A stretch of DNA of 64,000 bases from Podarcis tiliguerta (taxonomy: Eukaryota): the NCBI GenBank assembly GCA_965153285.1, contig OZ229123.1; one strand, given 5' to 3'. The notes under the pieces were generated by a model. The model ran no database searches, had not been told where the DNA came from, and was given only the letters and a program-made list of their open reading frames with translations. Below, in pieces: positions 1 to 64,000 of the stretch (the stretch's first letter is position 1; every line of letters starts with the position of its first letter). Position numbers and translations under genes: made by a program.

Positions 1-100
1 TTACTTTAAAAGAGGGTGAGACAAATTCATGGAGGAAGGTAAAGCTACCACAATGTCTATGTTCTCCCCCCACAGCTGGAGGCAACTATGTTTTCAAATA

Positions 101-339
101 CAGTTGTACCTTAGTTCTCGAATGCCTTTATATTTGTACGAATGCCACAAACCCAAAAGTGAGTGTTCCGGTTTGCGAACATTTTTCGGAAGCCAAACGT
201 CCAACGCAGCTTCCACACCTGACGACTGAGTGCAGGAAGCTCCTGCAGCAAATCGGAAGCCACGTCTTGGTTTTTGAATGGTTCCAGGAGTCAAACGGAC
301 TCCTGGGACGGATTAAGTTTGACAACCAAGGTACCAGTT
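101..339. mobile_element. Tc1/mariner-pogo type non-autonomous element (MITE)
   Basis: ta|CAGTTGTACCT ... AAGGTACCA termini; related to 60533-60998. Confidence 0.7.
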
Positions 340-441
340 TCTGGAAACAAGAGGGGAGAGGTCTCTTGTGGTCAGATCCTCTTTGAGGGTTTGCCATTGA
401 GGCATCTGCTCTGCCACTGTGAGAAGGGGATACTAGACTAC

Positions 442-2212
442 TAGAGCATGTTTATTTTTTCAACTTTCACATTCCAAAAATGAGGGGTGCTAAAAAGTTA
501 TAACATCACCTGGGAATTCAAAAGCTATTTTGGTTAAATTAATATAATTTAGTTTTGCATAGTAAACAACTACAGTACATAAAATATTGACCTTTTAAAT
601 AAATTTCCAATAATTTTAGACTTGTCCTATAAGAGTGAAAAATATATATGTGAAATTGCATAAAAATCGAAACGTCAAAACTTGACAAGCTTTTTGATAT
701 CCTCAATTGCAAGTGTAAGATTTTTCTTTGCTCTGAATTTGACTGCCCTACAGATTCTGGTTGCAAAAAAGAAGCTCATGTTCACTGTAAATGCCCTATG
801 GAGATGAAGATCCCTAGGAAGGAACTTGCTTTCATTAAAGGTCAGAGAGAGAATACTGGTTTGATTGGGCCACATCAGACTGTCTTGCCAGATCTGCCTG
901 AGCATAACAGACAAGCCACAAAGCAGAAGCGGCAATAAGATGAGAGAAGAAGACTTGCTGAATATAAGCAGTGAAGTAGGTAGGTTGCTTGAATACCATG
1001 AAATGAAATAATTTTCTCTGCTAGTGAAAATGAAGGTGCCCAAGATGGAAATGGTGGAAGTTATGAGTTGACATTAAGAAAAACAAGTACGACTTCCACT
1101 TCAAATAAAAAGTCAGAGTACAACACATTAGAAATACATAATGTTGCTATGTAGAACATCGGATAGGGTGTTGGCCTTTGTGCCACAGCTGCCCTCACCA
1201 CTGCCACCTTTCTGGATGCTGGCTTGATCACTGAAGACAAAGAGACTTGATCACAGTAAAGTCAAGAGGGCCAAGAAAAAGTTATGAAATCCCTGGATCA
1301 GGAATCTGATTCCCTTTGTCAGAAGGATGAAATTGACAGCATCTTCTTCGACGGCCAGGAAGATACAACTAAAGTTACGCTCAAATCAGACAATTCAGAT
1401 CAGCGGTTCCCAAACATCATCTCAGAACAGAATTAATATGTGTGCAGTGAGCCAGGTGGAAGATATCTCTACCACTTCACACTGGGAAAAGGCTGGAGTT
1501 TTTGCTAATAATTTTGTAGATTTCCTTAAGAAGAGCAGCATTGATAAGAGCCTGAAAGCCACTGAAGGTGATTCTACAAATCTTAACACTGGCTCGGAGG
1601 GTAGTACCATGCATTGGGTAGAGATCAAGCTTGGTTGTAAGCTGATCAGGTTGGTTTGTGCCCTCCACACCAATGAGTTACCCCGTGACAGTTGATCCAG
1701 CACTCAATGGAAAGACCTTGTCTAACAGCAAGTGGACAGGTAACACTAACAAGATGTTAAGACACTGCTACAGAACTTGATGTTGTTTCTTCATTAACCA
1801 AACTCACAACCGGAGAGCCTCTTCACTGACTGACAATGTCATAATGGATCTGTCTACTGATCAAGCGTTCAAGTATTGGATCACACAGACCATAAGGACA
1901 GGAAAACTTCCCATGGATCTGGTCCTTCTTGAAACTGATCCAGTAAGCCACTAAAGGCAAAGCCCCCAAGAACTTAAGACTGATAGTGGAATACATTGTT
2001 TGCATGTACTACCCCCTGCTGGTTCAACTTGAAGGTAAAACAGCCTTGTGTGGAAGGCCTACACCAAATCTTGTTTCAGCTGCAACAAGTTAGGCTGCAA
2101 AAGAAGGCTGTAGTGGATGCTGTTTTGCCAACCACTCAACATTCAGCTTGGTATGCATTCAGCGAAATGATAATCCAGACACTCTTGTGCTCAAATGACA
2201 ATGAGGAGAGGA
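442..2212 (+). mobile_element. Decayed DNA transposon with atypical hAT-like (hATm-type) transposase remnants
   Basis: Fragments in order, broken by stops and frameshifts: KLFDILNCKC...CKCPMEMKIPRKELAFIKGQR; IFFDGQEDTT; SEPGGRYL; GDSTNLNTG...LVCALHTNELP (DxxxxNTG...CxxH); DLSTDQ; PCWFNLK; AWYAFSE. Left end TAGAGCATG... interrupts a CR1-tail-like repeat; no right end seen. Confidence 0.8.
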
Positions 2213-2268
2213 GATCGAACCTGCAACCTTGGTGTTATCAGCACCACACCCCAACCAGCTGAGCTATC
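2213..2268 (-). mobile_element. tRNA-derived SINE head (tRNA-Ile-like)
   Basis: Reverse complement GATAGCTCAGCTGGT...GATAAC...GGTTCGATC with A and B boxes; similar head at 22671-22740 (+). Confidence 0.65.
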
Positions 2269-4429
2269 TTTCCATGGGTGTAACTAACTCAGGGCAATCA
2301 GCTTTGAACCCTGCTCCAATGCCACACTCACAAGGAATTGATACAGGGAGACTCCTCCCTGCACCACCCCCATCCTGGAGCACGGACAGAGTGACCGGCA
2401 TTACTTAAGTACACAGACAAAATGGAATTTGAAGATTTTGTCACTGTATTGATTGAGTTTATGGCTTCCCTGGCAAGAATCCATCCTGAATTTTAGTCTG
2501 GCTCAACACCCCAGGAGGCTTACAACTGCAAAACAAGAGGAACCACTATGATATAAATATAAAAGATTATTAAAAAGAAGCCATCTCCCATGAAAAGCAC
2601 CACCACACCCCGGGTGAAAACGGCTCCCACCCTAGGGACCTCTGCTGAAGGACAGACAGATGGCTTTTGTAAGCATGAAATCAGGCATAATAGTATAGCC
2701 ATGGGCTCACTCAAGCAGGTAGAATAGCAAGCCATAATGTAGGTCAGCTGAGGAGATTTAAGGCGGCGGGTGCAGAGGGATTTTCAGAACCACCAGGCAA
2801 CCTAGATATCCCCCTTCTTGTTATTTTGCTGGAAAATCCTCAGGCAGCTCTGAAAAATCCCACCCGGCCCAATTGTGGCACCCGCTGCTTAGCCACAGGG
2901 GCGGGCAGCGGCTCAAGCTGGAAGGAGACGGCAAAAGGCACCAGGGAGCTTCCCCTCCTCAATACACAGTAAGTGCTTGTCACCATCCCACATTTCTCAG
3001 TGAGGAAAGAGGACTGATGGGCAGAAAAAAGCCTTGTGCTGCCACACAGCCACAAACAAGAGGGGGAAGGTAGCACTGCTCATGCAGAAAAATGCTGAGC
3101 AGTCAGAAGAGGCCGGCTGCAAGGAACAGATCTGGTAACACTCAAAGGAGAACAAGGAAATCACAACGGGGTGCATTCACACAGGCAGTTTAACCTTAAG
3201 AACCCAACAGAAAAACTGCCTCTGTCTACCCCAACAAGCCGGAAAGGCTGTCTAGTCAAGAGATGCAAATGTTGATGGAAATCACACTGGCTCCTTGGCA
3301 ATTAATTGGAACTCGGGAATAAGCACAGGCCTCGCCAAGCAGTGTCTGCCAAAAAGTGGGAATGAGCAAAGGAGAGCAGGACTAGGCCCCATTCCTAAAC
3401 ATGTAACATGATCAAGTCCCCTTCAGACCCTTGTACACCCCCCCCCCCTTTCTGCTTTGTCAGCAAGGTCGCCGGATGAAGTTAGCTTGCATTCTGCACA
3501 TAACTCTTGCTCCACACAATGTATCTCAGGTAGTTATGGGTTTGTGTTTTTTATTTAGCTTTAAGCAGAAAGAATAACCACTAGCGTTAACTAAAGCAAT
3601 CCAAGAGATTTTGTATAAATTGCATGGAAAGCAGGAAATAGTGAAAGACCCTAGATATCAATATCAAGTTTTTAGGGAGTCTAAGCAAACATGAATCTGG
3701 AATCCACCGCTACCACAAGTAGTTGCATGTTTATTGCACATACCTGAAGTTGTACATTTGCCGTCTCTATTAAAATAGCACCAATTCCTCTTTGTTTTTG
3801 CACTGCCTTAAAAACCATAAATACTGTGTACGGTGTGAAAGCATAAAAAGCATTTTAACTCTCAACATATCCAACCCAAGAAGGAGGGAAAGATCTACAG
3901 GCACAACTTAACTAAACCAGCCCCATCTAAGTCAGAGCAGCAGTTGCCCCCCTGCAAACTGCTCGGCGGAGCAGCAATTAGGTGTGGGTGGTCAGGAGTC
4001 AGCATTTTCTGTCTCTCCACAGAGGAAATACTTCAGCTTATGCCACCTCTTTTGCCAGTCTCATATTCACTCACTGGCAGGGCAGAGACAGGGTCTGAGG
4101 CAGCTTAGGATCCTGACTAAGTCCTGACCCTCCCCATGATGACCCTCGAATCCTGCCCATTTCCAAGCTAATCTGGCATAAAGTCCCAAACGCTTGTGCC
4201 TCCTCAAAGAGACTGTCAGGATCTCAAGCACCTACACCTCTGTCTACCACATTCACTCAGGCAAGGGAGCTGCTGTCACAAGCTGAGCCTTCTTCTCATC
4301 TTTGATGTTACTGCAATATTATTTATATCCCGCATTTTCTCCCACTTTGGGATTCAAGGCCGCTTGCAACGTTTAAAAACAATGTTACAAAACAGAAGCA
4401 ATAAAAAAAAAATCCAGTTAAAAACAGTA

Positions 4430-4694
4430 CAGTGGTACCTCGGGTTAAGTACTTAATTCGTTCCGGAGGTCTGTTCTTAACGTGAAACTGTTCTTAACCT
4501 GAAGCACCACTTTAGCTAATGGGGCCTCCTCCTCCTCCTCCTCCTGCTGCTGCTGCTGCTGCTGCACCACCGGAGCACAATTTCTTTCTCTTCCTGAAGC
4601 AAAGTTCTTAATCTGAAGCACTATTGCTGGGTTAGCGGAGTCTGTAACCTGAAGCGTCTGTAACATGAAGCGTATGTAACCTGAGGTACCACTG
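4430..4694. mobile_element. Tc1/mariner-type MITE, CAGTGGTACCTC family
   Basis: TIR CAGTGGTACCTC/GAGGTACCACTG, TA on the left flank, internal TAACCTGAAG repeats and a CCT/CTG microsatellite. Confidence 0.85.
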
Positions 4695-7600
4695 TGATTA
4701 AAATACATAAGAACACAAGAGTTGCAGAGGTGGGAAGCAACAGCCCTGACAACTCTGTGGCAGTCCCTTTCCCTCTCCAACTCTGAGGAAGAGTATGGGG
4801 AGGCTGCTGTATTCTCAGAATACCCGGAGAGCATGCCATGTAAAACCAGCAGCACACCACTGCCCCAGAGGGGGCATTCTCGGCTGACGCTTGGCCAAGA
4901 TACCCAAGCTCCTTGATCAAGTGATGGCAAAACAGTAAACCCCTCTGCCTCCCTGCTTTAGCCCAGGAAAACAGGATGAGGTACACTGGCAGCGGCACGA
5001 CAAAGGTGCCCAAACAGCAAAGGGAACAACGACAGGGAACAACAAGGAGAGCCTCAAACTGTTAAACCACTGCAGGATCCCATATGAAGGCACTGTCAGT
5101 CTCATATTATTCTGCTACAAGCCCCAAGACCAGCCCTACCATTAGGCAGAGTAGGCTGGTAGGTGCAGGCCTCCTGCTCTCAAGTGGGGTGCAGGCATGG
5201 CCAGTTCCCCTTGGGAAGCAGAATTTTTGGGGTCAACCCTGACAAGCTACACACTTCCACTGCTACCTGCCTAAAGAATGCAAAATAAACTTTACATCCT
5301 ACCATAGAATATTTGCAGGAGTTTACTGAGAACCCCTGAGCCCCGGGGTGGAACTGCAGTTTTCCACTATTAATCCAGGAACTCTTACCCTGTGCACTGT
5401 TTACAGACCGTTCAAGACAGGAAACTATTAGAGAAAGTTGCTTTCTATTTTTTTTAAAAAGGTACTTTAAAACAATAAATTACTTGCTTCGCTTGCAGTT
5501 CCCAATCTCTGCATTAACCAGTATGTTTACTGAAACATCTAAACAATAGTTTGCTAACCTGTTGGTAAGCAAAAACAATCCCATCAATCACAGAATTTGC
5601 CAACTGTTAAGCACAGGAACATGCCTGGACAATGTATACAGTTAATCCTATGAAAGCAATAAAAAGTGTACATAAAACAAAGTATGACCCAAATCAGAAT
5701 CAGATTTGCCTCCTCTCTCAGCACTCGAGGAGACAAAAATTGATGCAGGGTTTATTTATGATCGGGGGTTTATTTATGATAATGAGCCCTTTAAGTTTCA
5801 TATTTGCCTCTCCATTGGATGTGTGGTTTAAAATCCACAAGGACCTCATCCTGCATTCTGTGATCCAAATCCAGGAGGGCCACTTCTTGTCAAGCACTTA
5901 AGCTGACACTTGCAGTGGCTGTCAGGGTCTTTGGTATCCGTTTGCTCCAATCCACAGATCCACAGATCCCCATGCAGCTAGACACAGGGATCAAACATTT
6001 CTGAACTCTCTATTAAACAAGATCATGAAGGGCATTTTTAGAAAGGGGTTCAATTTCAAAGGGTCTAAAAACAGGTGATGGGGTTTATTTCTTTATTTGA
6101 TTCCGTTTCACAGATAGAATGATAGAACTTGCACTGGGGGAGGGAAATCTGTATGTAGAACTTTTTTAAAAACATAAGCCACCTGCAGCCTATGGAGGAA
6201 GACCATTCAAGAGGAAACCGATGTGCTTATTACACAGAGCTACAGGAATCTCCCTCATTCTTGCATACAAAGAGGCACATACGTAGCTGCTACCGAAAAA
6301 TGCAGGGCAGGAATTGGAGTCTTCTCTGTATCCAACTGAAAAGACCAAGAAAATGTTTAGGTAGGCAGAATACAGCTGACTGAAATAGCTGACAAAGACA
6401 GGGAGGTTAAAGCAATCTTGTCTTGCAAAAAGGAGCCTTTTGAAACAGACTTTGACAATGACAATACAGGAAACAAAATTCTTATTCATTCAACAGCCCT
6501 ACTCACTTATGAGAGGGAAGCCCATTTTACTCCTGACAACCTTGCAAAGCTACCTGGCTACAGAAAAACCAAGTGCACCCTCTTGGCTTGGCCAACTTCA
6601 ACAAAGCCAGAGGAGCAGAACCAGAGTAACAATTCTATATTATGCGTGGGGAACCTTTGACCCTCCAGGTGTTGCCATCAGCTCCAACAAGCATGGACAA
6701 TAGCATGCGATGATGGGAGCTGTAGTTCAGCAACATCTGGAGGGCCTGACATTCCAAACACCTGATAGCCATTTACGGTAGATGGGAAAAGGAAGTAACA
6801 GTAATAAGAATTACTGTAAGCATTTTCCAGGACCATGTACTTAAGTTTTGCATTGTGCATTCAGGGACTCCATTCATTACAAAATGATAACATTCAATTA
6901 AATAATGAGCCGTATTCCCAAGTCTGCTTTCTACATAGTGTTCTAGTTAGCACATCACATTAAACCATATTTAAAACTAGCTATGGATTAGTGTGAGCAA
7001 GCGGTTGCTGGTACATGGTTATTCAACCACAGGCACTTCGCTCCTTCCCTGCTCCTGCCACACTGAGAAGGAAACCAGCTCAACAAGAGAGCCTTAATAG
7101 CACCTGAAAGACTAACAAATTTAATATGGCAGAGGCTTTCTAGTCCATGACATAATAAATTAGATAGACTTTACATTACTACAAGACTCTCATTTTGCTC
7201 CAGCATATGACATACAGAAGCTACCCTCCTAACAGAATAAGCTATCCAGATTTCCATACTGGGTAGAGGCACCCTGGAAATGGAAAGAGAAGCCATTCTT
7301 TGGCAGCATTCTCCTGAACAGTTTAAAAGGGGCTTCCACTCCTTTGCAAGGAGGACAGCACATCCTCTCCTCCCTCCTTCTCTCAAGAGGAACAGCACAA
7401 AATGAAAAGGACATGTAGGAGACACACAGGTCTACGGTAACAAGGCCCAGTACTAAAGCCATGCTTCTAGCTCTGTTTCCTGATGTACGTGCAGTTGTGT
7501 AACATGTGAAGAAATATAATGTTGGTATGTGCTAAAGCCCGCCAGGCTCACCATGTAATCACTGCCGCCATTTCCTCCTCCTCCTGGTGGGGAACACTAG

Positions 7601-8406
7601 CAGGAGGGGGGCAGCAGCATGAGTGAGGAGGCCGGCAGGCAAGGAAGTGTGGAAAGAATGTGCCTCCCAACCACAGCTAAAGCCGCCGTCTCCTGGGAAG
7701 GAAAGCACCCCACAACCAACTGCTCAAGGTGGAAGTGGCAAAATCCCACCACTACAGGCAACCAGCTTCCTCAAAAAGAGAGGAAAGAAGTGGTCGAGCA
7801 TCCAGCCACTGACTGGAGCACATAACAGGCCTCAATGTGCCAATATTCTGTAGCCGCAAAGACCTTAAAGAGTTGTAAAGTTCACAGTGCCATGAACCTC
7901 TTCTCATCCATCTTCTTCTTGTGCATTTGGTTCAAGCAAAGTAACTATTTCTGTGATGCAGCTTCAGCAAACCAGTGGGGACCCTGCATAAGACCTATCA
8001 CCATTGATACAGCAAATGCCCACTTGAGTTTCTGACCTTGTGAACCGTATTTAAAAGTTTAAAAGCTCCACTAAATATTCAAAGTTGCTACAATAAACAT
8101 AAAGCAGACACCATAGAATCTGTGGTAACAAAACTGCTGTCCCCCTCCAAAAACTGGAAACCCAGAATTACAGAAAATCACAAAAGATTCACTTCAGTGC
8201 CAAGAAAGCTAGCGCTAGCCCACAGGCTGAGGCTTTCCTGCTGAGCTTTAATCAAGCCTTAATAAGTGCATGAACAATTGTGCTGCACAATGACCAACAA
8301 GGGTATCTATCACCTTCCAGTTCTTTCTTCACAAGCAGATTTGATGACGTTTCTTAAGTGTCACAAGCTGAGTCTACATTACATTTACATTTGATTTTAC
8401 ATTAGG

Positions 8407-8767
8407 GGGACGCGGGTGGCGCTGTGGGTAAAACCTCAGCGCCTAGGACTTGCCGATCATCAGGTCGGCGGTTCGAATCCCCGCGGCGGGGTGCGCTCCC
8501 GTTGCTCGGTCCCAGCGCCTGCCAACCTAGCAGTTCGAAAGCACCCCTAAGTGCAAGTAGATAAATAGGGACCGCTTACTAGCGGGAAGGTAAACGGCGT
8601 TCCGTGTGCTGCGCTGGCTCGCCAGATGCAGCTTGTCACGCTGGCCACGTGACCCGGAAGTGTCTTTGGACAGCGCTGGCCCCCGGCCTCTTAAGCGAGA
8701 TGGGAGCAGAACCCCAGAGTTGGACACGACTGGCCCGTACGGGCAGGGGTACCTTTACTTTATCTTA
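8407..8767 (+). mobile_element. Sauria SINE (lacertid type)
   Basis: GGGACGCGGGTGGCGCTGTGG head, B box GGTTCGAATCC, BovB-like 3' end GGACACGACT, ACCTTT tail. Confidence 0.9.
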
Positions 8768-10980
8768 TTCTTAAAAGGGAAATGCTTATCAAGGAAATAA
8801 TCTTATCACTTTTTTTGAAATTATTTTTATCCATCCTGGCTAGTAGCATGACTGCCATGTTTCAGCTCTTTGGAGAAAAACCAGACAGATTATTTCCCCT
8901 GAGATAAAGTAAGATCAGTGTCCTCTTTTTTCCTCTCTATTTATTCATTCATCCACTCATCCATCCTTTATGGTTAGAAACTGCCTTTCAGTTCTGTTTC
9001 CAAGAATAAATTGCTCCCCGTCTTCAGCAGGAAGATCCTAAGAAAGTAAAGCACCACATGAAGGTGAAGCCTCAGAACAGCTGTTTCCAGAGTAGCAGCC
9101 ATGCTGGTCTGCTGCAGCCAACATCCCAAACTCTTGTGGCTCCTTAAAGACCAAGCAGAAAGCCCACTTCACCAGCTTAGGCTACAATAAACATGTTAGC
9201 CTTTAAGTTGTCACCAGGCTCTAAGCAGCAACTATCTCTTCCCCAGGCAACCTAACAACAGTCACCATTCCTGCTCAAAACACCAAGTCAAATTTGGTGC
9301 CATTCTAAAGCTTCAGGAAGGAACAGTTTGGATAGAAATCTGTGGGTTTTGTTTAAATCTGACCGGGATGGTTATTTCCATGCCCACCAGTTTGGAAGAA
9401 AAACAAGGTAAGGGTTCCTTCATACTCAGGAGGATAACTGCAGTGTATTAGTTTGATAAGAATAAAGCAACAGGGCGCAATGAGCTTCCAGGACCTTCGG
9501 AAAGCTGAGGGCAGCTGAGCCACAGAATGTCAATGGTGTCAGCTAAAAGGAAAAGGGTGGAAGAGGGGAGGAACTGGCCAGCTTGAGCCCTTAACACAGT
9601 TTATTTAACAGCCTGCCCATTAACACAGTAGGTCCCAGAGCATCCTGGCAAGAACCATAAATAATCCCAGTGGCTATTGGCTGATAACTGCAGCCATTCT
9701 GTAGGCAGAGTGAGCCATGTTACAATATCCATGGTGCAACGGCTGCACCCATGAACTGCCTAAGAAACACAGTATGTCCCATCCCTGGTAGGCAGCTAGG
9801 GCACACAGTAAGTGGAGGAAATATTCAATGTTCAAACCTATTCAAATAAATCTTCAAGCAAAAAGGTATTGACAAGTACCCTTGCATGTGTACCGAGAAG
9901 TAGAGAGTAATTAATCCCTTAATAGCATGATCACTATTTTATGACATTTTGGCTGGTCTTAATAAAGGCATTGCCTACAATGAACCAACATGGATTCCTC
10001 CTCTTTTATTAATTTCACAGTTGTTCTCCTCCCCCATATAGGATCTGTGCAAGTATTTCGACAACTAATGCCTAGAAAGTGCAAAAACTCTGCTTCTGTG
10101 AGGTTCAATGCTGGCAACCACAAATAAACACGCTTTCTAAGGAAAAATCTGACATACAACATGATCAAAGTTGTTTTTGAAACAATTAGAACAAATGTTA
10201 GAATAATAATTTAAGTAAGTCTCTTCCAATGGTGATCAAAATTGCTGAAACAAGACTGAATCAATTCACTCCAAGAAATGGCAAATATCACACAAACAGT
10301 TACGCCCTTTTCAAAATCTCAGCAATCCACTGAGAACATTAACAGTCCTTGTTGAGCTTGAACCCGTATAGCTGCACTAGATCCACTGTTTATGGCAATT
10401 TGACCTCATAGTTTGCAAGGGACAAACCCGGACTCCCTCTTTTCTCGCACACAACAGTAGACTCTTGGCTCTTGTAAACAGCGGGTGGCCTCCTGAAACC
10501 TGGCACCCCACTTGTTTTCCAACATCATGAGATTAAAAGAGAAGCAGCTCTGCTGAAAAGTGTTCCATATTCTCCTGATCCAATCATTAAAAACAAGCAA
10601 TGAACAATCTCCTCATTGTCCCAAGCACCAAATCATAAACAAACAGTACCCTGGAAGCAAGGTCCATTCTAAGCAGCCCTTGTTGAGCAGCCAGGAAGCC
10701 TCATCCATGACCAGAGGGTACAAAGTGGAAGAGCAGCCCCCCACCCTGAAAAAAAAATCAAGAGAAAATAAATGACTAATCTGTTGACCAAGCCCAACCA
10801 TTTTCCAACCCAGAACTTTGCTAACTAAGGCTGAACTCCTACCCCCACTTAACTAAGAGTAAGTCACATTGAATTAAATAGGGTTTACTTCTGAGTAGGC
10901 ATGCTTAGGATTGCACTGCTTGTCATCTACCAAAAGGGTAAGTTGGAAACAAGACTAGATCAATTGTTCCTATACAATTA

Positions 10981-11322
10981 AAGGTAAAGGGTAAAGGGAC
11001 CCCTGACCATTAGGTCCAGTCGTGACCAACTCTGGGGTTGCAGCGCTCATCTCGCTTTATTGGCCGAGGGAGCCGGCGTACAGCTTCCGGGTCATGTGGC
11101 CAGCATGACTAAGCCGCTTCTGGCGAACCAGAGCAGCGCACAGAAATGCCATTTACCTTCCCGCCGGAGCGGTACCTATTTATCTACTTGCACTGGTGTG
11201 CTTTTGAACTGCTAGGTTGGCAGGAGCAGGGACTGAGCAACGGGAGCTCACCCCGTCGCGGGGATTCGAACTGCCGACCTTCTGATCGGCAAGTCCTAGG
11301 CTCACAGTGTCACCCATGTCCC
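10981..11322 (-). mobile_element. Sauria SINE with 13-bp TSD
   Basis: TSD TCCTATACAATTA at 10968-10980 and 11323-11335. Confidence 0.92.
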
Positions 11323-11697
11323 TCCTATACAATTACTTGTCTCCAATTTGAGTTAACAAGGCAGCCACCAGCTTTGCCTCAAAAAAACAAAACCCAATTG
11401 ACAACAGAGCTGTGTGAAGTTGCAGTTTTTCCATCACCCAATATTAAAAGAAGGCAGAGTAGGCATCACAATCATAGGCAGAGTCTTGGTATGATAAGAG
11501 TCAACTATGAAGCATCATTTATCAGGTGTTATTCATGAGCCAGGAGTACTGACTAGCATGTATGTCTCTTTCTTTCTGATACACACACCAAACTTATCTT
11601 TCCACACAAGTTTTTAGGGATCTTGGGCATGAACTAACTCACTAGTCACAGCTCTCTACACAGCAAGACCAAAGCCTGCAGAGGATGCTGTGCCTTT

Positions 11698-11897
11698 GGG
11701 GAAAGGTTGTAGCTAGGTGGTAGAACATCTGGTTAGCATGCAGAAGGACCTCTTCAGTTCAACCCCCAGCATCTCCAGGTAGGGCTGACAAAGTCTCCTG
11801 CCTTAGACCCAGAAGAGCCACTGCCAGTCAGTGTAGACAATACTGAGTGAGATGAACCAATAACCTAATTCAGCACTGGGCTGCTTCCAAGGTTCTA
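11698..11897 (+). mobile_element. Squam3-like tRNA-derived SINE
   Basis: ...GCATGCAGAAGG...GCATCTCCAGGTAGGGCTG...CTGCCAGTCAGTGTAGACAATACTGAG. Further copies near 20070-20190, 37135-37310, 50285-50425, 58229-58420(-), 61165-61290(-), 62918-63095(-). Confidence 0.75.
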
Positions 11898-12979
11898 TGC
11901 AGAGAGGGAATCAGGGCTACTATCTATGAAATACCAGAAACACGTGTGTTTAACTAAGAATCATACCAGTGCTAAATACCTGAACATTCTGCCATGAAGA
12001 AGATGGAACAAACTCATTCTTTGTTGCTCCATAGAGCAGGACTAGAACTGATAGGTAGAAACTGCAAGGAAGCAAATTTTGACTGAGCATTAAAAGAAAT
12101 ATTGCAACACAAAAGGCTACTAGGGAGCAGCACAGGTAGTGCTGGTGGGTTCTCCCACACTTGAGGCATTTAAGCAGTGGATGGCCACCCATATGCCAGG
12201 AATGGTGAAGATTCCTGAACTAAGCCGGGTGGGAGTCCAACTCTTATGATCCTAGGAAGTTATGATCCTCTATTCGGTATGACAGAATTCTCTGTGCAAC
12301 TCCAAACTTTATACCCTCCTATGGAAGTTTCATAGGTAACAAGTAACATATTTAAATGATGTAAACGGAACTGTTTCTCTCATCTCACTCAATAAGAATT
12401 GCAGATAACACCTGAAGGAGATTCCAAACAGGTATTTTCTGCTATTCTTCATTCACTGCCGGTCTTAATATGAGTCAAGACTCCTCAGAGCTCACCCCTG
12501 GAACAGAAGGAAAACTACAGTTATCACAAATGGCACTCTGCATCTGCTCAGAGGTTTCCTTTCAGTCAGCCTATAAGTAGAAAGAAAAAAATCATCTATG
12601 CAAGTACTGATTGATAGAGGCACCTTAAGTTGCACAAGGGGATGACTTGAACTAGGAATTAAACAAAGGTATCACTTTTCCACCGCCAGATCTCAGCACC
12701 TGTACCTGTGAATCTGGAATATACCACCTCTGGAAGCCACCACAAATCATTAACACACTGCCATCAGTGCCAGTGAGGGAGCTTCCTAAGAACAACCAAT
12801 GCACCTCCCTGCCCCAAAGAGCTTACAGTCTAAATGTCAGCTCTAACCCAAGGGAATGACACCTTTGCCAAGAGCACCCAGGTCACAGCGCAGCATGCCT
12901 TCCAAGCAAGCAGGGCATCTGGTGATTATTTTTAGGTGCTGCAGGTCTCGATGCACTGGCCCTGCTGCTGCTCTTTGTG

Positions 12980-14450
12980 CTTCTGAAAAGGGGACCCTGG
13001 CCAGATTAGATGCTTCCCCTGCGGAGGGGCTGCTAGGAGCCGGCAGAGGAGCGGGAGAGCCCCTCACCTTGAACTCCCGGCTGTGCTGCGGCGTATACTC
13101 GAGCGTCCAGAGGGCCCGCACTAGGTGCGACAGCTGCTCCGTCACCTCGCCCTTGCAGTTGTCCGGGGCGGGCTCCGGCGGGCGGGCGGGGGCCACGGCT
13201 GGCACGTCCCTCTCGCCGCCGCGGCCCTCCTCTTCCTCCTCCTCCTCCTCTCCGCCGGCGCCTCTGCCTCCGTCCCCGGCTTCTGCGGCGTTGGCGGCGC
13301 GGTACTGCTCGAGGGCGAGGTACTCGGCGAAGAGCTCGGTGTTGCTGAGGCACTGCAGGATGGCGTTCATGAAGCACGTGTTGCCGTGGTTGCGCAGCCC
13401 CGCCACGCCGGGCACGGCCGGCAACAGCAACGACCCCGCCGAGGAGCCCGGCGGCGGCGGCGGTGGCGGTGGCGGCGACGAGATCAGCTCCTGGGTGGCG
13501 GGAGGCTGCGGAGGCGGCGGCGGCGACGGGGGAGGCGGCGGCTCGGGCTCCGGGCTGGGCTGGAAGCAGCGGCCCAGGCTGCTGCCGCCGGGGGGGTGTC
13601 CGTGGCGGGCGGTGGTGGCGGCGGGCCCGTGCTCGGTGCCCAGGTGGGAGAGCGTCGAGAGCGTCTTCAGCACGCGGCTCATGAATCCGCCCAGCGACCT
13701 GGAGGAGGAGGAGCCCGAGCCCCCAGTGCCGGACCCGCCGCCGCCCACCCGGCCCCGGAAGAGCAGCCGCTTGCTGAAGGAGCGCTTCTCCTTGGCCGCC
13801 GCCGCCACCACCACCGGCGAAGCGGCGGCGGGCAGCACCGGGGCCGCCACCGCCGCAGCGCCACTCGCCCGGCCCGACATGGCGCCCTCTCCCCGCGGGC
13901 CTACCACCGCCTCATCCCCGCCGCCGCAGCCCAGCCTCCGCGCCTGGGAGCTTCACCGGCGGCACAGCCGTGCAGGAGCCGGAGCTGCTCCTCCTCCTCC
14001 TCCTCCTCCTCCTCTTGCTGCTGCTGCTGCTCAGGCTGAGGCGGCGGCGGGCGGGGCGGAGCCCGCGCTGCGAGACGGGCACGCAGGAAGCCGGCGCCGC
14101 CATGCTGGTTGCGGGCAACCGCGGGAACCAGCCGGCCTACCCTTCTCGCGGCCGCCGCCATCTTTGGTCCTGGCAAAGGCCTCTTTCCCCCTCCTCCGTC
14201 TCCCTCAGTGAAGAAGAGAGGCAAATAGCGTAAAGGGGCGGCGGCGGCTTCTTCGGCCACTCTTGCCAGCCGGGCAGCTTTCAGTGCGGCCCAGTTCCCC
14301 TCGGCGCTGGCTCGCGAAGGCCCAGGCCCGAGCCTGTTTCCTCTTGCTCGGCTCCTCTAGACTTCCCGCCAAAACCTCCGTCGCCTCAGGGAGCTCACAG
14401 GGAAGCCAGGAGTTGCCTTTTCTCCACAGAGACGGAATTATCGTGGCCAT
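12980..14450 (-). promoter_or_regulatory. CpG island covering USP31 promoter, 5'UTR and exon 1
   Basis: Very GC- and CpG-rich; GGGGCGG boxes; YY1-like AAGATGGCGGC on the - strand around 14154-14164. Confidence 0.85.
13068..13880 (-). CDS. USP31: Ubiquitin carboxyl-terminal hydrolase 31, coding exon 1 (271 codons); rest of gene lies left of the window
   Basis: ATG at 13880 in gcgccATG context. KEKRSFSKRL...GFMSRVLKTLSTLSHL, the Cys box GLRNHGNTCFMNAILQCLSNTELFAEYLAL and GEVTEQLSHLVRALWTLEYTPQHSREFK match USP31. Phase-0 donor AAG|GTGAGG at 13067. Located in a CpG island next to SCNN1G, as in other tetrapods. Confidence 0.95.
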
Positions 14451-14480
14451 AAATAAATAAAGTAGCTAGCATGCAAACAT

Positions 14481-15742
14481 TCTATCTCTCTTCTCTTTGG
14501 TCATCACTCGTAGCCGAATAAGATTGTCTTCCATAAACACGGTTTTAACAATGAGTCCGTAAGTGACTGTGGAGGCCAATTCTGGTTCCACACGTCCTTC
14601 GACAGTGGGGACATTGGTTTCCAGTCGGGAGTTGAACAAGGTGAGGATTTGCCAAGCGTGCCTTCCTCTTAGCACGTTTCTCCCTTGCGTCCTGAGTTCG
14701 AGTGTCTTCAAAGCCCATGACACCTTTGGTAAAGGCTGTTCTCCAATTGGAGCGCTCGCAGGCCAGTGTTTCCCAGTTGTCAGTGTTTATACTATATTTT
14801 TAAAGATTTGCCTTGAGACAGTCTTTAAACCTCTTTTGTTGACCACCAGCATTACGCTTTCCATTTTTAAGTTCGGAATAGAGTAGTTACTTTGGAAGAC
14901 GATCATCAGGCATCCACACAACATGACCAGTCCAACGAAGGTGATGTTGAAGAATCATTGCTTCAGCACTGGTGATCTTTGCTTCTTCTAGTACGCTGAT
15001 ATTAGTTCACCTGTCTTCCCAAGTGATGTGTAAATTTTTTCGGAGACACCGTTGATGGAATCTATCAAGGAGTTGGAGATGGCGTTTATAAGTGGTCCTT
15101 GTTTCACAAGCAGATAGTAAGGTTGGCAGTACAATAGCTTTGTAAACAAACATTTTGGTTTCCCTGCGAATGTCCCAGTCCTCAAACACTCTGCACTTTA
15201 TTCGGGAGAAAGTCGTACTCGCAGAGCTCAGGCGATAGTTGATTTTGACATCAATGTTGGCCCTTGTGAAAAGATAACTGCCTAGGTAGGAGAAGTGATG
15301 GACATTTTCCAACGTGACACCATCGAGTTAGATTTGTGGTGCTGCAGAGGGGTTATTTTGTACTTGTTGGTGCATCACTTTGGTTTTTTGGATGTTGAAT
15401 GATAGGCCAAGCTTTTCGTAAGCTTCTGCAAAGATATTTAGGATGGTTTGGAGGTCATCCTCTGAGCGTGCACACACTACGTTGCCATCAGCATACTGAA
15501 GCTCTATGACGGAAGTTACAGTAACCTTACTCTTTGCTTTCAGCCGGCTCAGACTGAAGAGCTTTCCATCTGTTCAATATATGATTTCTACTGCAGTGGG
15601 GAGTTTCCCTTCGACAACTCGTAGGATCATGGAATGAAAATAATGAATAGAGTTGGGGCAATAACACAACCCTGTTTAACACCTGATCCCACTGAGTGGT
15701 TCACTTTAAGAGCCATTGTTCTCTGTGATTGTCGCGGTCATA
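14481..15742 (-). mobile_element. RTE-clade LINE, 5'-truncated and degenerate (RT C-terminal half plus 3' end)
   Basis: GSGVKQGCVIAPTLF; ELQYADGN (YADD-like); FSYLGS; TKMFVYKAIVLPTLL...FHQRCLR; short repeat tail. Confidence 0.9.
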
Positions 15743-16107
15743 CTAGATTGCTACACCCGCCCTTGCCCAGGGAGCTTTCCCTGAGCAAGGCGGGTGCGAC
15801 CACTGCTTTTGTTGGAGGGCAAAAGCAGGTGTTCCACAGGGCCTGTCCTGCACCCCCCTGAACAGCAGCCTTCAGGTGTGCTGCTATCCTGTTGCCAGTG
15901 TTGAGTTCAAGTCCCTTCTCAATCTAGTTACCTTCTGAACTTGGGAGGGAGGTGCCATCTTGCCCTTTGCCTCCGGCAACAAAATGTCTTGGACCAGCCT
16001 CTACCAGCAAACACAGCAATCCCCACGCACACACATTTGCAGCATCGCTGGCTCCAGCAACATCAGTGCTCCTAGTTCTTCCCTATAGAGCAACACTTCC
16101 TTTACTG

Positions 16108-16308
16108 CAGAGCTTTCAAAACTGTTTCGCTACACATTAGTGTGTCGGCTGCAGTGTGTAGGTGTGTTGTGAAAATGCTCCCCGCGCTCCTCCAGGGGGT
16201 GGAAAGGAGTTCATTTAACCTTCGGTTTGCTAGTAAAACTGAATGGCTGTGTCGCAAAATGATGCACTTCTAAAAAGCATGTCACCAACATGAAAAGTTT
16301 GGAAAGCT
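16108..16308. mobile_element. hAT-type MITE (CAGAGCTTTCCAAACT TIR)
   Basis: TIR plus CTTTACTG flanking duplication; second copy at 31361-31779. Confidence 0.7.
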
Positions 16309-17748
16309 TTACTGCTTGACTGCTTGAAGGTTGTCTGATGTGTTCCTGTGATGCACTGCTGTTTTGGAGATAACCTTTGGCATCTTCAGCAGAGGCTGCT
16401 GCAAGGGTATGAAGACAAGCTGCAGCTTCACCCGACCTCAGTTATGCCTTCAGTCTTTACAGATCTTGAATGTGCCCTCCTCCTGCTTTGCAACTGTAAA
16501 GGCATCGATGAACCACATGGGAGCTATTAAAAACAAGAAGCAGATGATTTGGGAGTGATCAGACTCCCACTGCTTTACAGTGTGTTATGTGGTTGGGTGA
16601 CACTGCTGAAGTTATCACATATATTTATGTATCAGTCAGTGGGTGGCTGTTGTTCACAGAGTCTGGTAGAGTTTAAGGAAGGAGGTCAACAGTAGGGGGA
16701 GCCAGAGCCAATGCGTGAGTTCAGTGTAGAACTGCTGAGTTCTACAAGGGCAGAACTGGGGCTATAGAGGAGGAACTTGATAGGCATTGCTACCCTCTGG
16801 ACTGGTTGTCAGAAGGCAGGGCTGGACAGGGCAGACCAAGGCTCACCCTAATGAATCACCCTCCAGTGGTATCTGCATATGTTAAACTGAAAACCTCAAA
16901 CGTAGCAAATGTTAAATTCACATTTCAGAAGAGCAGCTATGCTAGTCTGTTGCAACAAAAACAATAAAGAGTCTTGTAGCACTTAAAAACTAACAGTCCA
17001 AGATAGGTTTTGTGAATGGCACACTCACTCACACACACATAATTCATTATTCAATCCTATGTTTTTCAAACAATCGCCAGCATTTCGGAGTTTGCAGACA
17101 TTCCCAGCATTTGCCTGAGGGCTGTTAACCTTCATGTGAATGTCAGCATTCACCATACCTCATACAACCACAGTTATTGTAGGCTGAGAGAAAATATTAA
17201 TGACACACTACACTGAATCATTTATTTGGAACATTTTTACTACCTTCTTCAGCCAAAAGAGGGGGGCCCTTGTTTTTCTTCTTTGCCTCGTTGTAGAAAC
17301 ACCTCACCATCAAATATATCTCTAATTATGCAGTTCCGAAACTGTAGGATTGAGAACTATCCCTGCTGAGTATTCACATAGGTAAAGAAATCCCATATTC
17401 CCCTTGTTTATGGACTACTTATGGACATATTTGGATGGGAAATTCCCACGCTCTCCTCATCTATCTTTCCATTCTAAATGTCCAATGGCTATGCTCACTC
17501 CTGCTTGTCTGGTGGCTTGTTCCACGGAATCAGTGGTTTCCTGTGTTTGGTTGCCTTTGGAAGGAGGTCACAAGAGATTTGTGATGTTTTGTAATATTTG
17601 AATTTGTCTACAAGTTGAGCATAGCTGGACTTTTGAAGTGCCTAAGGTCCTCTGCTGCCACATGGGATTGATGCAGAGAAACAGCCAGCCCACCCAAATA
17701 CAGTTTGCTTACAAACCCCAAGTCAGTTTTCTATGGGTCTCTCCAGAC

Positions 17749-17990
17749 CAGGGGTCAGCAACCTTTTTCAGCCATGGGCCGGTCCACCGTCCCTCAGACC
17801 ATGTGGTGGGCTGGATTTTGGGGGGAATGAACGAATTCCTATGCCACACAAATAACCCAGAGATGCATTTTAAATAAAAGCACACATTCTACTCATGTAA
17901 AAACATGCTGATTCCCGGACCGTCCACGGGCCGGATTGAGAAGGCAATTGGGCCGCATCCAGCCCCTGGGTCTTAGGTTGCCTACCCCTG
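17749..17990. mobile_element. hAT (Charlie-like) MITE
   Basis: TIR CAGGGGT...ACCCCTG and perfect 8-bp TSD CTCCAGAC. Confidence 0.9.
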
Positions 17991-18819
17991 CTCCAGACTC
18001 TTTTGTGGGGGCAGGGGAGTATTTTGTGACACATCATTGATATAATCAATGTAAGCACATTACTGGTGGTTTATACTAGACCCTCCATTCTACTTTATAA
18101 TTTGCTTTCCCCAATGTTACCATATTACTGCCAACTTCTGCACTATCCTGCAACAAAAGCAAGGGACAGGAATAAACCCCAAACCCAGAATATTTATGGG
18201 ATGAAAAATGTTTGTTTCTTCTTCTGACAATTTTCTTGGTCTACTCTGAAGTGATGCTTTTGACCTTTAAAATCTTAAATGGTTTGGACCAAATTATTCA
18301 AAGGTCCATCTCACCTCTACCTTGCCTCACTTGCCCATCTCTGAGAGCATATAGGTTAGACAGGAGGGAGACAGGGGACCATGTTGCTTCAAGGGGCTGA
18401 TAGGAGTTGTAGTCCAAAACAGCTGAAGGGCACCAGGCTGGCAGGGGTGGTAAAGACTCCATTCTTTTCACTGGCTTTTTCCTGAGTTTGATCTTTTCAA
18501 TTGTTGGTTGGCTTTGGCTGTAGTTGAGTATTGGATTGTCTTTTTCAAAGAGGGTGGATGCTTCCTTGCATTCTTTTGGCTTTTCTAACTGATATATATC
18601 TGCAGCTGTATTATATAGCTTCAAACTATGTAACATCCCCCGGGGTGGGGTTCCACCCTTAAGAAAGGGCTAAAAGTATTTTAAATAACTACATAACCAT
18701 GAAGCAAATCAAGGCAGCATAATATAAAGCTGCTCCTCCACTTTGACGATATGGATCAAGACTTTCTTTCTTTCCTTCTTTCAAACGAACAAACAAACAA
18801 CATAATCCTTTCTTTCTGT

Positions 18820-19119
18820 TCCACTGCTGGACCGCCTGCTCCTACGCTTGCTGCCGGCAGGGGCCGCTGCAGGGCAGGGAGCGGCGGGCGAGTGGCGCGG
18901 CAGGGCGGTGAATAACCTGCAGGGGGCGCCTCGAGCTCGCGGGGCGGCGGGCGCGTATTGCAACCCGAGCCTGGCGAAGGCGTGGCGGCCGGCCGGGGGC
19001 GGGCTGGAGCGGCCGGGGCAGAGCAGAGCCAGCCGCGGCATCCCGCAGTAGGAGCTGCGCCCTCGCCAGCCTCGCCATGCAGTCCCAGCCGGCTCTCAGC
19101 GTCAACCGCGGCCCCGCAG
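18820..19119 (+). promoter_or_regulatory. SCNN1G: CpG island and probable non-coding exon 1 of SCNN1G
   Basis: CpG-rich stretch with GC boxes ending at a consensus donor CAG|GTGAGA (19119/19120), about 5 kb before the ATG exon. Mammalian SCNN1G has a non-coding exon 1. TSS cannot be fixed from sequence. Confidence 0.7.
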
Positions 19120-19379
19120 GTGAGACGCGGCGGAGATGAGGTGCTCGGGTCTGCTCTCTGTCTCGGGTGCCTCTGGAAGCTGGGAAGTTCAGCTGCCTGG
19201 GTGGGTGGGAGGGAGGGAGATTGGAGACGCGCCCACCTCCGAGGGTCCAAACCCGGGGCTGGGAGCCAGCCTCGACCGGAGGGTTGTGGGGAGAATTAGG
19301 ACAGGCAGAAGTAAGGACTTAAACTATGGAACTCGCTGCCGCAGAAGGCAGCGAGTGCCCCTGTATTGAGTGGCGTGGC

Positions 19380-19712
19380 ATTAAAAGAAGATTGAGCTAA
19401 TATATGGAGGGGAAGGCTATCGATGGCTTCTATCGAGCTCTCTTTTGCAAGCGAAAGTTTATTTTCTCCTGCTCTGGAGGGTAGGTCTGGAACCAATGGC
19501 TCCAAGTTACAATAAAGGAGATTCCGACTACGGGGAAAACTTTTGTCAGTAAGAACTGTTCGACAGTGAAACAGCCTCCCTCGGGAGGTTGTGGACTCTC
19601 CTTCCTTGGTGGTTGGATGGCCATCTGTCATAGATGCCATAGCTGAGTTTCCTGCATTGCAGGGGGTTGGACTAGATGACCCCTGGGTCTCTTCCAACTC
19701 TATGATTCTATA
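19380..19712 (+). mobile_element. CR1 LINE 3' fragment
   Basis: CR1-type RT end and tail GGGGTTGGACTAGATGACC...TTCCAACTCTATGATTCTAT. Other CR1 pieces near 22200-22910(-), 40950-41330, 42770-43180, 44170-44430, 50540-51125, 56190-56535, 62110-62800. Confidence 0.8.
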
Positions 19713-21309
19713 ATTTGTTTATATATTTATTCCGAATACCGGTTGCTTAACACCACAGGAGGGGACAGTGCTGCTCTTACGCTCAGGTCCTGCTTGAGGG
19801 TTTCACAGAAGAGGCACAGAAGAGACCAAGAGGCTGGACCAGATGGGCCCCCTTTGGCCTCATCCAGCACTGCAGGGCTCTTCTGGTGTCCTCTGCAGTG
19901 AGGCTCTCCCAGGGCAGACGTCTGCCCTCTCCAAGGGGTGGGTGGAGAGGGAAGGGGGGACAGGAATCCAGAGCCGACCATTTTAACTAGCCCTCCCCAG
20001 GGAGAAGAAGGGGTCTCCCCAGTGTTTCATTTGCCACAGTTGGAGCTACTGTCTTGCCTCCGGGCCCCCTGACATCTCCAAGCACAGACTAGGCTCCTGC
20101 CTGAAATCCTGGAGAGCTCCTGCCAGTCAGTGTTGACAGTGCTGAGCTCAAATGACTCAGTCAAAGGGGGGCTTTCTGTCTTCCTCCTCCATCGCTCAGA
20201 AGACTTCCTTACATCCCAGGTGACACCATTTCTTCCTGATGGTGTCACAGGAAGATGGGGTTGTATCAGGGATATAACAGCAATGCTCCTTGATTTCCCA
20301 TGAAATGTCCTTCTTCCCTTTCTTTCTGGGGATTGGAGAGCAGGGAGGAGAGAGGAAGGAAGGTTGTTCCACCTTTTATTCTTATGTATCTGTTTAATTT
20401 ATATGCCACCTTTTTCTCCCAGGAGCTCAATGGTTCTCCCCCTCCTCATTTAATCCCCGCAACAACCCTGTGAGGTAGGTTAGGCTGAGAGGCAGTGACT
20501 GGTCCCCAGTGAAGCTCTCTCACAGGTCCTAGCCCAGCACTAACCACTGTGCCATGCTGGCTCTCTCTAGGGCTAAAGTGAGATTCCCAGCTGGGGGGCA
20601 GGTCCCCTTGCGTATGGGGAGTGGCTGGCAGGGGCTGCCCTGAACTGTGTACTATTAGCAGAGAAGGCTCTGGCCTCTAAGGTAATCCCTTTGTGGGAAA
20701 AGGTCCCCGGGAACCACTGGAATTCCCAGAGGTGCGTGCATCTTAAAGACGGCTTTTCATCCCAGTCTATAAAAGGTGTTGATGGGAAGCAGGTGTTTGC
20801 TACTGAGAGAACCCATTTCAGGACAAAACAGATATCCTCTGGCTGAACAGCCACCCATAGCTATAGGGAGATGCAAGCCTCAGAGTTTCACAAAATTCTT
20901 CAAGCTGGAGCAACTCCTCTATCTAGGCCTGCCACATACCCTTTTATATACTCTTTGTAAGCTGCTTTGAGGATTTCCAAGCGGCTTATAAATTTTATGA
21001 AATAAATATATAAATACTCTTGGCCACCCGTATTTTGGGAGCAAGACGGCAACTGGAGGATCTCCTTGTCTTGTGACATACACAATCCTCAACTCACTGA
21101 AAACAGGGGGTCTTAGCATAAATTGCTAGCTTAAAACACAGTTATGCGGGGATTTTTCCTCCGTTCAGATGGAAGTTGGTTTCAGGGGAAATGCGTCAGG
21201 TTGCAGTATTTTATAAGAAACGGCAGGATTGGTATGGCATATGACTAGTGTTGTGTGTAAACCACTTTCCAAACCCGCAGTAGGTGTACGTGGGATGCAG
21301 AGTAAACGG

Positions 21310-21460
21310 GTGCAGTGTGGTGCAATGGTTAGTGTGTCGGACTGGGGACCTGGGAGACCAGGGTTTAAACCCTCACTCCGTCATGAATCTCACTGGGTGA
21401 GCTTGGGCCAGTCACTGCCTCTCCATCTAGCCCACCTCACAGGGTTGTTGTGAGGATAAA
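21310..21460 (+). mobile_element. MIR-like SINE
   Basis: CTCACTGGGTGAGCTTGGGCCAGTCACTGCCTCTC...CCTCACAGGGTTGTTGTGAGGATAAA core. Similar - strand copies near 20390-20560, 27310-27520, 45225-45405, 49400-49590. Confidence 0.65.
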
Positions 21461-22914
21461 GCACACACCCACACACGAGAGAGGGAGAGAGGCCTGGTTG
21501 GTTTCAGCCAGACATTGGGCATTCAATGTGCCACCAGCCCCATCCTGTGCAAACAAACGCTCCTGGAGATTCAGCAGAGGTCCTCCTCCCCTTTCACTTT
21601 CAGTAAACTCTTGGAATTTTATTTTTTTTATTCAATGCCAACTGACCTACGCAGTTCTAGGAAATGTTCTCAAGTAGCCAGTCATTGTGATGATTGTTCC
21701 CTATGGCTTTTAACAGGGGGAGTGGCCTGGCTCTTACTTTCTTTATTTACCAAGAGTATTTTTATAGACCTCCCTTTGCTAAAATTATCAGGGTGGTATA
21801 CAGCGATATGAAAGTCGGGCCAGGCCTGAGTCTTACCATGGGAAGAGGAATATTTGTCTTTATTTGGTCCCCTCCCCATCTCAGAGGTTGGTCTTGGTGT
21901 ATTGAACACACAGCACAAATGCAAGGCTGTGGGTTTAAGAACAAAACAGCTCTAGGAATAGGAAGGAGGGGCCAGCAAATGTCAGAAGGGGCATTGGGGG
22001 GGAGAGACCCCTTTCAGGGAGGCTACAGCAGTGGAGTGCCAGCATTGGCAAAGGGTTGGCCTAAATGTCCTCTGAGGTCCCTGCTGACACTGTGTTTGTA
22101 TTATTAAAGGCTCAACGGGTATCTGTGGCTCACCTGGGGCCTCTGACTGTTTAAACAGGTTTGTGGATGGTTTTAGATGTGCAGCAGAGGTTTTCTGATT
22201 AAGCCTGCCATGAGAACGTCCAAAGAGCCTGCTGGGTCAGGCCAAAGGGGGCCTTCTGGTGCAGCATCCTCTTCTTCCTGCAGCCAACCAGAAGCTCCTT
22301 ACGGGAAAGGCTCGAGCAGGACCTGAGCACAAGAGTCTTCTCCCCCCCCCCCTGCGGTTTCCAACAACTGGTATTCAGAAGTATTACAGCCTTCTAACCT
22401 GGGGGCAGGATATTGGCATCATGGCCAGTAGCACTGACAGCCCTCTCTTCCTCGAATTTGCCCAATCCTCTTTTAAAGCTGCCTAGGTTGGTGGCCATCA
22501 CTGCCTCCTGTGGAAGTGAGTTCCACAGCTTAGCTATGTGCTGCAGGAAGAAGGACTTTCTTTTGTTTGTTCCCTTCTGAGTCTTCCAACGTGTATCTTC
22601 ACTGGGTGTGCACAAGTTCTAGTGTGATGACTGTCTCAATGCTAAGTGCAATTTTATAAACCTCTGGTCTGGATAGCTCAGTTGGTTAGAGCATGGGGCA
22701 GATAAAGCCAAGGTTGCAGGTTCAATCCTTGTATGGGGCAACTACATATTCCTGGGCTAGATGATCCAACTCTGCAATTCTGTAATTTACCTCTGACTCA
22801 CCTTTTCTATGAATGAAAAAGTCCCTAACGCTGCAACCTTCCATCATAGGAAGAGTTGCTCCATCGCCTTGATCATTCTGCTTGACCTCTTCTGAACCTT
22901 TTCCAACTGTACAA

Positions 22915-23304
22915 CAGGGGTGGCCAACTCTCAAGAGACTGAGATCTACTTTCAGAATTAAAAGCTGGCAGTGATCTACCACCATTTTGGGGGGGATTCA
23001 GCTCAAAGTTGTTGAGCTTTCTTAGGGGTTAAAAAATAGCTTTTTTGGGAGGGGAACTTCCATGGGGGGGGGTTTAAAGGCAAGGGACAAAGGGGTAAAG
23101 TCACTCACAAAAAGATTGCTATGGATGAAAACAGCAGCACAGAGAAAGCTCCGTCTGCCCTTCTAGAGATCAAATAACAATGGAGGGCAGGGCAGGAGTC
23201 AGTTTTAGTGACCCTAAGGAAAGGGAACCAGAGATCAGCCACAATCTACCAAAACCTCCCGGGGATCTACCAGTAGATTGTGATTGACCTGTTGGACATC
23301 CCTG
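22915..23304. mobile_element. hAT MITE A
   Basis: TIR CAGGGGTGGCCAAC/GTTGGACATCCCTG; flanks CTGTACAA/CTCTACAA. Confidence 0.85.
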
Positions 23305-23312
23305 CTCTACAA

Positions 23313-24177
23313 CAGTGTTTTTGCACCTGGCTTTCAACCACTTGCATAAGGGACGCGGGTGGCGCTGTGGGTAAAACCTCAGCGCCTAGGACTTGCCGAT
23401 CGCATGGTCGGCGGTTCGAATCCCCGTGGCGGGGTGCGCTCCCGTCGTTCAGTCCCAGCGCCTGCCAACCTAGCAGTTCGAAAGCACCCCCGGGTGCAAG
23501 TAGATAAATAGGGACCGCTTGCCAGCGGGAAGGTAAACGGCGTTCCGTGTGCTGCGCTGGCTCGCCAGATGCAGCTTGTCACGCTGGCCATGTGACCCGG
23601 AAGTGTCTGCGGACAGCGCTGGCTCCCGGCCTATAGAGTGAGATGAGCGCACAACCCTAGAGTCTGGCAAGACTGGCCCGTACGGACAGGGGTACCTTTA
23701 CCTTTACCTTCAACCACTTGCAACCAAGTGAAGATGCCTGGGCGCCAAGATAGCACCTGACATCTCCACCATCTGGAGATCATTGGATCTGGGTTGTTTT
23801 CACACACCAATACCCAATCCTGAGGATTCTATCAGTTATGTTTTATCTGTACAATGGGAATGCGTTTCTGGAACCAAAATGCTTTTTCTGTGCGGCCTGA
23901 GCCAGAACAGATACCATTAAAGAAAAAGAGGTTGAAATAGGCCAATATATATGTGGGCTTTCCTGGTTTCAAGTCACTTTTTTTCTTTTAAGTTCTCAAA
24001 GCTCTTAACCTAGCTCAAGGTTTAACTGAGAATCACAATCAGTCCATCATCTGAAAAAGAAGACTTTAGAGCCGTCTTGGCCACAAATGGCAACTAGACG
24101 TTCCTTTTTTTGCAACTCCAACCTTGCTTTAAGGAGCCACTGGGTGCCTAGCTTATATATCTGAGTTTCTAACACTG
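23313..24177. mobile_element. hAT non-autonomous element B, containing a Sauria SINE
   Basis: CAGTGTT...AACACTG ends; perfect TSD CTCTACAA at 23305-23312 and 24178-24185; homologous to 62231-62596. Confidence 0.85.
23350..23710 (+). mobile_element. Sauria SINE nested in hAT element B
   Basis: Full head and ACCTTT tail; TSD TTCAACCACTTGCA. Confidence 0.92.
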
Positions 24178-24252
24178 CTCTACAATATCCAGTGCCTGCA
24201 ATATCCTTGCTTTTTGCTTTGTGTTTCCCCCTCCAAAGTGTCGGCCATTAGC

Positions 24253-24569
24253 ATGGCGCCTGCCAAGAAGATCAAGGCCAAGCTCAAGAAGACATTGCCC
24301 GTGACCGGCCCCCAGGCGCCCACCTTACGGGAGCTGATGCACTGGTACTGCATGAACACCAACACCCACGGCTGTCGGCGCATCGTGGTCTCGCGGGGGC
24401 GCCTGCGCCGCTTCCTGTGGATCCTGCTCACGCTGACCGCCGTGGGACTGATCCTGTGGTACTGCACTCAGCTTGTCCTCAACTACTACAAAGCCTCTGT
24501 CTCTGTCACGGTCCAGTTCCACGCACTCCCCTTCCCAGCCGTCACCATCTGTAACATCAACCCCTACAA
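24253..24569 (+). CDS. SCNN1G: SCNN1G exon 2, coding part (N-terminus, HG motif, TM1)
   Basis: Acceptor ...ccctccaaag| before 24239; ATG at 24253; donor AA|gtaagt; 317 nt. Confidence 0.96.
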
Positions 24570-27500
24570 GTAAGTGGGGCTCAGCATCCAGGAAAGCTTC
24601 CCCCAAGCCTGCCAGTGGACAGGGCAGTGGCGTAGCGTGGGGGGTGCAGGGGGGGCTGGGCGCACCGGGCGCAACATCTGGGGGTTAGGGGGCGCAAATC
24701 CACGGGTTAGGGGGCGCAAATCCACGGGTTAGGGGGCGCAAATTACTTGCTTTGCCCCGGGTGCTGACAACCCACGCTACGCCACTGGGACAGGGACAGC
24801 GAAGAGTCAGGCTGCTTTCAGCACAGTCCTGCTCAAGAACTTGGAATGTGGAGTCAGGGAGATGACTCCTTGGGTGGAATAAATAATGGCAACTTATAAT
24901 AGCAGCATTTAATTATTATTTGGAGTGCTCAGAGAGCTCCAAGTCACAGTTCCCCGCCCTGGTCTTTAAGATCCCCTAAAGCAGCCCTGCTGAGTGTGCA
25001 GCCCTCACCTGTAGAACTCCCTGCTTAGGGAGGCCTCTCCGGCCTCTTTGGGGAAACGAGTAAAATCATCTTTCAGGAGGGATTCTTCCTTCTCTTGAAA
25101 ATGCCCAAAGTAGGAATTGTTGCCCTGCAAACCTGTGACACAAGGGTGGCGGTTGCAGCTGTATTTTTGTTAACAATCTCTTTCGACTTGTTTGAGAATT
25201 GCCATGGTGGAATGTCATGTATTTTGTGTCTTGTGGTTTGTAAGACACTCTGAGAGTTTTGAATAATAATAATATTTCCATTGCAATTTGCATTGCATAG
25301 GATCATGCCCTGAGTGACTTGTACAATAAAATAGTAACAAATGTTAATCACCCCAGAAATATTGACAATAACCCTGCAAAGTAGGCTACTGTTAAATGTC
25401 CAGCTTGTGAACCTGATCCCTATGGGGCTTGTGTCATCTTGCAGCTGGACTATGGGAGTGGGTGGGGTGATTTTACATTCATCGAAAAGTGGCGTTTTAT
25501 GTTCTTGTTTGTTGGGTTGTCACAGTAAGTACAGTCCATCAATCCAATTTAAACATACCTAAGTACAGTCCATCAATCCAATTTAAACATACCTATTGAT
25601 ATAAGCAGATCTTATGCCCAAATAGATATCCAAGCAAGGTGGGTGATTATAAGACATACTGCCTAGTGTCAAAAGTGCAGGAAGATCTTTGGACTGTTGA
25701 GTGATGAGTGGCAGCTGTTTATCCTTCCCACTTTGAAGCACAAGTCTGCTTTAAAATAATCGTGTGTCAGTCTTGGTCCTTGAGCCCAGTGCTGGGCTGA
25801 GTGGATGCACCCAGATCCTGGCTATCTGATTTTAACAGCCCCCACCCCTACCCCCCGCGCTCACCTTGTAGCAAAAGATCTTGCCCCCTGTAATATAATA
25901 ATAATAATAATAATAATAATTTATTATTTGTACCCCGCCCATCTGGCTGGGTTTCCCCAGCCACTCTGGGCGGCTTCCATAGAAACAAAAAATACAGTAA
26001 AATATCACAGATTTAAAACTTCCCTGAACAGGGCTGCCTTAAGATGTCTTCTAAATGTTAGGTAGTTATTTATCGCTTTGACATCTGCTGGGAGGGCGTT
26101 CCACAGGGCGCCACTACCGAGAAGGCCCTCTGCCTGGTTCCCTGTAGCTTTGCTTCTCGCAATGAGAGAACCGCCAGAAGGCCCTCGGAGCTGGACCTCA
26201 GTGTCCGGGCAGAACGATGGGGGTGGAGACGCTCCTTCAGGTATACTGTAGCAACAAGATCCACTGTCTGTCTCCCGGTAGGTACAGTGCCATCAAGAAA
26301 CACCTGGCCGAGCTGGACAAAGAGACAGAGAACGCGCTGAAGTCCTTGTATGACTTTTCTGGAAGTAATATCAGGGAGCGTCGTGATGCTGGTGATCCTG
26401 AGCCAAGTGAGGACAGAAAATTCCACAGATACTTTCCCTTGACAAATTTAGACAACCTCACTCACCAGCAGCCTTTTCCAAATCCCTCCTCTGGTTTCAA
26501 ACGGCGCATGGAGGCCAACATAATTTCGGGCGGCTCCAGCATCGTCAGCGTCAAGAACCCTCAGGATATTGTGGGATTCCAACTGGTGAGTCGCCTTGCT
26601 CTGTGGCCTATGGGAGAACCCGATGCAGCTCTGTTGAGTCGGATGCCAGCCTTACATTTGGGGCTGGCAGGCTTGGCACAGGCAGGAAGGAACTCTAGGA
26701 GATGGGGAGCCCCATGCAGCGCCTCTGGGTCTTCTTCTGAATCATTTTCCATCCCCATGGCCACAGCCTTCCTCAACCCAGTGCCTTCCAGAGGTTTTGG
26801 ACTAGAGCTCCCATCAGTCCCGGCATGAAGCGGCCATGTGGTGCTGAGGCTGCTGGGAGATGTAGTCCATTTGGAGGGCAGTGGACAGGCTTGTGAGGTC
26901 AACAAGTGCTCTTTGCAGGCTCAGACCTGCACCTTGGATTGTGCCCAGAACTTCACCATAGGAAAAGGTGCCACTTGCCTCCTGAAATGCGGCTGGTGGC
27001 AGCCTATAGCCTGGAGTGAGTTGGGGGCTTTCCTGTTGTAGCCCCTGCTCAGCGGAAGCCCCTGCCAGGCAGCCTTGGTTGTTCTCCACTTTGGGCATCT
27101 CCAACTGAGGCAGAAAGCAGGTTATAAATCCTACTGCAAACAAATATAAATACTGTATACACATTAATTAGCTCAACAAACAAATGCGACAAGGTGTCCC
27201 TCCTGTCTCACAGTTGAATATGTCTTGCCTGCAGAGTTACGAGTCACTTGCAGTTCCAAGGCTGGATCAGAGAGATTTTCTCTCTCTTTCTGAACAATTA
27301 TTGTCATTTTATTTGTTGCATTGATATCCCACCCTTTTTGTCCAAAGTGTACGTGGTCCTCCCACTCCTCATTTAATGCCCAGAACAAACCTGCGAGGCA
27401 CGTTAGGCCAAGAGGCAGTGACTGGCCCATGGTCACACCTAGTGAGCTTCATGGCTGAGTGTCAGGATTTGAACCCTGGTCTCCCGGGTCCTAGGCCAAC

Positions 27501-30500
27501 ACCTTAACCACTGCACCACGCTATTCTGTGCTGAGCCACCTACCTATTTCCACACTGCAAGGCAGCGTATGCATCTGTGGGGCAGCCCCCCGGCCTGCCT
27601 GCTTGCCTGAGCCCCTGCTTTCTCTTCCTTCCAGTGTGACTCCCACAACAAGAGTGACTGTGCCCTTTACACCTTCAGTTCGGGTGTCAATGCCATCCAA
27701 GAGTGGTACAAGCTGCATTACATGAACATCATGGCCCAAATCAGTGCTGAAGAGAAAGTGAACATGAGCTACTCGGCAGAGGAGCTCATCTTGAGCTGCT
27801 TCTTTGACGGCCGTTCCTGCGATGCCAGGTCAGTCACTGGGAACAGAGCAGGGGGCAGAGCATGCTCCAGCAGCAGAGGTGGAACATATCTAATGCAAAT
27901 TAAAAGTGCTTTAGATATGGGAAGTTTAATAGGGGCTTTTCTCTAGCATCCTTGGGGAGGCCAGACAGAAGTGAGATACGCACCAAATTGGCCTTGTGCA
28001 GTTGGACAGGTGTTGAATGCAGAGCTCTCTGGCCTCACGTGTGTAGGGGAGGCGCTGATGGCACGAGCCGAATCCCAAGCCCACGGTCTTCCTCCGACCA
28101 TGGTTTTTTGCAGGTCTCCGCCTCGCCGTGGCTGTCAGACCCTTCTTTTCGGAGAGCGGTCTCCTCCGAGACGGAGGAAATCCGCCATTGCCCAGCGCGC
28201 CAATCCGGAAGCCCCCTGAATGCAGAGCTCTCTGGCCTCACGTGTGTCTTTTTAAAGACCACCTCTCAAGCCTTCACGGTTTGTGAAGGTCGGTGGCTGG
28301 AGCAGGTTTTAGCTGAGTTCTTTCGCTGGTGAACCTCTGAGTACAGAAGCCACGAGGGCAGTGCCCTTTCTGCAGCAGCGTCCAAAATGTGGTCTCACCC
28401 ATGAGCTTAGGACTGCAGATATGGATGTTTCTGCATGGCAACCCACCTGGTCTGCCTTGTGGTTTCCAGGTGGCAGCTTTACAGCCCACCCTCTGGGATC
28501 TGCCTCCCCAAAGCATCTGTTTCCCCATCAATCCGTGGGGAGAACAGGGCTGTTCAGGTTCGCAACTGGGTAGTGGTGAGTCATGCCAAAGATCTTGCCA
28601 TTGCAAGCGGAAGCCTAGTCGTCACTCGGCTCAACCCACCATTCCTGCTTAGCCACTTGTTGCATTAACCCATCCTTCCCCAATCTGGTGCTCGCCAGAT
28701 GTTCTCAGTGGGGACCATATACCCTTAAGATGTTGTTGTTGTTGTTACTCATTAAACTTATTAGTTTCTCTTTTTTTAACAGAATAACTCAAAGTGACTT
28801 AGAACAGCAAGAGAAATAAATAACACATACCAGTACATTATGTCAGGGATTCCTTTGTTGTGATTCCTCCATGGCAGAGGGTTGGACTAGATGTCCCCTG
28901 GGAGATCCTTCCAGCTCTACGATTATATGATTCTAAAATCAGCATAAAACAAAAACCTAAACCTCATTCATATTTTTAAAAGGCGGGACTGAAACATCCC
29001 ACCCACCAAAGGAGGCCACAGGTAATGAAAACCCAAAGGTCTAGCAAAATATAAATGTTTTTTGCCTGGCCCCAGGGTTAATTCTTGATGGTGCCAGGCA
29101 TTCTTCCCTGTGGAGCCATCACTGAGAGGGGCTGTTCTGGTGTCGACACCCTCCACACCTCCCCCAGAAAGATCCTTCTTTGCTGCCTCCCCATGACATT
29201 TTTTAAGAGTTGGGTATCATCCAAATAATTTCAAAACTAACTCTTTATCCTTGTCTGTTAGGAAGCTGAACAAAAGTCCCTGCAGAAACAGTTTATTTCT
29301 AATGAACTGCATGTTAATTGGGCAATTTAAGCTCTTTTGTTGAGTTTATCTACAGTAGGTGGGTCAAAGTGCTTTTAAAAAATAAATATGTCTTTGGTCG
29401 GCGCCAGGAACTTCACAACATTCCACCATCCGATGCACGGGAACTGCTATACCTTCAACAGTGGGCAGAACGGAAGCATCCTGAACACAACCACCGGAGG
29501 CAGTGAATACGGTAAGGGAGCCCTCCAGAGAGTTTGCCTGCTTGATCTCAGTTGTGAGTGGGTGTGGGTGGGCCTAGATTCTTGTCCTGAGCTCTGTAGC
29601 CACTATCCAGAGTGCTAAGAGAACATGTCCACTCAATCACTTCAACTAGCAGAACTGATCCTGTTACAGATGCCACCTAACACCCACTCCACATTTGCAA
29701 GAAATCAGCCTTTCCTTGTGGCAGCACCTACACTCTGGAAACTCCCTGCCTATTGATATCAGCCAGCCTTCGCTGTACTCTCGTTGGCACCTGCTAAAAC
29801 CAGTTTTGTTTAGGCAAGCCTACCCAGACATGTAGAATGTGGATGTATGTTTCAATCTGTTTTAGTTTATTGCTGTTTTTCTCTTTCAAATGTTGTCAAG
29901 AGTTACTTTTAGTGATAACTTTGTTGTTTTTTCTTCTTTGCAAACTGCTTTGAGGTGTGTGTGTGTGTGTGTGTGTTTTACAACCAAGCAGTGGATAAAT
30001 TTTATGGGGGAAAAACCTAACTAGCTAACTAAGAGAAGCCTACAAAGTCCCAGCTGCATCCAATCGCTGCTCCTCCCGCCCTGCCCCCTTCCTCCCCTCC
30101 ATGGATAGTCTTGCCTGACCTGAATCTTGCATGCAAGCCTCTTTTCCACTATTAAGATTTGACATTTGAAATATTACTTGTCTGGGTAGCTGGTCCCTAG
30201 TGGCCTGGTGTGAATCTGTATGTGTACCCCTACATCCTCCCCCCCTGAAAAAAGCACTGCTCTTGAGAGGCTTAAGTTCACAATTTTGCAAGCAAATACA
30301 CATTAGGGGATTTCCTGTACCAGTCGCTGCCACTTTAGCTGAGACCTTCTTGCTTGTAAAGGACCTCCTTTCCCCCTGGTAAATCTGCCCAGACCTGGAC
30401 ATCAACACCTGCCACCTCCGAGGGCGTTTCGGAGGGTGCTGATGAGAGAACAGGGCCTTCTCTGCTGTAGCTCCCTGTCTATTGAATGCTCCTTCAGGGA

Positions 30501-33500
30501 GGCTCGCCTGGGGCCAAACCTGCTATCATTGGTTCCAAATGTGCTTTATTTTTGCCAGGCATTGGGGCAGCATCACTGATACGATTCTACTGTTAGATCT
30601 GTTTTTATTAACATTTGCGTGATTTATTTATTTTTTTATCGTTTAAAGATTTCGATTATGAATTGCTTCAGGTCTTTTGTAGTGGAAAGCAACGTAGAAA
30701 TCTAATATACCCAGGTTTGTGGCTGACCACTGTTTTTTATTGCCAAGTAATTGCCTGGCTTTGCCCAAACTCAGCAGACTGATCTGTCTGCCTGCATTAC
30801 ATTTTTGGTTTTTACATTTTGATTTTTACATTTTGGTATGGCTAAATTTTTCGCTGCAATTTTTTTAAAAAAGATGCATTAGTTTATTTTGTTAGCTGCT
30901 TCAGGTGCTGCGCAGAGAAACAAAGGAGAGAACGGGAGACGCAATAGTTTAGCTGGCAAGTCTCATCCCGTGTGCCCTGACTTTTTTTTGGCCCCTGTCC
31001 CCACAGCACCTTCTCCTCCTCTTCCTCCGGAGCCTCTCTTGGTCCTGTACCTTCCACTAGACTGGCCTAATCCTGCGCTCCTTCCTTTACACAGGGCTGC
31101 AGGTGATCCTGTATATAAACGAAGCAGAGTACAACCCTTTCTTGGTGACGTCTACGGGAGCCAAGATAGTGATTCACGGCCAGGATGAATATCCCTTCAT
31201 CGAAGACGTCGGCACTGAGATAGAGACGGCCACAGCCACCTCCATCGGGATGCACTTTGTGAGTGGTGGTGCTGGAGCAGATGGGCAGCAGTCACCCTGG
31301 GCAGATTCTGCTCTCGGGTGCACAAGAAACCACCCTCCCAGCATACGGCTGCCCAGTGCTCAGAGCTTTCCAAACTTTTCATGTTGGTGACATGCTTTTT
31401 AGACATGCATCATTTTGCGACACAGTAGTGCAGTTTTACTAGCAAACCGGGAGGTTAAGCTAACCCCTTATAAGTGGTACGGACACATACATAAATTGTA
31501 ATACAGTGGTACCTCAGGTTAAGAACTTAATTCGTTCTGGAGGTCCATTCTTAATCTGAAACCATTCTTAACCTGAGGCACAATTTTAGCTAAGGGGGCC
31601 TCCCACAGCCACGGCACAATTTCTGTTCTCATCCTGAAGCAAAGTTCTTAACCTGAAGCACTATTTCTGGGTTAGCGGAGTCTGTAACCTGAAGCATCTG
31701 TAACCTGAAGCGCCTGTAAGCCGAGATACCACTGAGCTGACGTGCTAATGTGTCACCACACACACTTTGGAAAGCTCTGCCCTGGCTGGAGGCCGTTTTG
31801 GAGGAGACATTCTTTGCCATTTTCTTTGTCTTGTGTGGCTGTGACTAAGGGTCAGGGCTGCATTAAAAGGGGAAAAAAATCTGAACTTGCATGGCTGGGG
31901 GCTGGAGTCCAGCAATACCTGGAGTACCACAGATGTTCACTCCACCCCCAAAAGTGAAACTATGAAGTGTCTCCCCAATGAAAGATTAGATATACATAAG
32001 ACATTGTCAGGTCTTATGAGGGAGTTCATCCATACTTCAGGGGTACAACATCTGCTTCAATCCTGGCCATTGCCAAGTATTTTTTTTATTTATTACAGAT
32101 CTTTCAGGATGTAAATCCTGCCAAACCTCCTTTGGGATGCCAGGCCTGGCTTTGGCCTCTTGGGACAGTAACTCCTGATAGCACACAATAGAGTGCATCT
32201 GAGCATGTGCAAAGTGCCTTTCCAGCACCCACACATCTGGGATTAAAGGAAGAAGCACAAGCGCAACCCAGGATGCCTCTTCCCTGCCCCACACGCCCCT
32301 CTCCCATCACACACCCCACCTTGGCAAGCTCACGCCAACAGAGTTCTTCCTTTCTATCCCACAGACAAAGTCCAAAAGACTCGGCTATCCATACAGCAAC
32401 TGCAAAGAGGACGGGTCTGACGTCAATGTGAAGAAGCTATACAAGAACAAAACCTACTCTTTGCAGGTGAGGCATGTGCGGTGGCCGGGGTGTGGGACTG
32501 TGAGAAGTGATCCCATGCTCTTGCATCCCCCCAAGGGATACGGGGGGGGGGGTAAATTGCACCCAGGCAGCCTGGAGCCCCAGGACCTCTCTGCCTCATG
32601 GTTTCGCGCAGCCTGCACCAGCAACCGCTGGTGGAAATTGTAGTCCAAAATGACCATGCTGGCTGGGGGCTCATGGGAGTTGTAGTCAACAACATCTGGA
32701 GGGCACTGACAGACACCCTGCTTGATTTCTCCCCCTCGCAGACCTGCCTCCATTCCTGCTTCCAGAATGAGATGGTGAAAAAGTGCGGCTGTGCCCAGTA
32801 CGCCCAGCCCCTGCCCGATAATGCCGAGTTCTGCAACTACAAGAAATATCCAGACTGGAGTAAGTCTTTCCATCACTCCACCTGCCCGCTCTCCTCAGGA
32901 GCTGGGTCAAAGGGCCGCCTTCCCCTAGAGGGGGCTTAAGTTTCTCTGAGACGTCTCTTTCCAGGAATGCATCCCACTCTGCCTTGAGTCCAATGTGAGC
33001 TGTTTGTTGCCATCCATGATTTCAGGAGAAAACGCCCTTCCTTGGGAAGCCATAGCTCTGGGCCTAAACCAGAATTTAGGCAAGAAGAGGCTCCTGCTTC
33101 CCTCTCGCCTTCCGCACACATCTGCTTACATGGCCTGCTGCCAAGCTGCCCTTCATCATCCGTTGTCATCATCATGTTATTTGTATAGAATCATAGAATT
33201 GGAAGAGTTGGAAGGGGCCCCAAGGGCCACCCAGCGTTGTGCAGCGCAGGAATCATAGTTAAAGGATCCCTGACAGATGCCCATCCAACCTCTGCTTTCA
33301 AAACTCCAGTGAAGGAGAGCCCACCACCTTCTGATGCAGTGGTGAACTTTGGGCTTTCAAATTTCAGTGGCAATGCCAAAATTCAGTGCCCCCCCCCGCC
33401 TCTCTGCCATTGTTGCAGTGTCCTCTCAGCTCAGCACCCAGTGCAGGTGAACCAGTCACGCTCCCCTAAATCCGCCTCTGTCCGAAGGCGCTAAGAGCTG

Positions 33501-35635
33501 CCCCCTGTCGAACAGCTCTTAGTGCCAGAAGGTTCTTCCTGGTGTTTAGCTGGAATCTCCTTCTTTAGTTGAAATCTCCTTTGTTATGCCACCCTTCCAT
33601 GAAACGAATCGTGCCCAAAGCAGCTCTTCAAGCGGGAATTGCATCTCAGAAATCAGCCATCGCAGGAACAATTTCACAATAGCATCCTGAAACAACAACG
33701 TAACAGCAAATATAGCAACATACAAGAAAAACATTCACACCCACATTTCGGAGCTATAAATAAAGCCAGATTGCATTAACAAGATGACTCCGTTCTAGCC
33801 ATACCAAAGATAGCAAGGAGGTTGGACCCGTTTCTCTTGGGTCCCAGGAACACCCCCTCTCCTTGATGTTGCTCACAGTCCCCTTCCTGCAGCAGCTTCT
33901 CAGGAGGTTTCCAAAGGCAGGAGCCCCTTGCTCGTTCACAGCAGAAGGCAGGAGTGAAGGCCATGCTGTTGCCTTCTCCTTGCCCAAGATGCTTCCTCAA
34001 CAAAGTGGGAGCTTGTCCTGCGGTTGTCCTGAGACCTTTTTCCCCAGCCACGCTGGGATTTTGCAGGATTGGTGGAGGCTGCTGGGCTGCTCCTAACAGC
34101 CTCCCTTCTCTCTCTCCTCTTCCTCCAGTGTATTGCTACTACAAACAGCATGAAAAGTTTGTAAAGGAGCAGCTGGATTGCCAGGGGAGCTGCACAGAGG
34201 CCTGCAGGTAAGTTGTCCCCCCCCCCCACCATCCCTCTACCACCACCCCACAACTAGAATGCTCTAGGCTCCAGTTACACCAATGGCAACTTCCTGCATC
34301 CTTGACTTGGGTGGGTTTCCAAAGGGTGACAGGGCCGGGTCTTCTGCCATTGGGGTCTCCGGAGAAGCCATCAGGGTGCTGAGTCCTTCCCTCCCTGCTT
34401 GCTCAATGCCTGCCTTGCCTCCCCAGCTTGAAAGAGTGGACCCTCACCACCAGCCTTGCCCAGTGGCCTTCTTCAGCCTCCCAGGTGAGTGTCTCCCCCC
34501 CCCCCACAAGTCCTGTTTGCCTTGACCTCCCTTTGCCTAGGATGTGGTGCTCTTTCTGCACAAAAGAGGGCTGCCCCCTTTCCTCCTTCCTGTTCATTTT
34601 ATCCCTTGAAAACTTGGCTATAACATACCTGTCGACTGTCCCGGAAAAAGTGGGACACCCCGTTTTTTCTCTCACAAAAAGACAGTGACCAAAATGGCTG
34701 CCGCGATCTCACATGATTTTGGGCTGCACTTTTTCAGGCATGGTGCACGAAAGTAAATACTTTTGGTTACTGTTTCAAAAACAAAAACAACAAAAAAACA
34801 CTTTTGGGGGGGCATGAACAATGCAGGTCACGTGATTTGTGTGAGAGTGCGGCCTTGGAAGATGGTGTCTTGGTTTTTGGCCTGTTTGTATTGTAAGGAA
34901 TGCTATAAAGTTTTATAACAATAGATTGATCCAGGGGTTTGCAGTAGGTAACACCTCCTCAGCTTAATTGCTGATGGCGTTGCCATCATGCTTCAAGATA
35001 CAAAGAGTTGCCCTTCCACAAGTATGTTGAGAAAACTGGGATAAGTAACATCTAATTGGGTTTTTTTGAAAAATTCTTGATGTAATATAGAGCATTTTAT
35101 CCTAGTTACTCCTTGTTTCAGTCATAGGTTTCAGTCATAGGTTTGTGTTTCTGTATATCTTGCAAGTCAGGTGTGCCCCACCCCTTGTTCTCTCGTTTCT
35201 TATGACGGGACTTTTCACTTACCTTTCTGCATCTCATCGCGAGTATCCGGATAACGAGCTTTATAATTTCTTCTTGTGAATGTAACATCCCATGCCCGCC
35301 TGGGTTTGGTTTGGTTTTTACATATGTGTTTGTCTTGTGAAGTTCTATTCAATAAAAAATACTTTTTTAAAAAAAAGATCCAGAAGTTCTACTTCTGGAG
35401 GGAATTAATACTATAAATTATTTTGGGGTGGTGTCTTGTCTCCAAATTATTATTATTATTACTTATTATTATTATTATCCTATCAGACTGGGTGGCCCAA
35501 GCCAATCTGGATTCCTCCCAATACAATATTAAAAAATTATAAGATTAAAAACTTCCCTATATAAGGTTGCTTTCAGATGTCTTCTAAAAGTCAAATAGTT
35601 GTTTATTTCCGTGACCTCTGATGGGTGGGCATATA

Positions 35636-35689
<54 letters not shown>

Positions 35690-37985
35690 TTATTATTTAT
35701 ATAAACTGTGACAAATCCTTTTTCTGGAATGTGAACACCCCAAGACCCAATTAACTATTAGATTGTCCCCTGGAATTAAGACTTGTTCCACCTCCTTGCA
35801 GTATTCTAAAGAATCTGAACAAATTGTTTCATTTAATTTTTTTTTAAAGAATGTGCCCTTTCCCTATGTTCACCTGTACAGGCACAAGATCACATGCAAA
35901 GCCCTCTCTTATGTGTAAATCCTGCCCTACCCAGGGAGCTCCTAAACTCCATGGGAGGACCAGGCTAAGGGATGGAGGCAGGGAATTGGTTTGCAAGGAA
36001 AGAGCTGTGAGTGAAGCAGTGGAGGGCAAGAGTCAGACCCAGGGCCAGCTGTCAGCTAAGCTGGGCCCCAGCCTGTGGGGCTTCGAAGGGCCCCACCCAC
36101 CCATGATTTTTAGTGCCTGGCACTTTTGAATAGGAGTCCAGGAGATGGTTACCTCCATCGAAGGGGCAGCGGTGGTGGCTGCCACATGCAAGTCTGGGCC
36201 CTACCCTAGGCACAGGGGCTGGTCCTTGCCAGCACAATTTTGAGGGGCCCCCAAAGCCCTGAGGAGAGGGGGGTGGCAAATGGGAAGGACAAGATCACAG
36301 AGGAGACCACACAATTGTCCTGCTTGTGTGTTTCTTCCCTTTGGGGCATCGGGCAAGCCACTGGGAGAACAGGAAGCTGGACTGAACTTCAGGAAGAAGT
36401 TTCTGAGGGTCAGTCCACCATCTTCCCTCAGATGGTGGACTCTCTTTCATTGGAGAGGGTTATCTGTGGATGGATTATCTGCCAGGGATTCTTCAGCTGT
36501 GATTCCTACACTGCAGAGGGTTGAACTAGAAGGACCTTTGAGTACCTTCTAACTCGATGATTTTGTGACTGGATTCTTACCCAGCAGCACGGCTTTTCTG
36601 ATGTTTGAGCGTGTTCAATTAATTCTGGCTCTCTTCTTTTAAAGAAATGGATGCTGGAACTTCTGTCATGGGATAAATGGAACAACCGCGGTGAGACCTT
36701 TAAAAAGTAAGTCCCCCCCCCCCATCCCATAAGAAGCCAGGGCTGCCCGTCCTAGGTAGGACACTGTTGCTTCCCAACCAGCCCTGCCTCATCCAGCTCC
36801 ACTTCTCCTTCTCTCCCCCCTCCCCACAATTTGTTTTCTCAGGGAAGACCTGGCAAACCTCGTGGTGTTCTACAAAGACTTGAACGAGAGGGAAATCAAG
36901 GAGAATCCAGCAAATGATGTGAGTGTTGCCTTTGGCCAACTTCTGAGTAGCCCCTTCTGGGAGGACACTTGCCAAGAGGGGCTTCTCCACTCAGGCTCAG
37001 GAAGGAGCTAAAACTGGCACTGTTAAGGGGAATCATCTCCCCATGGGCTCCAGCCTGGCTGTGTTGGTGGAGGGAGGCAGGAAGAGGGATCCATTTCCAC
37101 CACACCTGCAGATTTTGCCCTAGTGTGATGGAGAGAAGAGCCACAGCTCCATGGTCGTAGAGCACCCTCTTTGGAAGCAGAAGGCTCCAGGTTCAATCCC
37201 TGGCAATGTTTCCAGGTAGGAAGACACATTGTGAAGCCCTAGAGAGCCACTGCCAGTCGGTGCTGAGCAAGACAAGCCACTTATCTGGCTTAGTAGAAGG
37301 CAGCATCCAACAATGGCCATCATTCAGGGGCCATTTGCTTTGCACGAAGAAGGTCCCATGTTCAGTCCCAAGTGTTTTCTGGTAGGGTTGGGTGGGGCAA
37401 GGAGAAAGTGGAATGAAGAGAGTGTCCTTTCAGTGGCCAGGGGAATGGGGAGCCTTCAGTGGTCCATGGACCATACAGGGAAACGCTTCTCCGTGTAGAA
37501 ATTAAACCCTGCCAGGAAACCCCCCAGGGGAAAACTGGTGACGAAGTGCTCCCTCTGTCCCTTTCCAGCCCGTCATTCTTGTCTCCAACATTGGGGGCCA
37601 GCTGGGCCTCTGGATGAGCTGCTCCATGGTCTGTGTCATCGAGATTGTGGAGGTCTTCTTCCTCGACACCATTTGCATCATCCTGCGCCGCCACTGGCAG
37701 AAGGCCAAGAAGTGGTGGCGGGGCAAGAACAGGGAGCAAGAGGAGGAGGAGGAAGAAGAGGCAGAGGCAGAAACAACCCCCCAAAATGGCCTGCAGGGCC
37801 ACGACAACCCAGCCTGCACTGCAGACGACGATGACCTGCCCACCTTCAACACAGCCATGCGCCTGCCCCTCTCGCTGGAGCACCCACCCCCCAGGACCCC
37901 CCCGCCCAACTACAGCACCCTGCGGCTGGCCAGCACCTTTCCAGAGCAGCTGGATGACACCCTGGAGGTCCGGACAACCCAGTGA
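24253..37985 (+). CDS. SCNN1G: Epithelial sodium channel gamma subunit, full spliced CDS (12 coding exons, 1995 nt, 664 aa)
   Basis: join(24253-24569,26282-26585,27635-27828,29408-29511,31095-31258,32365-32466,32742-32859,34129-34207,34427-34484,36645-36706,36843-36918,37569-37985). All introns GT-AG with consistent phases. Contains the gamma-type N-terminus MAPAKKIKAKLKKTLPVTGPQAP, HG gating motif, FPAVTICNINPY, furin site RERR, TM2 GGQLGLWMSCS and PY motif PPPNYSTL. Confidence 0.97.
24625..24787. mobile_element. Young GC-rich hAT MITE with internal 22-bp tandem repeat
   Basis: Perfect 17-bp TIR CAGTGGCGTAGCGTGGG, perfect TSD GGACAGGG, about 3 copies of GGGTTAGGGGGCGCAAATCCAC. Confidence 0.92.
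25526..25593. repeat. Perfect 34-bp tandem duplication
   Basis: TAAGTACAGTCCATCAATCCAATTTAAACATACC twice. Confidence 0.9.
25893..26248 (-). mobile_element. L2-clade LINE 3' end with (AAT)n tail
   Basis: YLKERLHPHRSARTLRSSSEGLL...RQRAFSVVAP on the - strand. Other L2-like pieces near 29660-30010, 30380-30700, 35470-35630, 61840-62055. Confidence 0.8.
26282..26585 (+). CDS. SCNN1G: SCNN1G exon 3 (finger domain with proteolytic inhibitory tract)
   Basis: cggtag|GTACAGT...CAACTG|gtgagt; YSAIKKHLAELDKET...RERR...FKRR...VGFQL. Confidence 0.95.
27635..27828 (+). CDS. SCNN1G: SCNN1G exon 4
   Basis: ttccag|TGTGAC...GCCAG|gtcagt; CALYTFSSGVNAIQEWYKLHYMNIMAQ...CFFDGRSCDAR. Confidence 0.95.
28045..28216 (-). 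mobile_element. Isolated L1-like 5'UTR start flanked by 31-bp direct repeats
   Basis: Reverse complement begins GGGGGCTTCCGGATTGGCGCGCTGGGCAATGGCGG; CpG-rich; identical flanks at 28014-28044 and 28217-28247. Confidence 0.6.
29408..29511 (+). CDS. SCNN1G: SCNN1G exon 5
   Basis: NFTTFHHPMHGNCYTFN...GGSEYG; 104 nt; donor G|gtaagg. Confidence 0.95.
31095..31258 (+). CDS. SCNN1G: SCNN1G exon 6
   Basis: LQVILYINEAEYNPFLVTSTGAKIVIHGQDEYPFIEDVGTEIETATATSIGMHF; 164 nt. Confidence 0.95.
31361..31779. mobile_element. hAT MITE (CAGAGCTTTCCAAA TIR) with nested Tc1/mariner MITE at 31504-31734
   Basis: Both pairs of TIRs visible; located in SCNN1G intron 6. Confidence 0.8.
32365..32466 (+). CDS. SCNN1G: SCNN1G exon 7
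   Basis: cacag|ACAAAG...TTGCAG|gtgagg; TKSKRLGYPYSNCKEDGSDV...YSLQ. Confidence 0.93.
32742..32859 (+). CDS. SCNN1G: SCNN1G exon 8 (cysteine-rich thumb)
   Basis: [25 protein letters not shown]...CNYKKYPDW; 118 nt. Confidence 0.95.
34129..34207 (+). CDS. SCNN1G: SCNN1G exon 9
   Basis: MYCYYKQHEKFVKEQLDCQGSCTEAC; 79 nt. Confidence 0.94.
34427..34484 (+). CDS. SCNN1G: SCNN1G exon 10
   Basis: LKEWTLTTSLAQWPSSASQ; 58 nt. Confidence 0.94.
35636..35700. repeat. (ATT)n microsatellite
   Basis: Direct observation. Confidence 0.95.
36645..36706 (+). CDS. SCNN1G: SCNN1G exon 11
   Basis: ttttaaag|AAATGGATG...AA|gtaagt; KWMLELLSWDK; 62 nt. Confidence 0.92.
36843..36918 (+). CDS. SCNN1G: SCNN1G exon 12
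   Basis: EDLANLVVFYKDLNEREIKENPAND; 76 nt. Confidence 0.94.
37569..37985 (+). CDS. SCNN1G: SCNN1G exon 13, coding part (TM2, selectivity filter, PY motif, stop)
   Basis: PVILVSNIGGQLGLWMSCSMVCVIEIVEVFF...PRTPPPNYSTLRL...TGA. Confidence 0.96.
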   Translation, partial: PVILVSNIGGQLGLWMSCSMVCVIEIVEVFFLDTICIILRRHWQKAKKWWRGKNREQEEEEEEEAEAETTPQNGLQGHDNPACTADDDDLPTFNTAMRLPLSLEHPPPRTPPPNYSTLRLASTFPEQLDDTLEVRTTQ

Positions 37986-39024
37986 TGCCCTTGACCCCAG
38001 CAGGAAAGGCCGCTCCTTGGACTCGGCGGCTGGACTTACCCTCTGGCGGGACGGGGGACAGAAGCTGCTTGCCCCAAACAGAAATGCACCTGCTCTGCAC
38101 TCTGCCATTCTGCTAGCCAGACACTTGATGCCGTTTCTGTATTAGTTCCCCCCTCTGCCCCTCGCTGGGGGCGAGCCAGGCTTTTCGCTGGGGCGGCTGC
38201 TGTCGCGATGCTCGGGTGTCCGAGGGCAGTTCCTGTCTGGAGGCGGGAGCTTAGTCTATGACCTTGGACCCCCAGACAACAGCTGCTGACTCTGCGGCAG
38301 AGTGCTGTGACTTCTTAGGCAAAGGACAAGTCCAGCTGCACCTTGACCCTCAGGCACGGAAGATGGTTGTGGGTTCAGTAAGATCCAGGTTCCCTTTTGC
38401 TGAAGCTGAAAGCAGCTCCCTGGTTTCAGCTGGCCTGGAAGGGAGCTAAGTTCTGCCTTCAAGATATTGCCTTTGTCCCAAAGCTGTAAAGGTTGGTTCT
38501 GAGAGCACACCTTGCAGAAGGAGCAGCCTTGGCTCTCAAGGGGTGCCTTTTAATCCTGCTTCTGAAAAGACCTGCACCCCCATGCCCAGCTACACCCACA
38601 CATGCACCCCCAGCCCTGCCAGGTGCACTTATCAGGGTACATTTTGCCGCCACCTCCTCCCTTGCAAGGTCCATCCACTGGAGGAGCTGGTAATACTAGG
38701 GGGCAGGACACCTCTCAGTGCAAGCAACTGGGAATCACATGTGGGGAGAGGGCTGCTGCTATTGTTGTGCTCAGGTCCTGCTTGCAGGCTCCCCATAGAG
38801 GCATCTCTGTGAGAAAAGGGGGCTGGACTCCCAACAGGCCCCCTTTCACCTGATCCATCACTGCAGGACTCTTTGGATGCAGGGGCTGCGGTGGAGGTGG
38901 CAAGCAGGAAGGAGTGAAAAAAAGACTTGGCTCATGTGCAATATATGGTGGTGGTGTTTTTAAGCTTAATAATTTAACAACCGAGACCAACCCCTGGGAA
39001 CTGTGGAAGGGGAGAAATGCCTTT

Positions 39025-39030
39025 AATAAA
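39025..39030 (+). terminator. Candidate SCNN1G polyadenylation signal
   Basis: AATAAA about 1 kb after the stop codon, followed by TG-rich sequence (ctgtgtcttgcatgtg). Confidence 0.45.
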
Positions 39031-41740
39031 ATATTTCTAAGGAACAGCCTGTGTCTTGCATGTGAGATCTTTTCCCTGGGAAATCGGGTAGGGCTGGAGC
39101 TAAGGATCTTGGGACCTCCCTGGAAACTGAAAGGGACTCCTGCCAGAGTCCTTCCACCAGCCAGAGCCAGTGAAGGGGTGCAAGCATCTGCCTCCACAAA
39201 GGTCCTGGACACCCTACTCTCTGCTTTTCCCCAGACATGAGCCACCCTCTGACGCTCTGCCTTGGCTAATTCCTGCTTTCAAACACATGGTGATGTTGAT
39301 TGATGGCAAACGAGGCAGCAGGGCTGGTGGGTGTGGGATTCTCAGCTCAGGCAGGAGCTATTGTTTGCCCCGTGGCACCGTCCCAAACTTGGGGGGGGGG
39401 GGCACCTCTGGATGCTATTGCCTTGGCAGGCAGCATCATAAATCAGGGGCAGGGAGACTGTTACCATTTCCTAAGAGGTAGCGATGGAGGGGGGGGTCTT
39501 GCCTGTGTACACATCACATCAGCCATGGTGGAGGGTGGCATGCCCAGCTGCAGCTCAGGATATGACGATTATTAGTGACACTCAAGGGCGGGGTAAAGAA
39601 AGAGTCCCATCTCTCCCCTCCTCCATGGCCCTTGGAAAGCAGGGGGCAAACAGGGTCGCCTTGTTTTGTTCCTCAAGGCACTTTCTCTGCCCTCCCTCCA
39701 AAAAATATCTGCCCATTTAACTGCCAGGGGCTGTACTGATACACTACAGTGAAAGGTGACGTGGCAGAGACATGGCATCCTAGACAGCTGCTGCTTCTGG
39801 GAGTTTGTTTCAGGGAGTTCATACAGGGTCATGGATGTAAGAAAAAGTCTTAGCCCCAACCTGGTCCCTCCCTGGCCATTTTGCACAACTGGGGCTCTGT
39901 CAGAAGCCATAGAAAAGCCATTCTTCTGAACTGGTACCTGTTCTCCTGACTTGAAAGGCAGGGCTGCCCAGGAGCCTCCCACAGGTCCCGTCACTGGTTC
40001 AAAGTCCATCCTGGAACTCTTTGACTCGCTTCAGTAGGGACATCTCTGCCAGAAGTTGTTGGGATGGAACTCAGCTTGCAACACAGGCTGACAACATCGG
40101 GAGAAATCTCCAACTTTTCTAGAATGTCCTTTTTCCACTGACTGCTTGGTCTTCCTTCAGTGCTGGGCTGATGCTTGCAGGGTTGTTCAGCTCATCGTTT
40201 CTTCTTCCTTCTTTGTCTTTACCCTGGGGGAGGAGAGAGCTTTTGCATCTCTCCTGCTCAACTGAAAGACCAAGACCAGGATTCATTGTGTTTCCTCTTA
40301 GTTAGTTACAGCTAGGATCTTTCCTATCACATATGTACAGCATATCTCCCAATCACTGTACCCCTCTTCTTTTCCTAAACTCAGAACCTCAGTGTAACAA
40401 CATCCAAAGCAAAATGTGCTCATCCAGCTCAGCTTCTGTGAGTGTCAAGTCCAAACACCAGCCATCTCCAGGCCTATGGTCGATCAGGCCCTAAAGCAGA
40501 GGCGACTACACTAAAACTCCCTGAACATTGGTGCCATGACTATTTGGATAAACTAAACAATCAAATAACATATTTAATTTGCAGGGCAATCTTATTTTTT
40601 ACTGGTAGACACAACATTCATAAACTCTTAAAATGCAAGTTGTTGTTGCTCCTATGTGGGATTCACATATTATACAATGAAAAGCTTGAATTTTGTTTAA
40701 CATCAACTAGAGTTTGCTTGTCATTAATTGCATTTATATACCACTTTTCTAGATACACAGATACAAACAGATCCGAGTCTCTCCTAATACCCACCCCACC
40801 CCTTTGCCCCTGTGGATGAGCCTCTATATTGGCATCTTCCAGACCCACAGAGGTCCAGCGTGCTCAGCTTCTCAAAGAGCTGGGCCTCGCTCTCCCACCC
40901 ATCCTGAGTGCTGGAGGAGAGGACTGAGTCTTCTAGACTCCGGACTCCTGTTTAGAAGAAGGGTTGAGAGAGCTGGGAATGTTTAGCCTGGAGAAGGGAA
41001 GGCTGAGAGGTGATATGAGAGTCATCTTCAAATATCTTAAGGGCTGTCATATGGAAGATGGAGCAAGCTTATTTTTTGCTGCACCAGAGGGTAGGACCCA
41101 AACCAATGACAAGAAAGGAGATTTTGACTAAACATCTGGAAGTAAGAGCCATTGGACGGTGGAGCGGACAAACTTGCAAAGTGGTGGACTCTCCTTCATT
41201 GAATGTTTTTTAATAGAGGTTAGGTGGTCCTCTCTTGAGGATTCTTTAGCCATGATACCTGCTTTGCAGAGGGTTGGACTAGATGTATGTTGAGGTATCC
41301 AAGTCTACAGTCCTGTGATTCTTCACAGGAACAAGCTATCCCTGCTGCTGCACTGCTGAGTGGGGGCCCTGGACCTCTGACCCCAAGCCCTGCCCTGATA
41401 GCACATTCAATACAGAGGTTTCTGGTGGCCGTCAGAGCCAGACCCAGAGGAAGCCACTCTGTTTTCTTCCTGGTGAGGGAGGCTAGAGAAGGTGCTGAGC
41501 AAGTTCTACCAGCTGCTGCTGTCAAGGATGATTTCCTGATAACTTGGTGGGTCAAACCACCACCGCCACTTGGCCTCCTGCTGATGGTGATGAGTGTGTC
41601 TTCCCAGGGCTGACAGGGATCATCATCCTCACTGCATCATCACCTTCCTGATGATGCTGAGGGCCAGGGAGATGATGTCAACTGGCTCATCTTTGAAGTT
41701 GGGCCATCTTGGAGGCATGAACTGGGGGCAGAAGTCACAA

Positions 41741-41742
<2 letters not shown>

Positions 41743-41801
<59 letters not shown>

Positions 41802-41808
41802 TGTGTGT
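41743..41808. repeat. (CT)n(GT)n compound microsatellite
   Basis: Direct observation. Confidence 0.95.
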
Positions 41809-42024
41809 AATTGAAATGGGATATGGGACTTCCCCCAGTTTGATGCAAGGTAGGTTTCTAAGTAAACCTGCCCTGTTTGACCAGGAGCCATCAAAAGCAA
41901 CTGGGAAAAGGGAAGTGATGCTGGGTAAGTAAAAAAAAAAACTGATAGAGAAAAGGGGGCATGCTTACAGTGAAGCCAAGGAAGGAGCTGTAATAAGACC
42001 AGAAATAAGAGAATCATAGAATTA

Positions 42025-42244
42025 CAGTGGTTAAGAACTTAATTCGTTCTGGAGGTCCGTTCTTAACCTGAAACTGTTCTTAACCTGAGGTACCACTTTA
42101 GCTAATGTGGCCTCCTGCTGCTGCCGCACGGTTTCTGTTCTCATCCTGAAGCAAAGTTCTCAACCCGAGGTACTATTTCTGGGTTAGCAGAGTGTAACCT
42201 GAAGCGTCTGTAACCTGAAGGGTCTGTAACCCGAGGTACCACTG
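42025..42244. mobile_element. Tc1/mariner-type MITE (CAGTGG...GGTACCACTG family)
   Basis: TA flanks; inserted in a CR1-tail-like AGAATCATAGAAT sequence. Confidence 0.8.
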
Positions 42245-42272
42245 TATAGAGCTGATGTAGTGTGTGATTATT

Positions 42273-42635
42273 AGGACGCGGGTGGCGCTGTGGGTTAAAG
42301 CCTCAGCGCCTAGGGCTTGCCGATCGTAAGGTCGGCGGTTCAAATCCCCGTGGCGGGGTGCGCTCCCGCTGTTCGGTCCCAGCGCCTGCCAACCTAGCAG
42401 TTCGAAAGCACTCTCGGGTACAAGTAGATAAATAGGGACCGCTTACTAGCGGGAAGGTAAACAGCGTTTCCGTGTGCGGCTCTGGCTTGCCAGAGCAGCA
42501 ATGTCACGCTGGCCACGTGACCCGGAAGTGTCTGCGGACAGCACTGGCCCCCGGCCTCTTTGAGTGAGATGGGCGCACAACCCTAGAGTCTGTCAAGACT
42601 GGCCCGTACGGGCAGGGGTACCTTTACCTTTACCT
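42273..42635 (+). mobile_element. Sauria SINE with 12-bp TSD
   Basis: TSD TAGTGTGTGATT at 42258-42269 and 42636-42647. Confidence 0.92.
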
Positions 42636-43632
42636 TAGTGTGTGATTTCCTACCTTCGTGTGTGTAACCTTGCTACGTGAAGAAGCATCTATACACCCTG
42701 TCTCTTTTCGTTTCATGTACTAAACCAACCTTTCTTCATTCCTTTGGTGTGTGAGAAAGTGGCTAGAGAAGAGTTTTTCCTCCCTCTCTCCTAACACTAG
42801 AACTGGGGGCAACCAAGGAAGCGGAAAGCTGGAAGATTCAGGACAGAGGAAAGGAAGTCCTCCTTCACACAGCACGGCATTGAACTATGGAACTCCCTGC
42901 TGCAGGAGGCAGTGATGGCCACCAACTTAGATGGCTTTGAAAGAGGATTGGACAGATTCATGGAGAAGAGGGCTAATGGGGGCTAGTAGCCAGGGCAGCT
43001 ATGCTCTGCCTCCACAGTCAGATGAAGCAGTGTTTCTAAATACCAGTTGCTGGAAACCACAGGAAGGGAGACCTGTCCTCAGATCCTGCTTGTGGGTTTC
43101 CCGTCTAGTTGACCACTGTGAGAACAGGATGCTGGACTAGATGGGTCACTGGCCTGATCCAGCAGGCTCTTATGTTCTTATGTGAGCTTATTAATTGGGG
43201 ATAAGGTTATGGGCAAACAGGTGTTCATAACGGATGCATGCATCCATGAAAAGGATGACAGTCCTCTCTGAGCTGTACAAGCACCTCGTAATAGAAGTCT
43301 GTATTTCAAAAATGCTTGGAACTCAAGGCTCTCGGAATCATCTCCTTCCTTTCCTTTCTTCATTATCATCCTGCAGCAGAGCTTGGGTGCCCCCAACTAA
43401 TTGCTGCACTGAGGGGGACAGCATTGGGGGGAACATTCCAGCTGGTGAGTGAAGGATGAACCCCCTCTTTCCAGTGCACTCACCAAAAATCCACTCTACG
43501 GTTTCATATCCAATACACAGATAAGGACTGGGATAAAGGTCAGGTGGAATGCTGGAGAAGGGAGGTCTTCTGGATGAGCCACAAGCCCTACAAAGGAAGA
43601 CTGAAGGCATTAGGTACGTTTAGTCTGGAGAA

Positions 43633-43867
43633 TACTTTGGCCACCTCATGAGAAGAGAAGACTCCCTGGAAAAGACCCTGATGTTGGGAAAGATGGAGGG
43701 CACAAGGAGAAGGGGACGACAGAGGACGAGATGGCTGGACAGTGTTCTCGAAGCTACCAGCATGAGTTTGACCAAACTGCGGGAGGCAGTGGAAGACAGG
43801 AGTGCCTGGCGTGCTCTGGTCCTTGAGGTCACGAAGAGTCGGACACGACTAAACGACTAAACAACAA
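43633..43867 (+). mobile_element. RTE-BovB LINE 3' end with TSD
   Basis: YFGHLMRREDSLEKTLMLGKMEGTRRRGRQRTRWLD...TKSRTRLND; CAA tail; TSD AGTCTGGAGAA at 43622-43632 and 43868-43878. Confidence 0.93.
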
Positions 43868-43899
43868 AGTCTGGAGAAGAGATGATTAAGATGTGAGAT

Positions 43900-44150
43900 A
43901 ACAACTCATATTGTTCTCTGCATACTGTAAAATTGTATGAATCCTTATATCTACCTACTACATTAACAATCAATAGATTTGTGTATGTTTATTCAAAACC
44001 TGCCAAGGAGTCCATTTTGTTGTCTTTTTAAGTAATATGTGATAAGTTCCCATTCTTCTTTAAAGTCACAGTTGTCCTTATCTCTCAGTTCGTATGTCAA
44101 TCTAGCCATTTCTTCATAGTTCATCAATTTCTCTTGCCATTGTTCTTGTC
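43900..44150 (-). mobile_element. L1 ORF2 C-terminal fragment
   Basis: - strand EQWQEKLMNYEEMARLTYELRDKDNCDFKEEW resembles squamate L1 ORF2 ends. Confidence 0.6.
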
Positions 44151-44883
44151 ACACAGATGACAGGCCAAATTTATTCTCTCTTGCACCAAACAGAAGGGTC
44201 CAAACCAATGGGTTCAATGTACAAGAAGAGGTATTGCATAAACCTTAGGAAGGACTTCCTGACAGCGTGAGTTGCTTGAGTCTTCCTTGGGAGGTGGTGG
44301 AATCTCCCTTCCTTGGAAGTTGGGTGGCCCGCCTACTAGGAATGTTGTAGCCATGGATTTCCTGCATCAGCGGGGGGGGGGGGGTGCACCTGATGACCTT
44401 TGAGTTTCCTTCCAGCTCTATGATCCTATGACACTTGTGAAAGGCAGGGCTGATCTCAGAGCAGAACCTCACAGGGTGACTTAGTTCTCCTGAATGCACC
44501 CACCTCCTTCTGGGGTCTGTAATAACAGTTCAGGATCCGCAGTCAATCAGCCCCTACAAACACCACTAATTTTGCTGGGATATAGAAAGGCTGGGGGGGG
44601 GGGGCAGGCAGCTTCTGCATGAGACTGCAAAGGGTCACGCGAGGACAGAAACTCTTCCACACCCTCAAGAAGGTTGTGCAATCTGATTAAATAATTGTTT
44701 TATAACAGAAGAAGCTCTGTTCACAAGGGAGTAATAGTCAGCTAGTAAACGTCCTGGGTGAGAGATGTGACAAGACATTTGTCCCATCCAATGTAAGGGG
44801 CTCAGCAGAGCCAGCCTGGCCATTAGGCAGGGTAAGGCTGCTGCCTCAGGTGTCAGAAGTCCCTCAGGCGGCACGTTGGCAGG

Positions 44884-45058
44884 TGCCACACCTTCCCCAC
44901 CACTTCTGCCATTGGCGGAGAACTGCTGCCACCATCAGCGCCAATTTGGGGCAGGATCATGTCTATTTTGGGTGAGATCTCGCCCCAAAGAGGCACGATC
45001 TTGCCCCCAAATTGGCACAGATGGCGGTACCACTTCTCCACCAGTGGGAAATGTGGCA
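44884..45058. repeat. Imperfect palindrome of about 175 bp centred on GAGATCTC (44974-44981)
   Basis: Arms CCAATTTGGGGCAGGATC / GATCTTGCCCCCAAATTGG and TGCCACA / TGTGGCA. Confidence 0.8.
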
Positions 45059-45866
45059 TAGCAAAGGGGCACTTTTTGTCTGGGTGCTCTTGCTTTGTAA
45101 ATATAAAACTCATCAGTGGTCCATCAGATGGGGTCCAGCAACCATTTTAAGACTAAGCACCGCACAAGACTGAAGCCAGCAAATCCTGGTTCAGAAAACC
45201 AGAACTTCTTTCCTTCATTGCATTCATCTCCCACCTTTTCCTCCAAGGAGCTCAAGGCAGTGTAGATGGTTCTCCTCCCCCTTTATCACACCAACCCACC
45301 AGGGAGCAGCTCAAATTAACCCGGGAGCTTCATGACTGGGTGAGGATTCGAACCCTGGTCTCCCATATTATATCTCAACACACTAGCCATTACACTACAC
45401 TGGCTGAAGAGCAGAAGGGGATCCCAGAAGCCAGGACAGTTGCTGCCTCCTTCCTCCACTGCAGGAGACCATCTTGACCCTCCATCTCCTTTGCTGGGGT
45501 GGTGTGGGTGTGGGTGGGTGGGTGTGTCAATGATCCTGCTGGAAGGTTGTGAACTGGAGGGTGGGGGGGAGACACGTCCCCAGCCGAAGTTCTGGGCTTG
45601 CTCGGCGTTGTGTTCCTTTAGTAATTGCAGAGGGCGGAATAGTACAAAATACCTGAGCCTGACCTGCTTCTGATCTCCACGCAAGGAAAGACAAAACATG
45701 CCTGGAGCCAGGACCGAGCAGTTCTTCTCCTGTCAGAAGCAAGAAGCCCCATCAATCCTCCAGGGACACAGGTGTCGTCCTCTCACCTGAGGCAGGAGAG
45801 GGCACCCCACGTGCTGAGGAGCCCTCGTCCCTTTGCTGGAGGGATGCCACATCTACACACAAACAC

Positions 45867-45925
45867 TCTTCTTCTTCTTCTTCTTCTTCTTCTTCTTCTT
45901 CTTCTTCTTCTTCTTCTTCTTCTTC
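45867..45925. repeat. (CTT)n microsatellite
   Basis: Direct observation. Confidence 0.95.
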
Positions 45926-46081
45926 ACCCTGTGCAGGGAATTCCTTCTCACCCAGCATAGAAGACTCTCCACTTTCAAAGGATGAAGGATGGTCTACTGT
46001 ACACTTCCCTTTAGCAACTCTTGCAGCCAAGCTGGTGCCAAGTGCATTGCTCTGCTTCCTTTGGACCACATCAGCGAGGCC

Positions 46082-46082
<1 letters not shown>

Positions 46083-46130
<48 letters not shown>
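46083..46130. repeat. (GT)n microsatellite
   Basis: Direct observation. Confidence 0.95.
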
Positions 46131-46131
<1 letters not shown>

Positions 46132-46327
46132 GTCCTCTGGGCAGCCCTCCCTACACGCTGCCCAGGCTTGCACCCCAGGGAGGTCACTTCAGTGCTGCCA
46201 ACACAGTGCTTTGACTTCACCCCTGGAGACATACTCCATTGTCTCTTGAGACAAGTGGATTCCGACAAAGGATGATCATCGGTCAGGGATACTTCAGCTC
46301 TTATTCTTGCTCTGTAAGGGGTTGGGC

Positions 46328-46469
46328 CATGGGCGTAGCCAAGGGAGGGCAGGGGGGCAGATACCACCCCAATCAATATAAATAATTAAAAATCTATAGA
46401 AATTTGAGGTTCTGCCCCCTCTAACAAAAACCTCTCCTGCCCCCAACAAAAACCCTGGCTACACCCATG
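46328..46469. mobile_element. hAT MITE inserted in a CR1 tail
   Basis: TIR CATGGGCGTAGCC/GGCTACACCCATG; TSD GGTTGGGC/GGTTGGAC. Confidence 0.85.
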
Positions 46470-47690
46470 GGTTGGACTAGATGAGCCTCAGGAATCCCTT
46501 GCAACTCTGCAATTCTATAATTCTATGATGCCCTGCTTGGACTGCAAACACAGCTGTGGAGCAGATTGTTTGTCTCCAAACAATTGTGTTCATTGAAGCC
46601 CTTAAACTTGTGTTATGGAAACAGCCCCTTATCGTTCTTTGTCTTCAAGTAAGCATTTGTTTATCAAATTGACTGATAGCGGTTTTTAAAAGGCCTTTCA
46701 CCAGCTGAGTTTTTCTTCAGCGGGTAACTGTGTTTTGATTCGCATATTGCTTTAGGAGATGCACATTTCGTAAGTTTGCCTTTAAATGCAAATGAAATTG
46801 AATTTCTTCCCCCTCCCTACTTCCCAGTTGCATCCCTTGAAAGTCCTGCTCTATCTGCGGGCTCTTGGTCAATGCAGCAATGGAAAAACACAAAGACCCT
46901 GGAGCCAGAAAATGCTTACTGAGAGCCAGCAAGTACCTTTATACCACGAACTTATACCCATTTTACTTTGGTTTCACTGGCATTGAAGAATTCTGTGAAT
47001 TGGTTTGCTGATAAGGAGATCACTCTCCCATCCTGGGGCAAAAGGGGGTGGCTGAAATGCATGGTGTTCATTTCAAAGAACTGCAGTCTCTAGGGCAGGA
47101 CCAGCAAGCCTCTCAGCACTTCCACCTCACCCCAGGATTCCTTGGGAAAAGGAAGCTATGACTGTTAAAAGTGACAGGGATATATCTGAATTTGGTCCTT
47201 TTCGTGGGAGTTACAGGTTTAGAACAAAACTGAGAAAAATTAGCTGATCCCTCATTATCACAATAGGTCTTTTTAAAATTCAAACAAACAAACAAACAAA
47301 CTGGGGCTACTATTGTCTCACACTGGAACCCCCAATAGCAGTGCAATGTTGATGCAAGTAAATAATCTGTGGGTCTGGGGAGAAAGAAAAGGCATCCTCT
47401 TCACTGCATATTTGCGGTGATTTGTACTCGTGATGCCATCAGGGTGGTCAGACACTTTCAATACTACTTGCAGCTGCAAAAGTTTTGAGGTGGTCACGCT
47501 GCTTCATTTGCAGTTGCTACACAGCCCGGTAACTCCCCCCCCCCCCCGCATAAGATTTTATTAAAGCTTTTTCGTATTACAATAAGATAAAATAAACTCA
47601 TCTAGATAACAACGAAATCAGAGAAAGAAAGAGAAAAGAAAATGCAGAGTCCTCTGTCAAAGGTAGATCTTAATCCTTGTCTCACACAGA

Positions 47691-48022
47691 AAGGGGTCGG
47701 ATTTAGATTTGAGGAGGCCCTAAGCTACTGAAGGTAATGGGGCCCTTTATATGTCCAGCTGTCCTTTGTCAACAACAAATTGTCCCTGTATTTTGTGTTG
47801 AATATATACTATATGGCATTTTATGGACCTAATAGGTATCTAAAGCCATTTGCACATAACACAAAACACTGTTGCTGTATGTAGGTTTTATTTTATTTGT
47901 TTTTTATCTTATATTTTGGAAATGTACATCCAGGGTTTTTTCCCTTTAATTTTTTGGGGGGCCCCCAAGAGAGTGAGGCCCTAAGCTATAGCTTGTCTAG
48001 CTTATACGTAAATCCAGCACTG
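47691..48022. mobile_element. hAT-type non-autonomous element
   Basis: Ends GGGGTCGGATTTA / TAAATCCAGCACTG; subterminal GGCCCTAAGCTA motifs; no TSD found. Confidence 0.6.
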
Positions 48023-51000
48023 GGGTGGACCCTCCCAGCTCTCACCTGGGAGTTTTCCTTTCTTCTCCCAGCCTCCCACCCTGGGAGATCTTCCCTTCCC
48101 TGTCCATATCCCAAAATGACTTGATGAAATCCCATACCTGTTCATACCACAAGTGTTCAGATCCTCCGGTTGGTTGCACTATGGCCCCTCTGGACAGCCA
48201 TAAAACATCACTGAGACTCCCTCCAAAAGTGGTGGACTCTCCTTTATCGGAAACTTTTAAAGAGAGGTTGGATGGTCACCTGCCAGGGATTCTTTAGCTG
48301 TGCTTCCTGTTCTGTAGGGGGGTTGGACTAGATGACCCTTGAGGGTCCCTTTCAATTCCATAATAAAGCAGGACAAATCCACTGCTCATGCCTTGATATT
48401 GTGTCTGTAACATGTTGCAGAATTCACCCACAATAAAACACCAGAACGGTTGGGGATGGGGGTGAGGCAGGAAGAATGGCCCAAGGAAGAGTGTTTGGAG
48501 CTGACACCCGGAACAAAGGAAGAAGAACCATGAGGTTTAGGAAGAGACGCCGCAACAGCAATAATTGCTTGAAAAGCAAAAGCACCAACTTGGGCAGCCT
48601 TTCCCTCTGCAGGTCAAAACTTGCTGATCCTGAGGCACCAGGAGATCTCAGAAAGGGAGGAGTTGCATTTCAGGGAAGGCCCAGGTGGAGACACCTGCAA
48701 AAGGGATGCAGTTTTGCCGTGATGCATCCAGGGCTGCTGAGGTGGCTGCTGCAGAAACGGAGCAGCTCGGAGGAACTGGGAATGTGGGCTGGAAGAGGAC
48801 AAACAGGTGACTCAGGAGAGTCACTCCCTGAAGTTGCTCATCCGTTCAGACCTGGGAGCACCCAGCTTGACAGGGACGTGGAGCTGCACCCCACCAGTGC
48901 CTGGAACGCAGGGGCCACAGGGAACCTCCACCCCTCTGTAAGACACTCTGAGGGTGTGAGGCTCACCAACCAGGATTTGCTGGCTTCTTCTCTGAAACAG
49001 AGGGCCAGTTTTGTAGCCAAACTTCAGCTTCTGACTTTGCTCCATTTCTGTGATTTTCTGCAGCTGGAACAAACCCAGCAGGTCACTCCTGGAATAACAG
49101 ACCAAGGGGGAATCATAGGATTGTCAGGTTGGAAGGGATCCCAAGGATCATCTACTCCAAACCCCTGAAGTGCAGGAAGACAGACACTGGCTGTGGCACT
49201 AGGAAATGTTCCATCTTTTCCCTCCTCAAGGATGAACCGGATTTCAGAAGCAAAGAATGAAACAATAAACACTTGAATGTTCATATACCTGGTTTTTTCT
49301 TTAAGACAGACAACGTGCCTGAATCATGGTGGCAGGATTGACAGGTGCTCCAGTCTTCACGTCACTGCTTTGTATGCCTGTCATTTCAATTTGTTCATTT
49401 GTTATTGCAAACCTTCATCCAAGGAGCTCGGGGTGATGTATGTGGTCCTCTCCGCCTCCCTTCTGTCTTCACAAAATCACTGTGTGTTTGGCAAGACTGA
49501 GAGAGACAGAGAGACTGAAGTCACTCAGCAAACTTCAGGGCTGAGTTTGAACCTGGTCTCCCTGGTCCTACTCTAACCACTACACTACATTGCCTCCTCA
49601 GTTGGGAAGAATCTGGGCTCACCCCAGCGCTGGGGGTCCAAGCGTGAGGAGCCTTCTCTCTGATGCTTTCCTCATGTGAAGTGTGACTGGAGTAAGAGAG
49701 TTGATAAATGAAAGGCACATCCACACCATACATTTAAAGCGTGTTTATACCACTTTAAAAACCATGCTTTCCCCCAGTCCTGGAAACTGTATCTATCCAA
49801 AAGCTACAATTCCCAGCACCCTTGACAAACTGCAGTTCCCAAGGTTCTTTAGTAAAAAGCCATATGCTTTAAATGAGTGTTAAATGGTTTGGAAGTCACC
49901 AAAGACTCAGATTTTTTCATAGCTCTGGGCAGGTAGTTTACTTTCACGGGCATGAGGCAAAAGCCTGGTGGGTGAATATTTAGATTTTATGCTTTATGGA
50001 GAGCTTTTGTATACCCTTCAGTTGAAAGCTGCTCTCAAATTTGCAAAGATAATACAGGCTAGAGAGAGAAGGGAGTGGTTCAAGTTGGAATGGCAGAGAG
50101 AAACTGGGCGGGGGTGAGCTGGAGAGGCTGCCCAAAAAATGTTCCCTGGAGTATTTTCTGTGTTTTCCTCTTTGCTTCTGCTTGGGCTCTGCTTGTTATA
50201 TGAGAAACAGCAGGGGGGGGGGCTCTCTCATCTGAAAGAAACAAAACCCCAAAAGAAAGGGCCATGCACCTTCACGACAGAGAATCTGCTTTGTACGTAG
50301 AAGCTCGCAAGGTTCAATCCTCAGCAGCATCTCCAGGGGAAGGTCTCCTCTCCGGAGAGCCATTGCTGCCAGTCAGTGCCGACAACACTGAGCTTGATTG
50401 ATGGACTCAGTCTATGTTCCCTCTAGTCATTTCCCTAGAATGTCTCAGTCAGGGAAGCACATCACTCTCCCTGACGTCAGCCTCCCTCACCATTTCCTAA
50501 GAGTGGAACTGTCCTCCTCTCTCTGCTTTGCTGTCCTTCCATGGGGCAGGATTGCAAAAGGGCCAGAAAAGGGACAACCTGGGTCATCAAGGGGATGATG
50601 CAGCAACACCCCTCTGAAGAAAGGTTGTTTTCAACATTTGGGACTTTTTAGCTTAGAAAGAAAGGCAAGTAAGAGATGACGTGATAGAGGCGTATAAAAT
50701 TAAGGTGTGGAGAAAGAGAATAACGTTTTTTCCTCCCTCTTTCCTAATACCAGAACTCGTGGACATCCAATGTAGTTGAATGTTGGAGGGTTTGGGACAA
50801 ATTAAAGGACTTCCTCAAAACAGTGCAGAGTTAAACTGTGGAACTCACTTCCCCAGGAGGCAGTGAGGGTCACCAACTTGAATGGCCTTAAAAGAAGATT
50901 ATACAAATGCATGGAGGAGGAGGAGGCTATCAGTGTCTTAGCCATGGTGAGTAGGTTCTCCCTCCACTGTTGGAGACAGGATGCCTCAAAGGCTGGGAAG

Positions 51001-51342
51001 CACAAGTAGGGAGAGACCTGCTGTTGTGGGCTTCCCATTAGGGCATCTGGCTGGTCATGGAGAGAACAGGAGGCTGGGCTAGATGGGCCCCCTTTGACCT
51101 GATCCAGCAGCCAAGCTCTTCTGATCTTGCTTCATAAAGCAACTTGCACCCATTTTAGTGGCAAGAGAAGGGAGATTTCTTCTTTTTCTTCTTCCAATAT
51201 GGATACCAGGAAAGATATAAGCCTAATTTTTGCACAGTTGGACATCCAGGTGACATCCAAAGTAGATCACTTCTGGAAATTAGCTGTGATTTCTGCATTG
51301 AAGGGGGTTGAATGAGATGACCCTCTGGGTCCCTTCCAACTA

Positions 51343-51584
51343 CAGTGGTACCTCAGGTTACAGATGCTTCAGGTTACAGACGCTTCAGGTTACAGACTCC
51401 ACTAACCCAGAAATAGTACCTCAGGTTAAGAACTTTGCTTCAGGATGAGAACAGAAATCACGCACTGGCAGCGCAGCAGCAGCGGGAGGCCCCATTAGCT
51501 AAAGTGGTACCTCAGGTTAAGAACAGTTTCAGGTTAAGAACGGACCTCCAGAACAAATTAAGTTATTAACCCGAGGTACCACTG
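51343..51584. mobile_element. Tc1/mariner-type MITE, CAGTGGTACCTC family
   Basis: TIRs and TA duplication. Confidence 0.88.
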
Positions 51585-51586
51585 TA

Positions 51587-51781
51587 CAGGAAACGGCTGT
51601 TTTGTGCGCATTCAAAGCACACATGACCATGCACACATGGGCTGTTTTTGGACCTGGAAAAGGACATAATGGCGGGGGGCAGGGGCATAACAGGGCATAA
51701 TGGGGACAGGGTGGGCTTATGAGCTTACCAATGCACACAGTGACCCAGAATGCAAACCCCGTGCAAATCACAGGTTGCCTG
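51587..51781. mobile_element. Second TA-flanked MITE abutting the first
   Basis: ta|CAGGAAAC ... GTTGCCTG|ta, imperfect TIR. Confidence 0.65.
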
Positions 51782-52608
51782 TATACAATTCTATGATCCT
51801 ATGAAATGTTGAAAAGAGACATCTGTCGGTGTTCACTCCAGACATTGAAAGCACTTGACTTCCCCCAAAGAATCCTGGGAACTGTAGTTTGCTAAGTACT
51901 GGGAATTGTAGCTCTGTGGGGGAAAACTACAGTTCCCATTATTCTTTTGAGGGTGGGCTGGGGAGGTGTGTTTTAAGGTGTAAGCAGCCACACAGGTGCT
52001 TGCCAGCAATTCATGTCTTGAAAGCAAAACCAGCCTGCCTGCTGCTCTGAGAGCCCTCTGGCTTCCCCAGCTGCCAAACGCATCATGAACCCTTTGTTTA
52101 CACAACGTAGAGCTTCCTTCCCGTGCCAAAAAGCGGTCCCCTGGGCATTGTCTTATGTGAGCTTTGCTTGCTCGTGGATTGGCCTTTTAGAACGATGCAT
52201 TCATTCTCCCAGAGTTCCACTGAGAAAAGTGCAATGGCCACAGCCTGGCACTGTAAGTCATACATTGCACATGAGGCCCCATGATGTGAGTTTCGGCAAT
52301 TGCACAAGCGGTGGAACAAAACAAAGAGGCAGCGTTGGCGGGGAAAATGTCAGGCTCAGAGTCAACAAACTGTCCTGGAAGCTTTTGTGGAGGACAGCAG
52401 AGAAGTCTTTAGAATAATGATGCTGATAAGGGTCTGCATATTCCATGTTAGGAATGTTTGAAGTAGCTGAGAAGAGGGCCTCTAGGCATGTGCAGAGTGC
52501 ATTTCTCTTTCTAGGCTTCCCTCCCACCTTGCTTGAGATCAGGGCATTAAAAGGGGAGCACTTGGGCTACACAGACCAAGGGACATGTTGCATGGGGTTG
52601 GTCTAGAT

Positions 52609-52744
52609 CAGTGGTGGCCAAACTTGGCCCTCCAGCTGTTTTGGGACTACAATTTCCATCATCCCTGGCCACTGGTCCTGTTAGCTAGGGATGATGGGAG
52701 TTGTAGTCCAAAAACAGCTGGAGGGCCAAATTTGGCCACCACTG
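52609..52744. mobile_element. Palindromic hAT-type MITE
   Basis: CAGTGGTGGCCAAACTTGGCCCTCCAGCTGTTTT...AAAACAGCTGGAGGGCCAAATTTGGCCACCACTG; older relatives near 6640-6765, 18320-18450, 32610-32720. Confidence 0.85.
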
Positions 52745-53699
52745 GTAGATGATCCTTGGGGGTCCCTTCCAACTCTATAATTCTTTAAGATGGCACCTTC
52801 AGATGTTCCTAAGCATCCTTCTGCTTCTCCTCCTCCTCCTCCTCCTCCTCCTCCCCCTCTCCAAGGAAGCCAGCACAGTCAATTCCAGCTGTGTGTCTGC
52901 CATCAGCAGGGCTGTGGTGAACTCTGCAAAGACACTTGCTATCTCTAGAGAGGAGAAGGCAAAGAGACCAGCCCCCATGAAGGAACAAAGAGGTTTGTGG
53001 CCAATGTGTTTGGTTTCTCTCCAGAGAAGCATGGAGTTTCTCTTGGAATGTGCCAGGTCAAAAGCAACAAAGAGTGGAGAGGGAGGGGGCTCTCTGGTCA
53101 ACTTTGTGCCCCGCTTGGTAGCCCTGCAGGGGCATTGTTGAGACAAGGACACCGGACATAGGTCTGATCAAGCCCATCCCCATCAACACCCTCCTGTGTT
53201 TAAATGGACAGTGTCCCGTGAGGACATCAGAAGAGCCCTGCAGTGCTGAATCAAGCCAACATCTGGTTCTCAACGCGACCTCCCAGGACCTAGATAGACT
53301 ACTCCTGGATTTGGAGGTTCCAGAAGAAAAATTCTGTGGCCAGATCAGGCCAGAGAGGCTGGATTCAGCCCAGAATCTTTTTCTCGCAGGGGCCAAAGGG
53401 ATGTCCCAATGGGAAAAGACACCAAGCAGCAACTGAGCGCCACTGGAGGGGAGAAACCACAGGAGGCGAGAGGGCTCTTATGCTTGAATCCCACAGGCAA
53501 CTACTACTGTGAGAACAGGATGCTGGACTAGATGGCCCGTTGACCTGATCCAGCACGCTCTTCTTACGCTCTCTCCCCACCTGCGATTCCCAGCAACTAA
53601 TTCAGAGGCATTTTGAGAATTCAGGACGGGATGGGGCTATGAGCTGGAGGAAACCTGTCCTGGGCTGGGTGGTTGCTCTGCAGCAGCCGAGTCAGGCAG

Positions 53700-54450
53700 G
53701 TCCCGATTCCCCTCCCTCTCTGCTCTGCCCCGCACTGAAAGGTCGCCAGAGCGGGTGGGCAGCGGGAGCAGCCTCGCAGCCCTGGTAGTTAGAAGTGCAG
53801 CGCCCCCTGTCGGAAAGGTTGGCGTAGAGACGGCTTCTGCGCATGTTCAGAGTGCTTTTTCTTCCCTAAGCCCGGCACGCCTTCCCTTCCCAGCCCGCCG
53901 ACGGGGAGGAATCCAACTGAAGCCGCATCCTCCCGCCTGGGAAAAGCTTCGCCGGCCGCATTTCCGCCTGCCAGGCCGTTGTACTAACAAGACTGAGGAA
54001 GAGGTGGCGAGCTGAGGGTGGGGGCGGGCGAGGATTTGGCAAGTGAACGGGAGGGGGGTGGGAAGGAACGGAGGGCGCTCCGGGCAACAGAAAGGGGCAG
54101 AGGCGACGGAGGAGGCGGGAGCTCCAGGCAGAGACGGAGCCTGAGACGGAGCCGTCGGGGAAGACGCAGGAAGGCGTCCGCGGGACCAGCGGGAGCACCT
54201 GCCGCCAAGCAGGCGGAGAGGCAGGTGAGGGATGGGCAGGTCGCTCCTTCCAAGGACCCCTCCGAGCCGAGTGGGGGGGGGAGGGAATCAAACTGTCCGG
54301 GGGCTCCGTCGAACCGGAGGGCTGCCTCTTCCGCCGGCTCCCCTAAGCGATCATCTCCGGGGGGGGGGCGCCCCTGATCCCACCCAAGGGATCGAGAACA
54401 GGAGGAATCCCTAGCAGAGCGGGAGGGGTTACCTTCGATGAAGACAGAAG
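53700..54450 (+). promoter_or_regulatory. CpG-island promoter with candidate non-coding first exon (donor CAG|GTGAGG at 54224/54225); probably SCNN1B by synteny
   Basis: CpG-rich; NRF1-like TGCGCATG near 53838; GC box GGGGCGGG near 54021. SCNN1B follows SCNN1G in tetrapods, but none of its coding sequence is in the window, so the identity is an inference. Confidence 0.6.
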
Positions 54451-55001
54451 GGGTCCCCATGGCTCAAGTTCATACGACTCTTGCTTATTGAAGTCCAGAA
54501 CGTTCCCTCTTCCAAGAGGTCTGAAAGCTGCCTCTCTACATCCAACCCCCCCCCCCTTTACTTGCGATGATTATAGGATGGAAATCTGCCTCCTCCCCCC
54601 CCCCCCTAAACCTTGAGAGAACCTTCCTAGGTTAAGAAAGGGGTTAACTTCATTCCCAGGGGGCGAGCAAGTGCCAGAACCCTTCACCCACCTGGGCGCT
54701 GCTGCTGCTTCCCCCCCTCGTCTTCTGAAGCTCTCCAGCCTTCAATTGGCAGGGAGTTCCAGTGGCAGAGCGCTACAGGTGTAGACAAATCCATGGCGGT
54801 GAATGACGCTCTCCGTGGCTACCAGCCGCGGTGTCTGTGCTGCGCTCAGGCTCTGTTTGTGGGCCTCCCAGAAGAGGGTGAGAACAAAATGCTGGACTAC
54901 CTGGTTACCCTACCCCGTGTCCTTTGTCCTGATCCAGTGACCGTCTGGCTCCTCCAATGCTCTCTTGACCGTAATTTATTTTAACTGATTTAAATACTCT
55001 A

Positions 55002-55227
55002 CAGTGGTACCTCGGATTACATACGCTTCAGGTTACAGACTCCACTAACCCAGAAATAGTGCTTCAGGTTAAGAACTTTGCTTCAGGATGAGAACAGAAA
55101 TCACGCACTGGCAGCGCAGCAGCAGCAGGAGGCCCCATTAGCTAAAGTGGTGCTTCAGGTTAAGAACAGTTTCAGGTTAAGAACGGACCTCCGGAATGAA
55201 TTAAGTACTTAACCTGAGGTACCACTG
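55002..55227. mobile_element. Tc1/mariner-type MITE, CAGTGGTACCTC family
   Basis: TIRs and TA duplication. Confidence 0.88.
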
Positions 55228-55673
55228 TAATGGCATTTTTAGATTGTTGTAACTCCTCTGGAGACCTCCGTGTTGAAAAGGGGCGGGGGGATAGTAATCT
55301 ATTGGCCACACTGAGGCTGTTTTCTGGCTCAGGGTTAGCTAAACTGGGAGAATAATGACACACACACACACCCCAATTGGGAGCAGGGATGCACAGTTTT
55401 GCCTAAACCTGCTCCACTCCTCTCTACCAGGGCCAGATTTGGCTGCCCGCTGCCCCTCCCCAAGAATCAGAATTGTGCAAGACTGAAACCACCAGCTTTT
55501 CGACAAGTGCAGCTCATGTACATGGTGGAAAACGTGTGTTTGGCATGTGCACAATGTTCTGCTGTTGTATGGAAAAGTCTGTAATGTGTGAAGTGACCCT
55601 GGGAAGGGGATAAGGGTTTGGAGCAGATCATGTTGGCTGTGGGGAGGAGGGGGCGGCAGCAGCACACAGGAAG

Positions 55674-55815
55674 GGATAGCTCAGTTGTTAGAGCATGAGA
55701 CTCTTAATCTCAGGGTTGTGGGTTCAAAACCCATGTTAGGCAAAAAAGTTTCATGCATTGCAAGGGGTTGGACTAGATGACCCTTGTGGTCCCTTCCAAG
55801 TCTGCGAATCTATAT
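55674..55815 (+). mobile_element. SINE with tRNA-Lys(CTT)-like head and CR1 tail
   Basis: GGATAGCTCAGTTGTTAGAGCATGAGACTCTTAATCTCAGGGTTGTGGGTTCAA followed by GGGGTTGGACTAGATGACC. Confidence 0.75.
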
Positions 55816-57293
55816 GGGAGCAGCGTTGGAGGCCAGAGTCACCAAAGTGTATTGCCCTTCCCTAGTTTCTGCTAAAGACCAAATCCTTTTTATTTATTTA
55901 TTATTTTATTTTTTTGGATATATTTTTACTGAACAATTTAAACAAATAAATTATCAATCAATATACCGGTAACCATTTCCAAATCCTTTAAAAAAAAAAA
56001 TTCTCAGGAAAGGCTCCTTTGAAGATTAACCCTAACCCTTCCCCAACCCAGTGCCCTCCAGAAGTTCGAGGCTACAACTCTCACCAGCCTCTGTGCCCTG
56101 CAGCAATGCTGCCTGGGGCTGATGGAAGGAGCCACCCAAAATATCCGGAAGGCATCAAGTTTGGGGAAGGGTGGTTTAAGCCAAGCTGATCGCCAGCAAA
56201 GGAAGCACTTCTTTGTGCACTGCATAGTTAATCTTTGGAACTCCCTCCCACAGGAGGCAGGGATGACCACCGACTTGGATGGGTTTAAAAGAGGATTAAG
56301 CAAGTTTATATCAAGGACTACTAGCCATGATAGCTATACTCTGTCCCCAAAGTTGGAGGCAGCCATGCTTCTCAAAACCAGTTGCTGCAAACCACAGGAA
56401 GGTAGAGAGTGCTCTGGGGCTGAAGTCCTGCTTGTGGGTGTCTTATAATAGGCATCTGGTTGGCACTTTTAGAACAAGATATTGAACTAGATGAACCATT
56501 TGCCTGATCCAGAAGACTCTTCTAACGTTCTTATGAAGCAGGTATCAATCAATAATAATATAAAAAAACCCAGTTATTGCTAGAAATACTCAAATAACTC
56601 CCGCCACCTTTTGCTTGAATAAGTCCCTAAGCCAAGAGCTGGAGGCATCCTTAACCGGCCTATCAAAGATCTCTGCTTATTTAAATGGTGGTTATTCCAG
56701 TTTCCAAACGAGGAGTCAAAGTTCAAGAAGCTCAGTGAGTGATCTCAGGTGGTTCAAACTATTTGTTCTTCCCAACCTGAAGGCTTTGGGCTCTGAGCCA
56801 CGGGCAGCCTGAATGATGGAGGGAGGACCTTGCGCTGTCTGGGTGCCAAGAGTCTTGGACTCCCAGAGTCCAGTTTCTGCCTGTTTTAAGTGAGCAATTT
56901 TGCTGTGCTCATAAATGTCCTTCTCTTCTGCCTTGTTGCTCAACTTCCCTGTCAACCCCCAGTTTCTGCATGCTAGAAACAGCATCCAAAGAGCAACACA
57001 GAGCTCTGTTTCCCCAAATGTGTCCCATTTGCCATGCTAGCCAGAAAACATCCTTGGTGTTCTGCTAGGTGAAGTGTGTCCTGCTGAGCTTGATGAGAGG
57101 CCAGGTTGTTGTGGGCGGCAGGTTTTTTCCCCAGCGTCAGGGATGCCAATCCAGTGCTCCCAGCTGACGCTCGTAAGCCACACCTTAGTTTCAACAGCTG
57201 AGTGAGCAGCACAGGTGGAACAGCTGCTGGAGGGAAGGCTTCAGAAACCCCAGGAGATGTTCACCTGTCTCCCACAGCCTTGTCCTGCATCAG

Positions 57294-57528
57294 ACCTCAG
57301 GTTACATATGCTTCAGGTTACATACGCTTCAGGTTACAGACTCCGCTAACCCAGAAATATTACCTCAGGTTAAGAACTTTGCTTCAGGTTGAGAACAGAA
57401 ATCATGTTCCGGCGGCGTGGCAGCAGCAGGAGGCCCCATTAACTAAAGTGGTGCTTCAGGTTAAGAACAGTTTCAGGTTAAGTACAGACCTCCGGAACAA
57501 ATTAAGTACTTAACCCGAGGTACCACTG
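57294..57528. mobile_element. Tc1/mariner-type MITE, left TIR truncated
   Basis: Same family as 51343 and 55002; right TIR GAGGTACCACTG|TA. Confidence 0.8.
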
Positions 57529-58823
57529 TATTGAGTTGCAGGTATATAGTCACATAGGTGGGGGGTTTTGGAGGGAAGGGGCATTGTCAAGAGTGAAGTC
57601 AGAAGGAAATGAATGCAGAAAGGGACAGGTGGTGATAATGACATTTTTAACAATGGTCATTTATAATCTGCCTCTTTCCCTTTTGCAGGAGACAAAGGGG
57701 ACACCCCCTTTTGTACATGTGTAACCCAAGGCTTATTCTGCTCCCGAAAACAGCCATTGCTGCCAACGCCTGAGAAATTCTGCCACAGGAAGGAGCTATT
57801 GGTTGAAGCTCCCTTAGCTCTGCCTGGGACTTGAGTGGGTCTTGGAAGGCACTCGCCTCCCGTTGGCGAATGGAAGACAGCACCCTCTGCCCATTTCACT
57901 CCCCCTGTGGCATCTTTTGAGCCAACGCCATCCTAGATCACTATGGATCCACCAGCAATTACTGGAGAAGACAGAAGCTCGCCAGGTAAGGCACAGGGAG
58001 GCTGCGCCTAGAAAGATCAGCTGGGTGGATGTAGCTCAGTTTGCAGACAGGCTTGATGCAGTCGTATCCTGCATGGCGAAATGGGTGGTGGTGAAAAACC
58101 AGGACAGGTCCTAAGATGACTCTCTCTGATCCGTTTCTCCTCTGGCAGTTATGCCTTCCAGGCTCCCTCCTCGCATGGAGTGATCCTGGATACAAGACTC
58201 CCACCAGCGGCGTGTAGATGCAAATTAGGAACATAGGAAGCTGCCATACTGACAGGCCATTGTTCTAGCTGAATATTGTCCACACTGACTGGCAGCTGCA
58301 CTCCAGAAATTCAGGCAAGAGTCACTCCCAACTCTAGCAGGAGATGCCATCAGGAACTGAACCTGGGACCTTCTGCTTGCAAGGCAGTTAACTCTGCCAC
58401 TGAGCTATGTCCCCTCCCCAAATTCTGAGTTCCAGGTGCGCTACAGCACAGGTTCCCTTCTAAGCCTATCCAACAAAAAGGTGCTTTTGGCCTGGGCAGA
58501 CACAGTGGCTTGAACGCCCAATTCTTTCATCCCTTCCACTTTGATTAACTTCCAGCCTGTGGAAGAGATCTGATGGACTCAAAAGCTTGCTCAGTTATTC
58601 TGCAGCATTTCTGTTGGTCCTAAGAAAGCGGCTTTGGGATTTTCTTAAACTAGAAAGTACACTTGAACCCTTGGCTGTGCATGCTGATGGAATTGATTCC
58701 CCCTGCCCCTGCTTAGCTTCTATGAGTGGGGACCTCTCTCTGAGAACAGCTTCTGACTTGTTTGGTATGTAGAGGATTGGCTGTGATCTGGGAGAAGATG
58801 TGGATGTCCCTGCCATGGAATTA

Positions 58824-59042
58824 CCGTATTTTTTGCTCTATAAGACTCACTTTTTCCCTCCCAAAAAGTAAGGGGAAATGTGTGTGCGTCTTATGGAGCG
58901 AATGCAGGATGCGCAGCTATCCCAGAAGCCAGAACAGTGAGAGGGATCGCTGCGCAGAGGTCCCTCTTGCTGTTCTGGCTTCTGAGATTTGGAATATTAT
59001 TTTTTCTTGTTTTCCTCCTCCAAAAACTAGGTGCGTCTTGTC
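58824..59042. mobile_element. pogo/Tc2-like non-autonomous element, right end truncated
   Basis: ta|CCGTATTTTTTGCTCTATAAGACTCAC; internal GTGCGTCTT repeats. Confidence 0.6.
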
Positions 59043-59727
59043 ACCTGAGGGCCTGCAAGAATGGGGCAGCTTCCTAGTCTGCTAGCCCCCCAAGCTCCTT
59101 GGCTGCTGATATCTGCCAAGGACTCAAAAAATGCCAGTCCCAGCTCTGCCAAAGGAGCAAATCAGGGCTGGGATGGTCTTACAGTAGTGCTGTAGACCCA
59201 GCTGAATGGGCTTCCTTCCAGCAGCGGAGCATATATCTATGCTGCCCAGGGTAGGTGCGCTCCCAAGGGGGACATGGTGTGGAGGGTGCCCTCCCACGAT
59301 AGCCGCTTAGGTGTCTGGAGTGACATGCATGCCCTGCAGCCAGAGGCAGAGCGAGCAGCACACGAGAGTGGAGCGCGCCGCCCATGGTGGACATTCAGCG
59401 CGCTGCCCGCCCGTAACTTCCAAGCCTCCCCCAAGCTGTCAAAACTAACTGGGAAGGAGGGAATGCTGCCGACAGAGTGGCACAGCTCCCCCACTAACCC
59501 CACGGCTCAGGGTAGGCTTGTCACCCCCCTCAGTGAGGGCACCCAGGGCGGTCTGCCCCCACAGCCCCCCCCTTCCTACGCCCCTGCTTCCTCCTGCAAT
59601 CATCTCTCTTTCCACATCAGGGAGATGGGTGAGGTGGAACGTGTCCTCCATAATTTTTCCACTTCTGGTTTTTGAAAATGTGTAGTGCCTCTATGCAAGT
59701 CTTCCTAGACTGGACGAGAGCCATAGC

Positions 59728-59759
<32 letters not shown>

Positions 59760-60532
59760 TGTTTGCACAAAAAAAGAAGCCTAAAGATTCGTCCTGCTGG
59801 GTCAGAGTTTGCCAAACACATGCAACGGCAGGTGACTTTGCAGGTGCTCCCCACAAAAGCAAAACTGCGGCCAATTGTAGTACAGATTCTGCATGCCCGA
59901 CAAATGTTTCCTTTGCCTGGTCACAGCACATTGCTTCTGGCTTCCGCCACTGGCTCCCTGCCACTCAGCCGGCCTGCCAGGCTGGAGATTGCAAATGCCT
60001 CCCGATCGGACTCCGTGCGCCGTCTGCAGACACCCGTTCCGCTCCCTGGGCCTGCAGTGCCCATGACCAAGGTGGAGAGGCCTTTCTTCCCAGCCTCAGG
60101 GAGCAGCGGGTCTTAGCCTGGCTTGACTTTGGTGCAGTCCCTGAGATGATTGGACGCTGCTGCCTTCTACTGAGCTGGACCTTTGGTTCATCTAGTTCAG
60201 TAGTCTCTACGCGGAGGGCTCATCCAGACTTTTGTGCTTCGTTTTTAGGTACGGGCCCATGTTTTAAAGCTCCATCTCCTAGCACTTTATTTATTTTTAT
60301 TTATTTTTGGCCCTGTTGCTTTCTCTGTGAAAACCTGCTCTTTACAGCTGAAAATAAATCCACATAAATCCCAAATTGCCGTTCAGCGTTAAAGCCTGTT
60401 TTCGTGGGGGAAATGTCATGGCAAACCCCGCACCCCCCAAAATGCTCAGACATGGACTGAGAAAGTGTGGAGCAGTACCTAGAAATGAAGTGTGGATTTC
60501 ATTTCACTTTTAATTTGTATCCCACCTTTCTA

Positions 60533-60998
60533 TATGGCAGTACCTCAGTTCTCAAACGCCTTGGTACTCAAACAACTTGGAACCCAAACACTGCAAACCT
60601 GGAAGTAATTGTTCCCTTTTGCGAACTTTTTTTCGGAAGCCGAACGTGCTCCATTTTGAGTGTTACGCTGAGGTCTGTCTGTTTTTGCTATTTATTTTGT
60701 GTTTTTGTTTTTGCGGCTTTTTTGTTTTGTTTTTGTGACTGTGTGGAACCCAGTTCAGCTACTGATTGATTGTGTGCCTGCAGTACATTGTTTATTGCTT
60801 TCATTTTATGGGTCAATTGTCTTGTTAGATAATAAAATTCATGTTAAATTGTCATTTTAGGGTTTGTTTTTAAAAGTCTGGAAAGGATTGATCCATTTTA
60901 CATTACTTTCTATGGGAAAGCACGCCTTAGTTTTGGAATGCTTTGGTTTTGGAATGGACTTCCGGAACGGATTAAGTTTGAGAATCAAAGTACCACTT
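60533..60998. mobile_element. Tc1/mariner-pogo type non-autonomous element
   Basis: GTACCTCAGTTCTCAAAC ... GGATTAAGTTTGAGAATCAAAGTACCAC; related to 101-339. Confidence 0.7.
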
Positions 60999-62053
60999 AC
61001 TATAAACAAGGTGAAGAAACGACAAAATAGACAGCAAAGATCACACACCTAATAACAATTGGATCCAATGCAAAAAAAGTCGCAGTAACTTTAAAATAAA
61101 CAACTTCTATCCAATGAAGCAATATTCAGCAAACCATTGGAATTATTGGATGAGACATTGCCCTGACAATGGCAGCTCTCCAGGGTTTCAGGCAGGGGGA
61201 CTCTCTCTCCCAGCCCCACCTGGGGATAGAACCTGTGCCCTTCTGCATGCAAGGCAGCTGCTCTGCCACTGAGCTATGGCCCTCCCCCTTTGCATTGTGC
61301 TTTTTCACAAGCCAGCTTGCATTTTCTGCACATGCCACCATCAGGTTTTGCAGTGTGTGCGTTCATGTTTAGGAAAATCAAAGGCACCCAGGAAGTGTAC
61401 TGGTGCTTTGCCAAAGGTAATGTGGGCTCCTGGCCACCTCTCGTTAGCTACACAGCATCCCCATTTGCCCTCTGGGGAGATGAGTGACTCATCCGGGAAC
61501 AAACACCCGCGCCCAGAGCGCCTGGCATGGCAGCCTTTGCCTAGCAGAGTCTGAGTGTGTTTGCTTCAACCTGAGTTCATTCTTCTCTAATGGGGTTTGC
61601 ATACAGAAGAAGAAGAAGATGGCCCCTGGGGGAGGGGAGGAATCGCCATCTGGCGCTATGAAAGAGCAATTTGGGGCAGGGCAGCGAGAGATGAGGATCT
61701 GCAGGAGACCAAGGCGGGATTCAACTCCTGATTGAATCAGACCAAAGATGGTCAGCGATATGGAAAAAAACAAGACCTCTGAGGAACAGGTGAAGAATTG
61801 GGTGTGTTTATCTGGGAGTTATCTGGCCTTTTCTGCGGTGATTCCCCATTTGTAGAGTTCTTTCCCCAGGGAGGTTCACCTGGTGCCTTCATTACATATC
61901 TTTAGGTGCCAGGCAAAAACATTCCTCATCTCCCAGGCCTTTGGCTAATTAAACATGGCCTTTTAAACAGGAAGAGGAGGTTCGTTTTTGTTTGTTACTA
62001 TGTATTTTTGTGTTTTTATATTGTAAACCACCCTGTGATCCTTGGATGAAGGC

Positions 62054-62091
<38 letters not shown>

Positions 62092-62103
62092 GATAGATAG
62101 ATA
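62054..62103. repeat. (GATA)n microsatellite
   Basis: Direct observation. Confidence 0.95.
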
Positions 62104-62230
62104 TCTGAGAAGACGATCAGTCCCCAACTGGAATCTTGTGTCCAGTTCTGGGTACCATAGTTGTAGAAAGATATTGACAAGCCGGAAGGTGTTCAGAGAG
62201 AGAGACCAAGTTAATCAAGGGTCTGGAAAT

Positions 62231-62596
62231 CAACGTTCAAAATTCACCAGATACCAGGCACATTTTGTACCTGTGCTAGCAGCCACTTGCAACCAAGTGA
62301 AGATTCCTGGATGCCAGGATGGCGCCTGACCTCTCCACCTTCTGGAGGTGCATTCCTGGGGATCCTGGGATCTTGACCCTTTTCACACACTAGCAACACA
62401 TCCTGTAGAATTCTATCCATTATATTTTATCTGCACAATCGGAATGAATTTCAGGAGCCAAAAAAGTCTTATTGAAAATATGACTTTCAAGCCATCTGGC
62501 CCCAAAATGGCAACTAGGCATTCCGTTTTGGCAGATGAAACCCTGGTTTAAAGAGCCATTTGGTGCCTAGCTTATATCTCTGAGTTTCTAAAACTG
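62231..62596. mobile_element. hAT element B family, shorter copy inside a CR1 fragment
   Basis: Homologous to 23313-24177; TSD CTGGAAAT/CTGGAAAC. Confidence 0.8.
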
Positions 62597-63202
62597 CTGG
62601 AAACCAAGGCCGTTGAGGAATGGTTGAGAGAGTTTAGCCTGGAGAAGAGACTGGGAGTTGATTTGATAGTCATCTTCAAAAATCCACATGGAAGATGACA
62701 CAAGCTTCTTTTCTGCTACTGCAGAGGGTAGGATCAAGGCAATGGATTCAAATTGCAGGAAAGGAGATTCCGACTAAACATTGGGAAGAACTTTAAGATC
62801 CAAGACCTTGTTGCCTCCTGGGCTAACATATCAGAAATGGACAAGAATGGGACCCTTTAAGAATGAAAGTCCCCACAGCTGCTTCTCTTCACAAGGTCTT
62901 CTGTGCCCCATCAAAGAGAACGTAGGAAGCTGACTTGCTTCCATCTAGTGCAGTATTGCCAACACTGACTGGCAGCAACTCTCCAGTGTGTCCGACAGAG
63001 GACATTCCCAGCTCCACTTGGAGATATTGGGGATTCAACCTGGAATTTTTTTGTGTGAAAAGCAATACTCTACTTCCACTGAGCTATGGTTCTTTCCTTT
63101 AAAAGTAACAAAAGATTCCAGTTCTCATTGTTCTAAATAAACCTGATTTAAACCAGGATATAGAAAACTGAGTGAGACCACTGGTCCATCTAGTTCCATA
63201 TT

Positions 63203-63941
63203 ATCACTTGGGAAGACAAGCGAACTAATGCCAGTGCAATGGAAGAAGCAAAGATCACCAGTTTCAAAGCAATGCTTCTTCAACATCAACTTCGTTAGAC
63301 TGGTCATGTTGTGCGGGTGCCTGCTTGTTGTCTTCCAAAGCAACTACTCTATTCCAAACTTAAAAATGGAAAACGTAATGTTGGTGGTCAACAAACTAGA
63401 CTCTCTCAAGGCAAATCTTTAAAAATCTAGTGTAAACATCGACAACTGGGAAACACTGGCCTGCGAGTGCTCCAATTGGGGAACAGCCTTTACCAAAGGT
63501 GTCATGGGCTTTGAGGATGCTCAAACTCATGACGAAAGGGAGAAACACGCTAAGAGGAAGGCAAGCTTAGCAAATCTTCACCATGATCCACTGGCAGAGG
63601 AAGGGGGTGCGGTTCACCCCGGGTGTCATCCCTGAGAGGAGTGACATCGCCGCGCCACCCCATGGGATGCGTCAACCCTGTGCTCGCTACCACATCCCTG
63701 TGGGACACGCCACCCCCGTGGGCGGCTCGCCCCACCCCCAGGTGTATAGCATGTGCGCCGCTCCGGGTGCCAGAGCAGCTAGCTCCGCCTCTGCCATGCT
63801 CAACTCCTGCCCAGAAACCTGTCTCAACTGTGGAAGGACATGTGGATCCAGAACTGGCCTCCACAGTCACTTACGGACTCGCTGTTAAAACCGTGTTCAT
63901 GGAAGACAATCTTGGCTACGAGTGATCACCAAAGAAGAAGA
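63203..63941 (+). mobile_element. RTE-clade LINE 3' fragment, same family as 14481-15742
   Basis: Shared 3' end GGCCTCCACAGTCACTTACGGACTC...GGAAGACAATC...GAAGAAG tail; CxxCGRxCxSRxGLxSH motif. Confidence 0.85.
63589..63793. mobile_element. GC-rich hAT MITE nested in the RTE fragment
   Basis: Imperfect TIR CACTGGCAGAG/CTCCGCCTCTG; TSD CCATGATC/CCATGCTC. Confidence 0.8.
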
Positions 63942-64000
63942 TCTGTGCAGCCTGGCAGTGACTCTTCAGGGTTTCTGACAAGGGACATTCCCATCCCTAC

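What the first reader, a model, noticed from the sequence alone, without database searches (positions are those of the whole stretch)
442..2212. Fossil atypical hAT-like (hATm-type) transposase of an arthropod-like family in USP31 intron 1; horizontal-transfer candidate
Seen: threading through frameshifts from about 678 gives a colinear transposase. It has an N-terminal LFDILNCKC...CKC...KIP..EL.FI..QR Cys cluster, a GVGLCATAALTTA helix, a first acidic motif FFDGQEDT (~1344), SEPGGRYL, a second motif GDSTNLNTG followed by CALHTNELP (CxxH), then DLSTDQ, PCWFNLK and AWYAFSE. Knowledge: the acidic motif plus CxxH is typical of hAT-related transposases. I recall this particular series (FDGRKD, DGTxVNTG, LHxNELPLRH, DLSTDQ) mainly from insect, spider and other invertebrate elements rather than amniote Charlie/Tip100 hATs. 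Inference: an old invasion of the lizard lineage, possibly by horizontal transfer. It appears younger than the CR1-tail-like repeat it interrupts at 441. The hATm label is from memory and uncertain.
Basis: partly seen in the sequence, partly recalled or inferred. Interest (0 to 1): 0.7.

Follow-up and report, generated by a model that had tools for sequence, protein, structure and literature searches.

The report
Horizontally acquired fossil hATm lizard transposon
A broken jumping gene in an intron of what is likely a lizard gene belongs to a dead family whose consensus is about 90% identical to an intact invertebrate (likely earthworm) element and to a hagfish protein, so it likely crossed between distant animals tens of millions of years ago, a real but common kind of event.

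Summary
Confirmed: window 442-2214 is the 5' part of a dead, multi-copy cut-and-paste DNA transposon, lying antisense in intron 1 of a USP31-like gene. The family (about 2.95 kb, plus 420-460 bp MITEs) has TAGGG(C/T)(G/A)TGT termini, 9-bp target duplications and a D-D-CxxH-W-E transposase whose best fold match is Hermes. That fits the hATm group of hAT elements. Copies are about 10% from their consensus, nearly star-like and near-neutral: one burst, roughly 30-65 My ago depending on the rate. The consensus ORF is 90.6% identical in DNA (dS 0.28, dN 0.056) to an intact element of an invertebrate, probably an earthworm. It is 91% identical in protein to a hagfish sequence, but only 72-75% to frog relatives. 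Vertical descent would saturate dS, so horizontal transfer is strongly supported; donor and direction are unresolved. 'Arthropod-like' is not borne out: no close named relative is an insect or spider. I found no paper describing this family, but could not search Repbase or Dfam. A published screen already counts anonymous earthworm-lacertid transfers. Real, well supported, modest novelty.

The parts
442..2214 (+). 5'-anchored, 3'-deleted copy of an autonomous hATm-type DNA transposon (family consensus about 2.95 kb)
   Evidence: Three collinear blocks to the family consensus at 83%, 85% and 91%; contigs of 4 invertebrate-labelled runs lie on 441-2214 and not on the flanks
433..441 (.). Likely left copy of the 9-bp target-site duplication (CTAGACTAC); the right copy is lost
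   Evidence: Fits the family target bias, T at position 2 and A at position 8; sequence
442..451 (+). 5' terminal inverted repeat, decayed (TAGAGCATGT; family TAGGG[CT][GA]TGT)
   Evidence: Aligned 5' ends of 34 loci and 3' ends of 40 loci
442..668 (+). 5' non-coding end of the element, followed by a deletion of about 440 bp that removes the start codon and about the first 110 codons
   Evidence: Consensus 1-223 joins consensus 662
672..1957 (+). Broken transposase, P0041 residues about 120-565: Cys/His cluster, catalytic D357 (FFDG, 1344) and D437 (GDST, 1567), CxxH (1657); 9 in-frame stops and several frameshifts
   Evidence: D437, C466 and H469 are invariant in a 91-sequence alignment
1952..2214 (+). 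Second transposase block, to P0041 residue about 672, after a 54-59 bp deletion that removes the conserved R567-W568; catalytic E754, the 3' end and the 3' TIR are absent
   Evidence: no 3' piece within the 104 kb searched
2213..2268 (-). Head of a tRNA-type SINE, joined to the transposon through a 2-bp overlap; likely the far end of one deletion that took the transposon's 3' third
   Evidence: 82-89% to other SINE copies; the deletion reading is inference
55..441 (+). Older LINE-tail-like repeat (approximate start), itself interrupted at about 101-336 by a Tc1/mariner-type MITE after a TA
   Evidence: 69-75% to other copies; class labels are recalled, not from a call
13068..13880 (-). Exon 1 of the USP31-like host gene; the element lies in its roughly 18.5 kb intron 1
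   Evidence: UCH, E 8e-10; the USP31 name is recalled

Best explanation
It is a dead copy of a hATm-group cut-and-paste DNA transposon that likely entered the lizard germ line by horizontal transfer roughly 30-65 million years ago, likely amplified in a single burst together with short MITE derivatives, and has since decayed without sign of function. Shown: TIRs, 9-bp target duplications, multi-copy decay, the D-D-CxxH-W-E residues in intact relatives, and 90.6% DNA identity of the consensus to an invertebrate element. Inferred from Hermes and Kat1 biochemistry: the transposase bound the TIRs, cut with its DDE triad, formed hairpins on the flanking DNA with help from CxxH, and joined the ends into a target cut with a 9-bp stagger; MITEs were moved in trans. 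Inferred: the source was a pool of related elements circulating among soil and aquatic animals (earthworm-like invertebrate, hagfish, unknown hosts). The direct donor is not identified.
For: Family: 590, 564 and 765 first-look candidates for the body, the 3' end and the MITE (40 scored each); at least 74 distinct transposase-bearing loci. TSD: in 13 of 31 two-ended loci with clean termini, flanks match 54% at 9 bp against 31% when shuffled (0 of 2000), and 21% at 8 bp; two further loci show perfect 9/9. hATm termini and 8-9 bp TSD per PMC6004678 (passages and one supplement). Fold: best match Hermes, Z 13.7, rmsd 5.5, 345 aligned; next ISCth4, Z 9.9 (Foldseek agrees). Decay: 37 copies of at least 300 bp, non-CpG K2P mean 0.101 (0.070-0.127), pooled dN/dS 0.82, window copy dS 0.081 and dN 0.093. 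Shared derived changes 0.55% against about 0.44% expected, so nearly star-like. CpG sites shared with the invertebrate element are mutated in 260 of 347 copy-sites, GpC controls in 396 of 1693, so the copies aged in this genome. Transfer: consensus against L061 gives 90.6% nt, 88.7% aa, dS 0.28, dN 0.056; a consensus built without the reference gives 90.5% ungapped. Non-coding ends are 84-87% identical ungapped to metagenome elements. Expected dS under vertical descent is about 4.2 (1360 My total from PMC12400950 Dataset S5, times 3.1e-9 from PMC7070016). Hagfish protein 91% over 351 aa, frog 72-75%. AU test rejects a lizard+frog clade, p 5e-5. Invertebrate host: 20 of 24 listed runs, from 10 studies, hold at least 88% of L061's words; 8 are labelled invertebrate or invertebrate-gut metagenome. 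Its flanks carry high-copy repeats. A member of the same 90% cluster sits in a MAG named for an earthworm nephridial symbiont.
Against: Presence and absence across squamates, birds and turtles could not be mapped; no eukaryote genomes other than G000 are held. A RepeatModeler 'hAT-hATm' family of 77 copies is listed for the corn snake, and for canary and turkey, in PMC7070016's supplement, so the group may be wider in sauropsids than one invasion. The host of L061 is inferred from coded run labels and one MAG name, not from a named genome. The hagfish record is a 352-aa protein with no DNA, so it has no dS. The tree leaves lizard, hagfish, L061 and five unnamed elements in an unresolved cluster, and lizard+hagfish is not rejected (p 0.23). 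The tetrapod group was named after the quick tree had been seen, which weakens that p-value. Pooled dN/dS 0.82 is slightly under 1. No Pfam family matched 5 intact or named relatives, including the hAT dimerisation domain PF05699 that PMC6004678 reports for hATm-6. 18 of 31 two-ended loci were dropped for decayed termini before the TSD count; 10 and 11 bp also scored above null (35%; p 0.03 and 0.005). The date depends on an assumed rate, and 'lizard' itself is inferred.
Confidence: 0.9

Rival explanations
1. The family is an old, vertically inherited squamate or amniote hAT family, and similarity to invertebrate and hagfish elements reflects strong constraint on the transposase.
For: dN/dS between the consensus and L061 is 0.20, so there is constraint. 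hATm labels occur in a snake and two birds in a published automatic annotation. Frogs and fishes carry relatives.
Against: Constraint does not hold synonymous sites (dS 0.28 against about 4 expected) or non-coding ends (84-87%). Copies are only about 10% from consensus, too young for an amniote-wide insertion. Frog and fish relatives fall in separate clades (AU p 5e-5 and 6e-6).
Confidence: 0.04
2. Direct transfer from an earthworm prey or its parasite into the lizard lineage, rather than independent arrivals from a wider unsampled pool.
For: The closest full-length relative is L061 (88.5% aa over 794), tied to earthworms. It is intact and differs by only a few letters between runs. PMC12400950 counts 3 transfers between Aporrectodea and Zootoca and 1 with Amynthas.
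Against: The hagfish protein is as close or closer (91% against 89% over the C-terminal 351 aa); dS 0.28 means the modern invertebrate element is not the immediate source; the node is unresolved. The same dataset counts 0 transfers between Eisenia fetida and Zootoca.
Confidence: 0.3
3. The similarity is contamination: invertebrate DNA in the lizard assembly, or vertebrate DNA in the invertebrate samples.
For: One relative is evidently mis-binned in a bacterial MAG, so contamination does occur in these databases.
Against: The copies sit on chromosome-scale contigs and inside a host intron, show CpG decay, and carry this genome's own SINE and MITE insertions. Invertebrate-run contigs cover only the element and none of the window's flanks, and have their own flanks across several studies.
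Confidence: 0.01
4. The window copy has been exapted by USP31, for example as an intronic regulatory element.
For: It lies in intron 1 of a conserved gene, about 11 kb from exon 1, and is among the less diverged copies (0.091 against a mean of 0.101).
Against: 9 stops, frameshifts, loss of the start codon, W568 and E754; dN about equal to dS; divergence lies within the family range. No expression data were examined.
Confidence: 0.03

Closest known systems
hATm family of hAT transposons (Repbase; defined as a fourth hAT family in PMC6004678)
   Same: TAGGG...CCCTA termini, 9-bp TSD, MITE derivatives; named protein relatives come from Hydra and Helobdella, and the paper's terminal alignment lists _HM and _HR elements (read by me as those genera).
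   Different: Positions 6-7 of the terminus are C/T and G/A (likely ancestral CG) rather than fixed TG; no PF05699 profile hit; vertebrate host, whereas the suffixes in the paper's figure appear to be invertebrates.
Hermes transposase (Musca domestica; PDB 8edg, 4d1q)
   Same: Best structural match (Z 13.7): RNase H-like core with a helical insertion domain; DDE, CxxH and conserved Trp.
   Different: 9-11% sequence identity; about 795 aa with an N-terminal Cys/His cluster that matches no Pfam family; 9-bp rather than 8-bp TSD (Hermes value recalled).
Horizontally transferred DNA transposons of tetrapods: Chapaev Merrow/Conan (PMC4079192); SPIN and OC1 hATs (recalled)
   Same: Fossil families in lizards with 80-99% identity to elements of jawless fish or invertebrates, with MITE derivatives.
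   Different: Different superfamily or hAT group; the partners here are a hagfish and a probable annelid rather than lamprey, insects or mammals.
Uncharacterised proteins UniRef100_UPI00358F4A34 (Myxine glutinosa), KAM5191736.1 (Mantella aurantiaca), PGH38266.1 (MAG 'Ca. Nephrothrix sp. EaCA')
   Same: 91%, 75% and 89% identical to the lizard consensus protein over the aligned parts.
   Different: Annotated as uncharacterised or hypothetical; none is labelled a transposase.

Membership tests
hATm group | 5'-TAGGGTG ... CACCCTA-3' termini (PMC6004678) | tested here: met
   TAGGG at both ends with T/C then G/A (34 5' ends, 40 3' ends); several copies and relatives L065 and L066 read TAGGGTG exactly; the paper's own list has variants
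hATm group | 8- or 9-bp target-site duplication | tested here: met
   9 bp: 54% against 31% null in 13 of 31 two-ended loci; two perfect 9/9 cases outside that set
hATm group | Transposase falls in the hATm clade, apart from Ac, Buster and Tip | tested here: inconclusive
   No labelled Repbase hATm, Ac, Buster or Tip proteins were available; trees place it with unlabelled Hydra and Helobdella proteins
hAT superfamily | DDE triad with insertion domain, CxxH after the second D, conserved Trp | tested here: met
   D437, C466, H469, W568 and E754 invariant in 91 sequences; D357 in FFDG; features as described in PMC4763223
hAT superfamily | Fold closest to Hermes | tested here: met
   Model pLDDT 89; Hermes Z 13.7 against ISCth4 9.9 and P element 7.8; Foldseek ranks Hermes first but P element close
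hAT superfamily | C-terminal dimerisation domain PF05699 and N-terminal BED finger | tested here: inconclusive
   No Pfam hit at E up to 1 in 5 proteins, but the structural alignment spans model 310-788 to Hermes 133-609; the N-terminal Cys/His cluster was not folded or searched alone
hAT superfamily | Hairpin formation on flanking DNA during excision | not testable with these tools
   Needs biochemistry
Horizontal transposon transfer | TE synonymous divergence far below that of host orthologs | tested here: met
   dS 0.28 against about 4.2 expected from published time and rate; host-gene dS was not computed directly
Horizontal transposon transfer | TE tree discordant with host tree | tested here: met
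   Tetrapod and gnathostome clades rejected; the groups were named after a first tree had been seen
Horizontal transposon transfer | Patchy distribution among the host's relatives | not testable with these tools
   No other eukaryote genomes are held; protein searches show no named amniote hit among the rows listed, but fossils are not annotated as proteins
P element / Mutator (IS256-like) | THAP domain and 8-bp TSD (P), or long TIRs with 9-bp TSD and MULE domain (Mutator); features recalled | tested here: not met
   TIRs about 10 bp, no Pfam THAP or MULE hit; both score below Hermes. The 9-bp TSD and CxxH are shared with Mutator

The most novel reading that the evidence does not exclude
An undescribed hATm family that jumped among an earthworm-like invertebrate, hagfish and lacertid lizards, with a separate related invasion of frogs. 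An intact, probably recently mobile copy survives in the invertebrate, and long fossil copies are about six-fold enriched on what is likely the lizard Z chromosome. This would be a first worked case of hATm invading an amniote and would supply a natural intact hATm transposase shown by its fossils to have worked in a vertebrate germ line.
Probability: 0.5. Interest if true: 0.5.

Novelty: new member of a known kind. Interest (0 to 1): 0.36.

Why it matters
It turns a motif-based guess into a measured case of transposon transfer across about 680 My of host divergence (PMC12400950 lists 1360 My summed over both branches). It extends the little-studied hATm group into amniote genomes with defined ends, target site and age. 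The intact invertebrate relative is a ready candidate for the first biochemical or structural study of a hATm transposase that I know of, and it has no Pfam or PDB sequence match. It changes no paradigm: hAT transfers into squamates are frequent in published screens, and the window copy looks like neutral debris.

Tried and rejected
Pfam on 7 window fragments gave only a chance RelB hit under cut-off, and nothing on 5 intact or named relatives. The PDB sequence search gave 3 weak hits, E 0.04 or worse. There was no relative in IMG/VR viral contigs (5 pattern matches, 0 confirmed) or GTDB genomes (24, 0 confirmed), so no vector lead. No 3' part of the element was found in the window plus 40 kb upstream. 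No intact copy was found among 123 matches to the hagfish protein in G000 (115 of 160 candidates scored). The first two consensus attempts lost the C-terminal part (the second through a failed string search) and were replaced. No clear TSD was seen around metagenome elements L065, L066 and L067. Summed contig depth over L061's ORF was about 4-10 times that of its flanks, but the tool warns this is no copy number, so it is a hint only. The 95-row careful tree did not finish and the quick tree was used; the 24-row tree left out the other rows to finish in time. The HMMER library search (1485 hits, no names) showed only that the family is large. Three look-ups of earlier findings returned nothing. 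Literature searches listed no paper describing this family; two were swamped by irrelevant hits and showed only 25 of 3715 and 30 of 50 papers. The hATm accession tables of PMC6004678 (.doc), Repbase and Dfam could not be read. The supplement of PMC7070016 searched may be cut short.

Full report
OBSERVATION. The similarity is far above chance: an intact relative, P0041, aligns to window 442-2214 with a best segment of 333 bits, against at most 23.9 bits in 50 shuffles. The host gene is a USP-family deubiquitinase on the minus strand (Pfam UCH). Exon 1 ends at about 13067 and exon 2 lies about 5.4 kb before the window start, so the element is antisense in an intron 1 of about 18.5 kb. The name USP31 and the lizard host are not given by any tool. 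They rest on recall of the human protein and of squamate repeats, and on Ctr/SLC31A matches mapping to a 50 Mb contig that fits the lacertid Z.

ANATOMY OF THE FAMILY. Searches of the own genome gave 590 first-look candidates for the window stretch, 564 for the 3' end and 765 for a short derivative; 40 were scored each time. Merging searches gives at least 74 distinct transposase-bearing loci. Aligned ends read TAGGG[CT][GA]TGT on both sides (34 and 40 ends). Of 31 loci with both ends, 13 had clean termini and 18 were dropped. In those 13 the flanks match best at 9 bp (54% against 31% shuffled, 0 of 2000), not at 8 bp (21%); 10 and 11 bp gave 35%. Two loci outside that set have perfect 9-bp duplications. 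Targets favour T at position 2 and A at position 8. A script consensus is about 2.95 kb and encodes one ORF of about 795 codons. A 420-460 bp MITE family of the same age derives from the ends.

THE WINDOW COPY. It keeps the 5' end (442-668), loses about 440 bp including the start codon, keeps 672-1957, loses 54-59 bp including R567-W568, keeps 1952-2214, and then meets a reversed SINE head. The catalytic E, the 3' TIR and the right target copy are absent from 104 kb searched. One deletion that also took the rest of the flanking repeat is the simplest reading (inference). It has 9 in-frame stops, and dS 0.081 against dN 0.093: neutral debris.

CLASSIFICATION. PMC6004678 (passages, a supplement search and supplementary file 6) defines hATm by TAGGGTG...CACCCTA termini, 8-9 bp TSDs and a separate clade. 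The first two are met. The clade could not be tested against labelled sequences. In 91 aligned relatives D437, C466, H469, W568 and E754 are invariant, the residues described for hAT transposases in PMC4763223 (passages). The AlphaFold model of P0041 (pLDDT 89) matches Hermes best: Z 13.7, then ISCth4 9.9 and P element 7.8 (Foldseek). Against this, no Pfam family, PF05699 included, matched five relatives, and PDB has no sequence match.

RELATIVES. A search with the longest open frame among the first 60 loci fetched (L002, 186 aa), then with P0041, found a large family. Identities to the lizard consensus protein are: hagfish Myxine glutinosa 91% over 351 aa; a fragment in a MAG named for an earthworm symbiont 89% over 161 aa; P0041 88.5% over 794 aa; unnamed metagenome elements 83-86%; the frog Mantella 72-75%; Hydra 46-63%; Helobdella 59%; crustaceans 46-63%; fishes 45-53%. 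No insect or spider is among the named rows shown (120 of 245 and 120 of 307 listed), although the broader family is commonest in arthropods. P0041 is encoded by metagenome contig L061. 20 of 24 listed runs, from 10 studies, hold at least 88% of its words; 8 are labelled invertebrate or invertebrate-gut metagenome, 8 are coded organisms and 4 are unlabelled. Four of these runs cover the element and L061's own flanks. Four such runs, three of them the same, laid on the window at 80% likeness cover 441-2214 and nothing of the lizard flanks. Ca. Nephrothrix is an earthworm nephridial symbiont (PMC4445045, passages), so the host is likely an earthworm; this is indirect.

HORIZONTAL TRANSFER. The consensus ORF against L061 gives 90.6% nt, 88.7% aa, dS 0.28 and dN 0.056 over 795 codons. 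A consensus built without the reference gives 90.5% ungapped identity. Non-coding ends are 84-87% identical ungapped to metagenome elements. With 1360 My of summed divergence (PMC12400950 Dataset S5) and 3.1e-9 per site per year (PMC7070016, passages and one part of the text), vertical descent predicts dS of about 4.2. Host-gene dS was not computed directly. In a 24-row tree the consensus sits on a very short branch in an unresolved cluster with hagfish, L061 and five unnamed elements. A lizard+frog clade is rejected (p 5e-5) and lizard+hagfish is not (p 0.23); the groups were chosen after the quick tree. Purifying selection between hosts (0.20) with near-neutral decay within the host (pooled 0.82) is what a transfer followed by extinction predicts. 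37 copies are 0.070-0.127 from the consensus (mean 0.101, CpG excluded), share few derived changes, and show CpG decay in 260 of 347 copy-sites against 396 of 1693 at GpC. That gives 29-33 My at 3.1e-9, and up to 61-67 My at an assumed 1.5e-9. Donor and direction are not resolved, and no viral or bacterial vector was found.

MECHANISM. Shown: TIRs, 9-bp duplications, target bias, catalytic residues and fold. Inferred from Hermes and Kat1: DDE cleavage at the TIRs with hairpins on the flanks, strand transfer into a 9-bp staggered target, and MITE mobilisation in trans. The N-terminal Cys/His cluster is likely a zinc-binding DNA-recognition module (untested). The family then died: no intact copy was found among 123 protein matches.

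WHAT IS KNOWN. Ten literature searches were run; none listed a description of this family, with the limits given under Tried and rejected. Repbase and Dfam could not be searched. The kind of event is well known. Chapaev families moved among lizards, lampreys and insects (PMC4079192, passages); a mariner is shared by lacertids and bats (PMC10162687, passages); BovB moved repeatedly in squamates (PMC6050309, passages). hAT-like elements make up 30% of 6043 transfers in PMC12400950 (passages). Its supplements count 159-416 class-2 transfers per squamate species, and 3, 1 and 0 between Zootoca and Aporrectodea, Amynthas and Eisenia. This family may be among those anonymous counts. In the searched supplements of PMC7070016 no lacertid or hagfish name occurs, but 'hAT-hATm' is listed for six vertebrates, the corn snake among them.

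VERDICT. Observation confirmed. The hATm label and horizontal transfer are supported (about 0.9); the arthropod pointer is not. It is a new member of a known kind, interest 0.36. The most novel reading is an undescribed earthworm-hagfish-lizard hATm family with an intact survivor and Z-linked enrichment of fossils: probability about 0.5, interest about 0.5 if true.

Noticed in passing
G000 contig C25 (50.0 Mb): 15 of 74 transposase-bearing loci lie on C25 (2.5 expected by length, binomial p about 3e-8), but only 1 of 40 MITE loci. Both Ctr/SLC31A matches also map to C25. The lacertid Z is homologous to GGA4p and GGA17/HSA9 (PMC6534595, passages), and SLC31A on HSA9 is recalled, so C25 is likely the Z. 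The loci are the best-scoring subset, not a full count.
   Followed up: partly
L074-L103 and others (G000, many contigs): A 420-460 bp MITE family made of the element's two ends plus a short 5' internal piece; 90% ungapped identity to the autonomous ends, so the same age.
   Followed up: yes
L020:1111-1157 and window about 101-336: The same Tc1/mariner-type MITE sits in the window's left flank and inside a hATm copy at L020, so that MITE is younger than the hATm burst (class label recalled).
   Followed up: partly
window 4429-4695: A second MITE-like element with 24-bp inverted ends (88% complementary) and internal 16-17 bp repeats.
   Followed up: no
window 12856-14211 (+): A 451-aa open frame antisense to USP exon 1 in the GC-rich island; probably a by-product of base composition.
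   Followed up: no
G000:C25:19398867 and G000:C235:7034: Identical matches on C25 and on the 8.9 kb contig C235 suggest an assembly duplicate.
   Followed up: no
L013 and L026 (C25, about 135 kb apart): These two copies share 22 derived changes in 507 sites against 2.5 expected: a local duplication or gene conversion.
   Followed up: no
P0036 (PGH38266.1): A eukaryotic hATm transposase fragment is deposited in a bacterial MAG of an earthworm symbiont, likely host DNA mis-binned.
   Followed up: partly
P0245, P0267 with P0244, P0339, P0307: A separate clade joins fish (Aldrovandia, Chaenocephalus) with crab and sea-louse proteins on short branches, a further transfer candidate in the same group.
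   Followed up: no
L067 (metagenome contig): A rearranged relative with both ends, terminus TAGGGCGTGT as inferred for the lizard ancestor, 85-90% identical to the consensus; host unknown.
   Followed up: partly
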